Origin: an uncultured Gemmatimonadaceae bacterium | GTDB taxonomy: Bacteria > Gemmatimonadota > Gemmatimonadetes > Gemmatimonadales > GWC2-71-9 | Assembly (NCBI GenBank): GCA_964519805.1 | Contig: CAZFKN010000002.1 | Location: forward strand, 3,814 to 67,813 | Direction: 5' to 3' | DNA length: 64,000 nucleotides | In this document: in pieces, positions 1-64,000 of the stretch | Position numbering within the stretch: the stretch's first letter is position 1 | Layout of the letters: each line of letters opens with the position of its first letter | Made by a program: the position numbers and the translations under genes | Notes under the pieces: generated by a model | What the model was told of the DNA's origin: nothing | What the model saw: only the letters and a program-made list of their open reading frames with translations | Databases searched by the model: none

Positions 1-8
1 TGGACGCG

Positions 9-710
9 GTGCTCGTCTCGGTGCATCGCTGCGGGCCCGAGCAGGTCGAGGCCCTGGGCCGCTTGGTGCGCGACTTCCCCGGCATTCCCACCGTCGCCTT
101 GCTCTCGCACCACGACCCCGGCGCCACCGAGATGCTGCTGCGGCTCGGCGCGACCGGGGTTCGCCAGGTCGTCGACGTCACGTCGCCGATCGGGTGGACC
201 CGCTTGCGACAACTGGTCGGCCAGCCCGCGACCCGGGCGGTCGCTCGGATCCAGGCACCGATCATCGACACGATCCGCGACGCACCTCCGGATGCGCGCC
301 TCTTCGTTGAGGCGTTGGTGCGCCTTGCGCCGGAGACTCCGACGGTCCGCCGGCTTGCCGAGCGGTTGTTCGTCCGCCCGAGCACCCTCATGTCGCGTTT
401 CGTCCGGTCCGGCCTGCCCTCGCCGAAGAACTACCTGGCGGCAGTGCGCCTGCTCCACGCCTCACTGCTCTTCGAAGTCGCCGGGTTGTCCGTCGCCGAT
501 GTCGCCTATCGGCTGGAGTACTCGTCACCCCAGAGCTTTGGGCGCCACCTCCGCGCGATGTTGGGTATCACCGCGTCCGAGTTCCGGAGCCAGTTCCCCT
601 TCCCGCTTGCCTTGGATCGCTTTGTCGAACGGATGGTCCTTCCCTACGCCACGATCTGGCGCGAGTTTCACCCGCTCGCCAATGGAAGTTGGGAACGCAA
701 CTACCACTAA
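9..710 (+). CDS. AraC-family transcriptional regulator (probably 5'-truncated by window edge)
   Basis: C-terminal AraC-type HTH (LSVADVAYRLEYSSPQSFGRHLRAMLGITASEFR). The frame stays open back to nt 3, so the true start is probably upstream of the window. The N-terminal part resembles the distal half of a receiver-like domain. Confidence 0.75.
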   Translation: MLVSVHRCGPEQVEALGRLVRDFPGIPTVALLSHHDPGATEMLLRLGATGVRQVVDVTSPIGWTRLRQLVGQPATRAVARIQAPIIDTIRDAPPDARLFVEALVRLAPETPTVRRLAERLFVRPSTLMSRFVRSGLPSPKNYLAAVRLLHASLLFEVAGLSVADVAYRLEYSSPQSFGRHLRAMLGITASEFRSQFPFPLALDRFVERMVLPYATIWREFHPLANGSWERNYH

Positions 711-1252
711 CTCCTCGCAAGGCCGAGCGCCGTGGCGGTCGTGAGTGACCTAACCGCGAATCCGGCAGCCTCCAGCCTGTCCCGGCCCCCCTCCTCCCGA
801 TCCACTACGGCGAGGACTCCCACGACCGACCCTCCCTCGGCTGTCACGGTCTCGATGGCGCGGAGCGCCGAGCTGCCCGAGGTGATCACGTCTTCGACCA
901 CCACCACCGCCGCGCCCGCCGCAAAGTTCCCCTCGATAAGCCGTTGTGTCCCATGCTGCTTGGCTTCCTTCCGGACGGTAAACGCGTCGATTGACGGTCC
1001 GTCCGCGAAGCTCGCCGCGGCGATGGCGTATGCGACCGGGTCGGCGCCCAGCGTCAGGCCCCCAACGGCAGAGGCCGCCCACCCCGCCGTCCGGATCGCC
1101 CGTAGACCCTCGCGCCCGATCAGCACCATCCCCTCGGCGGACATTGTGGTAAGACGGCAATCGATGTAGAAGGACGAGCGTTGACCGGAGGCGAGCACAA
1201 AGTCGCCGTGGCGGACCGAGCGGGCGAGCAGGAGGGCTTCGAGCCGGGTCAC
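707..1252 (-). CDS. pyrE: orotate phosphoribosyltransferase
   Basis: Full-length PyrE-like sequence with PRPP-binding motif VVVVEDVITSGSS. GTG start at 1252 overlaps the stop of the upstream kinase gene (GTGA). Confidence 0.9.
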   Translation of the reverse strand: MTRLEALLLARSVRHGDFVLASGQRSSFYIDCRLTTMSAEGMVLIGREGLRAIRTAGWAASAVGGLTLGADPVAYAIAAASFADGPSIDAFTVRKEAKQHGTQRLIEGNFAAGAAVVVVEDVITSGSSALRAIETVTAEGGSVVGVLAVVDREEGGRDRLEAAGFAVRSLTTATALGLARS

Positions 1253-2148
1253 CGTGGGCCCTTGCGGAAGAGATTGGCCAGGAACCCGCCTCTGGAGCCA
1301 CTCTCCTCCCGCACGGCCGTGCAGAATCCCCGGGCAAATTCGTCCACCGACTTACTGCGCTTGGCGAGATCGCGCTGGAGGCCGTTCATCACGGCGGTTT
1401 CCACCGCAGGCGAAAAGCGGAGACCGCGCATGGCCTGGTTGAGGGGCACGGGATCCTGGGAGAGTAGTTGCTGAAACAACTCCCTAGGGCTCTTGCCAGG
1501 AAACGGTAGACACTCGGTCAGCAGGAAGTACGTGATCGTGGCCAGGCTGTAGACGTCCGCCTGCTCGCCCACCAGCTCACCGCTCAGGGTCTCGGGGGCC
1601 ACGTATTGGAGCGTCCCGACGAAGAAGCCGGCGCGTGTCAGTCGCTCCTCCGCGCTTCCTTCCGCATCGCGAGCAATGCCGAAGTCCAGCAGCTTCACCT
1701 GCTGGGTCGCCGGGTCGTACATGATGTTGGCCGGCTTGAGATCGCGGTGGATGATGCCCGCTCTGTGTGAGACCGTGAGCGCCGCGCCCAACTGCTCGAC
1801 GATCGTCGCCGCCACGGCGGGAGCCAGGTGCCCGGACCGGGTCACGAAGCTGCCGAGGGGTTCGCCTTCCGCCCACTCGAGGGCGAGGTAATGCAGCCCG
1901 TCGGCTTCGCCGTAGTCGTACGTGCGGACGATGTTGGGATGATTGAGGCGGCCGCCGAATTCCGCCTCGCGCAGGAATCGCTTGATGGCGATCGGATCTT
2001 TGGCGAGTCTCGGGATCAAGACTTTGACCGCGGCCACGCCGCGGTCCGGATGCTCCGCCCGGTAGACACCCGCAGTCCCCCCCTCGCCGACGTGCTTGAC
2101 GAGGCGGTAGCCCGCCACGGTGCGACCGACGAGGTTCTCAGCGCTCAT
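1249..2148 (-). CDS. serine/threonine protein kinase (kinase domain only)
   Basis: Hanks kinase motifs: GEGGTAGVY glycine loop, VAAVKVL lysine, HRDLKPANIM, DFGIARD, YVAPE. I prefer ATG at 2148; the longest ORF starts at a TTG at 2160. No TM or sensor domain. Confidence 0.85.
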   Translation of the reverse strand: MSAENLVGRTVAGYRLVKHVGEGGTAGVYRAEHPDRGVAAVKVLIPRLAKDPIAIKRFLREAEFGGRLNHPNIVRTYDYGEADGLHYLALEWAEGEPLGSFVTRSGHLAPAVAATIVEQLGAALTVSHRAGIIHRDLKPANIMYDPATQQVKLLDFGIARDAEGSAEERLTRAGFFVGTLQYVAPETLSGELVGEQADVYSLATITYFLLTECLPFPGKSPRELFQQLLSQDPVPLNQAMRGLRFSPAVETAVMNGLQRDLAKRSKSVDEFARGFCTAVREESGSRGGFLANLFRKGPR

Positions 2149-2308
2149 CGCGTGAGCCAACCTAGCGGATCACCGGAACGCCAGCAAGCGCCCTCGAACG
2201 CAGGAGATAGAGCCCGTGTCGCTGCTTGACGCTCGTCGCGTGCCGCCGCTAACCTTCGCTCGCGAACCGCGGGCTTCGCGGTCGCTCGTCATCAACGGGG
2301 AGACACGC

Positions 2309-3664
2309 ATGCGGCGCCGGATGCTGGGGCTCCTGGCCGTGGGCGCCGCGGTGGGATGCGGAGGCGGAGCAGGGCGGGGGCATGGTGGCCGAACCCCCGC
2401 CCCCGTGCCCGACGACGTGCCGGCCGCTGCGTCGACGACGACCATCTACCGGGGCGTCGGACGGCTCGCCGCCGCCGACCCGCTCCCGTTCGTCGGGACA
2501 CTCGCCTTCGCCGCCGGCACCGGCGACACCGCGCTCGTCCTGCTCGGCCTCTCCCTGGACAACCGCTCTCTCAACTTCCAGCGCGAGCCGGTCGGCTATA
2601 CCGCACACTACCGGGTCGACATCACGTTGAGCCCCGAGACCGGTACGCCGCTTCAGGTCGGGCGCGAAGAGACCGTCCGCGTCGCCACGCAACCGGAAAC
2701 GGGCCGCACCGACGAGAGCGTCCTCTTCCAGCAGAATTTCCGGCTGTTGCCCGGCAAGCAGCATGTGGTGGTCAGTGTCCGCGACGTGAACTCCGGCGCG
2801 GAGTCGCGCGCCGAGGGCGATTACGAGGTGCCGCGGTTCGGGGCCGGGACGACGAGCGAGCCGATTCTGGCGTACCAGGCGCAGGGCAGGGGGAAGCGGA
2901 GCGATCCGCTCCAGCTGGTGCTCAACCCCCGAGGCGTCGTGGGCTTCGGCGGCGACACCCTGCTGGCCTACGTAGAGGGCTACGCGTTCCCGCGGGCGCA
3001 GACGGTGCCGTTCGAAGTTCGCGACGCGCGGGACAGCCTGGTCTACCGCGACTCGCTCCACTTCCGAGGCGGCCGGCCGGTCGAGAGCCAGGTGATTCGC
3101 GTCACTCCCGACAGCCTGGTGCTAGGTGAAATGCGCCTGATCGTCGGGCCCGGAGCCGGGGCCCGGCACGCCACCGCCATCGTTTCGTTCACGCCCCAGT
3201 GGCTGGTGACGAGCTACGACCAGATGCTGAGCCTGCTGCGGTATTTCCCGCCCAATCGGTACCTCGACTCGCTCCGGCACGCGGCACCAGCCGACCGCAC
3301 CCGCCTCTGGCGCGAGTTCTGGCGGACCTCCGATCCGGATCCCAAGACGCCCCAGAATGAGCAGCTCGACGAGTACTTCAGCCGGCTGGCGGCGGCCAAC
3401 GCGCAGATCAAGGACGAGGGCGTCCCCGGATGGCGCACCGATCGCGGCGAGGTCTTCATCACCCTCGGTGCCCCCGACGAGGCCACCGAGTCCGCGCCCA
3501 ATGTGTCGGCCCGCATCATCCGGTGGAGCTACTACCGCTATCGACTGACACTGTTCTTCGTCGACGAATCGGGCTTCAACCGCTACCGGCTCACGTCGCA
3601 ATCGCGGTCCGAGTTCGAGCGGGCCATTGCGCGGCTCCGGCGGGGCGGGGAAGCGCCGCCGTGA
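2309..3664 (+). CDS. GWxTD domain-containing lipoprotein
   Basis: C-terminal GWRTDRGEVFITLGAPDE motif. Lipoprotein-like signal MRRRMLGLLAVGAAVGCGG begins at ATG 2309, preceded by GGGGAG. The longest ORF starts at 2216. Confidence 0.8.
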   Translation: MRRRMLGLLAVGAAVGCGGGAGRGHGGRTPAPVPDDVPAAASTTTIYRGVGRLAAADPLPFVGTLAFAAGTGDTALVLLGLSLDNRSLNFQREPVGYTAHYRVDITLSPETGTPLQVGREETVRVATQPETGRTDESVLFQQNFRLLPGKQHVVVSVRDVNSGAESRAEGDYEVPRFGAGTTSEPILAYQAQGRGKRSDPLQLVLNPRGVVGFGGDTLLAYVEGYAFPRAQTVPFEVRDARDSLVYRDSLHFRGGRPVESQVIRVTPDSLVLGEMRLIVGPGAGARHATAIVSFTPQWLVTSYDQMLSLLRYFPPNRYLDSLRHAAPADRTRLWREFWRTSDPDPKTPQNEQLDEYFSRLAAANAQIKDEGVPGWRTDRGEVFITLGAPDEATESAPNVSARIIRWSYYRYRLTLFFVDESGFNRYRLTSQSRSEFERAIARLRRGGEAPP

Positions 3665-3669
3665 CGGCC

Positions 3670-3774
3670 GTGAGAAGTGAGAGGTAAGGAGTAAGAAGTG
3701 AGAGGGGGGCCCCGCCTGACACACGGAGCCCCCTCTTACTTCTCACCTCTTACCTCTCACTTCTCACCTCTCAC
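3670..3774. repeat. long imperfect palindrome built from heptanucleotide repeats
   Basis: Left arm 3670-3704 has five tandem 7-mers: GTGAGAA GTGAGAG GTAAGGA GTAAGAA GTGAGAG, then G5. A 19-nt GC-rich centre follows. Right arm from 3729 is C5, then TCTTACT TCTCACC TCTTACC TCTCACT TCTCACC TCTCAC. Hand pairing gives about 37 pairs with 2 G-T, 2 mismatches and 1 bulge. It starts 6 nt after the GWxTD stop and ends just before polA. Confidence 0.8.
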
Positions 3775-3788
3775 TATCTTTCCGGGCC

Positions 3789-6614
3789 ATGCCCAGCCAC
3801 TCGCCGCCCCAACTGTTCCTGGTCGACGGCTACGCGCTCATCTACCGGGCCTTCTTTGCCATGATCTCGCGGCCGCTGCGCACGGCACGGGGCGAGAACA
3901 CGTCGGCCGCCTGGGGCGCCGTGAATTTTCTCCTTCGCCTCCAGGAAAAGTATCGGCCCGACTACCTCGCCTGGGTGCTCGATGCCGGCACCTCGTTCCG
4001 CGAGGAGCGTTACCCCGACTACAAGTCCACTCGTGAGAAGCTCGATGAGGAGCTCCAGGCGGACTTCGACCGCTCGGTGGAGCGGACGCGGCAGCTGCTC
4101 GACGCGTTTCGAGTGCCTGCGGTCGAGGTGCCCGGGTACGAGGCGGACGATGTGATCGGCACGCTGGCGATGCAGGCGGCCACGTCCGGACTCGAGGCCG
4201 TGATCGTTTCGGGCGACAAGGACTTCTACCAGCTCATCGGCCCGCACGTGGCCTTGTTGAATCCCGGCCGGGGCGGTCCGGCGGCGGTTGACGAGGTGTG
4301 GGTGGATGAGACCAACGCGGCTGAGCGCCTGGGCGTCCCACCCGGCCAGGTCGCCGACTTCCTGGCGCTCGTCGGCGATACGTCGGACAACGTGCCTGGT
4401 GTGAAGGGGATCGGGGAGAAAGGGGCGCAGAAGCTCCTGGCGGAGTTCGGCGATCTCGACACGTTGCTCGCCCGCGCCGGAGAAGTCACCGCCAAGCGTG
4501 CGCGTGAAGCGCTGCTCGAGCACGCCGAGGAGGCCCGCCTCTCGCGCGAGCTAGTGACGATCCGGCGCGACGTCCCCGCCACGCTCGATCTCGAGCGGTT
4601 CGCGGCGCGGGAGCCGGATCGGGACAAGCTGGTCCAGGTGCTCGCCGAGCTGGAGTTCTACTCGCTCCTGAAGAAAGTGGATGGCCAGAGCGCCGCTGCC
4701 CCGCCCGCCGCGGCGGTGGAGCCCACGCCCGGGGAGGCCCCTACTGCGCCGCCGCCGACCCCGGCCACCCCGTCCTCGACGGCGCCGGTCGTGATCGTCG
4801 ACGACCCCGGCCTCCTGAGCGACGTGGTGGCCCGCCTGCGCAACGCCCCGCTGCTCGCGCTCGATACGGAGACCAGCTCCACCGCCCCCCGCGAGGCCGA
4901 GCTGGTCGGCCTTTCGATTGCCGCGAGTCCGACCGAGGTCTGGTACCTCCCGTTCGGGCACCGGCCGCTTGGCGGTGAGCTCGCCGCGCCGGCGCCGGTG
5001 AAGAACCTCCCGCCGCTCACGAGCCCCCTGGTGGCTCCGCTGGCGCAGCTGCTGGCCGACGCGGCGGTACCCAAGGCCGGCCACAACGTGAAGTTCGACT
5101 GGCAGGTGCTCCGCGGCGCCGGCGTCGAGCTGCGCGGGGTCGTTTACGACTCGATGCTTGCGAGCTTCATCCTCGATCCGGGGCGCCGCTCTCACGGGAT
5201 CGACACGCTGGCCCTCGAGCACCTGGGCCGGACCATGGAGACGTACGCCGACGTGGCTGGCCGGGGCAGGCGCGAAACCCCGTTTGCCGAGCTGCCGGTC
5301 CCGCGAGCGGCCGCCTATTGCGGCGCCGACAGCGCGACGGCGCTCGCGCTGCACGACTTCTTCGCCCCGCGGCTCCGGGAGACGTCGTTGGAGCCGCTCC
5401 TCGCCGAGATCGAGCTGCCGCTCGTCGAGGTGCTGGTGGATATGGAGTGGACGGGGATCGCCATCGATCGGACCGTCTTCGAGCGCCTCTCGCGTGAGCT
5501 GGGCGCCGACCTCGCGCGCTTGGAGCGGGAGATTTCACAGGCCGCGGGGAGCGAGCTGAACCTGAACTCACCGAAGCAGCTGGCCACCGTGCTGTTCGAG
5601 AAGCACCAGCTCCCCGTGCTCAAGAAGACCAAGACGGGTCCGTCCACCGACGCCGATGTGCTGGAGCAGCTCGCTGCCATGGGACACGGGCTGCCGAGGC
5701 TGATCCTCGAGTATCGGGAGCTGCAGAAGCTCAAGAGCACCTATGTGGACGCACTGCCGGCGGAGGTCAATCCCAAGACCGGGCGGATCCACACCAGTTT
5801 CAACCAGACCGGGGCCGCGACCGGGCGGCTTTCATCGTCCGACCCCAACCTCCAGAACATCCCGGTGCGCTCCGCCCGGGGCGAGGCAATCCGCCGGGGG
5901 TTCGTGCCGGCGGCGGGGTCGGTCTTTCTCGTCGCCGACTACTCGCAGATCGAGCTCCGGCTCATGGCGCATCTGTCGGGCGATCCCGGCTTTATCGAGG
6001 CCTTCCGCCAGGGCGGCGACATCCACCGCCAGACCGCGGCCCTGATCTTCGGCGTTCCACTCGCCGAAGTGACTTCGGACATGCGGGCCCGGGCCAAGAC
6101 GATCAACTTCGCGACCATCTACGGCCAGGGCGCGTTCGCGCTCTCGCGTCAGCTGGGGATCTCGCAAGAGGATGCGAAGAGCTTCATCGCCCGCTACTTC
6201 GAGCGATTCGCGGGGGTCAGAGCGTTTCTCGACCGGCAGGTGCAACTGGCGCGCGAGCAGGGGTACGTGGAGACGCTGTTCAAGCGGCGGCGCTACATCC
6301 CGGAGATCCGGGACCGGAACTACAACCTCAGAGCGTATGCCGAGCGGACCGCGCAGAACTCCCCATTGCAGGGCTCAGCCGCCGATCTCATCAAGCTCGC
6401 GATGGTGCGGGTCCATCGCGGGCTGCGCGACCGCGGGCTCGTGAGCCGCATGCTGCTGCAGGTACACGATGAGCTGGTCTTCGAGGTCCCGGCGGGAGAG
6501 ATCGAGGTCATGCGGGACCTGGTCCGGACCAGCATGGAGACGGTGGTGAAGCTGGAAGTACCGCTGGTCGTGGATATCGGGGTGGGGCCGAACTGGCTGG
6601 ACGCAAAGCGGTAA
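3789..6614 (+). CDS. polA: DNA polymerase I
   Basis: 941 aa with a 5'-3' exonuclease N-terminus (LVDGYALIYRAFFA), a 3'-5' exonuclease domain (ALDTETSS) and family-A polymerase motifs (DYSQIELR, QVHDELVFE). Contains a Pro/Ala-rich linker. Confidence 0.95.
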   Translation: MPSHSPPQLFLVDGYALIYRAFFAMISRPLRTARGENTSAAWGAVNFLLRLQEKYRPDYLAWVLDAGTSFREERYPDYKSTREKLDEELQADFDRSVERTRQLLDAFRVPAVEVPGYEADDVIGTLAMQAATSGLEAVIVSGDKDFYQLIGPHVALLNPGRGGPAAVDEVWVDETNAAERLGVPPGQVADFLALVGDTSDNVPGVKGIGEKGAQKLLAEFGDLDTLLARAGEVTAKRAREALLEHAEEARLSRELVTIRRDVPATLDLERFAAREPDRDKLVQVLAELEFYSLLKKVDGQSAAAPPAAAVEPTPGEAPTAPPPTPATPSSTAPVVIVDDPGLLSDVVARLRNAPLLALDTETSSTAPREAELVGLSIAASPTEVWYLPFGHRPLGGELAAPAPVKNLPPLTSPLVAPLAQLLADAAVPKAGHNVKFDWQVLRGAGVELRGVVYDSMLASFILDPGRRSHGIDTLALEHLGRTMETYADVAGRGRRETPFAELPVPRAAAYCGADSATALALHDFFAPRLRETSLEPLLAEIELPLVEVLVDMEWTGIAIDRTVFERLSRELGADLARLEREISQAAGSELNLNSPKQLATVLFEKHQLPVLKKTKTGPSTDADVLEQLAAMGHGLPRLILEYRELQKLKSTYVDALPAEVNPKTGRIHTSFNQTGAATGRLSSSDPNLQNIPVRSARGEAIRRGFVPAAGSVFLVADYSQIELRLMAHLSGDPGFIEAFRQGGDIHRQTAALIFGVPLAEVTSDMRARAKTINFATIYGQGAFALSRQLGISQEDAKSFIARYFERFAGVRAFLDRQVQLAREQGYVETLFKRRRYIPEIRDRNYNLRAYAERTAQNSPLQGSAADLIKLAMVRVHRGLRDRGLVSRMLLQVHDELVFEVPAGEIEVMRDLVRTSMETVVKLEVPLVVDIGVGPNWLDAKR

Positions 6615-6621
6615 GCGGTGT

Positions 6622-8994
6622 TTACTGTTCACCGTTGACTGCTGTTCCCGGCCACCAGTTCCACCGACCGGCGAGATGCATGAACGCGGGCACCAGCACC
6701 ATCCGGATGATCGTCGCGTCCAGTAGCACCGCCACCGCCAGCCCGAAGCCCAGAAACTGCATCACCAGGACCCGCGCAAAGGCGAAGATTCCGAAGACCA
6801 TGATCATGATCAGCGCTGCGGACGTGATCACGGATGCCGTCGCGCTCAAGCCTTCCAGAACCGCCTCGTCGTTCCGCCCGGTCCGGTCGAACGCCTCCTT
6901 CATCCGGCTCAGCAGAAACACCTCGTAATCCATGCTGAGTCCGAAGACCACGGCGAAGACCAGCACTGGCACGACGACGAAGATCGCCGACGTGGGGCCG
7001 TCGATGCCCAGGAGCTGCGAGCCGAACCCCTTTTGAAAGACGAGCACGATGAGGCCGAACGTGGCGCTCACCGACAGCGTGTTCATGATGATGGCCTTGA
7101 TCGGGACCAGGAGCGAGCGGAAGGCCAGCGCCAACATGACGCCCGTGGCGGCCAGAATCAGGCCCACCAGAAGCGGGAACCGCTTGAGCAGGTCATCCTG
7201 GAAGTCGAGGCTGGACGCCGCATAGCCGGTTACGAGGATCCGCAGGTCCTTGGTGCCGCGGAGCTTCTGGGTTCGAAGCTCGCGGGCCTTGCGCACCACA
7301 TCCATCGCCGTGGTCAGCGAAGTCGTATCCGACAGGATCACATCCATGAGCGTGACCCGCTGGTCCTTGCTCAGATACGCGTCGAGAAAATCCGGCGGCA
7401 GATCGTTCCGCGCCGCGGCCAAGTCGCTGTAGAGGACGGAATACGCGAGCAGCGAAGTCTTCGGCTTTGCGTCCACCAGGCTGCGAACCTCGCGGACCCG
7501 CGGGTCCGCCCGGAGCGAGTCCGAGAGGGTTCGAAGGCCGCGCAGCACGGCGGTTTCGACGGCGGTGTGGCCGGCGGGTGTTTCGACCACGAGGCGCACG
7601 GGCTGAATCACGCCGGCCACGCCCATGGCAGTCAGCGTTTCCACGCCCTTGCCGGCGTCGGTGTCGCTCGGCCACCAGTGACGGGACGGCAGGCCGATCC
7701 GGATCCAGAAGACGGGCGCGGTGAGGAGCGCGATGGCGAGCCCGCCGACCGTCACCGCCCGCCACGGGTATCGGCTGAGCGTTCGGGCCCAGGTTTCCCA
7801 GATCCGCGGCGCGTGCCACCACGCGAGGCGCCGGGCGAGCCAACGGGGCCGCTCGATACTGCGTCCCATCACAGCCAGAAGAGCGGGGAGGAGCGTGGTC
7901 GAGAGCAACACCGCAACCGCGACGACGACGAGCCCACCCAGGCCGACGCTGCGGGTTTCGACCAACGGCGTGAACAAGAGGGCCGCGAAGCCGACGACCA
8001 CCGTGAGGCCGGAGGTAACCACGGCCGCCCCGGCGGTGAGGAACGTCGTCACGGCTGCTTCGCGGCGTCGCTTCCCGCGGCTCAGCTCCTCCCGGAATCG
8101 GGTCACGACGAGCAGCGAGTAGTCGATGCCGACGCCCAGGCCGATCATCGTCGTCATGTTGAGGACGAAAACCGACATCGGCGTGACCTGAGTGAGGTAG
8201 CCGATGATCGTGAGCGAGACGACGATCGCGAGGAATCCGACGATCAGCGGAAGCACCGCAGCCACCAGGGCTCCGAAGGCGAGCACCAGAATCACCAGCG
8301 TCAGCGGGATCAGACGCGCCTCGCCCCGACGGCTGTCTTCGGCGGTCACCGCGCGCACGTCGAGGTCCAGCGGCGCCCGTCCCGTCACGTAGGCCGTGTA
8401 CTGCCCCCCGCGGGGCATGCCCTCCAGCGTCTCCCGAGTCGTCTGGCGGACGACGGGCACGAGGCCCGCGGCGCTGTCGCCGGTCGTCGTGCGCAGCGCC
8501 AGGATGAGCAGTGCAGTGCGGCGGTCACGGCTCAGAAAGGACGTGTCCCCGGTCGAGGCATAGGACACGACGTCGCGGATGAACGGCTCCGCGGCGAGGG
8601 TGTGCACCAGGCTGTCGAGAACGGGTCGGGAGGGCCCGGAGTCGAGCCGAGACGGAGCGGCGAGGGTGACGGCGAAGAACTCGCTGACGGGGCTATCGAA
8701 TCGCCGCTCCAGCTTCTCCTGGGCTTCCGAGGCCTCGGTCGCTCTGGTGCTGCCGCCCCGAATGTTGAGCAACCCTTCGGTGCGCGGCGCGCGGGCGGTG
8801 GCGAAGATCCCCACCGCCGTCCACACGATCACCACGACCCAGCGCCATCGGACCAGGCCACGGGCAAGGTATTCCCTCGGATTCAGGCGATCCCTCCGTG
8901 TGCTGCGCCGGCCGCGGGTTACGAGTGGCCAAATGTTAGACGGCTCCGCGGCCCCACGCCAGCGCGCTAGCGCCCGGGGCCCGCGCGGCGGCAT
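6622..8994 (-). CDS. MMPL/RND-superfamily membrane transporter
   Basis: About 790 aa with two blocks of multiple TM helices separated by large soluble loops, typical of MMPL transporters. I prefer ATG at 8994; the longest ORF begins at TTG 9006. Confidence 0.8.
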   Translation of the reverse strand: MPPRGPRALARWRGAAEPSNIWPLVTRGRRSTRRDRLNPREYLARGLVRWRWVVVIVWTAVGIFATARAPRTEGLLNIRGGSTRATEASEAQEKLERRFDSPVSEFFAVTLAAPSRLDSGPSRPVLDSLVHTLAAEPFIRDVVSYASTGDTSFLSRDRRTALLILALRTTTGDSAAGLVPVVRQTTRETLEGMPRGGQYTAYVTGRAPLDLDVRAVTAEDSRRGEARLIPLTLVILVLAFGALVAAVLPLIVGFLAIVVSLTIIGYLTQVTPMSVFVLNMTTMIGLGVGIDYSLLVVTRFREELSRGKRRREAAVTTFLTAGAAVVTSGLTVVVGFAALLFTPLVETRSVGLGGLVVVAVAVLLSTTLLPALLAVMGRSIERPRWLARRLAWWHAPRIWETWARTLSRYPWRAVTVGGLAIALLTAPVFWIRIGLPSRHWWPSDTDAGKGVETLTAMGVAGVIQPVRLVVETPAGHTAVETAVLRGLRTLSDSLRADPRVREVRSLVDAKPKTSLLAYSVLYSDLAAARNDLPPDFLDAYLSKDQRVTLMDVILSDTTSLTTAMDVVRKARELRTQKLRGTKDLRILVTGYAASSLDFQDDLLKRFPLLVGLILAATGVMLALAFRSLLVPIKAIIMNTLSVSATFGLIVLVFQKGFGSQLLGIDGPTSAIFVVVPVLVFAVVFGLSMDYEVFLLSRMKEAFDRTGRNDEAVLEGLSATASVITSAALIMIMVFGIFAFARVLVMQFLGFGLAVAVLLDATIIRMVLVPAFMHLAGRWNWWPGTAVNGEQ

Positions 8995-9005
8995 ATTGAT
9001 TTCCA

Positions 9006-9806
9006 ATGGTGCGCTTCCTGCTCCCGGCCCTGACCGGTCTGCTGCTGATCGCAGTGCTTGCCGATCGGATTACGAAACTGGCCCCGACCGAGTTGAGCGC
9101 CGGCCAGACGGCAGCCGTCGTGGACACCAGCGGTGCCTCGACGGCGCGCCCACCGACGCCCGCGGCGGCGACGTCGCCCGCGCCGCCGGTCCCGGAGAGC
9201 CGTACCCCCACGGTTGACCGGCTCGCCCGACTCGCCGTCCGGCGCCAGCTCGCAGGGATGGCCGGCCAGACCTACCTCGACTCGCTCATCGCTACGACGG
9301 ACTCGGTCATCCGCCGCTGGCCCGATCGCAACGGCGACCCGCTGAGGGTGCTGATCGTGGAGGGGGGCGCGCAGGGATACGCGCCCAGAATGGCCGATCT
9401 CGTTCGTCGAGCGCTGGACCGATGGGCGGGAGCCGGCATGGGCGTGAGGTTTGCCGAGGTACTCGATACGACTGGGGCGGACATCGTGGTACGGTGGATC
9501 GACCGCTTCGACATAGATCGCGCCGGCCAGACCGATCTGACCTGGGATCAGCTGGGGCGGGTGCGCCGCGCGACCATCTCACTCGCTCTCCACTCGACCG
9601 CTGGCGCGCCGCTCAGCGATCCGGCCTTGCTCTCCGTTGCGGTGCACGAGACGGGGCACGCGATCGGCCTCCCTCATTCACCCGACTCGAACGATGTGAT
9701 GTTCCCCTCGACCCGGACGTCGGCGCTGTCGGAGCGCGACGTGCGAACCGCGCAGGTGCTCTATCAGCTTCCTCCGGGGTCGGTCAAGGACAGCGCCGAC
9801 CGGTAG
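9006..9806 (+). CDS. matrixin-like zinc metalloprotease (M10 family), secreted or membrane-anchored
   Basis: HETGHAIGLPHSPDSNDVMFP zinc-binding motif with Met-turn. N-terminal hydrophobic anchor MVRFLLPALTGLLLIAVLA. Confidence 0.75.
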   Translation: MVRFLLPALTGLLLIAVLADRITKLAPTELSAGQTAAVVDTSGASTARPPTPAAATSPAPPVPESRTPTVDRLARLAVRRQLAGMAGQTYLDSLIATTDSVIRRWPDRNGDPLRVLIVEGGAQGYAPRMADLVRRALDRWAGAGMGVRFAEVLDTTGADIVVRWIDRFDIDRAGQTDLTWDQLGRVRRATISLALHSTAGAPLSDPALLSVAVHETGHAIGLPHSPDSNDVMFPSTRTSALSERDVRTAQVLYQLPPGSVKDSADR

Positions 9807-9809
9807 CGA

Positions 9810-11006
9810 TTGTTAGCCCCTCAGCGAGTAGTAGCGTCAACAACCTCCATCATGATGGCCGCCGTGGCCAGTACCCTGCTCGCCGCCTCCGCGCAGGCCC
9901 AGCAATTCCCCGACGTGGATGCGGCCGCACGCCAGGGAATCCGGAAGGGACTCTACCCCGGCGCCGTGGTGGTCATCGGTCGGGGCGACACCGTGCTGTA
10001 CGCTCGGGGCTACGGTCACCTCACGTGGAGTCAGGCGTCGGCGGTTCCGGATCCGGACTCGACTCTCTGGGACCTCGCCTCCCTGACGAAGGTCGTCGGC
10101 ACCACGAGTGCCGTGTTGCGCCTCGTGGATGCCGGGGCCGTGGGTCTCGATCTGCCTGTGAGTCACTACCTGCCCCGCTTCTCGGGCGGCGGCAAGGACC
10201 ACGTCACGGTGCGGATGCTCCTGGATCACACGAGCGGACTCCCGCCATGGATACCGTTCTTCCGGAGAGCCCGCACGGCGGCCGCCATGGTGGACGAGCT
10301 GTACGCGGAGCCACTCCAGCGAGCACCGGGCGACTCGGCCGACTACAGCGACCTCAACGCCATGTTGCTCGGCCTGCTCGTCGAACAGGTATCGGGCAAG
10401 TCCCTCGACTCGGTGGTGAACGCAGAGGTGCTGAAGCCGCTTGACCTCGAGCGAACACTGTACCGGCCCTCGGCGGCGCTGCGGAAATGGACCGCGCCGA
10501 CCGGCAGGTACCGAGGGCAGGCCGTCCGCGGCGAGGTCAACGACCAGAACGCGGCGCGCCTCGGCGGGGCGGCTGGTCACGCCGGACTCTTTTCGACCGG
10601 GCACGACCTGGCGCGCTTCGCCCAGGTTTGGCTGCGCCAAGGCCTCACGCCCGCAGGGCGCTGGGTGCGCGCCGAGACGATGCGCCTCTTTCTGACGCCG
10701 GGCCCGCGGAGCGGGACGAGGCTGCTGGGTTGGGATGGGCCGACCCTGGATGCGCCGCGTGACGATCCCAGCGTGTTTGGGGCCATGGCGAGCCCGGCGG
10801 CCTATGGGCACACCGGCTGGACCGGCACGGAGCTTTGGATCGATCCGACCCGGGACCTGTTCCTCGTGTTCCTTACGAACCGTAGCTATGATCCCCGGAC
10901 GCGGCGGTCGATCGAGAAGCTGAAGGAAGTCCGTGCCAAGCTTTCCGACGCCACGCTGCGGGAGGTGCCTGCGCTCTGCAACGCGGAGCACCTGACGACA
11001 TGCTGA
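9810..11006 (+). CDS. serine hydrolase / beta-lactamase-family protein
   Basis: SxxK active-site motif (ASLTKVVGT) in a class-C beta-lactamase/esterase-like protein with an N-terminal signal-like segment. The start is uncertain: TTG 9810 or ATG 9852. Confidence 0.8.
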   Translation: MLAPQRVVASTTSIMMAAVASTLLAASAQAQQFPDVDAAARQGIRKGLYPGAVVVIGRGDTVLYARGYGHLTWSQASAVPDPDSTLWDLASLTKVVGTTSAVLRLVDAGAVGLDLPVSHYLPRFSGGGKDHVTVRMLLDHTSGLPPWIPFFRRARTAAAMVDELYAEPLQRAPGDSADYSDLNAMLLGLLVEQVSGKSLDSVVNAEVLKPLDLERTLYRPSAALRKWTAPTGRYRGQAVRGEVNDQNAARLGGAAGHAGLFSTGHDLARFAQVWLRQGLTPAGRWVRAETMRLFLTPGPRSGTRLLGWDGPTLDAPRDDPSVFGAMASPAAYGHTGWTGTELWIDPTRDLFLVFLTNRSYDPRTRRSIEKLKEVRAKLSDATLREVPALCNAEHLTTC

Positions 11007-11031
11007 CCGGGCACGTACGAGGTGATCATCC

Positions 11032-11334
11032 ATGACGCTTACAGCCGACACGGTCCGTCGGGCCCTTCGCGCCGTCAAGGATCCGGAGCTCAACCTAAAC
11101 ATCATCGACTTGGGATTGGTCTACGACATCGACGTCTCCGAGACCGGCGACGTGCGGGTTCAGATGACGCTCACGTCCCCCGGCTGTCCCGCCGGCGCCG
11201 AGATCGTTCAAGGCGTCCGGGACGTGGCGACCGATCTGGAGGGGGTGGGGTCGGTGGACGTCGAGTTGGTTTGGGAGCCGTACTGGACGCCGGAGCGCAT
11301 GGACCCGAGAGTGCGGGCCTTCCTAGGTCACTGA
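11032..11334 (+). CDS. DUF59/SufT-like metal-sulfur cluster assembly factor
   Basis: 100 aa. DPELNLNIIDLGLVY and TLTSPGCPAG motifs typical of the DUF59 (MIP18/SufT/PaaD-like) family. GAGGTGAT Shine-Dalgarno lies 5 nt upstream. Confidence 0.85.
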   Translation: MTLTADTVRRALRAVKDPELNLNIIDLGLVYDIDVSETGDVRVQMTLTSPGCPAGAEIVQGVRDVATDLEGVGSVDVELVWEPYWTPERMDPRVRAFLGH

Positions 11335-12536
11335 CCGCCGCGCGGGAGGCTCGCAGCCGGTCTCCCTGTCGTCTTCTCCTTTCCTTCCCCCTGCTGGTCG
11401 CCGCCGCCTGCCGCCTCCAGCAGCTCTCGTCCGAACGTGTCGACTTGCCAGCCGCGCACGCCGGGGATCCCGCGCAGTTCATCGAGGGTCTTGGGGCGTG
11501 TCCGTGCGATTGCCTCGAGCGTGCCATTGGGGCAGAGCACACCGGGCGCGAGCTCGAGGAGGGTTGAGAGCTGGTTGCGTCTCGCCTTGAGCTGCTCGAG
11601 CCGCCCTTCGAAAGCCGGGTCGGGTGTGCGTCGGGGCCCGCGCTCGATTCGGGGAAGGTCCCGCTCCGCCAGCTCTAACGCCCGCCGAACCGCGTCCAGA
11701 ATCTCGCGCCCGCGGCGTTCCGCCAGCTCGGCTCCGACCCCACGAATGGCCCGGAGGGCGGCGGCATCCGTCGGGAGGGTTCTGGCGATTTCCAGCAGAG
11801 GCTCGGTGTTGAGGAGGCGGAACGCGGCTCGATCGGTGCGTGCCGCCGTTTCCTCGCGCCAATGATACAGCTCCCGCAAGGCGGCGAGATGGCGCCCCTT
11901 CAGAGTCCTGGCACCTTTGACCCGGAGATACCCGGGCTCGTCGTCCGGGACGGCGCCCCACTTCACATGCTCGAGCAGCGCAAACTCCTCCTTGGCCCAT
12001 GACAGGCGGCCGCGCTCGGCGAGCCGGTCGCGCAGGATATCCCGCAACGCGGGCAGGTGGCGCGTGTCGTCGGCCGCGTATTGCAACATCTCAGCCGACA
12101 GAGGGCGGGTGGACCAGTCCGCTCGCTGGAAGCGCTTGTCGAGGAGGACGCCCAGGTACTTCTCGAGCAGCGCAGCGAGGCCGATGCCTGGCTCGTTCAG
12201 GAACTGGGCGGCAACCCTCGTATCGAACAGAGTCGCGGCACGGAAGCCGTACTGCTGGTCGAGCAACCGGAGATCGTAGTCGGCGTCGTGGAAGACGATC
12301 TCGATGCTCGGATCCGCCAGTATGCGGCCCAGCGGCGCGAGGTCGCGGACGGCCAGAGGATCGACGATGGCCGTGTCGGTTCGGGACGAAAGCTGGATCA
12401 GGTACACGCGGTCGTGATACCGGTGGAAACTGGCGGCCTCGGTGTCGACCGCGAGGAGCGGCTCGCGGCCGAACTCCGCCAGAAGGCCCTCGAGGGCTGC
12501 CTGCGTTTCCACCCGGATGAGAGGAGCTTCAGTCAC
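11328..12536 (-). CDS. rnd: ribonuclease D
   Basis: DEDDy 3'-5' exonuclease motifs (LAVDTEAASF, HDADYDL, YAADD) plus a C-terminal HRDC-like region. GTG start. Confidence 0.85.
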   Translation of the reverse strand: MTEAPLIRVETQAALEGLLAEFGREPLLAVDTEAASFHRYHDRVYLIQLSSRTDTAIVDPLAVRDLAPLGRILADPSIEIVFHDADYDLRLLDQQYGFRAATLFDTRVAAQFLNEPGIGLAALLEKYLGVLLDKRFQRADWSTRPLSAEMLQYAADDTRHLPALRDILRDRLAERGRLSWAKEEFALLEHVKWGAVPDDEPGYLRVKGARTLKGRHLAALRELYHWREETAARTDRAAFRLLNTEPLLEIARTLPTDAAALRAIRGVGAELAERRGREILDAVRRALELAERDLPRIERGPRRTPDPAFEGRLEQLKARRNQLSTLLELAPGVLCPNGTLEAIARTRPKTLDELRGIPGVRGWQVDTFGRELLEAAGGGDQQGEGKEKTTGRPAASLPRGGQ

Positions 12537-12699
12537 GCGGCGCTACCTGCTCCAGTCCGGTGGCGATTTCCTCCAGGGCCTTGGCCAGCGTTTTATAGAA
12601 GTCGGCGTCCGGTTGGACAGCGGACCCCATGGCGGCATCCATCTGGAGTTTGCGAGCGAGGCGTGCGGCGTGTCTGATGTAGTCCGTGGCTGGTTTCAT
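12529..12699 (-). CDS. hypothetical small protein (56 aa)
   Basis: The ORF end overlaps the rnd start by 8 nt (GTGACTGA). GC3 rises only after ATG 12699; upstream in-frame ATGs at 12756 and 12765 sit in a T-ending-codon region. No recognisable family. Confidence 0.35.
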   Translation of the reverse strand: MKPATDYIRHAARLARKLQMDAAMGSAVQPDADFYKTLAKALEEIATGLEQVAPRD

Positions 12700-12803
12700 A
12701 GTCGGTCGAGAAGGAGGCGAAGAGTGAAGATAGACACCCGGGCCGACCGCGCACATCCTCGACATCTGCCGATTCCACCGCCCGATCGCCTATACTCCCC
12801 TGG

Positions 12804-14003
12804 ATGCCGGTCCTCGATATCGACCTGACCGTCTATCCCGACGAGTGCGACGCGTTCGGGCACTTGAACCAGGCCTCATTCCTGGCGCTGTTCGAGCGCG
12901 CCCGTTGGGAAATGCTCGCGCGGGGACCCGGGATGGATGTGTTCACGCGACACGGCGCCTGGCCGGCCGTCCGGAAGTCCGCGATCGACTACCATCTCGC
13001 GGCCTACCCGGGTGACGTCCTTCGCTTTCACCAGACGCTCACCCACCACGGCCGCACGAGCTTCACCATTCGCCAAACCGCCCGGCGTACACGGGACGAC
13101 GCGTTGATCGCAACGGCCGAGTTTGTCTTCGTCTGCATCAGCCGCGAGGGGCGGCCGGTTCCCGTGCCCGGCGAATTCGGCGAGTTCATGAATGCCCGGC
13201 CTGCCCGCTCCGGTGACACGCCGCGGGTCACCGTGAACGGCGTCAACCTCGCCGTGCAGACCGGTGGCGAAGGACCCGGGATCCTCTTCATCCACGGCTA
13301 TCCGCTGGATCATACGATCTGGCGGCCCCAGGTCGATGCGCTCGAGGGCTGGCGAACGGTTGCCCCGGATCTTCGGGGCATGGGCCAGTCCGACGCGCCG
13401 GACCTCGGCTACAGCATGGCAACCTACGCGGCGGACCTTGCGGCACTGATTGATTCGCTCGGACTGGATCGGGTGGTTCTCTGCGGTCACTCAATGGGGG
13501 GCTACGTGGCGTTCGAGTTCGTCCGTCGCTGGCCGGACCGCGTCTCCGGGCTCGCCCTTGTCGCCACACGGGCGGATGCCGACACCATCGAGACGCGGCG
13601 CGCGCGGGATGCAGCCGCCGTGCTCGCACGCGAGGGGGGCGCGCGCGAGATCGCCGCCGCGATGCTGCCGAAGATGCTTTCGCCCTCGGCGCCGCCGACC
13701 CTGGTGGAGCTGGTGGGGGGCGTGATGGCGTCGACGCCGGTCGCGGGCATCGTCGGCGCGCTGGGGGCGATGCGCGACCGTCCGGACAGCACGGCGCTGC
13801 TTCCAGCGTTGGCCCGGCTCCCCGCCCTGGTGATTGCGGGGGCCGACGATCAGCTCGTGACGGCCTCCCAGACGAGTGCCATGGCCGCGGCCATTCCGGG
13901 CGCGCGTCTCGTCGTGGCACCGGGCGCCGCGCATCTCCCCAGTCTGGAGGCGCCCGGGATCGTCACCGACGCCCTGCGGACTTTTCTTTCGACGGTGGGT
14001 TGA
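12804..14003 (+). CDS. fusion protein: 4HBT/YbgC-like acyl-CoA thioesterase + alpha/beta hydrolase
   Basis: The N-terminal ~130 aa look hotdog-fold (VYPDECDAFGHLNQASFLALFERARWE). The C-terminal ~260 aa are alpha/beta hydrolase (ILFIHGYPLD, nucleophile elbow GHSMGG). Confidence 0.8.
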   Translation: MPVLDIDLTVYPDECDAFGHLNQASFLALFERARWEMLARGPGMDVFTRHGAWPAVRKSAIDYHLAAYPGDVLRFHQTLTHHGRTSFTIRQTARRTRDDALIATAEFVFVCISREGRPVPVPGEFGEFMNARPARSGDTPRVTVNGVNLAVQTGGEGPGILFIHGYPLDHTIWRPQVDALEGWRTVAPDLRGMGQSDAPDLGYSMATYAADLAALIDSLGLDRVVLCGHSMGGYVAFEFVRRWPDRVSGLALVATRADADTIETRRARDAAAVLAREGGAREIAAAMLPKMLSPSAPPTLVELVGGVMASTPVAGIVGALGAMRDRPDSTALLPALARLPALVIAGADDQLVTASQTSAMAAAIPGARLVVAPGAAHLPSLEAPGIVTDALRTFLSTVG

Positions 14004-14178
14004 AACCCTTTGGACCCCTCGTGCGTTCTTAAACAGACGGGCCGGTCCGGTGTTCACTGGGCCTCCGTCGCAACACGGTAATCCTTCCTACGAACGGCCC
14101 CGGGGCCGCGCCTGTCGCGGCTTCGAGGGCCGCCTCTCTTTGGGGCCTCCAGGGCGCAGCGAGCGGAGCATGACAAAG

Positions 14179-14204
14179 CCCTCCGGTGCCGGGGCACCGG
14201 AGGG
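14179..14204 (-). terminator. candidate intrinsic terminator of the ferredoxin operon
   Basis: Perfect 12-bp stem CCCTCCGGTGCC-GG-GGCACCGGAGGG located 25 nt downstream of the ferredoxin stop. It is followed on the minus strand by CTTTGTC, a weak U-tract. Confidence 0.55.
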
Positions 14205-14228
14205 CGGCGGGAAGCAAATCCCCGATTC

Positions 14229-14492
14229 CTAGCGCTGCGGCGGGCCCGGAGGCGAATCGCTGCTGAACACGTCTTTATTCTTGGCGATGAAGGCCTGCAT
14301 GTTCGGCGGCACGTCCTCTTCCGGGAAGATGGCGGTAACCGGGCACTCCGGCTCGCAGGCTCCGCAGTCGATGCACTCGTCGGGATGTATGTAGAGCTGG
14401 TCGTCGCCTTCGTAAATGCAGTCCACAGGACAGACATCTACGCAGCCCCGGTCCTTCACGCCGATACAGGCTTCCACGATCACGTACGTCAT
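14229..14492 (-). CDS. 4Fe-4S/7Fe-type ferredoxin
   Basis: [17 protein letters not shown] and [12 protein letters not shown] cluster motifs. I prefer the start at MTYVIVEAC (ATG 14492). Confidence 0.9.
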
Positions 14493-14570
14493 CCGCTTGC
14501 TCCTCCGGCACGCCATGCGAGGAAAGGAAAAAGGAGAGTACGATGTGGCCAGAGGGCGCGCAAGGGGCTT

Positions 14571-15611
14571 TCAACCGTCCAGAAACCATGCAGCCATAGC
14601 CCGGGCGCCGGGGGCCCAAAGGGCCAGGCGGGCCAGGCCGCCGAGCACGGCTGCGCGCACGACGCCCGATCGCAGCCCACGGGAAAGGCGATCGTGCGCC
14701 CGCTTGACCTTGAGCCAACTCCGCGTCTTGGGCGATGGATAGCCCGGCTCGAGAATTCGGCGGGCCGTCTCCTCCCCCGTCACCAGCGCAGCGTAGATCC
14801 CCTCCGCCGTGAGCGACGACGGTACGCCAGCCGCATCGCCGACGAGGTGCACGTCGTTGGGAAAGTCGAAGCCGGCGAAATGGACTTCCAGCGTCGCACC
14901 CTCGAATGGAGGCAGCTCCGAGCTAGCGCCGAGATCCCGGACCCGCGTCGTGAGATAGCGGCGGATGGTCGCGGGGGGGACCACCCTCTTCGGTGCCACG
15001 GCGCCCACGGAGGTGTACGACTCGTGGGGGAACACCCAGAAGTATCCGTTGGCCAGCATGGCCGGATCGCACTCGACTCGCAGCGGCTCGAGCCTGAGCC
15101 CCGGCACGTTGTACTCCGCGGCGAAGAAAGCTCGCGGATGCGGGAGACCCAGAGCCCGTCGCACCGACGAATCGGCGCCGTCCGCGCCGATGAGATGACG
15201 GTAGCGGATGATCCGACCGCAGACGGTTGCGGTTCGCGACGCCAGATCGAGCCCGGCGGCAGCAGCGCCGACTCTCACCTCGGCACCAGCTCGTCTGGTC
15301 CAGGCCAACTGAAGCCGTCCCAGCTCGGGGCGGGGGACGGTGCGGACGACCGTCGCCGCGACGTCCAACGTTCGCGCCGTGCCGCCGGTGAACGCGATGT
15401 GGCCAATTCGTGTGAGGCCGACGTCGTCAGACAGGCCCAGGGCGGCCAGCTCCCGCACCGCTTTCAAGGTCAGGCCGCCGGCGCACGTCTTCGGGCCGAC
15501 CTCCTCATGCTTCTCCAGCACCAGTACCTCCCGCCCCTCACCGCCCAGCACCTGCGCAGCGCGCAGGCCGGCGGGTCCGGCGCCGATCACGAGATGCTCC
15601 ACGGTCTCCAC
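14571..15611 (-). CDS. FAD-dependent oxidoreductase, geranylgeranyl-reductase-like
   Basis: N-terminal dinucleotide-binding motif VIGAGPAGLRAA. Size and overall pattern match the GGR/NAD(P)-FAD oxidoreductase family. Confidence 0.7.
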   Translation of the reverse strand: METVEHLVIGAGPAGLRAAQVLGGEGREVLVLEKHEEVGPKTCAGGLTLKAVRELAALGLSDDVGLTRIGHIAFTGGTARTLDVAATVVRTVPRPELGRLQLAWTRRAGAEVRVGAAAAGLDLASRTATVCGRIIRYRHLIGADGADSSVRRALGLPHPRAFFAAEYNVPGLRLEPLRVECDPAMLANGYFWVFPHESYTSVGAVAPKRVVPPATIRRYLTTRVRDLGASSELPPFEGATLEVHFAGFDFPNDVHLVGDAAGVPSSLTAEGIYAALVTGEETARRILEPGYPSPKTRSWLKVKRAHDRLSRGLRSGVVRAAVLGGLARLALWAPGARAMAAWFLDG

Positions 15612-15614
15612 GGA

Positions 15615-16292
15615 TCAGGCGAGGTGAGTCCGCAGGAAGGCCAGCGTGCGCTGCCAGGCGAGGTCGGCTGAGGGCTGGTCGAAGACCTGGGGACGGGAGT
15701 CGTTGAAGAATGCGTGGCCGGCGTCGTAGAAATGGGCCTCGAACGTCGCGCCGGCGGCATGGAATCGGGCGGCGAGTGCTCGAGCATCGGCTTCCTTGAT
15801 CGACTGGTCCGCGCGGCCGAAATGGGCAAGCACGGGCACGCGGAGCTTCGCCGGATCAATCGGAACCTTCGAGTGAGCTCCATAGAAATCGACGGCGGCG
15901 GAAATCCGGTCGGGATGCTCCTGCGCCGCGAACAGGGCAAGCTGCCCACCCATGCAGAAGCCGATGATGCCCACCTTCTTGGGTCGGACGCTCGGGAGGG
16001 CGAGCAGATAGTCGGCTGCGCCGCGCATATCGACGGCCGCCGCGGCGATGCTGAGCGCCATGACAAGCTTGCCGGCTTCGTCCGGACTCCTGGTCTGCTT
16101 TCCGTGATACAGATCGGGGGCCACCGCTACGAACCCTTCGGCAGCAAACCGGTCGACCAGCTGCTTGATATGCTCGACCAGCCCCCACCATTCCTGGATG
16201 ACGATCAGTCCCGGCCCGGCGCCGGCGTGCGCGTTCACGTAGCCGGGCGTCATACGCCCGTTGGTACGGAACTGAACCATCTCTCCCTGCAT
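15615..16292 (-). CDS. dienelactone hydrolase family protein
   Basis: DLH-like sequence with nucleophile motif GFCMGG. I prefer the start at MQGEMVQF (ATG 16292), which avoids overlap with the upstream VOC gene. Confidence 0.8.
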   Translation of the reverse strand: MQGEMVQFRTNGRMTPGYVNAHAGAGPGLIVIQEWWGLVEHIKQLVDRFAAEGFVAVAPDLYHGKQTRSPDEAGKLVMALSIAAAAVDMRGAADYLLALPSVRPKKVGIIGFCMGGQLALFAAQEHPDRISAAVDFYGAHSKVPIDPAKLRVPVLAHFGRADQSIKEADARALAARFHAAGATFEAHFYDAGHAFFNDSRPQVFDQPSADLAWQRTLAFLRTHLA

Positions 16293-16302
16293 CCCGGTCT
16301 CC

Positions 16303-16671
16303 TCAGGAACGATCCGACCAGACCGCGAGCTCGTTGCCGCTGGGATCGGTGAAGTGAAACCGCCGGCCACCAGGGAACGAGAAGGTCGGCCGCACAATGG
16401 TGCCGCCCGCTGCCCGAACCCGACCCTCTGCCGCCTCGAGGTCGAGGGCAAAGATGACGACGAGGGGTCCTCCGGCCTGCACCTTGCCGACCTTCGTGAA
16501 GCCGCCGGTCAGTCGTCCGTCGGCGAAGCTGACATACTCCGGTCCGTAGTCATCGAAGTTCCAACCGAAGACCTGCCCATAGAACCGCTTGGCGCCGGCG
16601 ACGTCGGTCACCCCGATCTCGATGTAGTCGATGCGCCGATCATGCTCGGGGCTCAGCAACTGTTCTGACAC
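16303..16671 (-). CDS. VOC/glyoxalase-family protein
   Basis: 122 aa. Glyoxalase/bleomycin-resistance-like pattern (IEIGVTDVAGAKRFYGQVFGW ... FTDPSGNELAVW). The GTG start shares 1 nt with the upstream stop (TAGTG). Confidence 0.75.
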   Translation of the reverse strand: MSEQLLSPEHDRRIDYIEIGVTDVAGAKRFYGQVFGWNFDDYGPEYVSFADGRLTGGFTKVGKVQAGGPLVVIFALDLEAAEGRVRAAGGTIVRPTFSFPGGRRFHFTDPSGNELAVWSDRS

Positions 16672-18035
16672 TAGCGGCCGATCCGACCAAGGGCGTGGTC
16701 GAGCGCGTCCACTGCGAAATCAGCGTCGTCCGAGGTGATGCAAAGCGGAGGCTTGATCCGGAGCACGTTGCTGGCGAGACCCCCCTTGCCGACGAGCACG
16801 CCGAGCTCACGCAACAACTCCAGCGCCTCGAGCGTGTCGGCGCTGGCGGGCTCCTTGGTCGTTCGGTCCCTCACCAATTCGACGCCGAGCATCAGCCCCA
16901 GGCCCCGCACGTCGCCCACCAAGGCGTGACGCTCCGCGAGACGCTGCAACCCTCGCTTGAGCCTGGCCCCCACGACCCGGGCGTTGTCCTGAAGGTGCTC
17001 TTGCTCGATGACATCGAGCACGGCGAGGCCGGCCGCCGTGGACACCGGGTTGCCGCCGAAGGTGTTAAAGTGCAAGCGCTGCGCGAGCGCCTCGGCGATC
17101 TCTCGCCGCGTCGTCACCGCCGCCAGCGGCGTCCCGTTGCCGATACCCTTTGCCATCGTCACGATGTCGGGGACGACACCGAAGTGCTGGAACCCCCAGA
17201 AATTCTCGCCTGTACGTCCGAAGCCGGTCTGCACTTCATCCGCGATACAGAGGCCCCCGTGTTCCCGGACCACCGCGTACGCCTCGGCGAGATAGTTGGG
17301 GGCACCGTACGTCACCCCCCCGACGCCCTGCACCGGTTCCGCGATGAATCCGGCGACGCGGCCGGTCGTCGCGTGGCGAATGAGATCGCGGATGTCCTCC
17401 GCGCTCCGTGAGGCGATCGCTTCGGGGGAGCCGGTGAACGGACTCCGGTATGGATCGGGGCAGACGGCATGATGTACGCCGGCGCCCTGCTGTGTGGGAA
17501 ATTTCCAGGTCGACACGCCCGTCAGCCCCATCGTGCTCGGCGAGCCCCCGTGATAGGCGTTCCTGAGCGCAATGATGTCGGGGCTGCCGGTAAAGAGGCG
17601 GGCCATCGTGACGGCGAGATCGTTCGCTTCGCTCCCGCTGTTCACGAAGTAGGTAACGTCCAGTCCGTGCGGGAGCAGACCGGCCAGCCGTTCTGCCAGG
17701 CGCGGCAGGTTGGGGTGGAGATAGATCGTTGAGGTGTGCTGGAGGATCGCGGCCTGCTCCTGAATCCGCGCCGCCACCACGGGGTGCGAATGCCCGCAGA
17801 CCACCGTCGCGATGCCCGCGAACAAATCGAGGTACCGGCGGCCCGTCTCGTCGTAGACGTACTGCAGGTGCCCCTCGACGATCATGAGGGGGTCTCGGTA
17901 GAACGTGAAAACCGCCGGGTGCCCGTATCGCTGACGGAGCGCCAGCACCTCGTCACGTGTTGGGCCGGTGTACGGTCGTGGCCGGTGATCGCACGCGGGC
18001 ATGACCGGCAGGGAGACGTCGATTGCAGTCGCCAT
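16671..18035 (-). CDS. class-III (AGXT2-like) pyridoxal-phosphate aminotransferase
   Basis: [11 protein letters not shown] and TMAKGIGNG (PLP lysine) motifs. 454 aa. Confidence 0.9.
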
Positions 18036-18074
18036 GGTCGTCAGGTGGGGGTTGTCACGCCGGCCCGCACGCGC

Positions 18075-18647
18075 TCAAAAGAGTCCAGGCATGGGAGCGG
18101 CCATGCTCTCGGTGCGGGGCTCCGGCGGGCCGTACCGACCCACGGGGGAGTGAATGCGATTCCACTCCTCGCGGAGACAGAACGAATCCAGCCCGTAGGG
18201 CCGATCCACCGCCAGCACCCCATCCAGGTGGTCGATTTCGTGCTGGAGCAGCTCGGCGCGATCACCCTCGAGGTCCTGCTCGTGCCAGGCGCCCTTGACG
18301 TCCTGATAGCGGATGCGAATGCGGTAGGCCCGGGCGACTCGCACCAACAGGTTGGGGAACGAGAAGCAATCGTCCCAGACCCAGAAGTCGTCCGTGCCGA
18401 TGTCGACGATTTCCGGATTGATCAGCGACCACGGCTTGTCCATCTCCAGGTGGAGCACCCGAACGGGGGCGCCGATCTGCGGCGCGGCGATCCCACGCCC
18501 CGCGCCGAATCGCGACTGCCAGTCGCGGAGCGTCTCCCGCAGATCATCCAGGATGACCCGCACGGCCGTAGAGCTGGGTCGCGTGATCGGCTCGCAGCGA
18601 GTGCGGAGAATGGGATCGCCGAGAAGGCGGATGCGATGGATGGTCAT
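18075..18647 (-). CDS. def: peptide deformylase
   Basis: GIAAPQIG, a C-containing motif 2 and HEIDHLDG metal-binding motifs. I prefer the start at MTIHRIRLLGDPILR (ATG 18647); the longest ORF starts at TTG 18659. Confidence 0.9.
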   Translation of the reverse strand: MTIHRIRLLGDPILRTRCEPITRPSSTAVRVILDDLRETLRDWQSRFGAGRGIAAPQIGAPVRVLHLEMDKPWSLINPEIVDIGTDDFWVWDDCFSFPNLLVRVARAYRIRIRYQDVKGAWHEQDLEGDRAELLQHEIDHLDGVLAVDRPYGLDSFCLREEWNRIHSPVGRYGPPEPRTESMAAPMPGLF

Positions 18648-18833
18648 GGCGCGGGCCAAGGCCCCGGGGGAGAGTGGAGCCCAATATTATGGATGGGCTC
18701 CGGGAGGGCCAGATCGGGTGTCACGGCGGGTGGGCGGCCGGGCTGTAATAGTAGTAGTAATAACAACCTTGTCGGCTGCAAGTCATTGATCTGCCCGGCC
18801 TAAATCGCCTTCGCACCATATTTTTGGCACGAA

Positions 18834-18862
18834 TTGACAATTCCGACTTTTTGACTTACCAT
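18834..18862 (+). promoter_or_regulatory. sigma-70-type promoter of the suf operon, probably giving a leaderless sufR mRNA
   Basis: TTGACA (18834-18839), an exact 17-nt spacer, then TACCAT (18857-18862). The ATG of sufR is 7 nt downstream with no Shine-Dalgarno. The promoter lies in an AT-rich island in an otherwise GC-rich region. Confidence 0.45.
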
Positions 18863-18869
18863 TTGTTCC

Positions 18870-19558
18870 ATGGGCGCTCAGCTCCCGCAGATCAATCCGG
18901 TGAGGTGCCCCCCGGGGCAACGCGGTCCCAGGGGCGACGTCCTCGTGGAGTTGAAGCGGGCGCAGCCCCTCACGGCGCGCGAGCTCGCCGCCAAGCTCGG
19001 AATCTCACTGAACGCGGTCCGACACCACATCAAGGAACTCGAAACCGAGGGCCTTGTTGCGTACGACCGGCTCCATCGCGGCGTCGGCGCGCCCGCATTC
19101 GCCTATCGCCTGAGCCCTCTTGGCGAAGGGTTGTTCCCGCGGCGGTACGAGGCCACGCTGCTGCAGTTTCTCGATCAGATCGTCGAGCGGGAGGGGCGCG
19201 ACGCTGCCGTCCGCGTGCTCGAGGCCCACTTCAGCGGTCTCGCCGAGCGGCTTCGGGGCGAAACGGCCGGCCTCGCACCGGCACGCCGGCTGGAGATCGT
19301 CGCCCAGGCGCTGGCCGATGAGGGTTACATGGCGGAGGCGGACTCTCATACCGCCACTATCGGCACACTAACTGAGCACAATTGCGCCATACAGGCCGTC
19401 GCAGAGCGATTTCCCGAGCTGTGCGCTGCCGAGGCCAGGTTTCTGGAAGGGGTGCTTGGCGCCGTGGTAGACCGCCGTGCCTACATCCTGGCCGGCTGTG
19501 GCGCCTGCGAGTATCACGTCCGGTTCGACACGTCGGCCCGGACCGAAGAGGAGCACCA

Positions 19559-19562
<4 letters not shown>
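18870..19562 (+). CDS. sufR: SufR-like ArsR-family transcriptional regulator of Fe-S assembly
   Basis: N-terminal winged HTH ([30 protein letters not shown]). C-terminal Cys residues (CAIQ ... CAAE ... GCGACEYH). Lies directly upstream of, and ATGA-coupled to, sufB. Confidence 0.75.
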
Positions 19563-20984
<1,422 letters not shown>

Positions 20985-20992
<8 letters not shown>

Positions 20993-21761
20993 GGACACGC
21001 AGGGCGTGCTGGACGTCAGGGACCTGCGGGCGTCCGCAGGTGACAAGGAGATCCTCCGCGGCATTTCGCTGACGGTCAAGCCGGGCGAGGTGCATGCCAT
21101 CATGGGGCCGAACGGGTCCGGCAAGAGCACGCTCGCCCAGGTGCTGGCCGGCCATCCTGCCTACCAGGTCACCGGCGGGGGGGTCCTTTTCGAGGGCCAG
21201 GACCTGCTCGATCTGGAGCCGGAGGAGCGCGCCCAGGCCGGCGTCTTCCTGGCATTCCAGTACCCGGTCGAGATTCCCGGTGTCACGAACGCCTACTTCC
21301 TCCGGGCGGCGTACAACGCGCTGCGGAAGGCCAAGGGCCTCGACGAGGTCGATCCGATCGATTTCCTCGATATCCTCGAGGAGAGGCTCAAGGTCGTCGA
21401 GTGGGGTCCCGAGATCATGAGCCGCGCGGTCAACGCGGGCTTCTCGGGCGGCGAAAAGAAGCGCAACGAGATCCTCCAGCTCGCCGTCCTGGAGCCCAAG
21501 CTCGCCATTCTCGACGAGACCGACTCGGGACTCGATATCGACGCACTGCGCATCGTCGCCGCGGGCGTGAACCGGCTCCGAGGCCCGGACCGGTCGTTCG
21601 TGGTCGTGACGCACTATCAGCGGCTCTTGAACTACATCGTCCCGGACGTCGTCCACGTCCTGGTCAACGGCCGGATCGCGAAGTCGGGCGGCAAAGAGCT
21701 GGCCCTCGAACTCGAGGCACGGGGATACGATTGGGTGGAAGAGGAGACGGCCGTCGCGTGA
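20985..21761 (+). CDS. sufC: Fe-S cluster assembly ATPase SufC
   Basis: Walker [10 protein letters not shown], signature [11 protein letters not shown], Walker [16 protein letters not shown] 20985 has GGAGG 6 nt upstream; GTG 21006 is an alternative start. Confidence 0.95.
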
Positions 21762-23065
21762 CCGAGACCTACGTCCGTCAGTTCGAGGCCTTCGCGACCA
21801 ACGGCGGCGCCGAAGGGCCCGCATGGCTGCCGGGCATTCGGCGCGCCGCGATCGACCGGTTCGCTGAGGTCGGCTTTCCGACCTCGCGTGACGAAGAGTG
21901 GCGCTTCACGCCCGTTGGGCCGATCGCGCAGGCCGAGTTTCGCCCGGCCGGCGTGGGAGCGGTCACCCGAGAGGCATTGGCGCCGTTTCTCTTTGGTCAT
22001 GCCGAGTGGCCGCAGCTGGTCTTCGTGAACGGGAAGTTCGCCCGGGAGTTGTCGGTCATTCCACTGTTGCCGCGGGGCGTGGAGCTTGGCAATCTGGCCG
22101 CGGCGCTCCACGCCGACGGGGGCGGCCTGCTCGAGCACCATCTGACCCGGCACGCCCGCCCGGAGACCACGCCCTTCGCGGCCCTCAATACGGCGTTTCT
22201 GCGCGACGGGGCACTGGTGCGCGTCCCAGCGGGAACGGTCCTGGAGCAGCCGGTACACCTGCTGTTCGTCACCAGCCCGGATGCGGCGGACACGGTCGCG
22301 CACCCCCACAACCTCGTGCTCATCGAGCGCGGCGCCCGTGCGTCCGTGGTCGAGAGCTACGTCACGCTGGCAGACGGGGCGAGGTATCTCACCAACGCGG
22401 TCACCGAGGTCGTGTCGGGCGAGGACGCCTGGACCGAACACACCCGGATCCAGCGGGAGAGTGAGCGTGCGTACCACGTCGGACTCACGCACGTGGACCA
22501 GGCCCGTGGGAGCCACTACCGGTCGTTCACCCTGGCCATGGGCGGGGCGATCGCCCGCCACAACCTGCACGTGCGCCTGAACGCGCCCGGTATCGAGACC
22601 TTGATGTACGGGTTGTACCTGGCCCGCGGCGAGCAGGTCGTGGACAATCACACGGCCATCTATCATGACCATCCCAACTGCAACAGCTGGGAGGTCTACA
22701 AGGGCGTGCTCGACGACCGGTCGCGCGCAGTGTTCAACGGCAAGGTGTTCGTCAAGCCCGAGGGGCAGAAGACGGACGCCAAGCAGACCAATCGCAACCT
22801 GTTGCTCTCGCCGACGGCCAAGGTCGATACCAAGCCGCAGCTCGAGATCTTCGCCGACGACGTCAAGTGCACGCACGGCGCGACCGTCGGGTTCCTCGAT
22901 CCCTCGAGCCTGTTCTATCTCCGAAGCCGGGGCATTCCGCCGGACGTTGCGCGGAGGGTCCTCACGTACGCGTTCGCGGCGGAAGTGGTGGACGAGGTGG
23001 CGCTGGAGCCCGTGCGCAACGAGTTGAACCGCCTCGTGCTCGCCCGCCTGGGCTACGTCGAGTAA
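21758..23065 (+). CDS. sufD: Fe-S cluster assembly protein SufD
   Basis: SufD-like C-terminal beta-helix region (NRNLLLSPTAKVDTKPQLEIFADDVKCTHGATVG). GTG 21758 overlaps the sufC stop (GTGA). Confidence 0.9.
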   Translation: MTETYVRQFEAFATNGGAEGPAWLPGIRRAAIDRFAEVGFPTSRDEEWRFTPVGPIAQAEFRPAGVGAVTREALAPFLFGHAEWPQLVFVNGKFARELSVIPLLPRGVELGNLAAALHADGGGLLEHHLTRHARPETTPFAALNTAFLRDGALVRVPAGTVLEQPVHLLFVTSPDAADTVAHPHNLVLIERGARASVVESYVTLADGARYLTNAVTEVVSGEDAWTEHTRIQRESERAYHVGLTHVDQARGSHYRSFTLAMGGAIARHNLHVRLNAPGIETLMYGLYLARGEQVVDNHTAIYHDHPNCNSWEVYKGVLDDRSRAVFNGKVFVKPEGQKTDAKQTNRNLLLSPTAKVDTKPQLEIFADDVKCTHGATVGFLDPSSLFYLRSRGIPPDVARRVLTYAFAAEVVDEVALEPVRNELNRLVLARLGYVE

Positions 23066-23073
23066 CGGATCCC

Positions 23074-24339
23074 GTGCCCCCCACGTCGGTTGCCTCCGAT
23101 GCCCGCAGCGTCCCCGCCCGTTTGGACGTGGCGCGCGTGCGAGCGGAGTTCCCCATCCTGGCCACGCGGGTGCACGGCAAGCCGCTCGTCTACCTCGACA
23201 ATGCCGCCACGACGCAAAAGCCGCGCGCGGTGCTGGACGCGATCCTCGACTACTACGCCACCGAGAACGCGAACATCCATCGCGGCGTCCACTACCTGAG
23301 CGAGCAGGCGACAGAGGCCTACGAGGGCGCGCGGGAAAAGATCGCGCGCTTTCTGAACGCGGGGTCGCCTCGCGAGATCATCTTCGTTCGGGGTGCCACC
23401 GAGGGCATCAACCTCGTCGCTCAGAGCTTCGGGCGATCGGCGATGCGTCCCGGCGACGAAGTGCTCATCACCGGGATGGAGCATCACTCGAACATCGTGC
23501 CCTGGCAGCTCCTGGCGGAGCAGAAGGGGATCGTCCTCCGGGTGGCGCCGATCACCGAGACCGGAGAGCTCGACCTCGCCGCGTTCGAACGGCTCATCGG
23601 CGAGCGTACGAGGCTGATCTCGGTCGTCCAACTGTCGAATGCGCTCGGGACGGTGAACCCCATCCGGCCCATCACGGCCGTCGCGCACAGCCGCGGGATC
23701 CCGGTGCTGGTGGACGGCGCGCAGTCCGCTCCTCATTTGGCGGTCGACGTACGGGCGCTCGACTGCGACTTCTTTGCGTTGTCGGGTCACAAGCTGTTCG
23801 GGCCGACCGGCATCGGCGTGCTCTACGGTCGCGAGGCGTGGCTCGACCGCATGCCCCCCTGGCAGGGCGGCGGCGACATGATCTCGTCGGTAACCTTCGA
23901 GCGGTCCACCTGGGCCGGACTGCCGTCCAAGTTCGAGGCGGGCACACCCCACATCGCGGGCGCGATCGGACTCGGCGCGGCGGTCGATTGGCTCTCCGCG
24001 ATCGGCCTCGACACGGTCGCCGCCTACGAGGACGAGCTGCTCCGGTACGCCACCGCCGAGGTGGGTCGCATTCCGGGTGTGACGCTGATTGGAACCGCGC
24101 CGCAGCGGGCGAGCATCCTGAGCTTCGCGGTCGGGGGCGTGCACGCGCACGATGTCGGTCAGGTGCTGGACCTCGAGGGCGTGGCCATTCGTGCGGGGCA
24201 CCATTGCGCCCAGCCGGTGATGCAGCGGTTCGGCGTGCCCGCGACGGCGCGCGCCTCGTTCGCGCTGTACAACACCCGGGCCGAGGTCGACGCCCTCGTC
24301 GCCGGCCTTCTCAGGGTCAAGCAGGTGTTTACCCAATGA
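23074..24339 (+). CDS. sufS: cysteine desulfurase SufS
   Basis: YLDNAATTQKP, SGHKLFGPTGIG (PLP lysine) and catalytic-Cys loop RAGHHCAQP. The start is uncertain: GTG 23074, with in-frame GTGs at 23128 and 23137. Confidence 0.9.
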   Translation: MPPTSVASDARSVPARLDVARVRAEFPILATRVHGKPLVYLDNAATTQKPRAVLDAILDYYATENANIHRGVHYLSEQATEAYEGAREKIARFLNAGSPREIIFVRGATEGINLVAQSFGRSAMRPGDEVLITGMEHHSNIVPWQLLAEQKGIVLRVAPITETGELDLAAFERLIGERTRLISVVQLSNALGTVNPIRPITAVAHSRGIPVLVDGAQSAPHLAVDVRALDCDFFALSGHKLFGPTGIGVLYGREAWLDRMPPWQGGGDMISSVTFERSTWAGLPSKFEAGTPHIAGAIGLGAAVDWLSAIGLDTVAAYEDELLRYATAEVGRIPGVTLIGTAPQRASILSFAVGGVHAHDVGQVLDLEGVAIRAGHHCAQPVMQRFGVPATARASFALYNTRAEVDALVAGLLRVKQVFTQ

Positions 24340-24776
24340 CCGGGACGAGCGCGTTGTATCAGGACGTGATTCTGGAGCACAACCGGGCGCCACGAAACTT
24401 CCGCCGCATGGACGACGCGGACCGCCACGCAGAGGGACGCAATCCCCTGTGCGGTGACCAGCTCACCGTGTGGCTCAAGCTGGACGGCGACGTGATCGCC
24501 GACGTGAGCTTCCACGGCTCCGGGTGTGCCATCTCCAAGGCATCGGCGTCGATCATGACCGCTGCGGTGAAGGGGAAGAATCGGACGGAGGTGCGTCGCT
24601 TGTTCGAGCGCTTCCATGAGGTCGTGACCGGCAAGGGCCATCGAGAGGACCTCGGCAAGCTCGCGGTGTTCTCGGGCATCTCGTCCTTCCCGGTTCGAGT
24701 GAAATGCGCGACGCTGCCCTGGCACGCGCTGAACGCGGCGCTGGAGCAGGGCGCCGATCAGGTATCGACGGAGTAG
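24336..24776 (+). CDS. sufU: SUF-system Fe-S assembly scaffold SufU (NifU/IscU-like)
   Basis: NPLCGD and GSGCAISKASAS motifs. ATG overlaps the sufS stop (ATGA). Confidence 0.9.
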   Translation: MTGTSALYQDVILEHNRAPRNFRRMDDADRHAEGRNPLCGDQLTVWLKLDGDVIADVSFHGSGCAISKASASIMTAAVKGKNRTEVRRLFERFHEVVTGKGHREDLGKLAVFSGISSFPVRVKCATLPWHALNAALEQGADQVSTE

Positions 24777-24827
24777 TGAAACGGTTCGCCGCGGATGAGG
24801 CCTTAGCTTTCAGAGGAGTCTGGTAAC

Positions 24828-25256
24828 ATGCCTTACGATCCCCGACTCGTCGCTCCCATGCGCGATGAGATGGTGCGGATGGGCGCGAAGGAGCTGAAGA
24901 CGGTGACCGAGGTCGACGAGGCACTCGGCGACCAGAGGGGGACCATGCTGGTCTTCGTCAACTCGGTGTGTGGATGCGCGGCGGGCAACGCTCGACCGGC
25001 GCTGGCTTACGCGCTGAAGCACAATATCCTGCCACACCAGGTGGTCACGGTCTTCGCGGGCCAGGACGTCGACGCCACCGCGCGGGCGCGCCAGTACTTC
25101 AACGATTACCAGCCAAGCTCCCCCTCGATGGCGCTTCTTCGAGACGGGGAGGTCGTGCACTTCATCCACCGGCACCAGATCGAGGGCCAGTCACCCCAGA
25201 CGGTGGCGGCCAACCTCACAGCCGCCTTCGACAAGTTCTGCGGCGCGACGGTGTGA
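24828..25256 (+). CDS. bacilliredoxin (BrxA/BrxB, DUF1094/YphP-YqiW family)
   Basis: LVFVNSVCGCAAGNARP with the CGC redox motif and a family-typical length of 142 aa. GAGGAG Shine-Dalgarno upstream. Confidence 0.85.
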   Translation: MPYDPRLVAPMRDEMVRMGAKELKTVTEVDEALGDQRGTMLVFVNSVCGCAAGNARPALAYALKHNILPHQVVTVFAGQDVDATARARQYFNDYQPSSPSMALLRDGEVVHFIHRHQIEGQSPQTVAANLTAAFDKFCGATV

Positions 25257-25257
25257 C

Positions 25258-25542
25258 GTGAGCGGACGCATCTTTCACGAGGGCCATCAGGCGCTGCACG
25301 GTATCACGGTCGTGCTCGCGACCACCGGCCCGGTCACGTACGTCGGCCGCTTCGACACGCAGGACGCGGCCGGCGTGCACCTGCTGGATGTGGCTATCCA
25401 TGACGCCGGCGAAGCCGCCATGTCGAGGGAGGACTTCCTCCGTCGGACGCTCAAGTTCGGCGTGCGCGCGGAGCGGAAGCATTTGCTCGTGCCGTCCGGT
25501 GAGGTGGCCAGCGTGCTGCCTCTGAACACCGTAAGCGGCTGA
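25258..25542 (+). CDS. hypothetical protein (94 aa), possibly Sm-fold-like
   Basis: The GTG start is 1 nt after the bacilliredoxin stop. GC3-rich frame. The segment ITVVLATTGPVTYVGRFDTQDAAGVHLLDV loosely resembles an Sm1 motif. No confident family assignment. Confidence 0.45.
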   Translation: MSGRIFHEGHQALHGITVVLATTGPVTYVGRFDTQDAAGVHLLDVAIHDAGEAAMSREDFLRRTLKFGVRAERKHLLVPSGEVASVLPLNTVSG

Positions 25543-25566
25543 ACGACCTGCGGTGAGGTCCGCGGC

Positions 25567-27447
25567 ATGACGGACTTCGACGTCGTCGTCATCGGGGGCG
25601 GCCACGCGGGCACGGAAGCCGCCGCACTGGCCGCGCGTGCCGGCGCCCGCACTCTGCTTCTCACCCAGAATCTCGAGACGATCGGTCAGATGTCGTGCAA
25701 TCCCGCCATCGGCGGGATTGCAAAGGGCACGATCGTGCGCGAGGTCGACGCGCTTGGTGGCATCATGGGGCGGGCCACCGATCTCGCGCGCATCCAGTTC
25801 CGGATGCTCAATCGGTCGAAGGGGCCTGCCGTCTGGTCGCCGCGGGCGCAGTGTGACCGCGGTCTGTATCGACGCGCAGTGCGCACGCTGCTCGAACGTC
25901 AGCCGCGGCTCGCTTTTGCGCAGGGCACGGTCACCGAATTCGTGATGCAGGGCCGGGCGGTCGTCGGCGTGGTTACGGGGGATGGCCGGCGATTCCATGC
26001 GCGGACCGTTGTGCTCACGGCGGGAACGTTTCTCCGCGGGCAGATCCATCTTGGGCTCGACCATCGGGTGTCCGCCGGCCGGGCGGGAGATCCGGCATCG
26101 TTGGAGGTCGCGCAAGCACTTGTAAATATTGGACTTACTGTATCGCGCTTCAAGACAGGGACCCCCCCGCGAATCGACGGCCGGACGGCGGATCTTGCCA
26201 GCCTCTATCGCCAGGACGGAGACCCGAACCCGTACTGGTTTTCCTCGTTGGAGCGGGCGCCCCACCCTCGTCAGCTCCCATGCTACCTGACCTGGACCGA
26301 CGGACGCCTACGGGAACTGGTCGCGCGGCATCTGGGAGAGTCTGCCCTGTACGGTGGAGTGATCAGCGGCCGGGGACCGAGATACTGTCCCTCGATTGAG
26401 GACAAGATCGTGAAGTTCCCCGATGCCGACCGGCATCAGGTGTTCCTCGAGCCGGAGGGGCTCGACACGTGCGAGATGTACGTGAACGGGCTGTCTACGT
26501 CGCTGCCGAGCGATCTACAGCTGGCGATGCTGCGGACAGTGCGCGGCCTCGAGCGGGTGGAGATGACGCGTCCAGGCTATGCGATCGAATACGACTACGT
26601 CCCGCCGACGCAGCTCCGCCCGACGCTGGAGGTACGGGAAGCGGACGGGCTGTTTCTGGCGGGGCAGATCAACGGTACCACCGGCTATGAGGAAGCCGCC
26701 GGGCAGGGAGCGATCGCGGGCCTCAACGCGGCGGCACGGGTGCTGGGGAGGGACCCGGTGACACTTCGGCGCGACGAGGCGTTCATCGGGATCCTAGTGG
26801 ACGACCTGGTAACGCGAGGGGTCGATGAACCGTATCGTCTGTTTACCTCGCGCGCCGAATACCGGTTGCTGTTGCGACAGGACAATGCGTTGCGTCGGCT
26901 GCTTCCGGTATCGGAGCGCCTCGGACTTCTGTCCCCGGACGAGCTGGCGGCGGCGCGGAAACAGATCGACGGCGAGGACCGGATGAGCGCGGCTGCGGCG
27001 GTAACCACGATCCGTCCGGCGGACGCGAACCCCATACTCGCGACGGTGGGCGAAACGATCGCGGCGCCGGAGCGAATCTCCCCGCTGGTCCGGCGACCCG
27101 GGGTGTCGCTCGCGGGGCTTCTGCGCGCGGCGGGGGTCGCGGATGTCTCCGATGAGGCGTGCGTGTCTGCCGAGGTGGAGATCAAGTATGCCGGCTATCT
27201 GGCCCGCGAGCGGGAGGCCGCGGCTCGGCTCGCGGAGCTCGACGGCTTTCCCTTGCCCGCTGGGCTTCACTACGACGAGCTTGGCTCGATTTCGTACGAA
27301 GCGAGGGAAAAGCTGTCGGCGACCCGTCCCGCGACGGTCGGCCAGGCTGGTCGGATTCCGGGCGTATCCCCGAGCGACCTACAGAACCTGGTGATCGCGG
27401 TCTTGCGGTTCCGCGAGAGCCCTGTTTCACGTGAAACAGCGAGCTGA
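25567..27447 (+). CDS. mnmG: tRNA uridine 5-carboxymethylaminomethyl modification enzyme MnmG (GidA)
   Basis: [17 protein letters not shown] motif, [31 protein letters not shown]. 626 aa. Confidence 0.95.
27423..27438. other. parS centromere-like ParB-binding site (perfect)
   Basis: TGTTTCACGTGAAACA is a perfect palindrome that matches the consensus TGTTNCACGTGAAACA. It is embedded in the last codons of mnmG, 226 bp upstream of parA. Confidence 0.85.
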
Positions 27448-27511
27448 GTAGACCCATCCCCGCCAGGCGTGGGTTGGCGTGGCTCGTCGCCAGTGGCGCC
27501 TCGAATGCCCC

Positions 27512-27527
27512 GGTTTCACGTGACACA
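27512..27527. other. parS-like site (2 mismatches)
   Basis: GGTTTCACGTGACACA in the mnmG-parA spacer. It differs from the consensus at positions 1 and 13. Confidence 0.5.
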
Positions 27528-27663
27528 GTGCCCTCCGTCATTGCCCATCCAGGTGTCATTCCTATATTTCGTCGCACACGCCCACGGATAGGGAACGCCG
27601 CTCCCGGACGCCATCCTGGTGTCAAGCTGTCAACTTACTACGCTACAATAGCTTACTGAACTA

Positions 27664-28479
27664 ATGGCGAGAATTATCTCGATCGCGAATCAGAAGGGTG
27701 GCGTCGGCAAGACGACCACTGCCGTGAATCTCGCCGCGTCGCTCGCCATCGCGGAGCGGCGTACCCTCCTCGTGGATGCTGATCCGCAGGGAAATGCGAC
27801 AAGCGGCGTCGGCATTCTCAAGGGCGCGGTCCGCTTCTCGCTCTATGACGCCATGGTGGATGGTCGTCGTGTCGGCGACGCCATTCTGCATCACGAGGCG
27901 CTGCCGCATCTTGATGTGCTGCCCGCGACGCAGGATCTCGTCGGCGCCGAGCTCGAGTTGGTCAATCGTGAAGGGCGGGAGCGCGCGTTGCGCGCGGCGC
28001 TCGAGCCGATCGAGAACTCATACGATGTCGTCATCGTGGACTGCCCGCCCTCGCTGGGGCTCATCACCCTCAACGTCCTCACCGCCTCGGATGGCCTGCT
28101 GATTCCCATTCAGTGCGAGTATTACGCGCTGGAGGGCATCTCCCAGCTGCTGAACACCGTCCGACTCGTCCAACAGAACTTCAATCCTCCACTCGCGATC
28201 GACGGCGTGCTGCTCACGATGTACGACTCACGCCTGAATCTCTGCCGCCAGGTCGCAGAGGACGCCAAGGAATATTTCGGCGCGAAGGTCTTCCGCACTC
28301 CCGTGCCCAGGAACGTCCGGCTCGCCGAGGCGCCGAGCTTCGGCAAGCCGATCCTGCTGTACGACGTGCAGTCGGTCGGGGCGAAGAGCTACCTCGCGGT
28401 TGCGCAGGAGCTGCTGCACCGCCTCGAGAGTCCGCCGGTACCGGAGCCGGAGTCGCCACTCCCCGAGGTGATCCGATGA
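27664..28479 (+). CDS. parA: chromosome partitioning ATPase ParA/Soj
   Basis: Deviant Walker A KGGVGKTTT and conserved ParA sequence throughout. Confidence 0.95.
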   Translation: MARIISIANQKGGVGKTTTAVNLAASLAIAERRTLLVDADPQGNATSGVGILKGAVRFSLYDAMVDGRRVGDAILHHEALPHLDVLPATQDLVGAELELVNREGRERALRAALEPIENSYDVVIVDCPPSLGLITLNVLTASDGLLIPIQCEYYALEGISQLLNTVRLVQQNFNPPLAIDGVLLTMYDSRLNLCRQVAEDAKEYFGAKVFRTPVPRNVRLAEAPSFGKPILLYDVQSVGAKSYLAVAQELLHRLESPPVPEPESPLPEVIR

Positions 28480-29339
28480 CCGAAACGAAGCGGCTGGGCC
28501 GAGGACTCGAAGCCCTCCTGGGCCCGATCACGCGCGAGCAGGCGGAGGCTTCAGGTGCGCTCCGGGAGCTCGCGGTCACTGTTGTGCACCCGAATCCCTT
28601 CCAGCCGCGGACGCGCTTGGACGAGACGGCATTGGCCGAGCTGGCGGCCTCGATCGAAACGTCCGGCCTGCTCCAGCCGGTGGTAGTGCGGCCGCGGAAC
28701 GGCGGCTATGAGCTGATCGCGGGCGAGCGCCGCTGGCGGGCGGTACAACGGCTCGGTTGGCCGACGATCCCGGCCGTGATCAAGGACGTGGACGATCAGA
28801 CGCTGCTCACGCTCGCGCTGGTCGAGAACCTGCAGCGGGATGACCTTTCGCCGATCGACGAAGCGCAGGGGTATCGACGGTTGATGGAGGAGTTCGCTCT
28901 GTCGCAGGTGGAAGTGGCCCGTGCCGTCGGACGCCACCGCACCACGGTTGCCAATCTGCTCCGGTTGCTGAAGCTGCCGGAGGAGGTGTTGAGTCTGGTT
29001 CACGAGGGCAAGCTCTCGGAGGGCCACGCCCGTGCCCTGCTGGCGCTCGAGCACCCGGAGGCTGTCGCCCGGCTCGCCAAGCGCGCAGTGGCCGAGGGGT
29101 GGTCGGTCCGGGAGGTGGAATCTCGCGTACGCGGGGATGGTCGCGGGCGGCGACGCGAGCCGCGTCCGCTCACGCCGGAGGGCCGTCGGGTGGAAGAGGC
29201 GCTCCGAAGGCGACTGGGAACCGACGTCCGGATTCAGGCGGGCCGCAGGGGGCGGGGCGTGCTCGCGATCAGCTACTACTCCAACGACGACCTCGCCCGC
29301 GTGCTCGAGCTCATCCTGGGCGAACCGTTCACGGGATGA
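28476..29339 (+). CDS. parB: chromosome partitioning protein ParB/Spo0J
   Basis: RLGRGLEALL N-terminus, GERRWRA CTP-binding/arginine-patch motif and HTH region. ATG overlaps the parA stop (ATGA). Confidence 0.95.
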   Translation: MTETKRLGRGLEALLGPITREQAEASGALRELAVTVVHPNPFQPRTRLDETALAELAASIETSGLLQPVVVRPRNGGYELIAGERRWRAVQRLGWPTIPAVIKDVDDQTLLTLALVENLQRDDLSPIDEAQGYRRLMEEFALSQVEVARAVGRHRTTVANLLRLLKLPEEVLSLVHEGKLSEGHARALLALEHPEAVARLAKRAVAEGWSVREVESRVRGDGRGRRREPRPLTPEGRRVEEALRRRLGTDVRIQAGRRGRGVLAISYYSNDDLARVLELILGEPFTG

Positions 29340-30130
29340 GCCCGGGCGCCCGGGCCTACACCATCGTGGTGCAGCGGGACGGCGCGCTCGAGGCGCGCAC
29401 GTTCCGCATTCCGGTGTGGCTGGTCCGGGCCTCAGCCGTCGCAGCTGCCGTTGTCGGGTTGTGCCTGGTGGGAGCGATCGGGTTCTACGGGCCTATCGCG
29501 AGGGCCGCCGCCCGGGTGCCCGGTCTCCAGCGCGACGTCGCGCGGCTTCAGGCGGAAAACTCAAAGATCGTCGCCCTGAGCGCCGCGGTGGACAGTCTGG
29601 AGCAGCGCTACGCGCAGGTCCGCAAGATGATCGGCGCCGACATCGTGCCCGACCCGCTGCGCCACGCCGCAACGCTGCCTGTCGCGCCCGCGATCCGGGC
29701 ATACCCCCGATCAGCCAACCCGCGATTCGCGACCGGCGGGCCGCCGCACTACTGGCCGCTGGACGACACCGGGTTCCTCACGCGCGGACAGGTCGGGGAC
29801 AGCGCCGGTGACCAGGCTCACCCCGGGATCGACATTGCCGTGCCTACGGGCAGCGTCGTCCGAGCGGCCGGGAGCGGGACCGTGGCTCAGACCGGCCAGG
29901 ATCCCGAGTACGGCTGGTTCGTCCTGCTGCAGCACTCCGAAGGCTACCAATCCATGTACGGCCACCTATCCCGTCGGCTGGTTGCCCCGGGCGACTCGGT
30001 GGCCGCCGGCCAGGTGATCGGATTGAGCGGCAACACCGGCCGATCCTCGGCACCCCATCTCCACTTTGAAATCCGCCGGCAGGGGACCACGCTCGATCCC
30101 CTGACCATGGTCAAGGAGGGCAGACAATGA
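29336..30130 (+). CDS. membrane-anchored M23 (LytM-type) metallopeptidase
   Basis: Short N-terminal tail, one TM helix (VWLVRASAVAAAVVGLCLVGAIGFYG), a coiled-coil-like segment, then an M23 domain with intact HPGID (HxxxD) and PHLHFE (HxH). ATG overlaps the parB stop (ATGA). Confidence 0.9.
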   Translation: MSPGARAYTIVVQRDGALEARTFRIPVWLVRASAVAAAVVGLCLVGAIGFYGPIARAAARVPGLQRDVARLQAENSKIVALSAAVDSLEQRYAQVRKMIGADIVPDPLRHAATLPVAPAIRAYPRSANPRFATGGPPHYWPLDDTGFLTRGQVGDSAGDQAHPGIDIAVPTGSVVRAAGSGTVAQTGQDPEYGWFVLLQHSEGYQSMYGHLSRRLVAPGDSVAAGQVIGLSGNTGRSSAPHLHFEIRRQGTTLDPLTMVKEGRQ

Positions 30131-30531
30131 ACCTCTTCGCCAGCCCCGCCCGCGACGAGCACGGCAACGAGCTGCGCCGCCGGCGCAGCGACCAGATGCC
30201 CTTTTCGATCGTGGCGAAGGACATGACGATCGTGGGTGACCTCGAGACCGAGGGACTCGTCCGGATCGAGGGTCGAGTCCGGGGCACCGTGCGAGCGGGG
30301 AGTCAGGTCCTCATCGGCCAGGGCGCGCAGCTGGAGGGCGACCTCCACACCAAGGAAGCCGTGGTGGGCGGCGAAGTGATCGGCTCCATCCACGCGACCG
30401 AGCGGGTGGAGCTTCAGCCGACCGCGGCCGTCACGGGCAACATCATCACGCCCCGGATCGCGGTCATGGAGGGCGGGAAAGTGAGCGGTGAGGTTCGGAT
30501 TCAGGATCATCCTGTAGAGCTTGAAAAATAA
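30127..30531 (+). CDS. bactofilin-family cytoskeletal protein
   Basis: Beta-helical bactofilin repeat pattern (IVGDLETEGLVRIEGRVRGTVRAGSQVLIGQGAQLEGDLHTKEAVVGGEVIGSIHA...). ATG overlaps the M23 stop (ATGA). Confidence 0.9.
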   Translation: MNLFASPARDEHGNELRRRRSDQMPFSIVAKDMTIVGDLETEGLVRIEGRVRGTVRAGSQVLIGQGAQLEGDLHTKEAVVGGEVIGSIHATERVELQPTAAVTGNIITPRIAVMEGGKVSGEVRIQDHPVELEK

Positions 30532-30540
30532 GGATTTGTC

Positions 30541-31572
30541 GTGATTTTGGCGCGTTTGTGTCGTCTTGCTGCCGTTAGTTCGTTCGTGGCTTGCGGACCG
30601 GCGGCGGGCACCAAGCCCGGCCTGCGAGTCGGTCTCATCACACCGGGCTCCATCGCTGACGCCGCTTGGAACTCGGGGGCCTACCGGGGCCTGCTCCAGA
30701 TCCGCGATTCGCTCGAGGTCGCCATTTCCCAGGTGGAGGCTCGCACGCCGGCCGAGCAGGAGGATGCGCTCCGCACGTACGCTGCGCAGGGGTACGATCT
30801 GGTGTTCGCACACGGGTTCGAGTTCCAGGGCGCTGCGGAGCGAGTGTCGCGACAGTATCCCCAAACTGTCTTCATCGTGACGTCCGGCGAACGCGCTGCC
30901 GGCAACGTCGCCCCACTCGTCTTCCGCCTCGAAGAGGCCAGCTATCTCTGCGGCATGGTGGCTGGAGGAATGACTCGGTCCAACGTGCTCGGGTTCGTCG
31001 GCGGGATCGAGCTGCCGCCCATCAAGGCAGCGTACGAGGGCTGGGTTCGGGGCGCCCATGCCGTGAACTCGAAGGTGGAGGCGCGCCAGATCTACCTCAA
31101 CAGCTTCGATGATGCCGCAGCCGGCCGGGAAGCCGCCCTGGCGCTCATCCGGATCGGCGCGGACATGTTCCACCACAACGCCGATGCTGCCGCGCTCGGC
31201 CTGTTTCAGGCCGTCAAGGAGACGCCGGGCGTCTATGCCTTCGGGGCGAACTCCGACCAAAGCGAGCTGGCGCCCGATCACGTGTTGGGCTCCGCGGTCA
31301 TTGACCTGCCTCGGGCGTTCCTGCTCGTCGCCCGCGAGGTTCGCGCCGGGACGTTCAGGCCGCGGATCGAGTCGTTCGGTCTCGCGAGTGGGGTGATCCG
31401 GTATGAGCCCAACCCACGGCTCGAGCGGCTCGTCCCCCCGGCTCTGAGGCTCAGGGTTCGGGCCGCCGCCGACTCGATCGCGGCCGGAACGCTGCAGCCC
31501 GTTCCCTCCCCCGGCTTTGCGCTGCAACCGGCCGCTCCTCAAAGCGCGCGAGCCGAGCCGACGTCGCAGTGA
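30541..31572 (+). CDS. BMP-family (PnrA/Med-like) ABC transporter substrate-binding lipoprotein
   Basis: Lipobox SSFVAC. BMP-family pattern (VGLITPGSIADAAWNSGAYRGL ... YDLVFAHGFEF ... GFVGGIELPPI). Confidence 0.85.
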   Translation: MILARLCRLAAVSSFVACGPAAGTKPGLRVGLITPGSIADAAWNSGAYRGLLQIRDSLEVAISQVEARTPAEQEDALRTYAAQGYDLVFAHGFEFQGAAERVSRQYPQTVFIVTSGERAAGNVAPLVFRLEEASYLCGMVAGGMTRSNVLGFVGGIELPPIKAAYEGWVRGAHAVNSKVEARQIYLNSFDDAAAGREAALALIRIGADMFHHNADAAALGLFQAVKETPGVYAFGANSDQSELAPDHVLGSAVIDLPRAFLLVAREVRAGTFRPRIESFGLASGVIRYEPNPRLERLVPPALRLRVRAAADSIAAGTLQPVPSPGFALQPAAPQSARAEPTSQ

Positions 31573-32347
31573 CGGAAGTCGCCTTGACCGAGGTGGTGGG
31601 GTTTCTCGACGCCTTTCTGCGGGTGAGCGAGGTACCGGACGATCCGAATGCTCTCAACGGGCTCCAGGTCGCGAACGGCGGGCGAGTAGCGAAGGTCGTG
31701 GCGGCCGTCGACGCTTCCCTCGAGACCATCGAGAGTGCTGTTCCCCGCGGGACGAACGCCGGGCCCCGGCTGCTCCTCGTGCATCACGGCCTCTTCTGGG
31801 ACGGCAACGTCCCGCTCACCGGCCGCCGATTCCGGCGGGTGAAGGCCCTTCTCGATGGCGATGTGGCTCTCTATTCGGCACACATCCCCCTGGACTTGCA
31901 TCCGGAGGTAGGCAACAACGTCGAGCTGGCTCGCCGCCTCGGGTTGCTGGTGGAGGGATGGTTCGGCAGCTACCGCGGCGTCCCGATCGGCGTGTACGGG
32001 GCGCCACCCCCCGCCGTGACGGATCGAGACCGGCTGGTCGCGCTGCTCACCTCGGATCTCGGAGCGGTGGCGCGGCTCATCCCGGGCGGACCCAAGAAAC
32101 CGCAGCGGATCGGCATCGTAACGGGCGCCGCCGGCTCGATGATCGCGGCGGCCCGCGACGCGGGCATCGACACCTTCATCACGGGCGAGGGAGCGCACCA
32201 CACGTACTTCGACGCGATGGAGTGGGGCGTGAACGTGATCTATGCCGGCCACTATGCCACGGAGCAGGTCGGAGTGCAGGCGCTCGCCAGCCGTCTCCAA
32301 GCCGAGTTTGGCCTTCCCTGGGAGTTCCACCGGCACCCCACCGGTCT

Positions 32348-32351
<4 letters not shown>
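31569..32351 (+). CDS. Nif3-like dinuclear-metal-centre protein (YbgI/YqfO family)
   Basis: LNGLQV, LLLVHHGLFW and YSAHIPLD motifs. The GTG start overlaps the upstream stop (GTGA). Confidence 0.85.
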
Positions 32352-33816
<1,465 letters not shown>

Positions 33817-33820
<4 letters not shown>

Positions 33821-34869
33821 AACGGTCGGGCCTGCTCACGGGCGCCGCCGCGCTCGGGATCGGTCTCGCGGTGCTCGCGGCGGGGTTGTGGGCGGCGGGG
33901 TTCGACGCGCCCGAGGCGCTGGGAGCGCTTTGGCGCGGAGCATTCGGCTCCTGGTACGCGTTCACGTCGGGCACGCTCGTGCGATCCGTGCCGCTCATCA
34001 TCATCGGACTGGGGATCGCGGTGGCGTTCCGGGCCAACGCGCTGAACATCGGCGCCGAGGGGCAGTTCTACGCCGGCGCGATCGCGGCGACTTGGGCGGG
34101 CCTCCATCTCGGCGGGGTCCCCTCCATCGTCGCGATTCCCGCCGTATGGCTGGCGGCGGCGGCGGCCGGGACCATGTGGATTGCGTTGCCGGTCTGGCTC
34201 CGGGTCCGTTTCGGCGTCCTGGAGGTGATCAGCACGTTGCTGCTCAACTTCGTGGCGGAGTCGCTCGTGAGCTGGATGGTGCAGGGACCGCTTCAGGAGG
34301 CGAAGCGGATCTACCCGCAGAGTGATCCGATCGCCGAGACCGCGCGGCTTCCCCTGGTGCCCGGCACCCGGCTTCATCTCGGCCTGCTGCTGGGCCTGGG
34401 TCTCGCCGTGGTCCTGTGGTTCGTGTTCCGGCGCACGGTGTGGGGTTTCGAGCTGTTGGCCACCGGGACCGGCCCTCGAGCTGCAAGCGTGAGCGGCCGG
34501 ATCCACGTCGGGCGGGTCATCGCGTTCGCGCTGCTCTGGTCCGGCGCCTTCGCCGGCCTTGCGGGCGGGATCGAAGTGGGTGGCGTGTCCTATGCGCTCT
34601 TTCAGAACCTCTCGCCCGGCTACGGCTTCACGGCGATCGCGGTGGCACTGCTTGCCCGCCTCCGGCCGCTCGGCATCGTGGCGACGGGCATCCTGTTCGG
34701 CGCGCTGGAGGCCGGTGCCGGGGCGATGCAGCGAGACGCCGGGATCCCGGCGGTGGCGGTGTTCGTGGTCGAGGCCGTGATCATCCTGGTCCTGCTGCTG
34801 GTCGAAGCGACCTCTCGGCGCGCCCGCACTACGGTGGCGCTCCCGGATCCGCCGCCGGAGGCCGCATGA
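33817..34869 (+). CDS. ABC transporter permease
   Basis: Polytopic membrane protein typical of BMP/ribose-type importer permeases. ATG overlaps the upstream stop (ATGA). Confidence 0.85.
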
Positions 34870-35786
34870 GCCTCACGATCGACGCGGGGGCACTGGTCGG
34901 GTTCCTCGCCGCCTCCGTTCGGGTCGCCACGCCGCTGCTGTTCGCTGCAATCGGGGAGACCGTGACCGAGCGTGCGGGGGTGATCAATCTGGGGCTCGAG
35001 GGCGCCATGCTGGCCGGTGCGCTGGGATCCGCGCTCGGGGCCGGAGCAGGCGTGTGGAGCGGGGTCGCGGTCGGCGCGCTGGCCGGGGCCGCGGTCGCGG
35101 CAGTGTTCGCGGCCTGGGTGGTGGGGGCGCGGGTAAACCAGATCATCGCCGGCACCGCCGTCACGCTCGCCTGCGTCGGTCTTACGGGAACGATCTATCG
35201 CCAGGCGTTCGGAACCGGCGGCGCCGGCCTCAGCCTGCCGACGCTGGGCCCGGTGCCGGTGCCGGGGTTGAGTCGCATCCCGGTGATCGGCCCGGCGCTC
35301 TTCGCGCAGCCGATCCTCACGTATCTGGCGCTGGCCTTCGTACCGATGGTCTGGTGGGTGCTCTATCGCACGCGGACCGGCCTCTCGCTCCGGGCGACGG
35401 GTGAGGCGGGTCCGCTCGCCTTGGCGGCCGGTGTGCCGGTCCGTGCACTTCGATTCTGGGCCACGGTGTTCGGGGGGGCGCTCGCGGGCCTTGGTGGCGC
35501 GAGCCTGGTATTGGCCCAGGTGGGCACGTTCGCCGAGAATATGACGGCGGGCCGGGGCTATATCGCGATTGCGATCGTCGTGCTGGGGCGTTGGCATCCG
35601 GGCGGCGTGACCCTCGCAGCGCTCCTCTTCGGCGCCGCCACGGCGCTCCAGTTTCTGTTTCAGGCGCTGGGGCTCGCCGTCCCGTATCAGTTCTTTCTGA
35701 TGCTGCCGTACATTCTCACGCTGCTCGCTCTCGCGGGCGCGGTCGGTCGGGTTCGGGCGCCGGCGGACCTCGCAAGGGACGACTGA
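34866..35786 (+). CDS. ABC transporter permease
   Basis: Second polytopic permease. ATG overlaps the upstream stop (ATGA). Confidence 0.85.
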   Translation: MSLTIDAGALVGFLAASVRVATPLLFAAIGETVTERAGVINLGLEGAMLAGALGSALGAGAGVWSGVAVGALAGAAVAAVFAAWVVGARVNQIIAGTAVTLACVGLTGTIYRQAFGTGGAGLSLPTLGPVPVPGLSRIPVIGPALFAQPILTYLALAFVPMVWWVLYRTRTGLSLRATGEAGPLALAAGVPVRALRFWATVFGGALAGLGGASLVLAQVGTFAENMTAGRGYIAIAIVVLGRWHPGGVTLAALLFGAATALQFLFQALGLAVPYQFFLMLPYILTLLALAGAVGRVRAPADLARDD

Positions 35787-35793
35787 GCGGGCC

Positions 35794-36540
35794 TCAGGCG
35801 CGCTCCCGGCGGAGCAGGTCGCGGGCCTCGAGGATCTGTTGCCGAACCCGTTCCCGCAAGGCGGGGACGTCCTTCACCTTGAGGCCGGTGGTTTCGATGG
35901 GCGCGAGCACCCGTACCTCGGCGACTGACCGCCCAAAGCGCCAGTCGTGCTTGCGAAGCGCGGTACCGGTGCCGGACACCGCCAGCGGGAGGATTGGCGA
36001 CCCGGTCTGCACCGCCAGGCGGAAGGCCCCGTCCTTGAAGGGAAGCATGTCGTCCGTCGTGGACCGCGTGCCTTCGGGAAAGATCATTACTGACACCCGC
36101 GTCTTGAGGACCTCGCGGCAGCGCTGGAGCGCTTCGACGGCGCTCCGCCCCTCCCCCCGGCGAACCGGGACGTCCCCCGCGAGACGCATCAACCACCCAA
36201 GGACCGGCACCCGGAACAACTCGGCCTTCGACAGCCATTTCATTTCCCAGGGCAGGCAGCTGATCAGAAGGATGTCGGCGAACGACTCGTGATTGGAGAC
36301 GACCACATAAGGGCGGCGAGGATCGGCTGGAGGGGTGCCGGAGGTACGGAAGTGCCACAGCGGATTGAGCGTTGCCATGACCGGGCCGATCCGGCGAAAC
36401 ACGTAGCCGACGGCGTAACGGCCAGGATCGGACAGCGTGGCGAGGCGGATCAGGGCCATGGCGGGCAGCCACAGGACCAGGCATGCAGCGAGGACGAACC
36501 ACGCCCAGATCGACATCAGGGCTTGCCAGAGCGGTGCCAT
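35794..36540 (-). CDS. plsC: 1-acyl-sn-glycerol-3-phosphate acyltransferase
   Basis: NHESFAD (HX4D) and FPEGTRS motifs with an N-terminal TM helix. I prefer the start at MAPLWQAL (ATG 36540). Confidence 0.85.
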   Translation of the reverse strand: MAPLWQALMSIWAWFVLAACLVLWLPAMALIRLATLSDPGRYAVGYVFRRIGPVMATLNPLWHFRTSGTPPADPRRPYVVVSNHESFADILLISCLPWEMKWLSKAELFRVPVLGWLMRLAGDVPVRRGEGRSAVEALQRCREVLKTRVSVMIFPEGTRSTTDDMLPFKDGAFRLAVQTGSPILPLAVSGTGTALRKHDWRFGRSVAEVRVLAPIETTGLKVKDVPALRERVRQQILEARDLLRRERA

Positions 36541-36607
36541 GCCGGATTCCGAAGGAAGCGACGGGGCCGTAACCTTAGCGGGACCGTCGAGCCTGCGACA
36601 AGGGCTG

Positions 36608-37174
36608 ATGTGGCCCATGTTGCATCGAGGGAAAATGCCCGGAACTGAGGACCGACGGTGTCGAGGAGGACGGCTCACGGCGCTCGAGGCCGGTGCGCTG
36701 TCCTGCCTTCCACTGCCCGTCGATCTTGCGCGGGTTCGCCTTCACCGCGGGGCCGGCGGACCCCTCCGGCGGGCGCTACGCGCCCTCGTGCTTCGGGTAA
36801 CTGGCGGGCGCGCCATCGCCCTCGGCAACCACGTCTTCCTGCCCGACGCCTGCTGCGACTCGCTGCCCGTGCTCGCGCACGAGCTGACGCACTGCGCCCA
36901 ATACCAGGCCTGGGGCGCTCTCCGCTACTTCGCGCGGGGCGCGGTTGACCAGCTCCGCGAGCTCCGCCATCGCCGGGGGCTCGGCCCGAGTCCGTACGAC
37001 TACGCCCGCGGGTCGCCCCGACCCTTTGCGACATACGGCATGGAGCAGCAGGGCCAGATCGTCGAGGACTGGCTCCGCGGCTCACCGGAGGCCGCGGCGC
37101 TGCTCACTGCTCCGGCAGGCGATCCTCCCATAGCGCGAACACGTTCCCGTCCGGATCCGCGATCATCGCCATGA
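36608..37174 (+). CDS. DUF4157-like HExxH protein (start uncertain)
   Basis: VDLARVRLHRG ... AIALGNHVFL ... LAHELTHCAQYQ matches the DUF4157 pattern with a putative zinc-binding HExxH. Candidate starts at 36608, 36617 and 36635. The 3' end overlaps the convergent VOC gene. Confidence 0.6.
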   Translation: MWPMLHRGKMPGTEDRRCRGGRLTALEAGALSCLPLPVDLARVRLHRGAGGPLRRALRALVLRVTGGRAIALGNHVFLPDACCDSLPVLAHELTHCAQYQAWGALRYFARGAVDQLRELRHRRGLGPSPYDYARGSPRPFATYGMEQQGQIVEDWLRGSPEAAALLTAPAGDPPIARTRSRPDPRSSP

Positions 37175-37469
37175 TCCCCCAGCTTTGTTGCGCGGGCTCG
37201 GCGATGACGCGGACGTTCCGGTCGTGCAGGCGCGCGCAGAAATTCAGCAGGTCCGGTACGTGGAACGTGATGCCGGTATGGCGGCCGACGAGCGCCTTCG
37301 CGTCCGGGTGGACCGCAGGATGGACGCCGAGATGGGGCTCCTGCTCGAGGAACTCGGCGCCGAACGACCCCTGTTTGGTCAGCGTCAGTCCGAGATCGTC
37401 ACGATAGAACGCGATCGCGCGCTCGATATCGGTCACGAACACGGCGACGCTGTACATCAAGCGGATCAC
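37104..37469 (-). CDS. VOC/glyoxalase-family protein
   Basis: 121 aa. VFVTDIERAIAFYRDDLGL ... IADPDGNVFALWE. GTG overlaps the upstream stop (GTGA). Confidence 0.75.
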   Translation of the reverse strand: MIRLMYSVAVFVTDIERAIAFYRDDLGLTLTKQGSFGAEFLEQEPHLGVHPAVHPDAKALVGRHTGITFHVPDLLNFCARLHDRNVRVIAEPAQQSWGIMAMIADPDGNVFALWEDRLPEQ

Positions 37470-38590
37470 GCGGCCTCCAGGGCCTGTGCCAGATCAGCGA
37501 TCAGGTCGTCCGGATGCTCGAGGCCGACGGACAAGCGAAGCAGACTCTCCGGCGCACGAGTATGAGCGCCCTCGACCGATGCGCGATGCTCGATGAGTGT
37601 CTCGGGTCCCCCCAGGCTGGTGGCCCGCGTGATCAGCTTGAGGCGTGCGGTCATCGCCATGGCTTCGTCGCGTCCACCCCGTACCTCCAGCGACAGCATG
37701 CCACCGAAGCCCGGCATCTGGCGCGCTGCCACGGCATGCGCGGGGTGGGACGCGAGGCCGGGGTAATGAACCCGTGCCACGGCCGAGTGCGCCTCGAGGA
37801 ACCGGGCCACGGCCAGCGCGTGCTCGCAATGACCCCGCATCCGATACGGCAGTGATCGGATCCCTCGCAACAGCAGCCAGCAATCGAACGGCGAGGCGAC
37901 GGCACCACCGGCGATCTGCACCGTCCGGATTCGCTGGAACATCTCGTCGTCCGACCGCGCGACCACGGCGCCGCTCAAGACGTCGCTGTGACCGCCGAGG
38001 TACTTGGTCGTGGAATGCATCACCAGGTCGGCGCCCAGCTCGAGCGGACGAGTCAGCACCGGTGACGCCCAGGTATTGTCGCAGGCCACCTTCACGCCCG
38101 CCTTTCGCGCCAGAGCGACAATCACGGCGATGTCGGTGACCCGCATGAGCGGGTTCGAGGGCGTTTCAATCCAGATGAGCCGCGTGCTTGGCCGAAGCGC
38201 GGCGGCGACCGTTGCCGGGTCCGTCATGTTCACCGGCGTGTGCTCCAGGCCCCAGCGATTGTAGACCTCTCCGAGCAGCTTTCGAGTGATGTAATACGAG
38301 TCGTCCGGGACGACGACGTGGTCGCCCGGCGCGAGCGACTGGAAGATCGCGGCTGTGGCCGCCATGCCCGAAGCGAACGCCGCGGCCGCGCCGCCGGCCT
38401 CCAGCTCCGCGAGGCTTCGCTCGAGCGCGCGCCGATTCGGATTCGCGTCACGCGAATAGATGTAGCCGCCCGGGAAGGTGCCGTCCGGCGCACGCTCGAA
38501 GGTGGTGGAGAGGTGGATCGGCGGGGTGACCGCGCCGGTGGCCGGGTCGGGCTGGTGGCCGGCGTGGACCGCGATGGTCTCGAAGCGCAT
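37466..38590 (-). CDS. Cys/Met-metabolism PLP enzyme (cystathionine gamma-synthase / beta-lyase family)
   Basis: Trans-sulfuration family pattern with PLP lysine motif HSTTKYLGGHSD. 374 aa. Confidence 0.85.
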   Translation of the reverse strand: MRFETIAVHAGHQPDPATGAVTPPIHLSTTFERAPDGTFPGGYIYSRDANPNRRALERSLAELEAGGAAAAFASGMAATAAIFQSLAPGDHVVVPDDSYYITRKLLGEVYNRWGLEHTPVNMTDPATVAAALRPSTRLIWIETPSNPLMRVTDIAVIVALARKAGVKVACDNTWASPVLTRPLELGADLVMHSTTKYLGGHSDVLSGAVVARSDDEMFQRIRTVQIAGGAVASPFDCWLLLRGIRSLPYRMRGHCEHALAVARFLEAHSAVARVHYPGLASHPAHAVAARQMPGFGGMLSLEVRGGRDEAMAMTARLKLITRATSLGGPETLIEHRASVEGAHTRAPESLLRLSVGLEHPDDLIADLAQALEAA

Positions 38591-38598
38591 CGGGTCGC

Positions 38599-39111
38599 TC
38601 AGAAGTGGGGTGAGAGGGAGAGGAAAAATCGAATCAGGAGCAGCGCCGCGCCGACCGACGCGAGCGCGATGCCGGCGAGAAGCAGCGCGATCATGATCAG
38701 GAGCCGCCGGCTGGCTCGGTGAACGGTCCGGGGCTCGGCCAGATGCCGCCGCAGGAGCACCATGTTCTTCGCGTCGGACTTCCAGACGAAATCGAACAGG
38801 TCGCCGGCGCCTGGTATGGCGCCGACGAGGCTGTCGATGCCGATGTTGTAGAGCATCCGTGCCAGAACCGCCTGCGGGGCACCGAATCGCACGGCTTCCA
38901 GGACGATCCAGGCCGATGCGATGGCGCCAAGGGCGTCGCCCAGGCCGGGGAGCAGCCCCAGCAGCGGGTCGAGGCCGAACCGGAAGGACGTGCCGGGGAT
39001 CTGAATCGCGTTGTCCAGCAGGAAAGCGAGACGCTCAGCTCTTTCGAGCCTCCGCCGCTCGGGCGCTGTAAGCCCGCGTGGCGTGGGCTCAGCGGATCGG
39101 TCGGGGATCAC
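38599..39111 (-). CDS. DUF4112-like membrane protein
   Basis: FRFGLDPLLGLLPGLGDALGA ... IDSLVGAIPGAGDLFDFVWKSDAKN pattern. GTG 39111 overlaps the GNAT stop (GTGA); the longest ORF would overlap the GNAT gene. Confidence 0.7.
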   Translation of the reverse strand: MIPDRSAEPTPRGLTAPERRRLERAERLAFLLDNAIQIPGTSFRFGLDPLLGLLPGLGDALGAIASAWIVLEAVRFGAPQAVLARMLYNIGIDSLVGAIPGAGDLFDFVWKSDAKNMVLLRRHLAEPRTVHRASRRLLIMIALLLAGIALASVGAALLLIRFFLSLSPHF

Positions 39112-39644
39112 GAGGCCCTGTCCGGCCTGTCCAGCGACATCGCCATGACATGGTCGACTTGGCGTTGGGAACCGAGGTGGAATGCGGTCTTTCCCACGAC
39201 GGTGAAGCCCGCCTTCCGATAGAAGGCGATCGCCCGCGGGTTCTCCTGCCACACGCCCAAGCAGAGCGTCCGACCGCCCTGTTGCCGTGCTACCCCGACG
39301 CAGGCATCCATCAGGCGCTGCGCGACTCCGTGTCCGTGCCATTGACTCGCGACGTAAAAGCGCACCACCTCGACCGGTGCGTCGAGGGTAACGCCGCCGG
39401 GCGCCTGTCCGGAGACGAGGTAAGCGTAGCCGATGAGCTGGTCGGCCAGCTCCACGACGATGTAGGTCGATGCCGGATCGGCGAGCTCCTCGGCCTGTTT
39501 GCCCTCTCCGTATCTGGCCGCGATGTGCGCTGCCATGTCCGCCGGGTCATTGTGGGCGGCGTAGGTGTCCGAGAACGTTCGGGCCGCGAGCTCGGCCAAG
39601 CGGCTCGCGTCGGCAGCCGTGGCCCGCCGGATGGTGAACGTCAC
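39108..39644 (-). CDS. GNAT-family N-acetyltransferase
   Basis: Acetyl-CoA binding region (FYVASQWHGHGVAQRLM ... NPRAIAFYRKAGF). GTG overlaps the queG stop (GTGA). Confidence 0.85.
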   Translation of the reverse strand: MTFTIRRATAADASRLAELAARTFSDTYAAHNDPADMAAHIAARYGEGKQAEELADPASTYIVVELADQLIGYAYLVSGQAPGGVTLDAPVEVVRFYVASQWHGHGVAQRLMDACVGVARQQGGRTLCLGVWQENPRAIAFYRKAGFTVVGKTAFHLGSQRQVDHVMAMSLDRPDRAS

Positions 39645-40576
39645 GCGCCGCCGCTCCGCGAGGCGAAGGCCGCATGCAGATTGCGCCGCATCCCCTCCAG
39701 CCCGGGGCGTGAGAACGGCGTCTGGCCGAAGCGCGCCGCGAACTCGGCTTCGCCCATCTCATCGAAGAAGTCCGGACCGGCACCGTGGAGCAGTCCCCTC
39801 GGGTCGAAGTCGGAGGTCGTCGCTTCGGAGGCGAACCGTACATTCCACGGGCAGACGTCGTTGCAGATGTCGCAACCGAACGCCCAGCCGTCGAGCTTCG
39901 GAACGATTGCTTCCGGAATCGGCCCACGGTGCTCGATGGTGAGATATGCGATGCACCGCGTAGCGTCGAGCACGCGCGGCTCACGGAAGGCTTCCGTGGG
40001 GCACGCGTCCAGGCACCGGGTGCAACTCCCGCAACGGTCCGTCTCGAACGGGGAATCAATGGACAGCGCGAGATCGGTGAAGATGCATCCGATGAAACAG
40101 AAGGAGCCGCCCTCGGGCTGGATCAGCATCGTATTCTTGCCGATCCATCCGAGCCCCGCACGGTGCGCAAGCTCCCGCTCGGGCACCGGGCCGGTATCGG
40201 TGTAGGTCCGCGCGACACTCGCGCCATTCTGGCGGAGGAAATCTGCCAGCCTCTCGAGGCGCCGGAGCGTCGAGCGGTGATAGTCCTCGCCGCGGGCATA
40301 CTTCGCGACCCGAGGTGGTTCCAAGTCCGCAGGCGAGTCTGCCGAGAAATAGTTGTCGAGTACTACTACCACTCTCGTCGCCTCCGTGTCGACGCGACTC
40401 GGCTCCTTCCGCTTCTTGGCTTGCCGGTGGAGGTAGCGCATGGTGCCCGCGTACCCGTTCGCGAGCCACCGATCGAAGTCCGCCGCATGCTGGCTGGGGC
40501 GCAGGTCGGTGATCCCAGCCGCGACGAAACCGAGTCGAGCGGCCTCGAGCTTCAGATCCTGGGAGGTGAGGGACAT
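39641..40576 (-). CDS. queG: tRNA epoxyqueuosine(34) reductase
   Basis: Two 4Fe-4S motifs (CGSCTRCLDACP, CDICNDVCPWN) in a QueG-length protein with a conserved N-terminal region. Confidence 0.9.
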   Translation of the reverse strand: MSLTSQDLKLEAARLGFVAAGITDLRPSQHAADFDRWLANGYAGTMRYLHRQAKKRKEPSRVDTEATRVVVVLDNYFSADSPADLEPPRVAKYARGEDYHRSTLRRLERLADFLRQNGASVARTYTDTGPVPERELAHRAGLGWIGKNTMLIQPEGGSFCFIGCIFTDLALSIDSPFETDRCGSCTRCLDACPTEAFREPRVLDATRCIAYLTIEHRGPIPEAIVPKLDGWAFGCDICNDVCPWNVRFASEATTSDFDPRGLLHGAGPDFFDEMGEAEFAARFGQTPFSRPGLEGMRRNLHAAFASRSGGA

Positions 40577-40598
40577 CCGGGGCGCTTTGCTGGGGCGG

Positions 40599-41903
40599 TC
40601 AGGTCGGAACGCGGTCCCGCGCGCCTTCGGGCGCCGCAGCGGGGTGCCAAGCCTCGGTGATCAGCCGGGCACCGCGTTGATAGGTCAGGTAAGCCCACGC
40701 CCATTCGATCAGCACGAACACGCGGTTCCGGAACCCGATCAGGAAGAAGATGTGGATGAAGATCCACAGGAGCCACGCGACGAATCCGCCGAAATGAAGT
40801 CGGCCGATGTCAGCGACAGCCTGGGCTCGTCCGATGACCGCGAGCTGTCCTTTGTCCCAGTATCTGAAGGGCTGCCGGGATCGACCGCCGAGATCGGCCC
40901 GGATGGCCCGTGCGGCGTACCGCCCCATCTGAATAGCCACCGGGCAGATGCCGGGCAGCGTGCGATCGGCCTCGGCGAACGCCGCGGCGTCGCCCAGGAC
41001 GAAGACTTCCGGGTGCTCAGGGATGGTGCAGTCAGGCCGCACCGGGACCCGCCCCTGACGGTCGAGCGGCACACCAAGAGTCTTCAGCAGCGGACTCGCG
41101 ACGTTGCCCGCGGCCCAGATCACGGTGTTGGTGGGGATAGTCCAGCCGGCGGCGCGAACGGCGCCCGGTCGGACGTCCGTCACGAAGGTGTCCGTGCGGA
41201 CGTCCACGCCGAGCTTCCGCAGCTCGCGCTTCGCTTCGGCACTGAGGGTCTCCGGGTACGACGGGAGAATCCGCGGCCCCCCCTCGAGCAGCAGCACGGT
41301 GGCGTCGCGCGGGTCGATGTGCCGGAAATCGCGGCGCAGGGCGAAGCTGCGGATCTCGGCCACGGCTCCCGCCATCTCGACCCCGGTCGCGCCGCCGCCG
41401 ACGATCACGAAGGTGAGATCGGCGTGCCGCTTTACCGGATCGACCTCGCGCTCCGCTCGCTCGAACGCCGTGAACACGCGGCGCCGGATCTCGAGCGCAT
41501 CCTCCAAGCTCTTGAGGCCGGGCGCGAGACGCTCCCATTCGTCGTGCCCGAAATAGCTGTGGCGGGCACCGGTGCCCACCAGCAGGTAGTCGTAGGGAAG
41601 TCGAGTGCGGTCCGCAAGGTCGACAGCCCGGGCGGCGGTATCGACCCGGGTCACCTCAGCCATGACGACATCGACGTTCTTCTGGCGGCGGAAAATGGAG
41701 CGAATCGGCGCGGTGATGTCGGCCGGATTGAGACCGGCGGTCGCGACCTGGTACAACATCGGCTGGAAGAGGTGATAGTTCTTCCGGTCGACCAGCGTCA
41801 CCCGGACGCGAGCGCCCCTGAGGGCACGGGCCGCGTAGATTCCCGCGAACCCGCCGCCGGCGATGACGACGTGCGGTATCGGCCGTTCGCTCGAGGCCCT
41901 CAC
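40599..41903 (-). CDS. type II NADH dehydrogenase (NDH-2)-like FAD oxidoreductase
   Basis: VVIAGGGFAG and VIVGGGATGVE dinucleotide motifs with a C-terminal membrane-anchoring helix. GTG 41903 overlaps the stop of the upstream small ORF (GTGA). Confidence 0.85.
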   Translation of the reverse strand: MRASSERPIPHVVIAGGGFAGIYAARALRGARVRVTLVDRKNYHLFQPMLYQVATAGLNPADITAPIRSIFRRQKNVDVVMAEVTRVDTAARAVDLADRTRLPYDYLLVGTGARHSYFGHDEWERLAPGLKSLEDALEIRRRVFTAFERAEREVDPVKRHADLTFVIVGGGATGVEMAGAVAEIRSFALRRDFRHIDPRDATVLLLEGGPRILPSYPETLSAEAKRELRKLGVDVRTDTFVTDVRPGAVRAAGWTIPTNTVIWAAGNVASPLLKTLGVPLDRQGRVPVRPDCTIPEHPEVFVLGDAAAFAEADRTLPGICPVAIQMGRYAARAIRADLGGRSRQPFRYWDKGQLAVIGRAQAVADIGRLHFGGFVAWLLWIFIHIFFLIGFRNRVFVLIEWAWAYLTYQRGARLITEAWHPAAAPEGARDRVPT

Positions 41904-42160
41904 AGACCCATGGTCTCCCGCCGCCACCGCGCGAACCGGACCACGTCGTCCACCGGCGGCACGGCGTTCTCGTCGGCGTAGGCGGTGTACATCCGCCAGC
42001 GGAGGTACTCGCGGTCGGGGAGCGGCAGGAAGGGAGACCGCCGCCACCAGTCCCGCCGCCGAAATGCCCACGCAGCCCCGACCAGATCACGGGCGAGCCG
42101 CGGGTTGATCAGGGCCCGTGCGGTGAGGCGCGCTGTGAGCGAGAACCAGGTGGCGGCCAT
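41900..42160 (-). CDS. hypothetical Trp/Arg-rich small protein (86 aa)
   Basis: ATG start. The stop overlaps the NDH-2 start. A TATCTT box lies 6 nt upstream. No recognisable family. Confidence 0.4.
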   Translation of the reverse strand: MAATWFSLTARLTARALINPRLARDLVGAAWAFRRRDWWRRSPFLPLPDREYLRWRMYTAYADENAVPPVDDVVRFARWRRETMGL

Positions 42161-42203
42161 CGCGATAAGATAATTGCGGTGGCTGGGGTATATTCCCCGG
42201 GCT

Positions 42204-43352
42204 ATGGCCGCCGCATCGGTTTCGGCGCCGCCCGCGCGGCAATTCCGGGACGAGTTCCCGATCTTCCGCCATGCGATCTATCTGAACAGCTGCTCGCTCG
42301 GTCCGCTGTCCCGGCGCTCACGCATTCGGGTTGCGGAGTATCTCGACCTGTGGGAGCGGCGCGGTGCGGCGGCTTGGTACGATGTCTGGTGGGCGGCGCT
42401 GGGCGAGTTGCGCGAGCGCTACGGCCGGGTCGTCGGGGCCGACGCCGCGAATATCGCCCTGCACCCGAACATCTCCGGCGCGCTCTCGGCCGTCGCCGAA
42501 GCGTTGGACTACCGAACCCGACCCAAGGTCGTGGTAACCGGGCTCGACTTCCCGACCATTGCCTATCAGTGGCTGGCCAAGGCGGGTGAGGGCGTCGAGG
42601 TCCAGCTGGTGGAGAGCGCGGACGGCGTCCAGGTGCCGTTGGAGCAGATCGAGCGCGCGGTGGACAGCCGCACCGCGCTGGTGGCAACCAGCCACGTGTT
42701 CTTCACCTCCGGCGCGATACAGGACGTCGCCGCACTCGCCGGCATCGCCCATCGGAAGGGTGCCCTGCTGCTGGTGGACGGGTACCAGGCCACGGGCCAG
42801 CTTCCGGTGGACGTGCGACGGCTGGACGTCGACTTCTACTGCGCCGGCGGGCTCAAGTGGCTGCTTGGCGGATCCGGAATCGCGTTTCTGTACGTGCGAC
42901 CAGAACTCGTGACCGGGCTCGCGCCCCGGGCCACCGGTTGGTTCGCCCATCGGGAGCAGTTCCTATTCGACCCGCGGAGACTCGTTCCTCACGACGATGC
43001 CCGTCGATTCGAGGCGGGAACCCCGGCGATGGCGTCGGTCTATGCGCAGTTAGGCGGCCTCGACGTACTCGAGCAGGTCGGAATCGAGGCGATTCGGCGC
43101 GCCACGATGGCACTCGCGGAGGACCTGATCGAGCGGGCTCGGGAAGCCGGGCTCGCGTGCAAGGTCGCGGCGACAAAGGAGGCTCGGTCGGGGATCGTGA
43201 TGCTGTCGAGTGCGGATCCCCCCGGGGACGTGCGCCGGCTCGGCGACGCCGGCATCATCGTCGATGCCCGACCGGGCCACATTCGCGTCTCACCCTATTT
43301 CTACAATGTGCCGGATGATCATCTCGCGCTGGTGGAGCTTCTGAAGTCGTGA
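42204..43352 (+). CDS. class-V-fold PLP-dependent enzyme (no desulfurase cysteine)
   Basis: PLP lysine motif AGGLKWLLG. The C-terminal RPGHIRVSPYFYN lacks the catalytic Cys seen in the SufS of this window (RAGHHCAQP). I prefer ATG 42204; the longest ORF starts at TTG 42174. Confidence 0.8.
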   Translation: MAAASVSAPPARQFRDEFPIFRHAIYLNSCSLGPLSRRSRIRVAEYLDLWERRGAAAWYDVWWAALGELRERYGRVVGADAANIALHPNISGALSAVAEALDYRTRPKVVVTGLDFPTIAYQWLAKAGEGVEVQLVESADGVQVPLEQIERAVDSRTALVATSHVFFTSGAIQDVAALAGIAHRKGALLLVDGYQATGQLPVDVRRLDVDFYCAGGLKWLLGGSGIAFLYVRPELVTGLAPRATGWFAHREQFLFDPRRLVPHDDARRFEAGTPAMASVYAQLGGLDVLEQVGIEAIRRATMALAEDLIERAREAGLACKVAATKEARSGIVMLSSADPPGDVRRLGDAGIIVDARPGHIRVSPYFYNVPDDHLALVELLKS

Positions 43353-44113
43353 CCGAAACGTCGCCCCGCGGCCCGCATCGTCCCGGCGAAGCGAAGCCCC
43401 TCACTGAAGACGAGGTTCTCCTCGAGAGCCCGTCGCCCCGGGAAGTCGAGCTGCACAAGGCATCCGACTCCTGGCGGGCGCTCCGCATCCTGGGCGAATT
43501 CGTTTGGGGGTTCGAGAACCTCGCCGACGTGAGCGGCGGCGTCTCGATCTTCGGCTCGGCGCGCACTCGGCCGGAGGATCCCGACTATCAGGCCGCCACG
43601 GAAACGGCGCGACTCCTCTCGAAGGCGGGCATCCCTGTCATCACCGGCGGCGGTCCCGGCATCATGGAGGCGGCGAACCGCGGCGCGTACGAAGCAGGCG
43701 GCCTCTCGATCGGTTGCAATATCGAGCTCCCGTTCGAGCAGGGGACGAATGCGTACGTCACGCGGAGCCTGATGTTCAAGTTCTTCTTCGTCCGGAAGAT
43801 GATGTTCGTGAAGTACGCCAGCGCGTTCATCGTGTTCCCCGGCGGCTATGGGACGCTGGACGAGTTGTTCGAGGCCCTGACACTGATCCAGACGGGCAAG
43901 GTGAAGCATTTCCCGGTCATTCTCTTTGGTCGGCGCTATTGGAGCGGCATGGTGGACTGGCTTCGGGAGACGGTGGCGGCCGAGCGCAAGGTCAACGTGG
44001 AGGATCTCGAGCTCTTCCGTGTGACGGATGACCCCGCCGAAGCCGTGCAGCTCGTTATCGCCGCGCGCAACGGGCAGCCGGCGAGGAAGAGGAAGGAGAA
44101 GCCCAGGTCATGA
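43349..44113 (+). CDS. LOG-family (TIGR00730) nucleotide phosphoribohydrolase
   Basis: [14 protein letters not shown] and [12 protein letters not shown] motifs. GTG overlaps the upstream stop (GTGA). Confidence 0.85.
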
Positions 44114-45279
44114 CACGCCCGTCGGCGGCATACCTGCGTGGTCAGCGGATCGATCCCCAAGCGACGACCGGGCGGGAAACGGCCGCCGACCTGATCGACA
44201 ACGCGTTTCTCGCCTACAATGCCGGGCGCCTTCGTGAGGGGTGCGCGCTCTTCTCCCAGCGGATGCTCGCGTCGGACGTTACCGTCGGCATGAGCCTGAC
44301 CGGCGCGATGACGCCGGCCGGCCTCGGGATGAGCTGCCTCATCCCGCTGATGGAAGTCGGGTTCGTCGACTGGGTGATCTCAACCGGTGCGAATCTCTAT
44401 CACGACGCGCACTTCGGGCTCGGCCTGGCCATGCATCGCGGGACACCGCACGCGGATGACGTGGAGCTGCGCGACAAGGGCGTGGTCCGGATCTACGACA
44501 TCTTCTTCGACTACTCGGTGCTCTTGTCCACGGACGCATTCGTCCGCGAGGTCTCGGCCCGGGCAGAGTTCCAGCGACCCATGAGCAGCGCAGAGTACCA
44601 TTGGCTCCTGGGGAAGTACCTGCTGGAGCGCGAGCGGGCCCTCGGCCTGACCCGCCGCTCGGTACTGGCCGCAGCCTACCAGCTCGACGTACCGGTCTAC
44701 ACCAGCTCGCCGGGGGACAGCTCGATCGGGATGAACGTGGCCGAGCAGGCGCTGGCGGGGAGCAAACTCCGGTTCGACGTCAGCGCCGACGTGAATGAAA
44801 CTGCGGCGATCGTTCTGGAGGCGAAGCGGTCGGCGGGGAAGAGCGCCTGTCTCATCATGGGCGGCGGCAGTCCCAAGAACTTCATGCTCCAAACCGAACC
44901 CCAGATCCAGGAGGTGCTCGGCATCGACGAGCGCGGGCACGACTACTTCCTCCAGATGACCGATGCGCGTCCGGACACCGGCGGACTCTCCGGCGCTACG
45001 CCGGCGGAGGCGGTGAGTTGGGGCAAGATCGACCCGGACCAGCTGCCCGGAACGGTGGTGGTCTACTGTGACAACTCGATTGCCCTACCGCTACTCACGG
45101 CCTACGCACTGGCGCGGCACGAGCCCCGCCCGCTCAAGCGTCTGTACGGCAAGCGCGAGGCGATGCTGCGCCGGCTGATCGACGAGTATCACGCGGCACT
45201 CGCGTCCCGGGACCGTCGAGCCGAGGCGTCGCTCGCTGAGACACAACCGGCCGGAGGGGCCAAAGCGGTCGGTCGGTGA
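44110..45279 (+). CDS. deoxyhypusine synthase-like protein
   Basis: DHS family pattern, including GGGSPKNF (position of the catalytic Lys) and [12 protein letters not shown] overlaps the upstream stop (ATGA). Confidence 0.85.
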
Positions 45280-46784
45280 CGGGAAAGACCGGTGCGGCCC
45301 CGCCGGGGCCGAGCCTCACCACCGCCTACCGGTGGTACGCGCTCGGCCTCCTCGCCCTCATCAACCTCCTCAACTACCTCGACCGCAACGTCATCTTCGC
45401 GCTGTTCGAGCCGATCAAGCGCGACCTGGGGCTGACCGATACCCAGCTCGGTTGGCTCGGCTCGGCGTACATCCTGGTCTTCTCGGTGGCCGCGCTGCCC
45501 TTCGGCGTGATCAGCGATCTCCGCTCCCGGCGGGCGGTGATTGCCGCCGGCGTGACCGTCTGGAGCGCGTTCACCGCGCTCGGGGCGGCCGTCCGGAACT
45601 TCGGGCACCTGTTCATCTGCCGGGCGGCCGTCGGCATCGGAGAGGCAGCGTTCGGTCCGGCGGCGGCGTCGCTAGTGGCAGACTACTTCCCCGGCAAGGG
45701 TCGCGCGGCGGCCATGGGAATCCTGTCGTCGGGGATCGCGCTTGGCGGGGTGCTTGGTATCGGATTGGGCGGCGTGCTCGAGAAGCACTACGGTTGGCGG
45801 GTCGCCTTTCTCGTCGTCGGGATCCCGGGCATGCTCTGCGCCGTAGCCGCGGCGCGGCTCGTGGACCCGACCCGCCGGCCGTCGACGGTCACGCTCCGCG
45901 AGTTCTTCGCCGACCGGGACGGCGCCGTTGCCATGCTCCGCCGGGACTTCCCGTGCACAATGATCGGTGTGGCCGTCGGTTTCGGCACCGCCATCGCGCT
46001 CGGTAGGGTCTACGACTCGAAGCTCGACGTTGCGGTGCTCGGAGCGGCGGTGGGACTGGGGCTCGCCGGCGACATTCTGCGGTGGGCTCGGCTCATCCGT
46101 AGCGGCAAGATCGGCACCACGCCGCTCGGCGGCGAGTTGGGGGGCGCCATCGACGACATCGTCGGCGCGGTGAAGCGGGTGCTCGCCACGCCCACCCTGG
46201 TGTACGTCTTCGTGGCGGGCGCCATGATTTCATTCGGCATGAACGGGATCGTAGGCTGGGGACCGACCTTCATTGCCCGAGAGCTGGGTTTGACCTCGTC
46301 CCAGGCCGCGACGCTGCTCGGCAAGTGGGGCCTGCTCGCCGGGACGGCCGGCACGTTGTTCGGTGGGGGCCTCGCGGACTGGCTGCGGCGCTACACCGAC
46401 CAGGCCCGGGTCATCACCGTGGCACTCGGCCTCCTGATCGGCGCGCCGGCCGCGATCTGGCTGCTCACGGTCCGGGACCAGACCATCTTCATTCCCGTGT
46501 TCTTCGGCGCGTTCTTCTTCCTCTCGTGGTACAACGGTCCGCTGACCGCGGTGATCTTCGACGTCGTGCCGGCGCGGGTGGGCGCTACGGTCGCAGGTGC
46601 CTACCTGCTGTTCATCCATCTGGCCGGTGACGCCATCGCATTCCCGCTGGTAGGGGCGCTCTCGGATCGCTTCGGGATCGACCGCGCGGTGTTCGTGCTC
46701 CCCTCGATGGCCCTGCTCGGCGGACTCGTGGTGCTCGGCGCGATCCGGACGGTCGGCGCGGACATGAGGCGGGTGACGCAGTAG
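45276..46784 (+). CDS. MFS transporter (Spinster-like)
   Basis: About 12 TM segments. N-terminal LNYLDRNVI motif, typical of the Spinster-like MFS subgroup. GTG overlaps the upstream stop (GTGA). Confidence 0.85.
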
Positions 46785-46820
46785 CCTCAGTCCTCCCGCC
46801 AGGGGTCCGGCGGTGATCCG

Positions 46821-47174
46821 CTAACGCGCCGCCCGGTAGACCAGGTCGAGCAGCTCGGCGTACATCGCCTCGGTGCGCTCCGGATCACCCGAGCGGATCG
46901 CGCTGGTCGCGCAGTGACGCAGGTGGTTGTCCAGCAGCGTGCGGCCCGCACTCCGGAGGGCTTCCTGTACCGACGACACCTGCACCAGCACGTCGGCGCA
47001 GTAGCGCTCCTCTTCCACCATCTTCTGCAGGCCCCGCACCTGCCCCTCGATTCGGCGAAGCCGCGTGAGCAGCGCCTGTTTCGTCTCGGGCGCGAGGGCG
47101 ACCGCATGGACCCCGTCTCCCGGGCGGAGGCACGGGCACGAGGCCGCTTCCGCGGCCATCGGTTCTCCGGTCAT
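46821..47174 (-). CDS. csoR: CsoR/RcnR-family metal-sensing repressor
   Basis: [21 protein letters not shown] core with Cys-His-Cys ligand positions (RYCADV ... HLRHC). ATG overlaps the copA stop. Confidence 0.85.
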
Positions 47175-49375
47175 GCGCGCTTGAGCCTCAGGCTGTTGGT
47201 CACCACGCTCACACTGCTGACCGCCATCGCGGCCGCTGCGAGCGCCGGGGTGAGCAGGATCCCGAACGCCGGATAGAGCGCACCAGCGGCGACCGGGATC
47301 CCGATGACGTTGTAGACGAACGCCCAGAACAGGTTTTGCCGGATCACCCGCATTGCGCGGCGCGCCAGCCCGACGGCGTGCACCACGCCGAGCAAGTCCC
47401 CACGCATGAGCGTGATCCCGGCCGTTTCCATGGCGACATCGGTGCCGGTCCCGATGGCGATGCCCAGGTCCGCTTGTGCGAGCGCGGGCGCATCGTTGAG
47501 TCCGTCCCCCACCATCGCCACGACGCGGCCGGATTCCTGGATCTGTCGCAGCGCTTCGAGCTTCCGGTCTGGAAGGATCTCGGCCACGACGCGCTCGATT
47601 CCCACGGCGCGGGCCACACTCTCCGCCGTACGTCGATCGTCGCCGGTCAGCATGACGATCTCGAGTCCGAGCGCCTTGAGTTCCGCCACCGCCTCCCGAC
47701 TCGTGGGTCTCACCGGGTCGGCAATGGCAACGAGCCCGCCGATCCGACCGTCGACGGCGACGTACACGGGCGTCGCGCCCTGAGCCGCCAGCCGCTCGGC
47801 ATCGCGATCGACGGCGTCCACAGGCAGCCCCCGCTCCTCCATCAACCGCCGGCTGCCGACGAGGACGTTGTGGCCGGCAACGCGACCGGTGACACCCCGC
47901 CCGGCGTGCGCGCTGAACGCCTCGGGATCGACCAGCTCGAGCCGGCGGTCCAGCGCGGCCCTCACGATCGCATCGGACAGCGGGTGCTCGCTCAGCCGCT
48001 CCAACGACGCGGCCAGCCGAAGCGATTCGTCGGCGAGGCCATTGTACGTCACACCGGGCCGGCCCTCCGTGACGGTGCCGGTCTTGTCCAGCGCGACGAC
48101 GTCAAGCTCGGCTGCCCGCTGGAGGGCATCGCCGCCCTTGATCAGCGCACCGAGCTCCGCTCCCCGACCCGTGGCCACCATTACCGCCGTCGGCGTCGCG
48201 AGCCCCATGGCGCAGGGACAGGCGATGATGAGCACGGTGACCGCGGAAACGAGCGCGTGGAGATACCGGGGCTCCGGACCTAGTGCGTACCAGAGGCCGA
48301 AGGTCACCACGGCTATGGCGATGACGATCGGCACGAACACGGCCGAGATCCGGTCGGCCAGGCGCTGGATGGGCGCCTTGGCTCCCTGGGCACTTCGCAC
48401 CAGTGCGATGATGCGGGAAAGCACGGTGTCCTGCCCGACCCGCGAGGCGCGGATCTGCAACGACCCGTACCGGTTGAGCGTGGCGCCCACCACTTCGTCA
48501 CCTACCCCCTTTACGACCGGGGCGGGCTCGCCCGTGAGCATCGACTCGTCGACCGTAGTCGTCCCCTGGACCACGACCCCGTCCACCGGAATCCGCTCGC
48601 CCGGGCGCACCAGCAACACGTCTCCGACGCGCACATCGGCGATGGGCACCTCGATTTCGGTTGCCTGGCGAAGCAGGTGGGCGGTTTCCGGACGGAGGCC
48701 CATCAAACCGCGAATGGCGCCGGACGTTCGCCGCTTGGCCCGGACCTCGAGCAAGTTGCCGAGGAGAACCAGCGCGATGATCGTCGCGACGGCCTCGAAA
48801 TAGACTTGCGGCATCACGCCGCGCGCCGCCACCCAACGAGAGGCTGCGGTCATGAAGAGGCTGAAGCCGAACGCCGCGCCCGTGCCGACGGCGATGAGCG
48901 TGTTCATGTCCGCCCCGCCGTGGCGAAGGGCGGCCCACGCCCGCGTGTAGTAGTGCCGGCCGCTCCAGAAGACGACGGGGAGCGTGAGCCCCAGCTCGAG
49001 CCAGCGCATGGTGTCGCTCTGCGGATGGCCGACGATCATCATCGCGACGGCAGGCACGACGGCGACCCAGAACTTGCGCACCAGCATGGTGCTCTCGCGA
49101 TCGCGCTCCTGGTCCTGAAGCTGGAATGCCGCCTCGGCGGTCGCGCCCGCCTGCGGCAACTCGGCCCCGTAGCCCGTGTCGCGGATCGCCGCCACCAGAC
49201 CCTCGGGGGAAATCGTCGCGGGATCGAAATCGACCGCAGCTTCGCCGGTCATCAGGTTCACCGATGCAGACGCGACTCCGGGAGTCTGCTCCAGGGAATG
49301 CTGCACCCGCGCGCTACACGCGGCGCAGGTCATCCCCGACACGGGGATGGTGCGATGCTCGAGCGTCGTCGTCAC
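47171..49375 (-). CDS. copA: copper-translocating P1B-type ATPase
   Basis: N-terminal HMA domain GMTCAACS, transmembrane CPC motif ([10 protein letters not shown]), DKTGT phosphorylation site, [10 protein letters not shown]. Confidence 0.95.
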
Positions 49376-49581
49376 GATCGGACCTTAGCGCGGTAGCCGG
49401 CCGCCGCCACCGCGGCCTCCAGACGGGCCCGATCGGTGACGGCTTCGTCCAGCCGGACATCCGCGCGACCGATCTGCACCGACTCAACCTGCACACCCGG
49501 CAGCGCCGCGAGGGCGCGGTTGACCGCGTTCAGACAATGCCCGCAGTGCATGCCTTCGATATCCAGCGTCGCGTGGGTCAC
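49372..49581 (-). CDS. copZ: heavy-metal-associated copper chaperone
   Basis: 69 aa with the GMHCGHC metal-binding motif. GTG start. The stop overlaps the copA start (GTGA). Confidence 0.85.
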
Positions 49582-49807
49582 AGCTCGGTCCGTTCGGATA
49601 GGGGGAGGGGGTATGTCAACGTACTATCTGAACGCCGTTTGCGCCATCCCGGTTCCCGACGGCTCGGCGGTGCAAAACGCCGCCCACCGGCAGCGGCGCA
49701 CCATCGGCGGCGAGCGAGGCGGGCGGTCCGCAGCATTGCAAGTCGAGCAGGGGCAGCAGGTTCCGACCTGCCTTTCCGGGGGCATGCCTCATGCTTCTGG
49801 CCCTTGC

Positions 49808-51298
49808 ATGACGGACCAGCCTGAGGCGAGGCGCTTGCCACTCATCCCGATTCTCCGAGCTGGAGACGGGGTGCCCGATCGCGACGACCTCGCGACCTGG
49901 CACGAGGCGCTCGCCGATGCGGTGGGCGTCGAGGTTCCGCACGATCTCTTTGCGTTGTGGCTCTATCCGGCGTCGGGCGGCGCCGAGCTGATCGGTCCGG
50001 AAGCGCTGGCGCAGGACGAGTTGCCCGTGCCGCTCCCGCGGCCCCGGGTGTCGGAAGAAGCAAGCGCCACGCTCGCGGCGATCGTCGAGCGAGCGGGCTA
50101 TCGGTCAGTGGCGTGTCTGCCGATCAGCTTCGGCCCCAGCGACGTCGGCCTTCTGCTGGCAGCTGCGCTGGACGCTGATCGCTATGACGCCGCCGCGCGG
50201 GTGACACTCGGACGGGTCGCCGAGGCGATCGCCCCGACCTTCTCGCGCATCGCGCGGCAGCAAGGCGCCGCAGAGGGGGGCGCTGCGCCGGATCTCGCGA
50301 CCGCGCTCGCCGCGGCCTGGACCGAGGCGCGTTCGCCCCGTGACTTCTTTGCGCTCGCATCCGCGGCATTCGGAGAGCTGGTCCCGCACGACATCTTCGA
50401 GGTGCTCGTCCCCGGTCCATCGCCAGGGCGTCAGTACCGGCTGGGCGGCCACGCGGGCGGCCCGCCCTGGGCGGAGCCCGGGCTGGTGGCGGAGCCGGAG
50501 CGGCTGGACCTCGTGGCGTTGTTCGGCGGCCAACCGACCCTGCTCCTGCGCGAGCCGATCGATCCTTCGTTGACCCGGCTTTTTGGCGACGCCCTCCCCA
50601 GTGGTGAAGTGATTCGCTCGCTGCTCGGCGTCCGCATCACGTCCGGCGGGCATCTGGCCGGCCACCTCCTCGTGGGCTCGTCGCGGGGCGGCGCGTATCA
50701 GGACGAGGATCTCCTCTCGCTGGTTCGCCTCGGGGCTATTCTGGGTCCTAAGATCGACAGCTATGTCCTCTCCTCCCAACTCCAAGCCCTGCGGAAGCAG
50801 CTCGTGACGTTGCGCAACGCTCCCGCACACCAGGCCCGGGTCGCCGACATGCTGTCGACCACGGCCCAGTTCGCCGAAGCGAGCCGGCGCCTCGCGGAGG
50901 AGACCCGCGCCATGCTCCCGTGCGACCGGCTCACTTTGGCCGTGCGGCTGACGGAGGGTAACCGGGTGGTCTTGGTGGAACCGGGGGAGGCCAAGCACTG
51001 GTCCGACCTTCCCCTTGTCCCTATCGCCGGGACGCCGCTCGGCCGTGTACTGCGCGGGGAAGTGGCTGAGCTGGTGACGGAAAGCCCGAAGGCGACGGAG
51101 CTGATCGTGCCGCTTCGCGTGTCCGGACGGATGGTGGGCGCGCTGGTGCTCGAGGCCCGGGGGTTCGGGGCGCTGGGTCCCGGCGATGTGGCTCCGGCCC
51201 AGCAGCTGGCGGATCTGGTTGCTCCGTACGTGGAGCTGGTCCGCCGCGCGGCGATGTTGCCCGCACCCGTGATGCCGGGGTGGAAGCGGGTGGGCTGA
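49808..51298 (+). CDS. multi-GAF-like domain protein without recognisable output domain
   Basis: Three consecutive GAF-like segments by eye (for example ELIVPLRVSGRMVGALVLEARG). The start is uncertain: ATG 49808 is preferred, and ATG 49613 is possible. Confidence 0.55.
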   Translation: MTDQPEARRLPLIPILRAGDGVPDRDDLATWHEALADAVGVEVPHDLFALWLYPASGGAELIGPEALAQDELPVPLPRPRVSEEASATLAAIVERAGYRSVACLPISFGPSDVGLLLAAALDADRYDAAARVTLGRVAEAIAPTFSRIARQQGAAEGGAAPDLATALAAAWTEARSPRDFFALASAAFGELVPHDIFEVLVPGPSPGRQYRLGGHAGGPPWAEPGLVAEPERLDLVALFGGQPTLLLREPIDPSLTRLFGDALPSGEVIRSLLGVRITSGGHLAGHLLVGSSRGGAYQDEDLLSLVRLGAILGPKIDSYVLSSQLQALRKQLVTLRNAPAHQARVADMLSTTAQFAEASRRLAEETRAMLPCDRLTLAVRLTEGNRVVLVEPGEAKHWSDLPLVPIAGTPLGRVLRGEVAELVTESPKATELIVPLRVSGRMVGALVLEARGFGALGPGDVAPAQQLADLVAPYVELVRRAAMLPAPVMPGWKRVG

Positions 51299-52858
51299 CT
51301 ATCCCAGCCCGCCTCGAATCGGGCCACGGCGGAGCGGTCCCTCCGTCGGCAGGATGAACCAGAACGTGCTTCCCTTTCCCACCACCGATTCCACGCCGAT
51401 AACGCCTCCGTGGAGCTCCACGAAGCGCCGGGATAGCGCCAGTCCGAGTCCGGTTCCCGGCTGTTGCCGGCTGGCGGAGCTGTCCAACTGACTGAACTCC
51501 TGGAATAGCGAGCTCAGTTCGTCCTGTCGAATCCCGATGCCCGTATCGGACACCGCGACCCAGACGGAGTCACGGGCCAGCAGACGGGCTTCGTCGCCAG
51601 CCCGGTCGGCCGGCGTGGGAAGCGGCGCCTGCGTCCGGACCGCCGACAGCGTGATCCGGCCTTCCTCCGGCGTGAACTTGGAGGCGTTCGACAGGAGATT
51701 GAACAAGACCTGCCGCACGCGGGTGCCGTCCGCGACGATCTGAAGCGGACCATCATCGAGACGGATCTCGCACTGCTGCCCCCGGGCTGAGCGGAGGCTT
51801 GCGGTATCGGCCACCGCTCCGGTCATCGCTTCCCGCAGGTCAGTGACCGCCAGGGCGAGCGCTGTCCGCCCCGCCTCGATTTTCGACAGATCGAGCACGT
51901 CGTTGATGAGCCGGAGCAGGTGACGCCCGTTGCGGAGCACGGCTTCGAGGAACTCCCGCTGCACCTCCGGGACCTCGCCCACACCGCCGCCCAGGATCAG
52001 GTCGGAGAACCCGATGATCGAATTGAGCGGCGTTCTGAGCTCGTGGGACATGTTGGCGAGAAATTCTCCCTTGAGCCGCGCCGCACGGAGCAGCTCCGCG
52101 TTCTTTTCGATCAGCTCGCGCTCGTGTCGCCGGATCTCCTCGAACGTGCGAGCGCGGTCCAGGGCCACCACCGCCTGATCGCCGAGGGTGCGCAGCAGCT
52201 GGAGGTCATGCGGGTTGAAGGCCTGGTTGTCGCGACGGTTGAGGACGCCAATGGTCCCGATCGCGACGCCGGCCGACCGGAGCGGCACCATGGCGGCGGT
52301 GCGCACGGGCCCGACGATACCCGGTACCCGGGTGGAGCGCGGGTCGCCGTACAGGTCCTCGGTGACCACGGCCTCGTCGTGGTGGACCACCCACCCGCTC
52401 AACGACGCGTCGCTCGGGAGCAGCTGACCCTGCCCGGCGTCCATCATCCCCGCGGTCGCCATGACCTTGAGGAAACGCCCCTCTTCAACCAGCAGCGTGA
52501 TCATCGCACCCTCGACCTGAAGCAGCTCGTGCGCGGCATCGGCCACCGCCTGAAAGATCCGCGGGAGGTCCACATCCTTGAGCATCACGGACGTGACGGC
52601 GCCGAGTCGCTCGAGCTCGCGGTTCCGCGCAGCGGCGGTATCGAGTGCGCCGCGGAGCGACTCGCGCTGCCGGCGCGACAGCAGCTCGCCTCGGCGCAGC
52701 GCGGTGTACGTGAGCAGCGTGGTAATGACCGGGAGGGCGATGCCGAGCCAGTGGCCGCGGTAGGCGAAGTAGATGCCCAGCCAGCCGAGTCCAACGGCCG
52801 CGGCGGTGACGTAGCGGGGGACGTAGAGCCGTCGCCAGGACCGCTCGCCCCGCGTCAT
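51299..52858 (-). CDS. membrane sensor histidine kinase with GAF domain
   Basis: Two N-terminal TM helices, a GAF region, H-box MSHELRTPLNSIIGF, and an HATPase region (DTGIGI, GTGLGLALS). ATG overlaps the SDR stop (ATGA). Confidence 0.9.
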   Translation of the reverse strand: MTRGERSWRRLYVPRYVTAAAVGLGWLGIYFAYRGHWLGIALPVITTLLTYTALRRGELLSRRQRESLRGALDTAAARNRELERLGAVTSVMLKDVDLPRIFQAVADAAHELLQVEGAMITLLVEEGRFLKVMATAGMMDAGQGQLLPSDASLSGWVVHHDEAVVTEDLYGDPRSTRVPGIVGPVRTAAMVPLRSAGVAIGTIGVLNRRDNQAFNPHDLQLLRTLGDQAVVALDRARTFEEIRRHERELIEKNAELLRAARLKGEFLANMSHELRTPLNSIIGFSDLILGGGVGEVPEVQREFLEAVLRNGRHLLRLINDVLDLSKIEAGRTALALAVTDLREAMTGAVADTASLRSARGQQCEIRLDDGPLQIVADGTRVRQVLFNLLSNASKFTPEEGRITLSAVRTQAPLPTPADRAGDEARLLARDSVWVAVSDTGIGIRQDELSSLFQEFSQLDSSASRQQPGTGLGLALSRRFVELHGGVIGVESVVGKGSTFWFILPTEGPLRRGPIRGGLG

Positions 52859-53565
52859 GGGTTGGTCGGGCGGATGTCCAGCTCGCTCACCAGCGCGCGG
52901 TCGGGGAGCTCGAGCGCGTGCAGAATAGAAACCGCGACGTCCTCGGGCCGCAGAATCCTGGCCGGATCCGCTTTGAGCAGCGGCTGGTCCCGCAGCATCG
53001 CGGTTCCCACCGAGCCGGGGCAGATCGCGACTACGCGGACGTTGTCGCGCCGGACCTCGAGCATCAGGGACCGGCTGAAACCGAGGACGGCATGCTTCGA
53101 GGCGGTGTAGACCGTGCCACCCACGAATCCGCTCCGGCCGGCCAGGCTCGCGACGTTGATGATGGTGCCCTGCCGCCGGCGCCGCATGTCCGGCAGCACT
53201 TCACGCGTGACGAGGAAGAGGCTCCGCAGGTTCGTGGCCATGGTACGATCCCAGTCGGCCAGCGGGAGCTCTTCGAACGGCTTCGCGATCAGGATGCCGG
53301 CGTTGTTCACCAGCGCATCGACGGGGCCGAGCGCCTCGACAACGTGTCGGACGACGGCCGGCGCGTCGCGCTCGTCCCCGACATCGCCGGCACGCCCGGC
53401 GGCGCGGACACCGGCGTGGGCAAGGTCAGCGAGGAGGGCATCCACACGTGATGCGGTGCGGGCGCACACACCCACCTGCCAGCCCGCTCGGCCGAGCGCG
53501 AGTGCGGTGGCCCGGCCGATTCCTTCGGTAGCGCCGGTGACGAGGGCGGTGCGGGCGGGACCCAT
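52855..53565 (-). CDS. SDR-family oxidoreductase
   Basis: TGATEGIGRA cofactor motif and YTASKHAV catalytic motif. I prefer ATG 53565; the longest ORF starts at TTG 53571. Confidence 0.85.
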   Translation of the reverse strand: MGPARTALVTGATEGIGRATALALGRAGWQVGVCARTASRVDALLADLAHAGVRAAGRAGDVGDERDAPAVVRHVVEALGPVDALVNNAGILIAKPFEELPLADWDRTMATNLRSLFLVTREVLPDMRRRRQGTIINVASLAGRSGFVGGTVYTASKHAVLGFSRSLMLEVRRDNVRVVAICPGSVGTAMLRDQPLLKADPARILRPEDVAVSILHALELPDRALVSELDIRPTNP

Positions 53566-53586
53566 ACGCAAAGATAGGCGCGAAAG

Positions 53587-54192
53587 TCAGCGCCGCAGCA
53601 TGGCGAGCTCGCGCTGGAGATGGTCCAGGCGTTCCATCACCGTGCGGTGGCGCTGCTCGGCGTCGTCGGGATGGCGGCCCCGGAAGTAGATGGTCCCGTT
53701 GGGGTAGAGCATAGCGCTGTCGATTTCGCCCAGGGTATCGAATCCCCGCTCGTGCGCCTTGGCCACCAACTCCCCGGCATTGACGTGGAGCCGACGCATC
53801 TCGCTTTCCTCGAGGTGGCCCCCCGTGATGAGGCTGATGTCCCGGTCGGTGTCGGAGAGCAGATTCTGCGAAGGGCCCCGATAGTAGCGGCGGACCAGCA
53901 GCGCGTTGCAGACCAGGAGCGAGATCGCGCCCACGAGCCCGCCCGCGAGCGAGGTATCGTTTCCGATGATGGCGTTCTGCACCGTGTTGGATAGCGTGAG
54001 CAGCACGACGAAGTCGAACGGGTTGAGCTGCGCCAACATGCGCTTTCCGAACCTGCGCAGGAAAAAGACGAGGAACAGGTATACCGCCGCCGGCCGGAGC
54101 AGCTTCTCCACCCAGTGGAGCCAATCATTGGTCATTTCCGGCGTTCCCAGCGTGATCAGGTCGCGCCACACACTGAGCAGGTGACTCTCCAT
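53587..54192 (-). CDS. DUF421 (YetF-like) membrane protein
   Basis: RRFGKRMLAQLNPFDFVVLLTLSNTVQNAIIG pattern. ATG 54192 is preceded by GGAGGGGG. The longest ORF (to 54867) is an unsupported upstream extension. Confidence 0.75.
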   Translation of the reverse strand: MESHLLSVWRDLITLGTPEMTNDWLHWVEKLLRPAAVYLFLVFFLRRFGKRMLAQLNPFDFVVLLTLSNTVQNAIIGNDTSLAGGLVGAISLLVCNALLVRRYYRGPSQNLLSDTDRDISLITGGHLEESEMRRLHVNAGELVAKAHERGFDTLGEIDSAMLYPNGTIYFRGRHPDDAEQRHRTVMERLDHLQRELAMLRR

Positions 54193-54225
54193 CGGGCAGC
54201 CCCCTCCGCGATTAGCTTGCGTTCG

Positions 54226-56115
54226 ATGTCGCTTCCACTCGCTCACTCGATTGTACGCCCCAACCCGGGGGGCCGAAAGCCGGACGAGCCCCAACCGGGC
54301 TGGCGGGAGCGGCTCAAGGCCCTCAGGCATCTCCCGACCCTCCTCCGTCTGGTCTGGACTACCGAGCCGAAGTACGTCGTCGGGATCCTGCTGCTCCGAG
54401 TGGTGCGGGCGGTCGTTCCGCTGGCCGTGCTCTGGGTGGGGAAGCTCATCGTGGACGAGGTCGTGGGCGCGATCGGCCACCCGTCCGCCGAGGTGCCGTG
54501 GGCCCGGCTGGGCACCCTCCTCGCGATCGAGTTCGCCATTGCGGTCGGTGGCGAGGGGCTCTCCCGGTTGTCGGCCCTGTTCGAGAGCCTGCTGGGCGAT
54601 CTCTTCGCCAACCGCACCAGCGTGGATCTGATGCGCCACGCGGCGTCCCTCGACCTCGAGCAATTCGAGGATCCCGACCTCTACGACAAGCTGGAGCGCG
54701 CCCGCCGGCAGACAGTGAACCGGATCGGGCTGTTCACCCTGCTGCTTTCCACGCTGCAGGACCTCGTCACGCTGGTCACGCTGTCGGCAGCGCTCGTCGC
54801 GTACGTGCCCTGGCTGCTGGTGCTCCTGGTCGTCGCCGTCCTGCCTTCGCTCCTGGGCGAGACGCACTTCGCATCCTTGGGCTACTCGTTGCTCTTCTCC
54901 TGGACGCCGGAGCGTCGCCTGCTCGATTACCTCCGGTATATCGGGGCGAGCGATATCTCGGCCAAAGAGGTGAAGCTGTTCGGTCTGTCCGACTTTCTGG
55001 CGGGACGCTACGAGCGGCTGAGCCGGGAGTTCTACGAGGCCAACAAGGCGCTCGCGCTCCGGCGCGGCCTCGTCTCCAGCCTGCTCGCGGCGCTAGGGAC
55101 CCTGGGCTATTACGGCGCGTATGTCGTGATCATTTACTTGACCGTGATCCAGCATCGCGGTCCGGCGGGCGTGTTCACCATCGGCGTGCTCACCTTTCTC
55201 ACGGGCTCCTTCCGCCAGAGCCGGGATCTGATCCAGCGCGTCCTGCTTTCGCTCACCCAGGTGTTCGAGCAGAGCCTCTACCTCGACGACCTCTTCAGCT
55301 TCCTGGCGCTGGAGCCGCATATCCGTGCGTCCGCGGGCGGGCGCCCGGTGCCGGTGCCCATCCGGCGCGGCTTCGTCTTCGAGGACGTGGGGTTCCGCTA
55401 TCCTGGCTCGGAGCGTTGGGCCGTCCGTCACCTGGACTTCGCTCTGGAGCCGAGTGAGCGCATCGCGCTCGTCGGCGAGAACGGAGCGGGCAAGACCACG
55501 CTGGCCAAGCTGCTGGTCCGGCTCTACGACCCGAGCGAGGGACGGATTCTGCTGGACGGCGTGGACCTCCGGGAGTACGACGTCGAGAGCTTGCGTCGCA
55601 ACGTGGGCGTGATCTTCCAGGACTTCGTGCGCTACGACTTCGTGCTCCGGGAGAATATCGCCGTGGGCAACATCGAGCGGCGCGAGGAGGAGCCACGGAT
55701 TCTCGGCGCGGCGGAGCGGAGCCTGGCCGACTCGGTGGCCCGTCGCCTGACGGGCAGCTACGGGCAAATGCTCGGGCGGCGGTTCGAGGGCGGCGTGGAG
55801 CTGTCCGGCGGTGAGTGGCAGAAGGTCGCGCTCGCCCGGGCCTACATGCGTGACGCCCAACTCCTGATCCTCGACGAGCCGACCGCCGCCCTCGATGCCC
55901 GAGCCGAGTATGAGGTGTTCCTCCGATTCTCGGAGCTTACAGCCGGCAAGATGGCCGTGCTCATCTCACACCGTTTTTCGACCGTGCGGATGGCCGATCG
56001 AATCCTGGTGCTGCGAGGTGGCGAGATGGAGGAGCAGGGGACCCACGCAGACCTGGTGGCACGTGGCGGCCTTTACGCGGAGCTCTTCCAGCTGCAGGCG
56101 GCCGGCTACCGATAG
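54226..56115 (+). CDS. ABC exporter, fused permease/ATPase (MsbA-like type I)
   Basis: N-terminal six-TM domain. Walker A GENGAGKTTLAKLL, signature LSGGEWQKVALARA, Walker B LLILDEPTAALD. I prefer ATG 54226. Confidence 0.9.
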   Translation: MSLPLAHSIVRPNPGGRKPDEPQPGWRERLKALRHLPTLLRLVWTTEPKYVVGILLLRVVRAVVPLAVLWVGKLIVDEVVGAIGHPSAEVPWARLGTLLAIEFAIAVGGEGLSRLSALFESLLGDLFANRTSVDLMRHAASLDLEQFEDPDLYDKLERARRQTVNRIGLFTLLLSTLQDLVTLVTLSAALVAYVPWLLVLLVVAVLPSLLGETHFASLGYSLLFSWTPERRLLDYLRYIGASDISAKEVKLFGLSDFLAGRYERLSREFYEANKALALRRGLVSSLLAALGTLGYYGAYVVIIYLTVIQHRGPAGVFTIGVLTFLTGSFRQSRDLIQRVLLSLTQVFEQSLYLDDLFSFLALEPHIRASAGGRPVPVPIRRGFVFEDVGFRYPGSERWAVRHLDFALEPSERIALVGENGAGKTTLAKLLVRLYDPSEGRILLDGVDLREYDVESLRRNVGVIFQDFVRYDFVLRENIAVGNIERREEEPRILGAAERSLADSVARRLTGSYGQMLGRRFEGGVELSGGEWQKVALARAYMRDAQLLILDEPTAALDARAEYEVFLRFSELTAGKMAVLISHRFSTVRMADRILVLRGGEMEEQGTHADLVARGGLYAELFQLQAAGYR

Positions 56116-56116
56116 G

Positions 56117-56151
56117 CACTTCTCGCCGCTCACTTCTCATGTCTCACCCAT
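56117..56151. repeat. heptad-periodic CT-rich element related to the 3670-3774 palindrome
   Basis: CACTTCT CGCCGCT CACTTCT CATGTCT CACCCAT begins 2 nt after the ABC exporter stop. It shares the 11-mer CTCACTTCTCA (56129-56139) with 3756-3766. Confidence 0.4.
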
Positions 56152-56203
56152 TTGACAACCCCTTTTTCCGTCGCCAAGTTGGGCTTCTCTACAGCTTTGG
56201 GAG

Positions 56204-58264
56204 GTGGCGGCCATGAAGGCATATGGCTCGAACGCCATCCGGAACGTGGCCTTCGTAGGACATGGCGGGAGCGGCAAGACGTCCCTCGTGGATGCACTGG
56301 CCTGGGTCTCCGGCGCCAGCCGGCGACACGGCTCGACAAAGGACGGCACGGCCCTCACCGACTACTCTCCCGACGAAATCGAACGCAAGCACTCGATCGG
56401 CCTCGCCCTCGGCTACGCCGAGTGGCTGGACACCAAGCTCAACCTGATCGACACCCCCGGCTACCTCGACTACTTCGGCGAGGTGGTGACCGGACTCCAC
56501 GCCGCCGATGCGGCCGTCGTGGTGTTGAGTGGCTCGGCGGGGGTCGAGGTGGGCACCGAAAAGGCCTACGAGACGTGCGACCACCTCCATCTGCCGCGGA
56601 TCCTGTTCGTCTCGGCGATGGATAAGGAGCACGCGGATTTCGAGCGCGTGTTCCAGGACGTCAAGGCGCATCTGACGCCCAAAGTCGTCCCGGTGGAGAT
56701 CCCGATCGGCGACGGTCACGATTTCCACGGCATCATCAACCTGTTCTCCGGCCATTGCCACTTTTACAAGCGCGGGACGAAAACGGGAGAGTACGACGTC
56801 GTCCCCATCCCACCGGAGTACCAGGACCGTTTCCGCGAATACACCGAGCATCTCACCGAGACCGTCGCCGCGACCGACGACACGCTCATCGAGCGGTATC
56901 TCGGCGGCGAGGAGATCGCGCGGGACGAAGTGATCCGCGCCATGAAACGGGGGATGGCCGAGGGCGCGATCGTGCCGCTGTTCTGCGGCAGCTCCGACCT
57001 CACTTACGGCATGCGGGCATTGCTCAAGAAGATGGTGGAGCTCTTCCCGTCGCCCGCGGAGGTGACCGCGCCGGCCGATGCGCCGCTGGTCGGGCGCGTC
57101 TTCAAGACCGTCTCCGAGCCCCACGTCGGCGACGTGACCTTCTTCCGCCTCTATCGGGGCGAAGTCAAAAACGGCGACGAGGTCTGGAACGCGGAGCACG
57201 AGACGTCCGAAAAGCTGCACCACCTCTCGATCCAGCAGGGCAAGGAGCGGGTGGAAGTCGAGCGTCTGGCAGCCGGCGACATCGGGTCCGTAGCCAAACT
57301 CAAGGACACGCACACCGGCGACACGTTCTGTCTCCGCGAACGTCCCGTCCGGCTCCCCCCGATCCCGTTCCCCGAGTCCGTGGCCACGTCGGCGGTCATC
57401 GTGAAACAGCGGGGTGAAGAGGACAAGCTCGCGGCCGGGCTCCACAAGCTCCACGAGGAAGACCCCACCTTCCACTTCGAGTACAGCTCCGAGCTGGGCC
57501 AGACGCTCATCCACGGCATGGGCGAGCGTCACTTCGAGACCATCCTCGGGCGGCTCCTCCGCAAGTTCGGGGTCCATGCGGAGCTGATCCGGCCGCGGGT
57601 CGCCTACCGCGAGACGATCAAGGGGAAGGCGGAGGGCCAGGGCAAACACAAGAAGCAGACGGGCGGCCGCGGCCAGTATGGCGACTGCTGGGTCCGGCTC
57701 GCCCCGCTCCCTCGAGGTGGTGGCTATGAATTCGTCGACGCCATCGTCGGCGGCGTGATCCCGAACAAGTACATCCCTGCGGTGGATCGGGGGGTTCAGG
57801 AAGCGGCGGCGCGCGGCATCGTCGCGGGTTACCCGTGCGTGGACTTCAAGGCCGAGTGCTACGACGGCTCATACCACGACGTCGACTCCAACGAAATGTC
57901 GTTCAAGATGGCCGGCATTCTTGCCTTCCGAAACGTGGCTCCGAAGTGCAGGCCGATCCTGCTCGAGCCGCTCCTGGACGTCGAGGTCTGGGCGCCGGAG
58001 GACGTGCTGGGCGACGTGATGGGTGACCTGTCGGCGCGGCGGGGCCAGATCCTGGGGACGGAGCAGGATGGACGGCTGACGAAGGTCCGCGCCATCGCGC
58101 CCGAAGCGGAGATGTACAAGTACTCCACGACGCTCCACTCGATCACCCATGGCCGCGGGACCCATCGGCAACGCTTTCGTGGCTACGCCGAGGCCCCACC
58201 CGACGTCGCGGCCAAGGTCGCCGCGGAAAACGAGAAGGACCGGGAGCACGCGGCGGCGAGCTGA
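56204..58264 (+). CDS. elongation factor G-like GTPase paralogue with degenerate G motifs
   Basis: Five-domain EF-G architecture, 686 aa. The P-loop is retained (GHGGSGKTS). Switch II reads DTPGYLDY instead of DTPGHVDF, and the NKMD position reads SAMD. GGGAGGTGG Shine-Dalgarno upstream. Confidence 0.85.
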   Translation: MAAMKAYGSNAIRNVAFVGHGGSGKTSLVDALAWVSGASRRHGSTKDGTALTDYSPDEIERKHSIGLALGYAEWLDTKLNLIDTPGYLDYFGEVVTGLHAADAAVVVLSGSAGVEVGTEKAYETCDHLHLPRILFVSAMDKEHADFERVFQDVKAHLTPKVVPVEIPIGDGHDFHGIINLFSGHCHFYKRGTKTGEYDVVPIPPEYQDRFREYTEHLTETVAATDDTLIERYLGGEEIARDEVIRAMKRGMAEGAIVPLFCGSSDLTYGMRALLKKMVELFPSPAEVTAPADAPLVGRVFKTVSEPHVGDVTFFRLYRGEVKNGDEVWNAEHETSEKLHHLSIQQGKERVEVERLAAGDIGSVAKLKDTHTGDTFCLRERPVRLPPIPFPESVATSAVIVKQRGEEDKLAAGLHKLHEEDPTFHFEYSSELGQTLIHGMGERHFETILGRLLRKFGVHAELIRPRVAYRETIKGKAEGQGKHKKQTGGRGQYGDCWVRLAPLPRGGGYEFVDAIVGGVIPNKYIPAVDRGVQEAAARGIVAGYPCVDFKAECYDGSYHDVDSNEMSFKMAGILAFRNVAPKCRPILLEPLLDVEVWAPEDVLGDVMGDLSARRGQILGTEQDGRLTKVRAIAPEAEMYKYSTTLHSITHGRGTHRQRFRGYAEAPPDVAAKVAAENEKDREHAAAS

Positions 58265-58279
58265 CGCCGTCGCGCGCCG

Positions 58280-58702
58280 GTGGGCGTGACGTACCGGCTC
58301 CTCGCCGACGGTCTCGTTCTCGTCCACTTCGGGTTCGTGCTGTTCGTGGTGCTGGGCGGCCTGCTTGTGCTTCGCTGGCCGCCGCTCGGGTGGGTGCATC
58401 TGCCTGCGGCGGCGTGGGGCGTCTGGATCGAGCTGAGCGGTGGGATCTGTCCGCTCACACCGCTCGAGCAGGCGCTGCGGCGGCGCGCGGGTGGCCCGGT
58501 GTACACCGGAGACTTCGTCGGTCAGTACATCCTGCCGGTTCTTTACCCTCACGGTCTGACCCGAGAGATCCAACTCGTACTTGGCGCGCTGGTGGTGGGC
58601 GTGAATGTGATCGTTTACTGGTGGGTGTGGCGGCGTCAGCCGAGCTCCTCCCACTCACGCTCGAAGCGCACGATGAGCGGATCGGCCCCCAGCGATCGAT
58701 AG
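58280..58702 (+). CDS. DUF2784-like membrane protein
   Basis: LADGLVLVHFGFVLFVVLGGLL ... WGVWIELSGGICPLTPLEQALRRRAG pattern. GTG start 16 nt after the EF-G-like stop. Confidence 0.65.
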   Translation: MGVTYRLLADGLVLVHFGFVLFVVLGGLLVLRWPPLGWVHLPAAAWGVWIELSGGICPLTPLEQALRRRAGGPVYTGDFVGQYILPVLYPHGLTREIQLVLGALVVGVNVIVYWWVWRRQPSSSHSRSKRTMSGSAPSDR

Positions 58703-59631
58703 CTCGCCAGGACCTGGTTGCGGTGCTCCTCGGCCGCAGGGTTACCGCTCGCCCGAAGTGCGAGGGCCAGCACCGCGGCGCTGTCGGCCTGAAGGACCGC
58801 GGCACCGTGCTGTGCCGCGATCGTGCCGGCGGCCTCGGCCTCGCGAATCGCTCCGTCGAAATCGCGGCGCTTGAGCGCGGCACGGGCGCCGATGCGCCGC
58901 GCTTCCGCGATGCCGAGGGCGTCGTCCGCCGATTGGGCCAGGCGGATCGCATGCGCCACCTCCCGCTCCGCCAAGCCGAGCTCCCCGGCATCCACGTGGA
59001 CTTCGGCCCGCCCGGTCACGGTGAGCGCCAGCAGCGCGCTCTCGCCCACCAGCTCGGCGTGCCGCACCGCCTCGGCCGACGCGTCCTCGGCCTCGGCCAG
59101 CTCGGCCATGCCGCGGAACGCGAGCCCGAGGTTGTGGTACGTTTCCGCCGCGCCGCGCCGGTCGCCCAGCCGCTGATAGGATAGCAGGGCGCCGCGGAAG
59201 AGACTGAGCGCGTCGTTGGCCCGCCCGCGAATATGACTCAGCGACGCGAGGTTGTTGCTGGCGCGGGCCACGAGCAGGGAGTCCCCCAGCTCCCGAGCGA
59301 GCGACAGCGCCCCACGGAACGCCTCCTCGGCGTCGCCCAGACGGCCCTGCTCGAAGCCGATCACGCCAAGCAGGTTGAGCGCCCGCATCCGACCGTCGCG
59401 GTCACCCCGGCTGCGGAAGCCGGCGAGCGCTGCCTCAGCCAGCGAGCGGGCCGTGTCGAGCTCGCCGACGCGGGTCGCAGCCGTAGCAGCCAGGAGCAGC
59501 AGCTCGGGCCGCCGACGGACGGACGGCCCATCGAGCTCCCGGAACGTCCGGAGCGCGTCCGCAAAGCGGCCCGCGGCGACCAGGTCGCGGAGGACCTGGG
59601 CTGCGTCACCGGCGGGAGGCGTGGGCGTCAT
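58636..59631 (-). CDS. tetratricopeptide-repeat protein
   Basis: 331 aa of repeated TPR-like helical hairpins (A/L/R/G-rich, for example RALNLLGVIGFEQGRLGDAEEAFRGALSLARELGD). No signal peptide. Confidence 0.7.
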   Translation of the reverse strand: MTPTPPAGDAAQVLRDLVAAGRFADALRTFRELDGPSVRRRPELLLLAATAATRVGELDTARSLAEAALAGFRSRGDRDGRMRALNLLGVIGFEQGRLGDAEEAFRGALSLARELGDSLLVARASNNLASLSHIRGRANDALSLFRGALLSYQRLGDRRGAAETYHNLGLAFRGMAELAEAEDASAEAVRHAELVGESALLALTVTGRAEVHVDAGELGLAEREVAHAIRLAQSADDALGIAEARRIGARAALKRRDFDGAIREAEAAGTIAAQHGAAVLQADSAAVLALALRASGNPAAEEHRNQVLASYRSLGADPLIVRFEREWEELG

Positions 59632-59646
59632 TGAAGCGTCACTCCC

Positions 59647-60243
59647 TCAATACGCCAACGCGTAGCGGCTGAACCCGAGGAGGTTGCCTGCGACCTCCTT
59701 CTGGTCCTTGAGCACCGCCGAGCCGATCTGCACGAACGGCGCGGCGTCGGCTTCCTGGCGCCAGATCGCGATCTTCGCCTCGATCGCCGAGTCCACCCCT
59801 TCCGCCTCCGCGTAGTGGATGCGGAATTGGGCCGGATCGGCCGGGTTGAATCGCAGGCCCGTCGGCTCGAGGCGGATGAGTACCTGAGTCGGGTCGTCCA
59901 CCGCCATCGTGATCTGGATGCACTCGGTCGCCCCGAACGGGGTGCCATCAGGCTTCGAGAGCAGCGTGCTGCTGTCGAGCCTGAGGCGGGCGAACTCCTC
60001 GCCCTGGCCCCCCTGGCCGTCGCTGAAGAACAGGCGCCCTTCCGCACCGCTCCCGTTGCACGCGTTGAACGTCGTGGTCGCGGCGAAGAGCGGCGGCGCG
60101 GTAGGCGCGAGGCGCAGGATGTTGAGCTCGCCCGGCATCCGCGACTGCAACGGCCCCGTCGAGTCGCCGCAGGCCAGCGCAGCCAGCAGCGCGGCGATCT
60201 GGATCGGTCCCCTCGTCCTACGCATCATGGATCTCCCGCGCAC
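59647..60243 (-). CDS. hypothetical lipoprotein
   Basis: Signal peptide with lipobox (IAALLAALAC-G). No recognisable family. Start at GTG 60243 or ATG 60228. Confidence 0.55.
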   Translation of the reverse strand: MRGRSMMRRTRGPIQIAALLAALACGDSTGPLQSRMPGELNILRLAPTAPPLFAATTTFNACNGSGAEGRLFFSDGQGGQGEEFARLRLDSSTLLSKPDGTPFGATECIQITMAVDDPTQVLIRLEPTGLRFNPADPAQFRIHYAEAEGVDSAIEAKIAIWRQEADAAPFVQIGSAVLKDQKEVAGNLLGFSRYALAY

Positions 60244-60246
60244 GGG

Positions 60247-61605
60247 TCAAGGATCGTCGTCGGTCAACCCGTCCAACAGCCGGTGAAGACGGGGTCGCGA
60301 GATGCCGAGCCGGCGCGCAGCCTCACTCTTGTTGCCGCCGGTGAGCCGCAGCATGCGGGCGGCGGCGGCCCGGGTCAGCGTCGCCAGGTCGACCGGAAAC
60401 GGCAGGCCGTCGCTTGCGGTCGCGCGCTCCGCCGATGGCTGGAGCTCTTCGAGCAGGAGCGAGCCGGGCGGCGACAGCACCAGCGCACGCTCGATCGCAT
60501 TGCGGAGCTCGCGCACGTTGCCGGGCCATCCGTGTCCCCGGAGGACCGCCCGCACCTCGGGCGTGAGCGGCGGCACCGGAAGCCCATAGCTCGTCGCGAG
60601 ACGGGCCAGGAAGGTCTCGGCCAGAAGCTCGGCGTCGCCTTCTCGCTCTCGAAGCGGCGGCAGCACCAGAGCCACCACGTGCAACCGGTAGTACAGGTCC
60701 TCGCGGAACTCTCCCCGTCGCACCGCGGCGGCGAGGTCCACATGGGTGGCGGCGATCACGCGGACATCCACCTGGCGCGTGGCCTGCCCACCGACGCGTC
60801 GGATCTGCCGGCCCTCGAGTGCCCGGAGCAGCTTGGGCTGGAGCTCGAGCGGCAGGTTGCCGACCTCGTCCAGCAGGAGGGTGCCGCCGTGAGCCATCTC
60901 GAAGAGGCCTGGCTTCGCCGCGGTAGCACCGGTGAAGGCGCCGCGTTCGTGGCCGAACAGCTCGCTTTCGAGCAAGCCGGCGGGGATGGCCGCGCAGTTG
61001 ATGTCCACGAACGGCGCCGCCGCCCGCGGGCTTGCATAGTGAATGGCCCGGGCGAGCAGCTCCTTACCGGTGCCGGTCTCGCCGCCGATCAGCACGGTAA
61101 CGTCGCCGTGCGGGGCCACGCGGGCCGCGAAACCGAGCGTCCGCTGAAGCGCGGCGCTGCGCCCGAGGATCGTCTCGAATCCCGTCGCCCGGCGCTCATG
61201 CTCCGCGAAACGGGCCGCCTCCCGCCGACCGCGTGCCTCCCGCAACTCCCGCTCGAGCGACCGGCGGAGCAGATCGAGGTCCTCGGGGAGCACGAAGTAG
61301 TCGCCGGCCCCTCGTTGCAGCGCGGTCGCGGCGAGGCGGTGATCGGCGGCCGCTCCCACGACGAATACCGGGGCGCCGCTCTCGCGAAGATCGCCGAGCA
61401 GGTCGAGCGCGGGGCCCTCCTCGCCTCCGGCGAGCACCAGGACGACCGCCACCCCGGGCGGCGGCGTCTCGGCAGTGGCCGGGGCCCACTCGAGCACATC
61501 AGCGCCGAGCTCCGCCGCGACCTGCGTCACGGCGGAGCGAAAGCTGTCCGACAGGCGGACCAGGGCGATCCAGACCGGCTCAGTCTTCGGCACCGTCCTC
61601 GTCAT
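60247..61605 (-). CDS. sigma-54-dependent transcriptional activator (bEBP) with pseudo-receiver domain
   Basis: AAA+ core with Walker A GETGTGKE, an intact GAFTGA loop, and a C-terminal Fis-type HTH (NKSEAARRLGISRPRLHRLL). The N-terminal receiver-like fold lacks the acidic pocket, the phospho-acceptor Asp and the conserved Lys. Confidence 0.9.
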   Translation of the reverse strand: MTRTVPKTEPVWIALVRLSDSFRSAVTQVAAELGADVLEWAPATAETPPPGVAVVLVLAGGEEGPALDLLGDLRESGAPVFVVGAAADHRLAATALQRGAGDYFVLPEDLDLLRRSLERELREARGRREAARFAEHERRATGFETILGRSAALQRTLGFAARVAPHGDVTVLIGGETGTGKELLARAIHYASPRAAAPFVDINCAAIPAGLLESELFGHERGAFTGATAAKPGLFEMAHGGTLLLDEVGNLPLELQPKLLRALEGRQIRRVGGQATRQVDVRVIAATHVDLAAAVRRGEFREDLYYRLHVVALVLPPLREREGDAELLAETFLARLATSYGLPVPPLTPEVRAVLRGHGWPGNVRELRNAIERALVLSPPGSLLLEELQPSAERATASDGLPFPVDLATLTRAAAARMLRLTGGNKSEAARRLGISRPRLHRLLDGLTDDDP

Positions 61606-62467
61606 TATCCCGAAAGGCCCGCAGGGATCGCTTGATGTTGTCCTGCACCAGACCCTCGTTGGGCTGGCCTTTCGCCGCAGACGCGGGATCGACGAGCGTG
61701 CCCCCTGACGTAGCGAACCAACCCGCGACGTCGAAGAAGATCGTCAGATCGGTTGGACCGCTCTGGGCGACGACCAGCGGCGGCGACAGCTGGACCTTCT
61801 GCTTCGCGTCGAGATCGCTGGTGAAGGTGAACGAGGTTCCGTTCCAGGTGCCCTGGACCCGGATGCTGATGCCCGCGAACCCCGGGTTGGCGGTGAGGAA
61901 CGCCGCGTCGCCGGTGGAGCCGTTCTCGGGCTTGTGAATCTCGAACTCGACCTTGTCGAACGTGCCCGCGTCGATGGTCACAGATACGGAATGCTGGGCA
62001 CCGGAGGTCGTGACCGGGACGTCGACGAGCACTGGCCCGACTTCCAGCTCCTCACAGTCGTCGTTGCCGTCGATCCCGTTGTCGTCGCCCATGTCATGGC
62101 CGTGATCGTCCGCTGTCCCGGTGCTGGCAGCGGCTCCGCCGGAAGTCGCGGTGGTGCTGGCGCTCACGGGGGTACTGCTATCGTCGCAAGCGCCGTCGTG
62201 TCCGACCCGCTCCAGCTCAACCTTCCGCAGTACGACCTGCACGCTGGTAAGCACGAGTGTGTTGGTCCCGTCGGTGAACGTCCCTGGCGTGGGCGAGGTG
62301 ACGTCGAGGGACACGCCTCTCGCACTGATGCCGGCGGCGGATCGCGGCCGACTGGCGACGTTCAAGTTCAGTTGCGCTTGGGCGCCGGGCGCGGTGCCGG
62401 ACCCGCTGCAGGCGGCGACCGCGGCGAGGCCTGAGAGGGCGAGCGCGAGGTAAGTGTTGGCAGCCAT
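61580..62467 (-). CDS. hypothetical lipoprotein with Asp/His-rich insert (loosely DUF4382-like)
   Basis: Lipobox LAAVAAC-S from ATG 62467, preceded by GGAG. Beta-rich sequence with the acidic insert DDHGHDMGDDNGIDGNDDCEE. The 3' end overlaps the activator start by 26 nt. Confidence 0.6.
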   Translation of the reverse strand: MAANTYLALALSGLAAVAACSGSGTAPGAQAQLNLNVASRPRSAAGISARGVSLDVTSPTPGTFTDGTNTLVLTSVQVVLRKVELERVGHDGACDDSSTPVSASTTATSGGAAASTGTADDHGHDMGDDNGIDGNDDCEELEVGPVLVDVPVTTSGAQHSVSVTIDAGTFDKVEFEIHKPENGSTGDAAFLTANPGFAGISIRVQGTWNGTSFTFTSDLDAKQKVQLSPPLVVAQSGPTDLTIFFDVAGWFATSGGTLVDPASAAKGQPNEGLVQDNIKRSLRAFRDNDEDGAED

Positions 62468-62509
62468 TGGGGAACTCCGCAGTTGAGGACTTCTCTGCGT
62501 CTTCTGGCA

Positions 62510-62525
62510 AGCAAGCGGAGTACCG
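62510..62525 (-). promoter_or_regulatory. candidate sigma-54 (-24/-12) promoter
   Basis: The minus strand reads CGGTACTCCGCTTGCT, that is GG-N10-GC with TTGCT at -12. It matches 9 of 12 specified positions of TGGCACG-N4-TTGCW. It lies about 45 nt upstream of lipoprotein ATG 62467, in the operon that encodes a sigma-54 activator. Confidence 0.4.
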
Positions 62526-62674
62526 TTAGAGGCCCTCAATTCAAGTGATTATTTTGCAGAGCGTTACGCGGCTGGGTCGTGGGTCGCCGCGGATGTGGCT
62601 GCAATGTGATAATGCAATATGTAATGTTCTGTTCCATCCGCCAGCAGGCCAACCGGCCATCCGGAGGAGCTGTC

Positions 62675-64000
62675 GTGACCAACCTCGGAGCACTCCTGGC
62701 AGTCGGCCTCGCCCTCGGGCTGGGCGGATGCCGGTTGGGCGACCGCTCGAGCGGCACCGCCCGCCCCGTCGTGGTTGCGGCCGTCGGAGAGCCGTCGAGC
62801 ATCCTGCCGCCACTCGCGGTGGAGACGGTGGCTCGCGACATCGGCGATCTCGTCTATGAGCGGCTAGCCGACCTCGAGCCCGGCAAGCCGCCGATCGACA
62901 CTGCGGCCTACCGACCGCGGCTGGCCGAGCGGTGGGAGCGACTGGATTCGCTCACCCTGCGATTCCACCTCGCACCCCGGGCGCGTTGGGCGGACGGCAC
63001 GCCGGTGACGGCCGAGGATGTTCGCTTCTCGTTCGAGGTGTTCTCCGACTCCATTCTCGACGCGGTGGCGCGCCCGGCGTTGGCCGGGCGAGTGCGCGTG
63101 ACGGTGGAAGACCCGCGGACGCTGCTCGTCCGGTTCCGTGACGCATACCCCGAGCAGCTCTACGATGCGACCTATCTGGTGCGGGTGCTGCCGCGCCACG
63201 TCTGGGAGGGCCTGCCGCGAGGGGCATGGCTCACGGACACGACGACCGCCCGCCTGGTCGGATCGGGGCCATTCCGGGTGCGCGAATGGAGGCGGGGTCA
63301 GTACCTGACTCTCGAAGCCCGAGGCGAGTCGAGCGTCCGGACCATCGTCTGGCGCTTCACCAGCGATCCCGACGCGGCACTGAACCTCGTGCTCGCGCAC
63401 GAAGCCGATCTCATGGAGCTCGCGGCCGCGCCACAGGGGATTACCCGCGTGGCGGCAGACACGGCGCTCCGGCTCGTGCGCTACCCCTCGTCGGCGTATG
63501 GCTTTCTCGGCTTCAATCTCGACGAGGCGGGTGATCGGCCTCATCTCATCCTCGGCGATCGCGCCACTCGGCGGGCGCTTGCCATGGCCGTCGATCGGCC
63601 GACGCTGGCACGATCGGCGTTCGACGCCGGCGCGGTCGCGCCCCCTGGCCCCATGTCAAGGTTGCTCTGGATCTGGACCGACGACATCCGCACGCTTCCC
63701 TTCGACACGGCCGCGTCGGCGCGCGCGCTCGATGCGGCCGGCTGGCGTCGGGGTGCGGACGGCGTCCGCCGAAAGGGCGCTCGAACGCTGGGCTTCGATA
63801 TTCTGGTGCCATCGACCAGCAGCGTTCGCCGCCAGCTGGCCCTTGCGCTCCAGGCGATGCTCGCGGGAGTCGGCGCCAAAGTCACGGTGACGGCGGTCGA
63901 CTTTCCGGTGTTCCAGGAGCGACTGCAACAGCGGCGCTTCGACGCCTACATCGGCGCGTGGCTCGACGACCCGAGTCCGCGGGGGCTCACTGATCAATGG
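62675..64000 (+). CDS. ABC transporter substrate-binding protein, family 5 (peptide/nickel type), 3'-truncated by window edge
   Basis: The ORF is open from GTG 62675 (GGAGGAG 6 nt upstream) to the window end, so it is absent from the closed-ORF track. Lipoprotein signal LAVGLALGLGGC. SBP_bac_5-like pattern (RWADGTPVTAEDVRFSFE, GSGPFRVREW). Confidence 0.85.
   Translation, partial: MTNLGALLAVGLALGLGGCRLGDRSSGTARPVVVAAVGEPSSILPPLAVETVARDIGDLVYERLADLEPGKPPIDTAAYRPRLAERWERLDSLTLRFHLAPRARWADGTPVTAEDVRFSFEVFSDSILDAVARPALAGRVRVTVEDPRTLLVRFRDAYPEQLYDATYLVRVLPRHVWEGLPRGAWLTDTTTARLVGSGPFRVREWRRGQYLTLEARGESSVRTIVWRFTSDPDAALNLVLAHEADLMELAAAPQGITRVAADTALRLVRYPSSAYGFLGFNLDEAGDRPHLILGDRATRRALAMAVDRPTLARSAFDAGAVAPPGPMSRLLWIWTDDIRTLPFDTAASARALDAAGWRRGADGVRRKGARTLGFDILVPSTSSVRRQLALALQAMLAGVGAKVTVTAVDFPVFQERLQQRRFDAYIGAWLDDPSPRGLTDQW

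Follow-up and report, generated by a model that had tools for sequence, protein, structure and literature searches.

A candidate origin-proximal parAB operon with a built-in bactofilin/LmdC-type wall-remodeling module in a Gemmatimonadales bacterium

Here, we report a four-gene arrangement, parA-parB-M23 peptidase-bactofilin, in a 64-kb stretch of DNA (the window, meaning all of the sequence analyzed) from a Gemmatimonadales bacterium. On balance, it is probable, with ample room for doubt, that the arrangement is an origin-proximal partition operon with a built-in bactofilin/LmdC-type wall-remodeling module, kept by selection for co-expression. It is plausible that segregation and wall remodeling are functionally linked. 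The hydrolase gene wedged between parB and the bactofilin gene, apparently coupled to parB and kept across two phyla, is a specific and testable lead on possible coordination between the segregation of chromosomes and local remodeling of the wall, in lineages that are abundant in soils, barely studied, and without known division-site positioning systems.

The earlier note on this DNA had described the four genes as consecutive and joined by three ATGA overlaps, and its coordinates, overlaps, and gene identities all proved correct (Table 1). The overlaps lie at 28476-28479 (parA stop/parB start), 29336-29339 (parB stop/M23 start), and 30127-30130 (M23 stop/bactofilin start), and Pfam matches uphold the four identities. 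ParA matches AAA_31 (6e-64) and carries the deviant Walker A motif KGGVGKTT. [quoted passage not shown] By these matches, and with a consensus parS nearby, the locus encodes a canonical chromosomal ParABS system.

Table 1. Coordinates of the genes and of the predicted or candidate features of the locus (positions in the window)
Feature	Positions	Strand	Remarks
parS, perfect 16-bp consensus TGTTTCACGTGAAACA	27423..27438	.	Inside 3' end of mnmG/gidA; 0 mismatches
Second parS-like site	27512..27527	.	2 mismatches; 14 nt upstream of promoter-like -35 hexamer
Candidate sigma-70-like promoter	27541..27568	+	TTGCCC, 16-nt spacer, TATATT; 9/12 positions; consensus match only
parA	27664..28479	+	Soj-type partition ATPase, 271 aa; no Shine-Dalgarno sequence
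Shine-Dalgarno GAGGTGAT for parB	28465..28472	+	Inside 3' end of parA
parB	28476..29339	+	287 aa; profile matches and motifs read from translation
M23 peptidase gene	29336..30130	+	LmdC/Csd1-like, bitopic, 264 aa; ATG overlaps parB stop; no Shine-Dalgarno sequence
Predicted cytoplasmic beta-hairpin, M23 residues 7-26	29354..29413	+	AlphaFold2 strands 7-13 and 20-26, pLDDT 71-85
Predicted transmembrane helix, M23 residues ~29-51	29420..29488	+	Hydropathy and AlphaFold2 helix 27-59
Predicted periplasmic coiled-coil helix, M23 residues 61-98	29516..29629	+	AlphaFold2
M23 catalytic domain, residues 147-258	29774..30109	+	H162, D166, H210, H241, H243
Shine-Dalgarno AAGGAGG for bactofilin	30113..30119	+	Inside 3' end of M23 gene
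Bactofilin gene	30127..30531	+	134 aa; DUF583 core and N terminus MNLFA
Bmp/PnrA-like lipoprotein (30541-31572) and NIF3/DUF34 (31569-32351)	30541..32351	+	Possible downstream continuation of transcription unit

For the perfect parS, 0.03 chance matches would be expected in the window, and 65 of 67 related loci have, upstream of parA and mostly 100 to 300 nt from it, a parS with 2 mismatches or fewer. The candidate promoter sits in the 216-nt gidA-parA spacer and is the sole promoter-like site in positions 25000 to 33000; terminator-like sites were sought over the same interval and none was found. From the overlaps, the single upstream promoter-like site, and the zero predicted terminators, we infer co-transcription of parAB and the bactofilin gene. 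Since the parS sites adjoin the promoter, the entire four-gene unit would fall within the ParB-bound centromere region and might be regulated by ParB.

The packing had been called a hard-wired translational unit. The tight arrangement of the four genes stands, whereas the ATGA overlaps as proof of special hard-wiring do not, and the three overlaps were dropped as evidence in themselves: of the 34 same-strand gene junctions in the window, 13 have a 4-nt or 1-nt overlap, and the window holds a second run of three at 42174-46784. By themselves, they are ordinary for a genome with 68% G+C. Since overlaps are this common, conservation is the stronger evidence, and the conservation of the overlaps is what exceeds chance. 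The parB-M23 junction is the most invariant, at -4 in 76 of 80 loci; for parA-parB the figure is 69/77, and the M23-bactofilin junction lies between -4 and +3 nt in 78/79. Outside the core, the spacing is loose (median, 217 nt upstream and 93 nt downstream), whereas the inner junctions span -4 to +3 nt.

Whether relatives keep the adjacency was a check set beforehand. In all 80 Gemmatimonadota species loci, parB lies directly upstream of the M23 gene; in 79 of them, M23 is followed by a bactofilin gene, completing the order parA-parB-M23-bactofilin, and the eightieth keeps a bactofilin remnant only. Homologs at 32-37% identity sit in the same four-gene order, as do those of Longimicrobiales and of three loci from Krumholzibacteriota; downstream of the three Krumholzibacteriota units lie unrelated genes. 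A scan of genome contigs for relatives returned Gemmatimonadota only, and two further homolog searches reached Krumholzibacteriota and Longimicrobiales only. The adjacent bactofilin is lost but parB-M23 is kept in loci L088 to L090 (a bactofilin remnant is present in L025), so the M23 protein may not strictly need this bactofilin.

The ribosome-binding sites differ along the unit. Counting Shine-Dalgarno sequences of 5 nt or more, parB has one in 86% of 77 loci and the bactofilin gene in 85% of 79 loci, versus 12% of loci for M23. Because M23 usually has none and its two neighbors have strong ones, M23 is probably translated by reinitiation after parB. Ribosomes ending parB would restart at the overlapping ATG and yield the M23 protein in small amounts proportional to ParB, and a strong Shine-Dalgarno sequence of its own would drive translation of the bactofilin. 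Translational coupling is not universal, since parB and M23 are separated by 1 to 270 nt, without overlap, in Krumholzibacteriota and Longimicrobiales.

The M23 protein had been described as bitopic, with a short cytoplasmic tail, a transmembrane helix, a coiled coil, and intact HxxxD/HxH motifs, which agrees with hydropathy, the AlphaFold2 model, and the invariant residues. It matches Pfam Peptidase_M23 (PF01551; 1.6e-33; residues 161-255). The 19-residue hydropathy maximum (2.26) falls at residues 32-50, the N-terminal tail is net positive, and the AlphaFold2 model, of moderate confidence (pLDDT, 73), has a disordered stretch (residues 100-133) between the coiled coil and the M23 domain. H162 and D166 form the HxxxD motif, and H241 and H243 the HxH motif; these four residues and H210 are invariant across distant M23 homologs, and T9, D15, G16, and W28 are invariant among Gemmatimonadales homologs. 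The hairpin-like N-terminal pattern is kept in all M23 homologs, and its putative likeness to the Rhodospirillum rubrum hairpin is by predicted structure. Loss of the hairpin was sought where the adjacent bactofilin is lost, but the pattern persists there (P0217, P0176, and P0250), with no co-variation signal. A PDB fold search gave matches at the level of the M23 domain only, the best solved structure being Csd1 (5j1l_C; E value, 4.6e-11), and the top sequence and fold matches are the active endopeptidases ShyA, MepM, and Csd1. Neither this M23 protein nor this bactofilin has a specific model in NCBIfam. Judged by sequence and model, the M23 protein is an LmdC/Csd1-like bitopic endopeptidase with its catalytic residues intact.

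It is highly improbable that the protein is instead a noncatalytic LytM-type amidase activator of the EnvC, NlpD, or DipM kind, acting in cell separation. Such an identity would fit the subthreshold, domain-level NCBIfam matches to EnvC, NlpD, DipM, and ActS, and EnvC likewise has coiled coils. However, degenerate LytM factors lose the Zn-binding and catalytic residues (PMC10945521) that are invariant here, the best matches are active endopeptidases, and a cytoplasmic hairpin with a transmembrane helix is neither a secreted nor a lipoprotein form. An EnvC/NlpD-type identity was rejected because the catalytic residues are intact. Even if the link with parAB is co-expression only, these M23 proteins should be annotated as LmdC-like and not as MepM/NlpD.

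The bactofilin matches Pfam PF04519 (1e-24; 87 bits versus a cut-off of 27.9), with a DUF583 core at residues 27-123 that covers profile positions 1-97 of 98. It begins MNLFA, and the start M-[GAS]-[IML]-F-[STN] is kept across 75 homologs. The global membrane-targeting consensus of bactofilins is MFSKKKK (PMC12448750); the M-x-x-F-[ST] peptide has one extra residue and no lysines, and a basic RRRR cluster lies 15-20 residues into the protein. The conserved N-terminal peptide resembles a membrane-targeting sequence, though without the lysines.

Adjacent bactofilin and M23 genes occur in 226 species (PMC10945521), and the claim that such pairs are known modules agrees with that survey, although "Gemmatimon," sought in its published list of the 226 species, gave no match. 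The BacA-LmdC pair of Hyphomonas neptunium and R. rubrum (Pöhl et al. 2024, PMC10945521) and CcmA-Csd1 of Helicobacter pylori likewise set a bactofilin gene beside a bitopic M23 gene, and the beta-hairpin of the cytoplasmic tail is what LmdC uses to bind BacA, as shown in R. rubrum (PMC10945521). The M23 protein reported here resembles LmdC in its predicted tail hairpin, transmembrane helix, coiled coil, and intact M23 domain. Unlike BacA-LmdC, the pair lies inside a parAB operon, directly behind parB, with M23 translation apparently coupled to parB; in addition, the M23 protein is smaller, and the bactofilin N terminus departs from the MFSKKKK consensus.

By analogy with LmdC/BacA, the bactofilin would use its N-terminal M-x-x-F-[ST] peptide to polymerize along the cytoplasmic face of the membrane and would capture the cytoplasmic beta-hairpin of the M23 protein. 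Capture would confine DD-endopeptidase activity to one envelope zone, for example a pole, a division plane, or the polar spherical appendage that typifies the phylum. Selection would most likely act on co-expression with the segregation machinery in a fixed ratio; ParA or ParB might contact the bactofilin directly, but would not have to.

Bactofilin genes directly downstream of chromosomal parAB, near the origin, are known from parA-parB-bacM of Myxococcus xanthus and parA3-parB-bd3904 of Bdellovibrio bacteriovorus (PMC7186360, PMC10547168). The M. xanthus genes parA-parB-bacM-MXAN_7474 are reported as co-transcribed (PMC3899335), and co-transcription of parA3-parB-bd3904, in which bd3904 is the bactofilin gene, was detected by RT-PCR (PMC7186360). 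Of these units, only the one reported here has an M23 gene between parB and the bactofilin gene, and the fourth gene, a bactofilin gene here, is a putative lipoprotein gene in M. xanthus. The earlier note knew of no described unit combining segregation machinery with a bactofilin/hydrolase module. For the parAB-bactofilin half this does not hold, given Myxococcus and Bdellovibrio; the four-gene combination does appear undescribed, as does insertion of an M23 gene into a parAB-bactofilin unit in the literature searched.

BacM has a role in cell shape and is dispensable for segregation in M. xanthus (PMC3899335, PMC5703909), a precedent by which co-transcription need not mean shared function. 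It suits the idea of a historical accident, in which an lmdC-bacA pair landed behind parB in a common ancestor and was never separated because of the compactness and high expression of the region, the modules being independent and the M23-bactofilin pair serving shape only. The synteny of gidA, NIF3, and trmE in these loci points the same way, as does the abundance of overlaps genome-wide: NIF3, functionally unrelated, is syntenic throughout Gemmatimonadota, so part of the conservation could be inertia of a compact origin-proximal region. In other phyla, the coordinates (Thermus, Thermoanaerobacter, and Fibrobacter) place most M23-bactofilin pairs far from chromosome ends and thus apparently away from parAB. 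The pairs that Pöhl et al. list for Halothermothrix orenii and Tepidanaerobacter acetatoxydans, which we take to lie ~12-13 kb from the chromosome end, might adjoin spo0J. Nonetheless, we consider an accident unlikely. Around an unbroken core, the flanking genes have repeatedly been rearranged: some loci have Bmp and others do not, Krumholzibacteriota carry gidB and a beta-helix gene as upstream insertions, and the downstream genes are wholly different between Gemmatimonadota and Krumholzibacteriota. The -4 overlap, combined with the conserved lack of a Shine-Dalgarno sequence ahead of M23, suggests a specific expression design beyond proximity.

That survival of the four-gene core in two phyla despite differing flanks, with parB-M23 its most invariant junction and kept even without the bactofilin, would also fit direct physical coupling. 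The bactofilin polymer would then be a landmark for ParB-parS, ParA, or both and would recruit the M23 protein, so that the origin is docked at the remodeling site, for example a pole, a prospective division plane, or the polar appendage. This is possible, if doubtful. The operon lies within ~250 bp to 3 kb of parS, and in M. xanthus the bactofilins BacNOP organize ParABS via the ParB-like adaptor PadC (Lin et al. 2017, PMC5703909), in agreement with the earlier claim that bactofilins scaffold ParABS in Myxococcus, which concerns BacNOP and not the operon-encoded BacM. Gemmatimonadota are without Min, MipZ, PomZ, MapZ, and SsgAB, yet divide asymmetrically at 1/3 or 1/4 positions (PMC11271474), so a positioning system is missing. 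In both systems bactofilins are tied to ParABS, functionally in M. xanthus and by adjoining genes here; however, bacNOP-padC is a separate locus, not encoded with parAB, that needs PadC and includes no peptidoglycan hydrolase. A PadC-like ParB/ParBc-domain adaptor was sought in the cluster and none was found, the cluster having one ParB-domain protein only, with Bmp and NIF3 as neighbors. The dispensability of BacM for segregation likewise speaks against physical coupling, as does the lack of any unusual extra domain in ParA and ParB among the Pfam and NCBIfam profiles.

A further proposal is that the bactofilin behind parB is the missing landmark in Gemmatimonadota and Krumholzibacteriota, which are without Min, MipZ, PomZ, and comparable positioning systems, docking ParB-parS (or ParA) and recruiting the LmdC-like hydrolase at one site. 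We hold this to be distinctly doubtful. If true, the origin position would dictate where the wall opens, which could explain the off-center division planes (1/3 or 1/4) and the polar spherical appendages; Gemmatimonadota form unexplained polar spheres and "budding" structures (PMC11271474). With an M23 membrane-protein gene <2 kb from parS and its translation coupled to parB, co-translational membrane insertion could also help to tether the origin region to that site on the membrane.

The same-strand packing runs on past the bactofilin gene into Bmp and NIF3, so the transcription unit may exceed four genes. Bmp begins 9 nt past the bactofilin gene and is overlapped by NIF3 by 4 nt. Among relatives, the gap from the bactofilin gene to the next gene ranges from -20 to 270 nt (median, 93 nt); in this position, 43 of 76 loci have Bmp and 33 have NIF3.

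The ORF list, the raw sequence and Pfam matches confirmed all four genes that an earlier note had read as one translationally coupled operon, namely parA, parB, an M23 peptidase gene and a bactofilin gene, with ATGA junctions at 28476, 29336 and 30127 at which the downstream ATG overlaps the upstream TGA. A Bmp/PnrA-type lipoprotein gene begins 9 nt past the bactofilin stop, and NIF3 overlaps it by 4 nt. Going by the names its closest homologues carry, the organism belongs to Gemmatimonadales.

Features of the parA-parB-M23-bactofilin region (window positions)
Feature	Position	Strand	Remarks
mnmG/gidA	25567-27447	+	upstream neighbour of parA
parS, perfect, TGTTTCACGTGAAACA	27423-27438		inside gidA 3' end; 0.03 expected by chance in window
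parS copy, two mismatches	27512-27527		14 nt ahead of promoter-like -35 hexamer
sigma-70-like promoter candidate	27541-27568	+	sole such site in 25000-33000; right after second parS
parA	27664-28479	+	ParA/Soj ATPase; Pfam AAA_31, 6e-64
parB	28476-29339	+	complete ParB: ParB_N, HTH_ParB, ParB_C (Pfam); passes NCBIfam TIGR00180
M23 peptidase	29336-30130	+	Pfam 1.6e-33, residues 161-255
bactofilin	30127-30531	+	Pfam 1e-24, full-length domain
Bmp/PnrA lipoprotein and NIF3/DUF34	30541-32351	+	downstream of bactofilin

Overlapping junctions of this kind indicate operon-type packing, which is typical of this 68% G+C genome. By a GC3-based gene call, overlaps of -4 or -1 occur at 13/34 same-strand junctions in the window, where four further same-strand genes (42174-43352, 43349-44113, 44110-45279 and 45276-46784) are likewise linked by three 4-nt overlaps, so such chains are ordinary here and not special by themselves. 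Given that base rate, the ATGA junctions are no evidence of the unusual hard-wiring that had been read into them.

Conservation was assessed with a genome-collection scan queried with an alignment of M23 homologues, which returned 586 relatives; the best 80 loci, all from Gemmatimonadota species representatives (M23 identity, 49-71%), were examined. Among these 80, parB lies immediately 5' of the M23 gene in every locus and bactofilin immediately 3' in 79, and the order gidA-parA-parB-M23-bactofilin-(Bmp)-NIF3 holds wherever the flanks suffice. The junction is -4 for parA>parB in 69/77 loci and for parB>M23 in 76/80, and it lies between -4 and +3 for M23>bactofilin in 78/79, whereas the outer junctions are loose (gidA>parA median, 217 nt; bactofilin>next gene median, 93 nt [-20 to 270]). 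The gene after bactofilin is Bmp in 43 of 76 loci and NIF3 in the other 33.

An exhaustive profile search recovered full-length M23 homologues down to ~32% identity, and inspection of their contigs revealed parA-parB-M23-bactofilin in four lineages of these distant homologues. The same order was present in a Longimicrobiales MAG and in three Krumholzibacteriota-attributed loci, the latter reading trmE-gidA-gidB-(beta-helix protein)-parA-parB-M23-bactofilin and then unrelated genes (HSP20, MoxR or UvrD). Two of the three come from MAGs named Krumholzibacteria/Krumholzibacteriota; the third, CP070727.1, is attributed by its M23 protein, which shares 48% identity with the one from a named Krumholzibacteriota MAG. 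Across these distant loci, the genes are close, with gaps of 1-270 nt and no overlap. Gene order is thus clearly kept in Gemmatimonadota, Longimicrobiales and Krumholzibacteriota, and the lack of conservation that the earlier note had named as counting against its proposal was not what we found. NIF3/DUF34 accompanies the operon in conserved synteny across Gemmatimonadota, whereas in Krumholzibacteriota it does not. The gidA-parA interval of Gemmatimonadales (window 27448-27663) has no rsmG/gidB; in the Krumholzibacteriota loci (L092, L093 and L095), gidB and a ~425-aa PKD/beta-helix protein gene are inserted directly ahead of parA, the latter overlapping the called parA start in L095.

Within the unit, the most stable connection is that between parB and M23. 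Three lineages retain it without an adjacent bactofilin: three loci (L088, L089 and L090) pass from M23 directly to NIF3, and another (L081:1508-2329) has in the bactofilin position a multi-pass membrane protein whose C-terminus carries CxxC Zn-ribbon motifs. In the one exception among the 80 Gemmatimonadota loci (L025:6770-6910), a 45-residue remnant starting MALFST is all that survives of bactofilin. These five loci show natural loss of that gene from the operon, and a hairpin-like pattern at the M23 N-terminus persists in all of them. In 75 bactofilin orthologues the N-terminus reads M-[GAS]-[IML]-F-[STN], confirming that translation starts at the overlapping ATG. This N-terminus resembles the global consensus of the bactofilin membrane-targeting sequence, MFSKKKK (PMC12448750), but is without its lysines.

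Shine-Dalgarno sequences of at least 5 nt are distributed unevenly (parB, 86%; bactofilin, 85%; M23, only 12%; and parA, 7%, across 80 loci, with n=69 for parA). The window carries GAGGTGAT for parB and AAGGAGG for bactofilin, with none for M23; parA also is without one and has an unusually A+T-rich leader (27640-27666; tacgctacaatagcttactgaacta) despite the G+C content of the genome. Because the M23 gene combines a missing Shine-Dalgarno sequence with a near-universal -4 overlap, it would be translated by termination-reinitiation after parB; this suggests that M23 output is low and proportional to ParB, and that translation of bactofilin, which forms polymers, is independent and stronger. Upstream of parA, parS was found in 65/67 related loci, mostly 100-300 nt away, which would place the operon inside the ParB-loaded centromere region. 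Since the promoter candidate is flanked by parS, ParB-dependent regulation is plausible, and the arrangement suggests that ParB autoregulates the operon. No terminator-like hairpin was found in 25000-33000.

The M23 protein had been described as bitopic and catalytically intact, and hydropathy, an AlphaFold2 model and invariant residues agree, with the topology predicted. The hydropathy peak is at residues 32-50, behind an N-terminal tail of net positive charge. The model (pLDDT, 73; 19 homologues) predicts a beta-hairpin (7-13/20-26), a long helix including the membrane span (27-59) and another helix (61-98), with a disordered linker (100-133) leading to the M23 domain (147-258). This predicted architecture matches the published description of LmdC, in which a short cytoplasmic region bearing a conserved BacA-binding beta-hairpin is followed by a transmembrane helix, a coiled coil and the catalytic M23 domain (PMC10945521). 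The top solved-structure match was Csd1, the M23 partner of the Helicobacter pylori bactofilin CcmA, followed by ShyA and other active endopeptidases. H162, D166, H210, H241 and H243 are invariant, including in ~30%-identity homologues of both phyla; that the protein is instead a non-catalytic LytM-type regulator seems highly improbable.

Both pairwise associations, like all of the components, are already known. A published catalogue lists 226 species with adjacent bactofilin-M23 genes, and the same study demonstrated that BacA and LmdC interact (PMC10945521); a search of its supplementary files gave no "Gemmatimon" entry. In Myxococcus xanthus, parA, parB, bacM and MXAN_7474 were reported as one co-transcribed operon, with BacM and MXAN_7474 dispensable for segregation (PMC3899335), and in Bdellovibrio bacteriovorus parA3-parB-bd3904, the last a bactofilin gene, is co-transcribed (PMC7186360; PMC10547168). 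BacM, encoded directly after parAB, acts in cell shape only, and ParABS is instead organised by BacNOP together with PadC, which are encoded elsewhere at a separate locus (Lin et al., PMC5703909). The BacM precedent favours inherited synteny without a functional link, which we nevertheless judge quite unlikely; that the bactofilin additionally anchors ParB-parS or ParA is rather doubtful, though less so. The most likely reading, held with modest confidence, is a selected co-expression unit in which canonical ParABS would be joined with a module of the LmdC/BacA type that hydrolyses peptidoglycan locally, with M23 output slaved to parB translation. The earlier observation holds, and its interpretation is partly supported.

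Full-text literature searches turned up no account of a unit made of parAB, M23 and bactofilin genes. The finding thus combines two known associations in an arrangement that seems undescribed; the claim that no case joining ParABS to a bactofilin/hydrolase module had been described appears to stand for the four-gene unit but not for parAB-bactofilin co-transcription, already published for M. xanthus and B. bacteriovorus. What is new and testable is the two-phylum conservation and the Shine-Dalgarno asymmetry. In Firmicutes, soj-spo0J usually lies near the chromosome end. In Halothermothrix orenii H168 and Tepidanaerobacter acetatoxydans Re1, the M23-bactofilin pair would lie ~12-13 kb from that end, in the usual place of soj-spo0J, so parB-M23-bactofilin may occur there independently. 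Both pairs are on the minus strand (2,565,508-2,566,934 and 2,745,555-2,746,904, respectively; PMC10945521 supplementary file 3), and most pairs in the Pöhl table sit mid-chromosome (PMC10945521).

Cultured Gemmatimonadota bear polar spherical appendages, once called buds. Their mode of division is FtsZ-dependent binary fission, with a plane that is often off-centre, at 1/3 or 1/4 positions; Min, MipZ, PomZ, MapZ and SsgAB are lacking, and the authors proposed orphan ParA-like proteins as candidates (PMC11271474). Speculatively, the bactofilin/LmdC module behind parB could be an additional candidate for the appendage and off-centre division phenotypes.

Elsewhere in the window, ABC-transporter genes lie downstream of the Bmp/PnrA lipoprotein gene, and a 94-aa ORF (25258-25542) with no Pfam match, which follows a Disulph_isomer (PF06491) gene by 1 nt and precedes gidA by 24 nt, possibly encodes a small conserved protein.

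Follow-up and report, generated by a model that had tools for sequence, protein, structure and literature searches.

Homospermidine synthesis by SpeY was worked out between 2024 and 2026 (Kobayashi et al. 2024, PMC10981699; Li et al. 2026, PMC13625781). SpeY builds N1,N9-bis(guanidino)homospermidine (G44G) from two agmatines, and SpeY enzymes of diverse phyla yield G44G unaided in E. coli (PMC13625781, PMC10981699). The bacterial SpeY homologues tested were all G44G producers (PMC13625781), and the chemistry neither releases nor consumes a nucleotide (PMC10981699). The described clusters hold polyamine genes only, with speY next to ADC and speB or next to aguA/aguB. The text of Li et al. 2026 (PMC13625781) mentions neither LOG proteins nor transporters, and no Gemmatimonadota.

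In this study, we analysed a stretch of 64,000 nucleotides (the window) from a soil Gemmatimonadales bacterium, in which four plus-strand genes of the ORF list form a single operon at 42204-46784 (Table 1). They encode a kynureninase-like PLP enzyme (gene 1), a LOG-family protein (gene 2), SpeY (gene 3) and a Spinster-like MFS transporter (gene 4). Gene 3 shares its enzyme family and its catalytic Lys and Glu with the SpeY/CdmS systems (Anabaena SpeY; T. thermophilus TTHA1570; PMC13625781, PMC10981699), and the genome, like theirs, encodes arginine decarboxylase, AIH and agmatinase-type hydrolases. Unlike the described clusters, however, the window's speY is translationally coupled to a type-II LOG gene and accompanied by the PLP enzyme and the MFS transporter, whereas the usual SpeY partners (ADC and the G44G ureohydrolase or iminohydrolase genes speB or aguA/aguB) are absent from the four-gene operon. 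We think it probable that this real, co-translated operon is a mosaic particular to its lineage rather than a single pathway, with SpeY as a guest in a LOG operon. SpeY itself is known; its lineage-specific pairing with LOG is the remaining puzzle.

Table 1. Features of the four-gene operon and its upstream region (window positions)
Feature	Position	Strand	Remark
Divergent intergenic region, 43 bp, AT-richer	42161..42203	.	likely promoter region (sequence read)
PLP gene	42204..43352	+	alternative TTG start at 42174
PLP/LOG start-stop overlap	43349..43352	+	GTGA; context tcGTGAcc
LOG gene	43349..44113	+	PGGYGTLDE motif
LOG/SpeY start-stop overlap	44110..44113	+	ATGA; context tcATGAca
SpeY (DHS-like) gene	44110..45279	+	GGGSPKNF, EAVSWGKI motifs
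SpeY/MFS start-stop overlap	45276..45279	+	GTGA; context cgGTGAcg
MFS gene	45276..46784	+	MFS_1

An earlier note on this DNA had described the four genes as linked by overlaps at 43349, 44110 and 45276, and the junction reads bore this out: they gave GTGA, ATGA and GTGA, so each start overlaps the preceding stop by 4 nt. At the LOG/SpeY junction, a Shine-Dalgarno-like GGAAGGAGAAG lies directly 5' of the ATG at 44110. The sequence TATATT (42189-42194) stands 9 nt 5' of the ATG at 42204, so a leaderless transcript is possible. A sigma-70 consensus scan gave no promoter site, and its terminator-like matches fell within genes; an Rfam scan of 41500-47300 gave no riboswitch and a single chance snoRNA match (E 0.76). 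Upstream, the four genes adjoin a divergent NDH-2 operon; downstream, they are followed by CsoR and Cu-ATPase genes in convergent orientation. The four gene identities given in the earlier note were correct (Pfam assigned Aminotran_5, Lysine_decarbox/LOG, DS and MFS_1), and the motifs it quoted were present, namely PGGYGTLDE in gene 2 and GGGSPKNF and EAVSWGKI in gene 3.

Gene 3 scored 552.4 bits against NF001980 (SpeY, homospermidine biosynthesis protein; equivalog cut-off 450) over profile positions 1-349 of 350, and matched Pfam DS (PF01916) over its full length (4.8e-68). The earlier note could not match the operon to any described pathway, a view that is therefore out of date. The catalytic K306 (in WGK) and the Glu six residues earlier (E300) were invariant in 32 orthologues and aligned with archaeal DHS structures. 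L293, 13 residues before K306, was likewise invariant in the 32 orthologues and sits at the position of human Asp316. In CdmS, Leu286, 13 residues before Lys299, replaces this spermidine-binding Asp of human DHS (PMC10981699), indicating that gene 3 has the same hydrophobic replacement, a Leu, as CdmS. The position of human Asp243 (Phe204 in CdmS) falls in a gapped stretch of the alignment. These results identify gene 3 as a member of the SpeY family and, by family membership, as a predicted G44G synthase that would carry out the first committed step on the agmatine-dependent route to homospermidine. True deoxyhypusine synthase was rejected as an identity (NF002006, 225 bits vs 434; NF002630, 202 vs 364; TIGR00321, 172 vs 304), as was a further family model with a cut-off of 500 bits, on which gene 3 reached only 160 bits. 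A different gene in G026, a genome from one of the order's sister families, reached 558 bits on that model and does not adjoin LOG.

The remaining steps of this route could be carried out by proteins encoded on other contigs of the genome, where we found SpeA (824 bits), an adjoining aguB-like/aguA-like pair below the equivalog cut-offs and an agmatinase (192 bits vs a cut-off of 174). The genome also encodes an arginase. SpeA would supply agmatine, SpeY with bound NAD+ and the catalytic K306 would join two agmatines to G44G, and the aguA/aguB-like pair or the agmatinase-family protein would trim G44G to homospermidine. Each of the SpeY-positive genomes that were cross-checked between the 151-genome tables has an agmatine deiminase-fold (AIH) or arginase-fold gene. 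Among the 151 genomes, however, these genes did not track SpeY; both are also present in SpeY-less genomes, so their presence shows only that the homospermidine pathway is possible.

Gene 2 matched PF03641 (Lysine_decarbox/LOG) at 4.9e-36 (124 bits vs a cut-off of 27) and TIGR00730 at 146 bits (cut-off 96). Its best PDB matches were the type-II LOG structures 5ZI9 (8.9e-79), 1WEK (7.3e-69) and 5WQ3 (1.5e-67), whereas short type-I LOG structures matched at 1e-8 to 1e-11. Compared with C. glutamicum Cg1261 (5WQ3, PMC5379747), T. thermophilus TT1465 (1WEK) and 5ZI9, gene 2 is about 55-60% identical, as judged by eye from the alignments, and it has in common with them the N-terminal extension typical of type-II LOG and intact GGGxGxM and PGGxGTxxE motifs. 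In gene 2 these read GGGPGIME and PGGYGTLDE, and both were invariant across 32 LOG orthologues. Gene 2 is thus a predicted type-II LOG, a nucleoside 5'-monophosphate phosphoribohydrolase of the TIGR00730 family. These type-II LOGs have no reported tie to polyamines, and an operon that pairs LOG with a DHS homologue is peculiar to Gemmatimonadota.

Gene 1 matched Aminotran_5 (1.5e-38) and, over its full length, Pseudomonas fluorescens kynureninase (1QZ9, 2.4e-31) as its top PDB match; its Atlas neighbour clusters carry KYNU_C. It shares with kynureninase/SufS-type class-V PLP enzymes the fold, the PLP lysine (GGLKW) and a kynureninase-like C-terminal motif. It differs from them in falling below both family cut-offs and in lacking the SufS cysteine: as the earlier note had recognised, the desulfurase Cys is missing, since GHIRVSP has Arg at the Cys position of the SufS GHH-Cys motif. 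A cysteine desulfurase (SufS/IscS/NifS) was rejected on this Arg and on TIGR01979 (111 bits vs 475), and a kynureninase in the sense of TIGR01814 on its score (85.4 bits, below the 246 cut-off). No NCBIfam model reached its cut-off for gene 1, nor did gene 4 reach any curated NCBIfam model. Gene 4 matched MFS_1 (8.2e-49), and its nearest solved relatives are the bacterial Spinster homologue HnSpns (6E8J, 5e-25) and human SPNS2 (3e-24), to which only the N-terminal half aligns (~150-200 residues, within residues 5-207). A polyamine or an amphipathic amine would be a candidate substrate.

The LOG-SpeY adjacency was found again at 74 of the 76 assessable related loci, so the arrangement of the genes is beyond chance. 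By our manual reading of coordinate tables, it occurs in ~81 of 86 SpeY-positive genomes of five families (~95%) and persists even where the flanking genes differ. The LOG-SpeY-MFS order is also present in the genus Gemmatimonas (L092). The PLP gene lies upstream of LOG at 38/70 related loci (~54%) and the MFS gene 3' of the DHS-like gene at 50/70 (~71%). Loci with room on both sides carried PLP+LOG+MFS (24), LOG+MFS (19), PLP+LOG (11) or LOG only (6). As to whether the four genes are syntenic elsewhere, a point raised in the earlier note, the LOG/DHS-like pair held up but the full set is not fixed, being found at 24 of 64 loci. SpeY is missing from a PLP-LOG-MFS arrangement in G071 and G134 and from LOG-MFS in G026, with the MFS gene directly 3' of LOG in all three. 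Conversely, SpeY-MFS stands without LOG in G170, G132 has SpeY with no LOG match anywhere in the genome, and G037, G141 and G166 have LOG with no DHS-like gene at all. LOG and SpeY are thus independent of each other, and an obligate joint pathway is unlikely because each gene is found without the other. The operon is a mosaic in which the PLP and MFS genes are optional and LOG, near-universal in the order (orthologues in 72/72 genomes of family f1 and 31/31 of f2), is the anchor. Within it, gene 2, with its catalytic motifs intact, would cleave nucleoside monophosphates and anchor the operon, genes 1 and 4 would be optional add-ons, and SpeY, as a guest, would share the expression of LOG.

The SpeY homologue search gave only close Gemmatimonadales relatives, and a representative search supplied relatives outside the phylum. 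The nearest of these have ADC genes (pyruvoyl or AR-fold) and genes of the arginase fold as neighbours; LOG was next to SpeY in 0/6 of them. The neighbourhood co-occurrence of the DHS-like/LOG pair, which the earlier note had singled out, is accordingly seen within Gemmatimonadota and in none of these outside relatives. In three outside genomes that have a type-II LOG gene as well as a DHS-like gene, the two are on different contigs or ~100-260 kb apart by record coordinates.

Nearly all genomes that lack SpeY have a distant DHS paralogue (28% identity; one of its type lies at 3009-4025 on the minus strand of L121), which occupies the slot directly after LOG in two phylogenetically separate lineages. 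In the lineage of the G105/P0276 type, the NDH-2 and CsoR/ATPase flanks match those of the window, and in that of g52 (G099, G101, G116) the gene upstream of LOG is the one that f2 SpeY loci also have there. This recurrence in separate lineages suggests that the after-LOG slot is under selection for co-expression, whatever the mechanism. Repeated in-situ displacement after LOG would be unexpected for a purely historical position. To argue that LOG is unrelated to SpeY because it persists in the absence of SpeY is weaker once a substitute paralogue has been found; the argument's sole remaining base is the three genomes with LOG and without any DHS-like gene.

Two other readings of gene 3 were weighed against G44G synthesis. 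The enzyme might use other substrates, such as spermidine and putrescine (as in plant HSS and eukaryotic DHS), and follow another route to homospermidine or another polyamine, a reading that the name of NF001980, merely 'homospermidine biosynthesis protein', would allow. We consider this very unlikely, given that all tested bacterial SpeY homologues made G44G (PMC13625781), that L293 stands where Leu286 of CdmS also replaces the spermidine-binding Asp316, and that the genome holds SpeA and candidate G44G hydrolases. It is scarcely credible that the protein is not a polyamine enzyme and instead modifies a protein lysine, hypusine-like, on EF-P or another factor. In its favour stand the conserved DHS fold and the conserved catalytic Lys/Glu, but the true-DHS equivalog models stay far under their cut-offs (225 vs 434 and 202 vs 364 bits), the nearest relatives lie in ADC/agmatinase clusters and the cited literature reports no bacterial case.

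The earlier note had proposed a dedicated pathway for a modified polyamine- or nucleobase-derived metabolite. This is unsupported, since the PLP and MFS genes are present at some loci only and LOG is separable from the DHS-like gene, but the refilling of the slot after LOG by a different DHS paralogue, at least twice, leaves it a small probability. Because SpeY forms G44G alone in E. coli, gene 3 also fits the case that the note itself had set against its proposal, an ordinary homospermidine enzyme independent of its neighbours. The same idea, put as a true functional module of LOG, the DHS-like enzyme and the MFS transporter that is peculiar to Gemmatimonadota, strikes us as unlikely. Such a module could, for example, tie the making or export of polyamines to nucleotide turnover, or it could produce and export an N-alkylated nucleobase or a modified polyamine. 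It would account for a pair kept in ~95% of SpeY-positive genomes despite rearranged flanks, for the translationally coupled junctions of the window, for the presence of the MFS gene after both DHS types, with SpeY before it in G170 and the paralogue before it in G059 and G105, and for the two independent SpeY replacements that keep a DHS-family gene after LOG. Against it, LOG and the DHS-like gene are separable within the phylum (G132, G170, G037, G141, G166, and g27 and g51, where the paralogue is far from LOG), and their linkage was not found outside it. In f2, LOG and SpeY are usually separated by 230-300 nt (by 42 nt at a single locus), indicating loose coupling there, and SpeY chemistry involves no nucleotide release or consumption (PMC10981699). 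No LOG-DHS fusion was present among 10 long or chimeric DS proteins, which contained an intein, MFS read-throughs and unrelated fragments. Complex prediction from the SpeY and LOG alignments scored 0.00/0.00, which gives no verdict and is evidence neither way.

The mosaic reading, with SpeY as a guest of LOG, places SpeY in the operon of a nucleotide hydrolase across a soil phylum that has received little study. A functional LOG link would set type-II LOG proteins in the context of a pathway for the first time; otherwise the locus is a clean case of an operon gene displaced in situ more than once. A bolder proposal, which we hold to be quite doubtful, is that the position after LOG is selectively kept for a DHS-family enzyme (SpeY or the paralogue), that LOG, this enzyme and the MFS transporter are one physiological module that either links the synthesis or export of polyamines to the breakdown of nucleotides or makes a nucleobase-polyamine hybrid, and that the paralogue clade is a third class of bacterial homospermidine/G44G synthase. 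The paralogue, which replaces SpeY genome by genome, would lend itself readily to the G44G assay already established in E. coli.

The unit under study, at window positions 42204-46784, lies in a Gemmatimonadales MAG (3.24 Mb, 98.6% complete; the window has about 68% G+C). The four overlapping genes described in the earlier note were confirmed: start and stop codons overlap by 4 nt at each junction (GTGA, ATGA and GTGA, in order), and all the motifs quoted there were found in the translated genes. Because a divergent operon with NDH-2 lies upstream and convergent CsoR and Cu-ATPase genes lie downstream, the unit comprises exactly four genes. The divergent intergenic region spans only 43 bp (42161-42203), and TATATT at 42189-42194, 9 nt ahead of the ATG at 42204, suggests that the first gene may be leaderless from this start. 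A sigma-70 consensus scan detected no consensus promoter at the operon, and an Rfam scan of window 41500-47300 detected no riboswitch.

Coordinates of the operon genes (window positions), the divergent paralogue X and the aguB-like/aguA-like pair
Feature	Location	Strand	Description
Gene 1	42174/42204-43352	+	PLP enzyme; ORF call, alternative starts
Gene 2	43349-44113	+	LOG; ORF call
Gene 3	44110-45279	+	SpeY/DHS-like; ORF call
Gene 4	45276-46784	+	MFS; ORF call
X of genome G105	L121:3009-4025	-	DHS-family protein, 338 aa, 28% identical to SpeY
Other loci with X-clade genes	L127, L128, L129-L140, L143-L145		Same divergent clade
aguB-like gene	L098:265-1428	+	Own genome, contig C21; 312 bits vs equivalog cut-off 410
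aguA-like gene	L098:1462-2514	+	Own genome, contig C21, adjoins aguB-like gene; 284 bits vs cut-off 382

The assignments proposed for the four genes were upheld. The class-V-fold PLP enzyme of gene 1 (Aminotran_5, 1.5e-38) reached none of the curated NCBIfam families, aligned over its full length with its best solved relative, kynureninase 1QZ9, and carries Arg in place of the SufS catalytic Cys, consistent with the claimed lack of the desulfurase Cys. Gene 2 is a type-II LOG: it exceeds the TIGR00730 cut-off, and its matches to 5ZI9, 1WEK and 5WQ3, all type-II structures, range from 1e-67 to 1e-79. Both LOG signature motifs are invariant across 32 orthologues. Gene 4 is an MFS protein whose best solved relatives, the Spinster homologues HnSpns and SPNS2, align with the N-terminal half only.

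With 552 bits against NF001980 (cut-off 450), the NCBIfam model named 'homospermidine biosynthesis protein', gene 3 is identified as SpeY, a bacterial homologue of deoxyhypusine synthase (DHS); as a true DHS it was rejected by NCBIfam scoring, far below every true-DHS model. T. thermophilus CdmS (TTHA1570) forms N1,N9-bis(guanidino)homospermidine (G44G) from two agmatines with NAD+ (PMC10981699). SpeY homologues from diverse phyla each make G44G from two agmatines when expressed as the sole enzyme in E. coli, and G44G yields homospermidine via a SpeB-type ureohydrolase, or via an AguA-type iminohydrolase and then an amidase (PMC13625781). With this chemistry known (PMC10981699, PMC13625781), the claim that the operon matches no described pathway did not hold. 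Gene 3 retains the catalytic Lys K306 and Glu E300, and its Leu 13 residues before the Lys corresponds to CdmS Leu286, whereas human DHS has the spermidine-binding Asp316 at this site. In P0125 (645 aa), a SpeY homologue with 70% identity, an intein of some 280 aa sits at this substrate-loop Leu, separating GGL from SGATP.

The window's own genome encodes SpeA (824 bits), an agmatinase (192 bits vs 174) and an arginase on other contigs. Since the aguB-like and aguA-like genes both score below their equivalog cut-offs, this pair could plausibly represent G44G iminohydrolase and C44C amidohydrolase forms rather than canonical agmatine enzymes. Outside the phylum, the nearest relatives of SpeY (43-53% identity) adjoin AR-fold or pyruvoyl arginine decarboxylase and arginase-fold genes.

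Among 80 Gemmatimonadales loci, LOG lay directly upstream of SpeY in 74 of the 76 that were assessable, comprising 70 scripted counts and 4 loci outside the script threshold only through a LOG-SpeY overlap of 8-20 nt. The PLP gene was present in 38/70 loci, the MFS gene in 50/70 and the full four-gene form in 24/64, indicating that the synteny holds for the LOG-SpeY pair and not for a fixed four-gene set. Across 151 evenly sampled Gemmatimonadota genomes, with adjacency judged by eye from coordinate tables, about 81 of the 86 that carry SpeY, spread over five families, had LOG next to it. The exceptions were genus g44 (SpeY-MFS, with LOG elsewhere in the genome) and genomes G132 (LOG not found), G133 (a 0.7 kb gap) and G174 (SpeY at a contig edge). 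Outside this clade, none of six SpeY-family representatives (43-67% identity) had LOG beside SpeY, and in three genomes with both, the two genes lay on different contigs or, from record coordinates, roughly 100-260 kb apart. Type-II LOG was present in all 72 family f1 and all 31 family f2 genomes sampled, 21 of them without SpeY.

Examination of what follows LOG in SpeY-less genomes revealed the order PLP-LOG-X-MFS in G105, X being a divergent DHS paralogue. It retains the GGG and E..WGK motifs with the catalytic Lys intact, falls below every NCBIfam cut-off, and belongs to a clade whose sole annotation is 'deoxyhypusine synthase family protein'. A search with X found this clade in 28 of the 151 genomes, almost exactly those without SpeY (10/10 SpeY-less f1 and 8/11 SpeY-less f2 genomes), and SpeY/X switches occurred even inside genera g46 and g14. 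Within the sample, X and SpeY co-occurred only in G121 and G133 (also in G021, from the relatives search), and both were absent from G037, G141 and G166. Relatives 70-76% identical to X stand alone in Sandaracinus and Phycisphaerales. The only polyamine-type context found for the clade was in G102 (family f6; L137:2886-6924), where a SpeA-type arginine decarboxylase gene and an arginase-fold gene converge on X with a 24-nt gap. The X clade is a putative functional substitute for SpeY and may constitute a third class of homospermidine/G44G synthase.

Metagenome contigs with an 88%-identical X run NDH-2, PLP-LOG-X-MFS, CsoR and Cu-ATPase, and their MFS is part of a fusion with an Rce1-like domain. 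The flanking gene families and their order match those of the window, so SpeY was displaced by X in situ. On these contigs, LarC-like (Ni_insertion) and LarB-like (AIRC) genes lie ahead of the PLP gene (L143:1459-4122), and the transporter's place is taken by a 1144-aa protein bearing the Rce1-like (CPBP) domain (L143:7019-10453). In f2 genus g52 (G099, G101, G116), X of a different subclade lies 117-122 nt after LOG, and LOG is preceded by the divergent 469-aa gene known from f2 SpeY loci. A maximum-likelihood tree assigned the two forms of X found next to LOG to subclades that lie well apart, A with Sandaracinus and B with g27, g51 and f6, and a very long branch separates both from SpeY and CdmS; with SpeY, three DHS-family lineages have therefore held the slot after LOG. 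Mosaic operons in which genes were displaced in situ have been described. The repeated displacement here argues that expression from the LOG operon is selectively favoured.

The operon is a variant of the known SpeY cluster and not a new pathway. The earlier reading, a pathway making or exporting a modified polyamine or nucleobase metabolite, is supported for the gene identities and LOG/SpeY synteny only. We think it probable that a known SpeY step is hosted in a LOG-anchored mosaic operon. That LOG and the DHS-family gene form a real functional module appears rather improbable. An obligate two-enzyme LOG/DHS-like pathway is unlikely, because SpeY-family enzymes function alone in E. coli, a nucleotide is neither substrate nor product in SpeY chemistry, and SpeY is found without LOG in G132, g44 and all outside phyla. 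It is also unlikely because LOG occurs without any DHS-like gene in three genomes of 96-100% completeness, X lies far from LOG in most of the genomes that have it, with PLP-LOG-MFS left intact (g27), and in f2 LOG and SpeY are usually separated by 230-300 nt (by 42 nt at one locus). The points of interest are the LOG-DHS-family linkage and the candidate third DHS clade.

DHS-like matches about 35% identical to SpeY were also observed away from LOG in families f7 and f10 and in genome G026 of family f3 (L105:5950-6950). The G026 gene is a CdmS-type SpeY by score (NF002699, 558 bits vs 500), and an MFS gene directly follows LOG in this genome.

Follow-up and report, generated by a model that had tools for sequence, protein, structure and literature searches.

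An EF-G2 (EFG II) orthologue of Gemmatimonadota with tyrosine at the place of the catalytic histidine and a further-eroded guanine-binding motif

Gene organization at the locus

The window analysed here is a stretch of 64,000 nucleotides from an uncultured Gemmatimonadaceae bacterium. On its forward strand, an open frame of 686 codons (56204–58264) translates into an EF-G paralogue. The initial annotation placed the start of the gene at GTG 56204, but the start is probably ATG 56213 (CDS 56213–58264, 683 amino acids), because this codon is preceded by a Shine–Dalgarno sequence, GGGAGGTGG (56199–56207, forward strand; GGAGG core at 56200–56204, 8 nt 5′ of the ATG), and because public homologues of 683 residues begin with MKAYGS, which matches this start. 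The GTG falls within the Shine–Dalgarno sequence itself, and its use would add three residues. The motif GGAGGTG is conserved in the alignment of orthologous leaders. The protein has the full length and domain order of EF-G, as originally described: its five domains (Pfam GTP_EFTU, EF-G_D2, EFG_III, EFG_IV and EFG_C) all score above cut-off, and it shares 40% identity with a solved EF-G across the full length.

The gene is flanked on the same strand by an ABC-type ATPase/exporter gene upstream (54115–56115; ABC_tran match), which lies outside the conserved unit, and by a gene for a DUF2784 membrane protein downstream (58280–58702; Pfam PF10861), 15 nt past the stop codon. Both neighbours had been named correctly in the initial annotation, as had the location of the gene away from the ribosomal genes, outside the str operon. 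An ABC gene precedes the EF-G2 orthologue in only seven close loci and a DUF2784 gene follows it in six; in other orders, rhomboid and Ddl-like genes lie upstream and YebC–RuvA–RuvB downstream. Among the orthologous loci compared, no neighbour is conserved phylum-wide in a way that indicates a pathway. A functional tie to the ABC exporter and the DUF2784 protein was rejected, since these neighbours are kept only among close relatives. The link to the exporter that had been hinted at is likewise weak, as this context is limited to close relatives and a conserved promoter lies directly in front of the gene. Co-transcription of the EF-G2 and DUF2784 genes is possible, within the close-relative family only.

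Transcription signals and leader

A putative sigma-70-type promoter lies at 56152–56180 on the forward strand (−35 hexamer TTGACA at 56152–56157, 17-nt spacer, −10 hexamer CAAGTT at 56175–56180); transcription would then begin near 56187. The element ATTTGACA is invariant in all 13 aligned orthologous leaders, the rest of the intergenic DNA being unconserved, and TTGACA is found at −58 to −62 in each of the 16 sub-clade members. A generic scan for promoters and terminators returned nothing near the EF-G2 gene, the putative TTGACA promoter included. The promoter seems to be of the plain TTGACA housekeeping type and by itself gives no hint of stress induction.

In the predicted fold of the window leader, the Shine–Dalgarno sequence pairs with a CT-rich element (56125–56140), with a z-score of only −1.94. 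RNAalifold applied to the 13 leaders gave no conserved stem at this pairing. We regard a hairpin that sequesters the Shine–Dalgarno sequence as a weak candidate, given this z-score, the lack of a conserved stem and the overlap of CCACCTTGG with the −10 hexamer. In the relatives, the ‘anti-SD’ element CCACCTTGG falls on the predicted −10 hexamer and is therefore probably not transcribed.

One soil metatranscriptome library contains short contigs nearly identical to the gene, such contigs not being proof of transcription, and a root RNA library contains contigs of about 90% identity; stretches of the gene that no contig covers are uninformative. One contig of the root library extends past the stop codon and across the junction with DUF2784, which is not proof of a single transcript.

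Assignment to the EFG II subfamily

The phylogenetic position of the protein was examined in a tree of 148 sequences (FastTree, LG+gamma; root assumed on the branch between canonical EF-G and EFG II). The canonical EF-G clade (14 sequences) separates from the EFG II clade with a support of 1.0. The window protein sits in the latter, a clade of 135 sequences in which the 73 Gemmatimonadota paralogues form a single group (support 1.0). The protein can thus be assigned from its sequence, with near certainty, to the EFG II subfamily, in agreement with the EFG II-type paralogue proposed in the initial annotation.

EFG II (Margus, Remm and Tenson, 2011, PMC3150367; ‘EF-GII’ in Atkinson, 2015, PMC4342817) is defined by a P-loop with Gly for Ala first, at position 16, and Leu last, at position 25 (type I positions), by a trGTPase G2 consensus RGITI loosened to xxxSx, and by two conserved lysines in loop I of domain IV; it is always found alongside another EF-G in the genome, usually EFG I (PMC3150367). 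The window protein resembles this subfamily in its five domains and in the presence of a canonical EF-G alongside, in its P-loop GHGGSGKTSL (Gly first, Leu last), in its switch I, KHSI, which fits xxxSx, in the KK pair of domain IV loop I and in domains I–III evolving faster than domain IV. It differs in two respects: aligned with canonical EF-G, the Gemmatimonadota clade is nearly free of indels, and the G4 motif is SAMD ([S/N]xMD in the phylum), whereas NKxD is described for EFG II, with G4 and G5 stated to be conserved (Margus 2011, PMC3150367). Judged from the sequences compared here, that statement is too strict and provides no true exclusion criterion, since G4 varies in many other EFG II lineages (NQMD, NMMD, SRMD and NWMD). 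Gemmatimonadota are absent from the named EFG II sub-subgroups (‘gemmatimon’ has no match in the text of PMC3150367).

The window protein stays below the cut-offs of the canonical EF-G equivalog TIGR00484 (624 bits, cut-off 659.4), of the Bacteroides EF-G2 model NF058620 (548 bits, cut-off 1000) and of NF009377, ‘EF-G-like protein EF-G2’ (582 bits, cut-off 890). The sole model that it passes is the generic subfamily NF009381 (817 versus a cut-off of 583), which we rejected as a family marker since at least one protein with canonical EF-G motifs, P0259, passes it too (782.5 bits). For annotation purposes, the gene is to be named EF-G2/EFG II and not fusA, and is otherwise routine.

Distribution and selective constraint

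A canonical fusA is present elsewhere in the genome, between rpsL–rpsG and tuf. Its N-terminus (AHIDAG) lies at the end of contig C132, after rpsL and rpsG, and its C-terminus at the end of contig C152, before tuf and rpsJ; the gene is split over these two contig ends, its middle being absent from the assembly. An orthologue of EF-G2 occurs in 94 of 121 Gemmatimonadota genomes, each with a fusA about 40% identical to it, and was not found in the remaining 27, as would fit an accessory role. Across 67 orthologues, dN/dS is 0.07–0.15 (about 0.1) in all domains, the G core included, and domain IV is the best conserved domain. This distribution and this dN/dS together point to a selected accessory factor and not to a decaying copy. 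The motif changes described below do not result from chance, error or decay, since they are fixed phylum-wide in the 67 orthologues under this same constraint.

G-domain and domain IV motifs

The motifs were compared by residue-by-residue alignment with Thermus thermophilus EF-G (all coordinates on the forward strand), which shows that they are really altered and not conserved. In G1, the P-loop GHGGSGKT followed by S-L (56258–56281) replaces AHIDAGKT and is of the EFG II type; as the initial annotation had noted, the P-loop GHGGSGKTS itself is kept. The pattern GHGxxGKTxL is unchanged throughout a 12-sequence alignment, with Gly19, His20, Gly21, Gly24, Lys25, Thr26 and Leu28 invariant. In G2, switch I reads KHSI (56387–56398) instead of RGITI, also as first reported, and places Ser64, invariant in the same 12 sequences, where the Mg-coordinating threonine would be.

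In G3, switch II is DTPGY (56450–56464) instead of DTPGH, with Tyr87 at the place of the catalytic histidine. The substitution had been read as a sign of a degenerate G domain: the alignment bears out the change itself, but not the special degeneracy, as a residue other than histidine is the norm in EFG II. The residue after DxPG is histidine in none of the 135 EFG II members of the tree; of 150 cluster representatives, 70 have Tyr here and 32 have Phe, and among the 67 orthologues the residue is Tyr in 61, Phe in four and Ser in two, and never His. We use non-His at this position as a hallmark of EFG II on an empirical basis, namely the tree sample, PDB entry 1WDT (T. thermophilus EF-G2) and Mycobacterium smegmatis (Msm) EF-G2. 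The missing histidine is therefore no peculiarity of the window protein.

In G4, SAMD (56612–56623) replaces NKMD. The loss of the NKxD guanine-specificity motif that had been claimed is accurate for its Asn (now Ser) and its Lys (now Ala), but the guanine-reading aspartate, Asp140, is retained. Among the 67 orthologues, the first position of G4 is Ser in 53, Asn in 11, Gly in two and Thr in one, and the second is Met in 38, Leu in 17, Gln in eight and Ala in four, Lys being absent; the aspartate is present in all 67. Loss of both Asn and Lys is seen in only about 12 of the 150 EFG II cluster representatives. G5, GSALKNKG in canonical EF-G, is GSSDLTYG in the window protein and is variable among orthologues. 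The residues that contact phosphate and Mg or belong to the switches are invariant (GxxxxGKT, Ser64, Asp83-x-x-Gly86), as is the guanine-reading Asp140.

In domain IV, loop I (KKQTGGRGQYG, 57650–57682) carries the two lysines typical of EFG II, Lys483 and Lys484, which are invariant (HKKQTGGRGQ), and loop II (GSYHDVDS, 57866–57889) is like that of canonical EF-G. The protein resembles canonical EF-G (fusA; TIGR00484) in its identity of about 40% over the full length, in the absence of large indels and in the loop sequences GGRGQYG and SYHDVDS. It differs from it in the altered G1, G2, G4 and G5 motifs, in the replaced catalytic histidine next to G3 and in the location of its gene outside the rpsL–rpsG–fusA–tuf operon, which exists separately in the genome. 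The window gene is an intact, well conserved member of the already described EF-G2 (EFG II) family, in which Tyr for His is normal; its only mildly unusual trait is the further-eroded guanine-binding motif.

Comparison with characterized EF-G2 proteins

The function of EFG II-type paralogues had been called unresolved in the initial annotation. This is partly outdated, since EF-G2 proteins from Bacteroides and Mycobacterium have been characterized. EF-G2 is widespread, yet only three organisms have provided characterized proteins, and the results conflict: an active GTPase in Thermus and inactive ones in Mycobacterium and Bacteroides.

EF-G2 of T. thermophilus (PDB entries 1WDT and 2DY1) shares with the window protein a GHxGSGKTxL P-loop, a switch II tyrosine (DAPGY), the replacement of the G4 asparagine (TKLD) and the five domains. 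Unlike the window protein, it keeps the G4 lysine and is 665 residues long, with deletions. It is also reported, in PMC3150367 (citing Connell, 2007), to hydrolyse GTP and to support poly(Phe) synthesis. A dead GTPase can thus not be read from the tyrosine alone, since this protein has the tyrosine and yet is reported to be active.

Msm EF-G2 (PDB entries 9K0Z and 9K10) carries TKLD and, in place of the His, Tyr98, and is without ribosome-dependent GTPase activity; in Msm EF-G1, the single change H88Y nearly abolishes GTPase activity (bioRxiv 10.64898/2026.05.25.727771). Mycobacterium EF-G2 holds post-translocation ribosomes under stress, a function shown for Msm only. The likeness to the window protein extends to the replaced G4 asparagine, the replaced Ile-Asp of the P-loop and switch I residues, and the presence of a canonical EF-G1, the Msm protein being non-essential. 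However, Msm EF-G2 has diverged much further (GPSGGGKT, a TKLD that keeps the lysine, displaced domain IV loops and a shorter C-terminal helix), whereas the window protein is full-length and has retained His20 of the P-loop and domain IV loops of the canonical type.

The third protein, Bacteroides thetaiotaomicron (Bt) EF-G2, encoded by fusA2 (PDB entries 7UVP and 8DMF; NF058620), also belongs to the EFG II clade and is the paralogue of an essential fusA. It catalyses slow translocation without GTP hydrolysis; it is reported to have no GTPase activity and to be induced by carbon starvation (PMC10994844; PMC6989115). Carbon limitation induces fusA2, which is required for gut colonization (PMC6989115; PMC10994844). 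Cluster representatives that match NF058620 best, albeit below its cut-off, differ from the window protein in loop I (RH[KR]KQxGGAGQF) and G4 (TKIN, NALE).

The family profile scores 784 bits against canonical T. thermophilus EF-G1, compared with 650–674 bits against the solved EF-G2 proteins (654 bits for that of T. thermophilus). In PDB searches with this profile and with the G domain of a Moorellaceae EFG II, canonical EF-G outranked 1WDT. The first 300 residues of the representative P0235 align to 1WDT from end to end and differ little from it (577 bits). Within EFG II, the Gemmatimonadota clade evolves slowly and has stayed close to EF-G, so comparisons with Msm and Bt EF-G2, which have diverged strongly, hold only loosely.

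Possible function

Taken as a whole, the explanation that we favour, with moderate confidence, is that the window protein is the Gemmatimonadota orthologue of EFG II/EF-G2, an accessory second EF-G coexisting with the str-operon fusA, and that it works as follows. It would still bind a guanine nucleotide and dock on the ribosome as EF-G does, its canonical domain IV tip loops entering the decoding centre. Ribosome-stimulated GTP hydrolysis is probably little, very slow or absent, and nucleotide affinity is probably lowered, because the catalytic histidine (Tyr87 here), the hydrophobic-gate isoleucines of the P-loop and switch I, and the G4 Asn and Lys are all missing. Here we rely on the motifs and, for hydrolysis, also on analogy with the characterized proteins; on balance, we lean narrowly towards an impaired GTPase. 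The protein might then act as an energy-sparing or ribosome-occupying factor when nutrients are poor or under stress, although this role in stress or starvation, suggested by analogy, is tentative. With domain IV intact and yet both the catalytic histidine and half of the four-residue G4 motif lost, the Gemmatimonadota clade offers a clean natural test case for which G-domain residues count for hydrolysis-independent translocation or ribosome occupancy, and also for GTP economy in soil and rock oligotrophs.

The most serious alternative is an active translocase like T. thermophilus EF-G2, which would hydrolyse GTP on the ribosome independently of the histidine and sustain normal elongation, as an isoenzyme suited to certain conditions. 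The same tyrosine in a protein for which GTPase and poly(Phe) synthesis activity is reported, the conserved domain IV loops, KKQ patch and full set of phosphate-binding residues, and the strong purifying selection on the entire G core are all compatible with such an enzyme. On the other hand, the clade also lacks the G4 lysine, mostly the asparagine, the P-loop Ile-Asp and the Arg-Gly-Ile-Thr context of switch I; H88Y alone leaves Msm EF-G1 almost without GTPase activity; and two of the three characterized EF-G2 proteins have no ribosome-dependent GTPase. We consider this rather unlikely.

We may also wonder whether the Gemmatimonadota protein is a guanine-nucleotide sensor of very low affinity, fast exchanging or differently tuned, which, at times of GTP shortage, would shift ribosomes or keep them in place without hydrolysis; such tuning might, for example, consist of insensitivity to inhibition by GDP or (p)ppGpp. 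This reading, which follows from the class-wide loss of both base-contacting G4 residues, Asn and Lys, a step beyond other EF-G2 proteins, while the phosphate, Mg and Asp contacts are kept under strong selection, is speculative and improbable; if true, the protein would be a natural translational GTPase variant with a mechanism of its own.

A pseudo-GTPase with lost or altered specificity (nucleotide-free, weakly binding, or binding ATP or XTP) that acts purely as a ribosome-binding protein appears quite improbable. The prevalence of SxMD (53 of 67 orthologues) with a second position free among Met, Leu, Gln and Ala, the variable G5 and the rarity of the double Asn/Lys loss within EFG II speak for it. 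Yet the P-loop Lys and Thr, Ser64, Asp83, Gly86 and Asp140 are invariant phylum-wide, which is hard to explain otherwise than by guanine binding and a working switch. Moreover, in Ras-like GTPases, changes of the G4 Asn or Lys chiefly speed up nucleotide release without abolishing binding.

A TetM/TetO-type role in ribosome protection or antibiotic resistance, exerted together with the upstream ABC exporter, is very unlikely. EF-G-like protection proteins do exist, the gene adjoins such an exporter and the NCBIfam model tet_protect gives a partial match, but this match (NF012153) reaches 284 bits for a cut-off of 775, the tree puts the protein in EFG II, and the ABC neighbour is confined to the few close loci mentioned above, the gene having its own conserved promoter. 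Finally, a decaying duplicate or pseudogene of fusA, which the seemingly degenerate G motifs might suggest beside canonical EF-G, is refuted by conservation: the full-length frame is open, orthologues are widespread in the phylum at low dN/dS, and the substituted positions are themselves conserved (an aromatic residue at 87, Ser137 and Asp140).

Sequence features of the EF-G paralogue

The gene of the EF-G paralogue (EF-G2) lies in an uninterrupted frame of 686 codons (window 56204-58264, + strand), the product of which exceeds the Pfam cut-off for each of the five EF-G domains and aligns end to end with Thermus thermophilus EF-G with only minor gaps (E = 1e-158). The start of the gene is likely to be the ATG at 56213, which corrects the frame start at 56204, because GGGAGGTGG (56199-56207) precedes it and the N-terminus of public 683-aa homologues reads MKAYGS. 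In the pairwise alignment, the coordinates of which were verified, G1 is changed from AHIDAGKT in T. thermophilus EF-G to GHGGSGKT, switch I from RGITI to KHSI, switch II from DTPGH to DTPGY and G4 from NKMD to SAMD, exactly as the initial annotation had read them; G5 is likewise altered. That annotation also described the NKxD motif as lost: the Asn and Lys are indeed gone, but the Asp is kept. Domain IV has two canonical tip loops, GGRGQYG and SYHDVDS.

The window protein belongs to the EFG II subfamily

EFG II has been defined by sequence signatures (Margus, Remm and Tenson, 2011; PMC3150367). The window protein shows a Gly instead of an Ala at the first P-loop position, a Leu at the last, a switch I loosened to xxxSx and two lysines in domain IV loop I (HKKQTGG), and a canonical EF-G co-occurs in its genome, all of which are signatures of the subfamily (PMC3150367). 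We gathered 67 Gemmatimonadota orthologues, 80 named loci spanning many phyla and 150 representatives of clusters at 50% identity. Of the 148 sequences in a maximum-likelihood tree, 14 have AHIDAGKT, RGITI, DTPGH and NKMD; these form one clade, separated from the rest with a support of 1.0, and the Gemmatimonadota paralogues form a single clade of 73 within the noncanonical group (support 1.0). This phylogenetic placement, which had been proposed as a check, puts the window protein on the EFG II side and shows that it is a member of the subfamily.

A canonical fusA, the presence of which was also to be verified, is found elsewhere in the same genome (197 contigs, 98.6% completeness), which the names of homologues assign to Gemmatimonadales. 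Its first 22 codons are at the end of contig C132 (7526-7591), straight after rpsL and rpsG, and its last 126 codons are at the end of contig C152 (5195-5572), followed by tuf, rpsJ and rplC. The middle is absent from the assembly; the fusA of the str operon is therefore present, broken by an assembly gap. The remaining two EF-G-like matches are TypA/BipA and LepA. A second EFG II C-terminal fragment (locus L002, 267 aa) lies at the end of contig C163 (3822-4622, - strand), with 72% identity to the window protein and 95% to L025, an orthologue from another genus. As L002 is closer to L025 than to the window protein, and as other genomes carry a single EF-G2 copy each, this 4.6 kb contig probably comes from a related population and was mis-binned, or alternatively holds a rare second copy.

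Lack of the catalytic histidine is typical of the subfamily

None of the 135 tree sequences on the EFG II side has a His after DxPG. The 150 representatives include 70 with Tyr at this position, 32 with Phe, 11 with Asp and 10 with His, and six of these last are plain canonical EF-G; among the 67 Gemmatimonadota orthologues the residue is Tyr in 61, Phe in four and Ser in two. The prototype, T. thermophilus EF-G2 (PDB entry 1WDT), reads GHAGSGKTTL, HRTTV, DAPGYGDF and TKLD, and Mycobacterium smegmatis EF-G2 has Tyr98 and TKLD (bioRxiv 10.64898/2026.05.25.727771). Absence of the catalytic histidine is thus the norm of the family. Four representatives (P0173, P0213, P0220 and P0252) combine EFG II-type features (GQ/GP/GT-type P-loops, a KKQ loop I and an xxxS/T switch I) with a His after DxPG. 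They could be early-branching or reverted EFG II lineages and would help to date the loss of the histidine.

G4 erosion in the Gemmatimonadota clade

In the 67 orthologues, the first G4 position is Ser (53), Asn (11), Gly (two) or Thr (one), the second is Met (38), Leu (17), Gln (eight) or Ala (four) and never Lys, and the fourth is always Asp. The forms that keep the Asn (NMMD) are those of the deepest families, and therefore loss of the Lys dates to the base of the phylum clade and that of the Asn is later. Other EFG II lineages have lost the Lys only, in independent events (NQMD in Clostridia, NMMD/NMLD in Thermoleophilia and NWMD in Acidobacteriota), and both residues are lost in only about 12 of the 150 representatives. 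G4 and G5 were stated to be conserved in EFG II (PMC3150367), a claim that is thus too strict. The Gemmatimonadota clade lies at the eroded end of a continuum, and the window protein represents a known family, modified in G4 to a modest, clade-specific degree.

Conservation and possible role

Of the 121 Gemmatimonadota genomes sampled, 94 carry an orthologue (46-88% identity) together with a fusA of about 40% identity. None was found in the other 27, which include whole genera, and this fits an accessory, dispensable factor. The gene is under selection: calculated against four close orthologues, dN/dS lies between 0.07 and 0.15 in all domains, the G core included, these values being approximate as dS is near saturation. 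In a pair of genomes that have both genes, identity is 68.5% for the paralogue and 85.8% for canonical EF-G. The best-conserved part of the paralogue is domain IV; Gly, Lys and Thr of the P-loop are among its invariant residues, as are Ser64, Asp83, Pro85, Gly86, Asp89 and Asp140.

The window protein keeps the phosphate, Mg, switch and guanine-Asp residues and the decoding-centre loops, and has lost the catalytic His, the P-loop Ile-Asp, the Arg-Gly-Ile-Thr context of switch I and the G4 Asn and Lys. It would bind a guanine nucleotide, probably more weakly, and sit on the ribosome at the EF-G site, with ribosome-stimulated hydrolysis that is probably absent or very slow. In line with this, Bacteroides thetaiotaomicron EF-G2 reportedly has no GTPase activity and is induced by carbon starvation (PMC10994844, PMC6989115). 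GTPase and poly(Phe) activity are, on the other hand, reported for T. thermophilus EF-G2 despite the same Tyr (PMC3150367). Because of this counter-example we lean only slightly towards an impaired GTPase in the window protein, and consider it unlikely, though still worth some weight, that it is an active alternative translocase as in T. thermophilus. The degenerate motifs of the initial annotation are confirmed, and its interpretation is borne out in part only. By analogy with characterised EF-G2 proteins, the window protein might spare energy or hold ribosomes under starvation or stress.

Genomic context and a putative promoter

As first described, the gene follows one for an ABC_tran protein and precedes one for DUF2784. 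The exporter is shared by only seven loci and DUF2784 by only six, all from close relatives. In other orders it has rhomboid or Ddl-like genes on one side and a YebC-RuvA-RuvB cluster on the other, and in the deepest families it adjoins ParA-like and aldose-epimerase genes. Longimicrobiales-like lineages (among loci L049-L084) show rhomboid and Ddl-like genes, then EF-G2, then YebC/TACO1-RuvA-RuvB (for example L064:9118-10056, L082:6807-7952 and L071:6862-9063). YebC/TACO1 has been described as a translation factor; the adjacency may still be incidental.

In the aligned leaders, the DNA of which is otherwise not conserved, ATTTGACA is invariant (13/13) and a CAnnnT hexamer follows after a spacer of 17 nt; TTGACA occurs at -58 to -62 in 16/16 members of the sub-clade. 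In the window (56152-56180), this element comprises TTGACA (56152-56157) and CAAGTT (56175-56180) and resembles a sigma-70-type promoter of Gemmatimonadales in which the first -10 position is C, so that EF-G2 most likely has its own promoter, independent of the exporter's transcript. Two RNA libraries, one from soil and one from roots, contain contigs of the gene, a weak sign of transcription. Directly after the exporter stop, a CT-rich element of period 7 (56117-56151) can pair with the EF-G2 SD region in the minimum-free-energy fold (z = -1.94; 8/200 shuffles as good); it may be outside the transcript, since it is upstream of the predicted -35 box.

No Pfam ABC_membrane match was found in the N-terminal 430 aa of the exporter (54115-56115, +) at E <= 0.001. 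A 426-aa ORF runs on the minus strand (53587-54867); its N-terminal half is an antisense shadow of the exporter gene, with matches to relatives confined to the stretch shared with the exporter. In public runs, window 55600-58800 is covered at 0.92-0.93 of sampled words in four rock-metagenome runs of one study, which are probably its origin, and is partly present in soil metagenomes of several studies.
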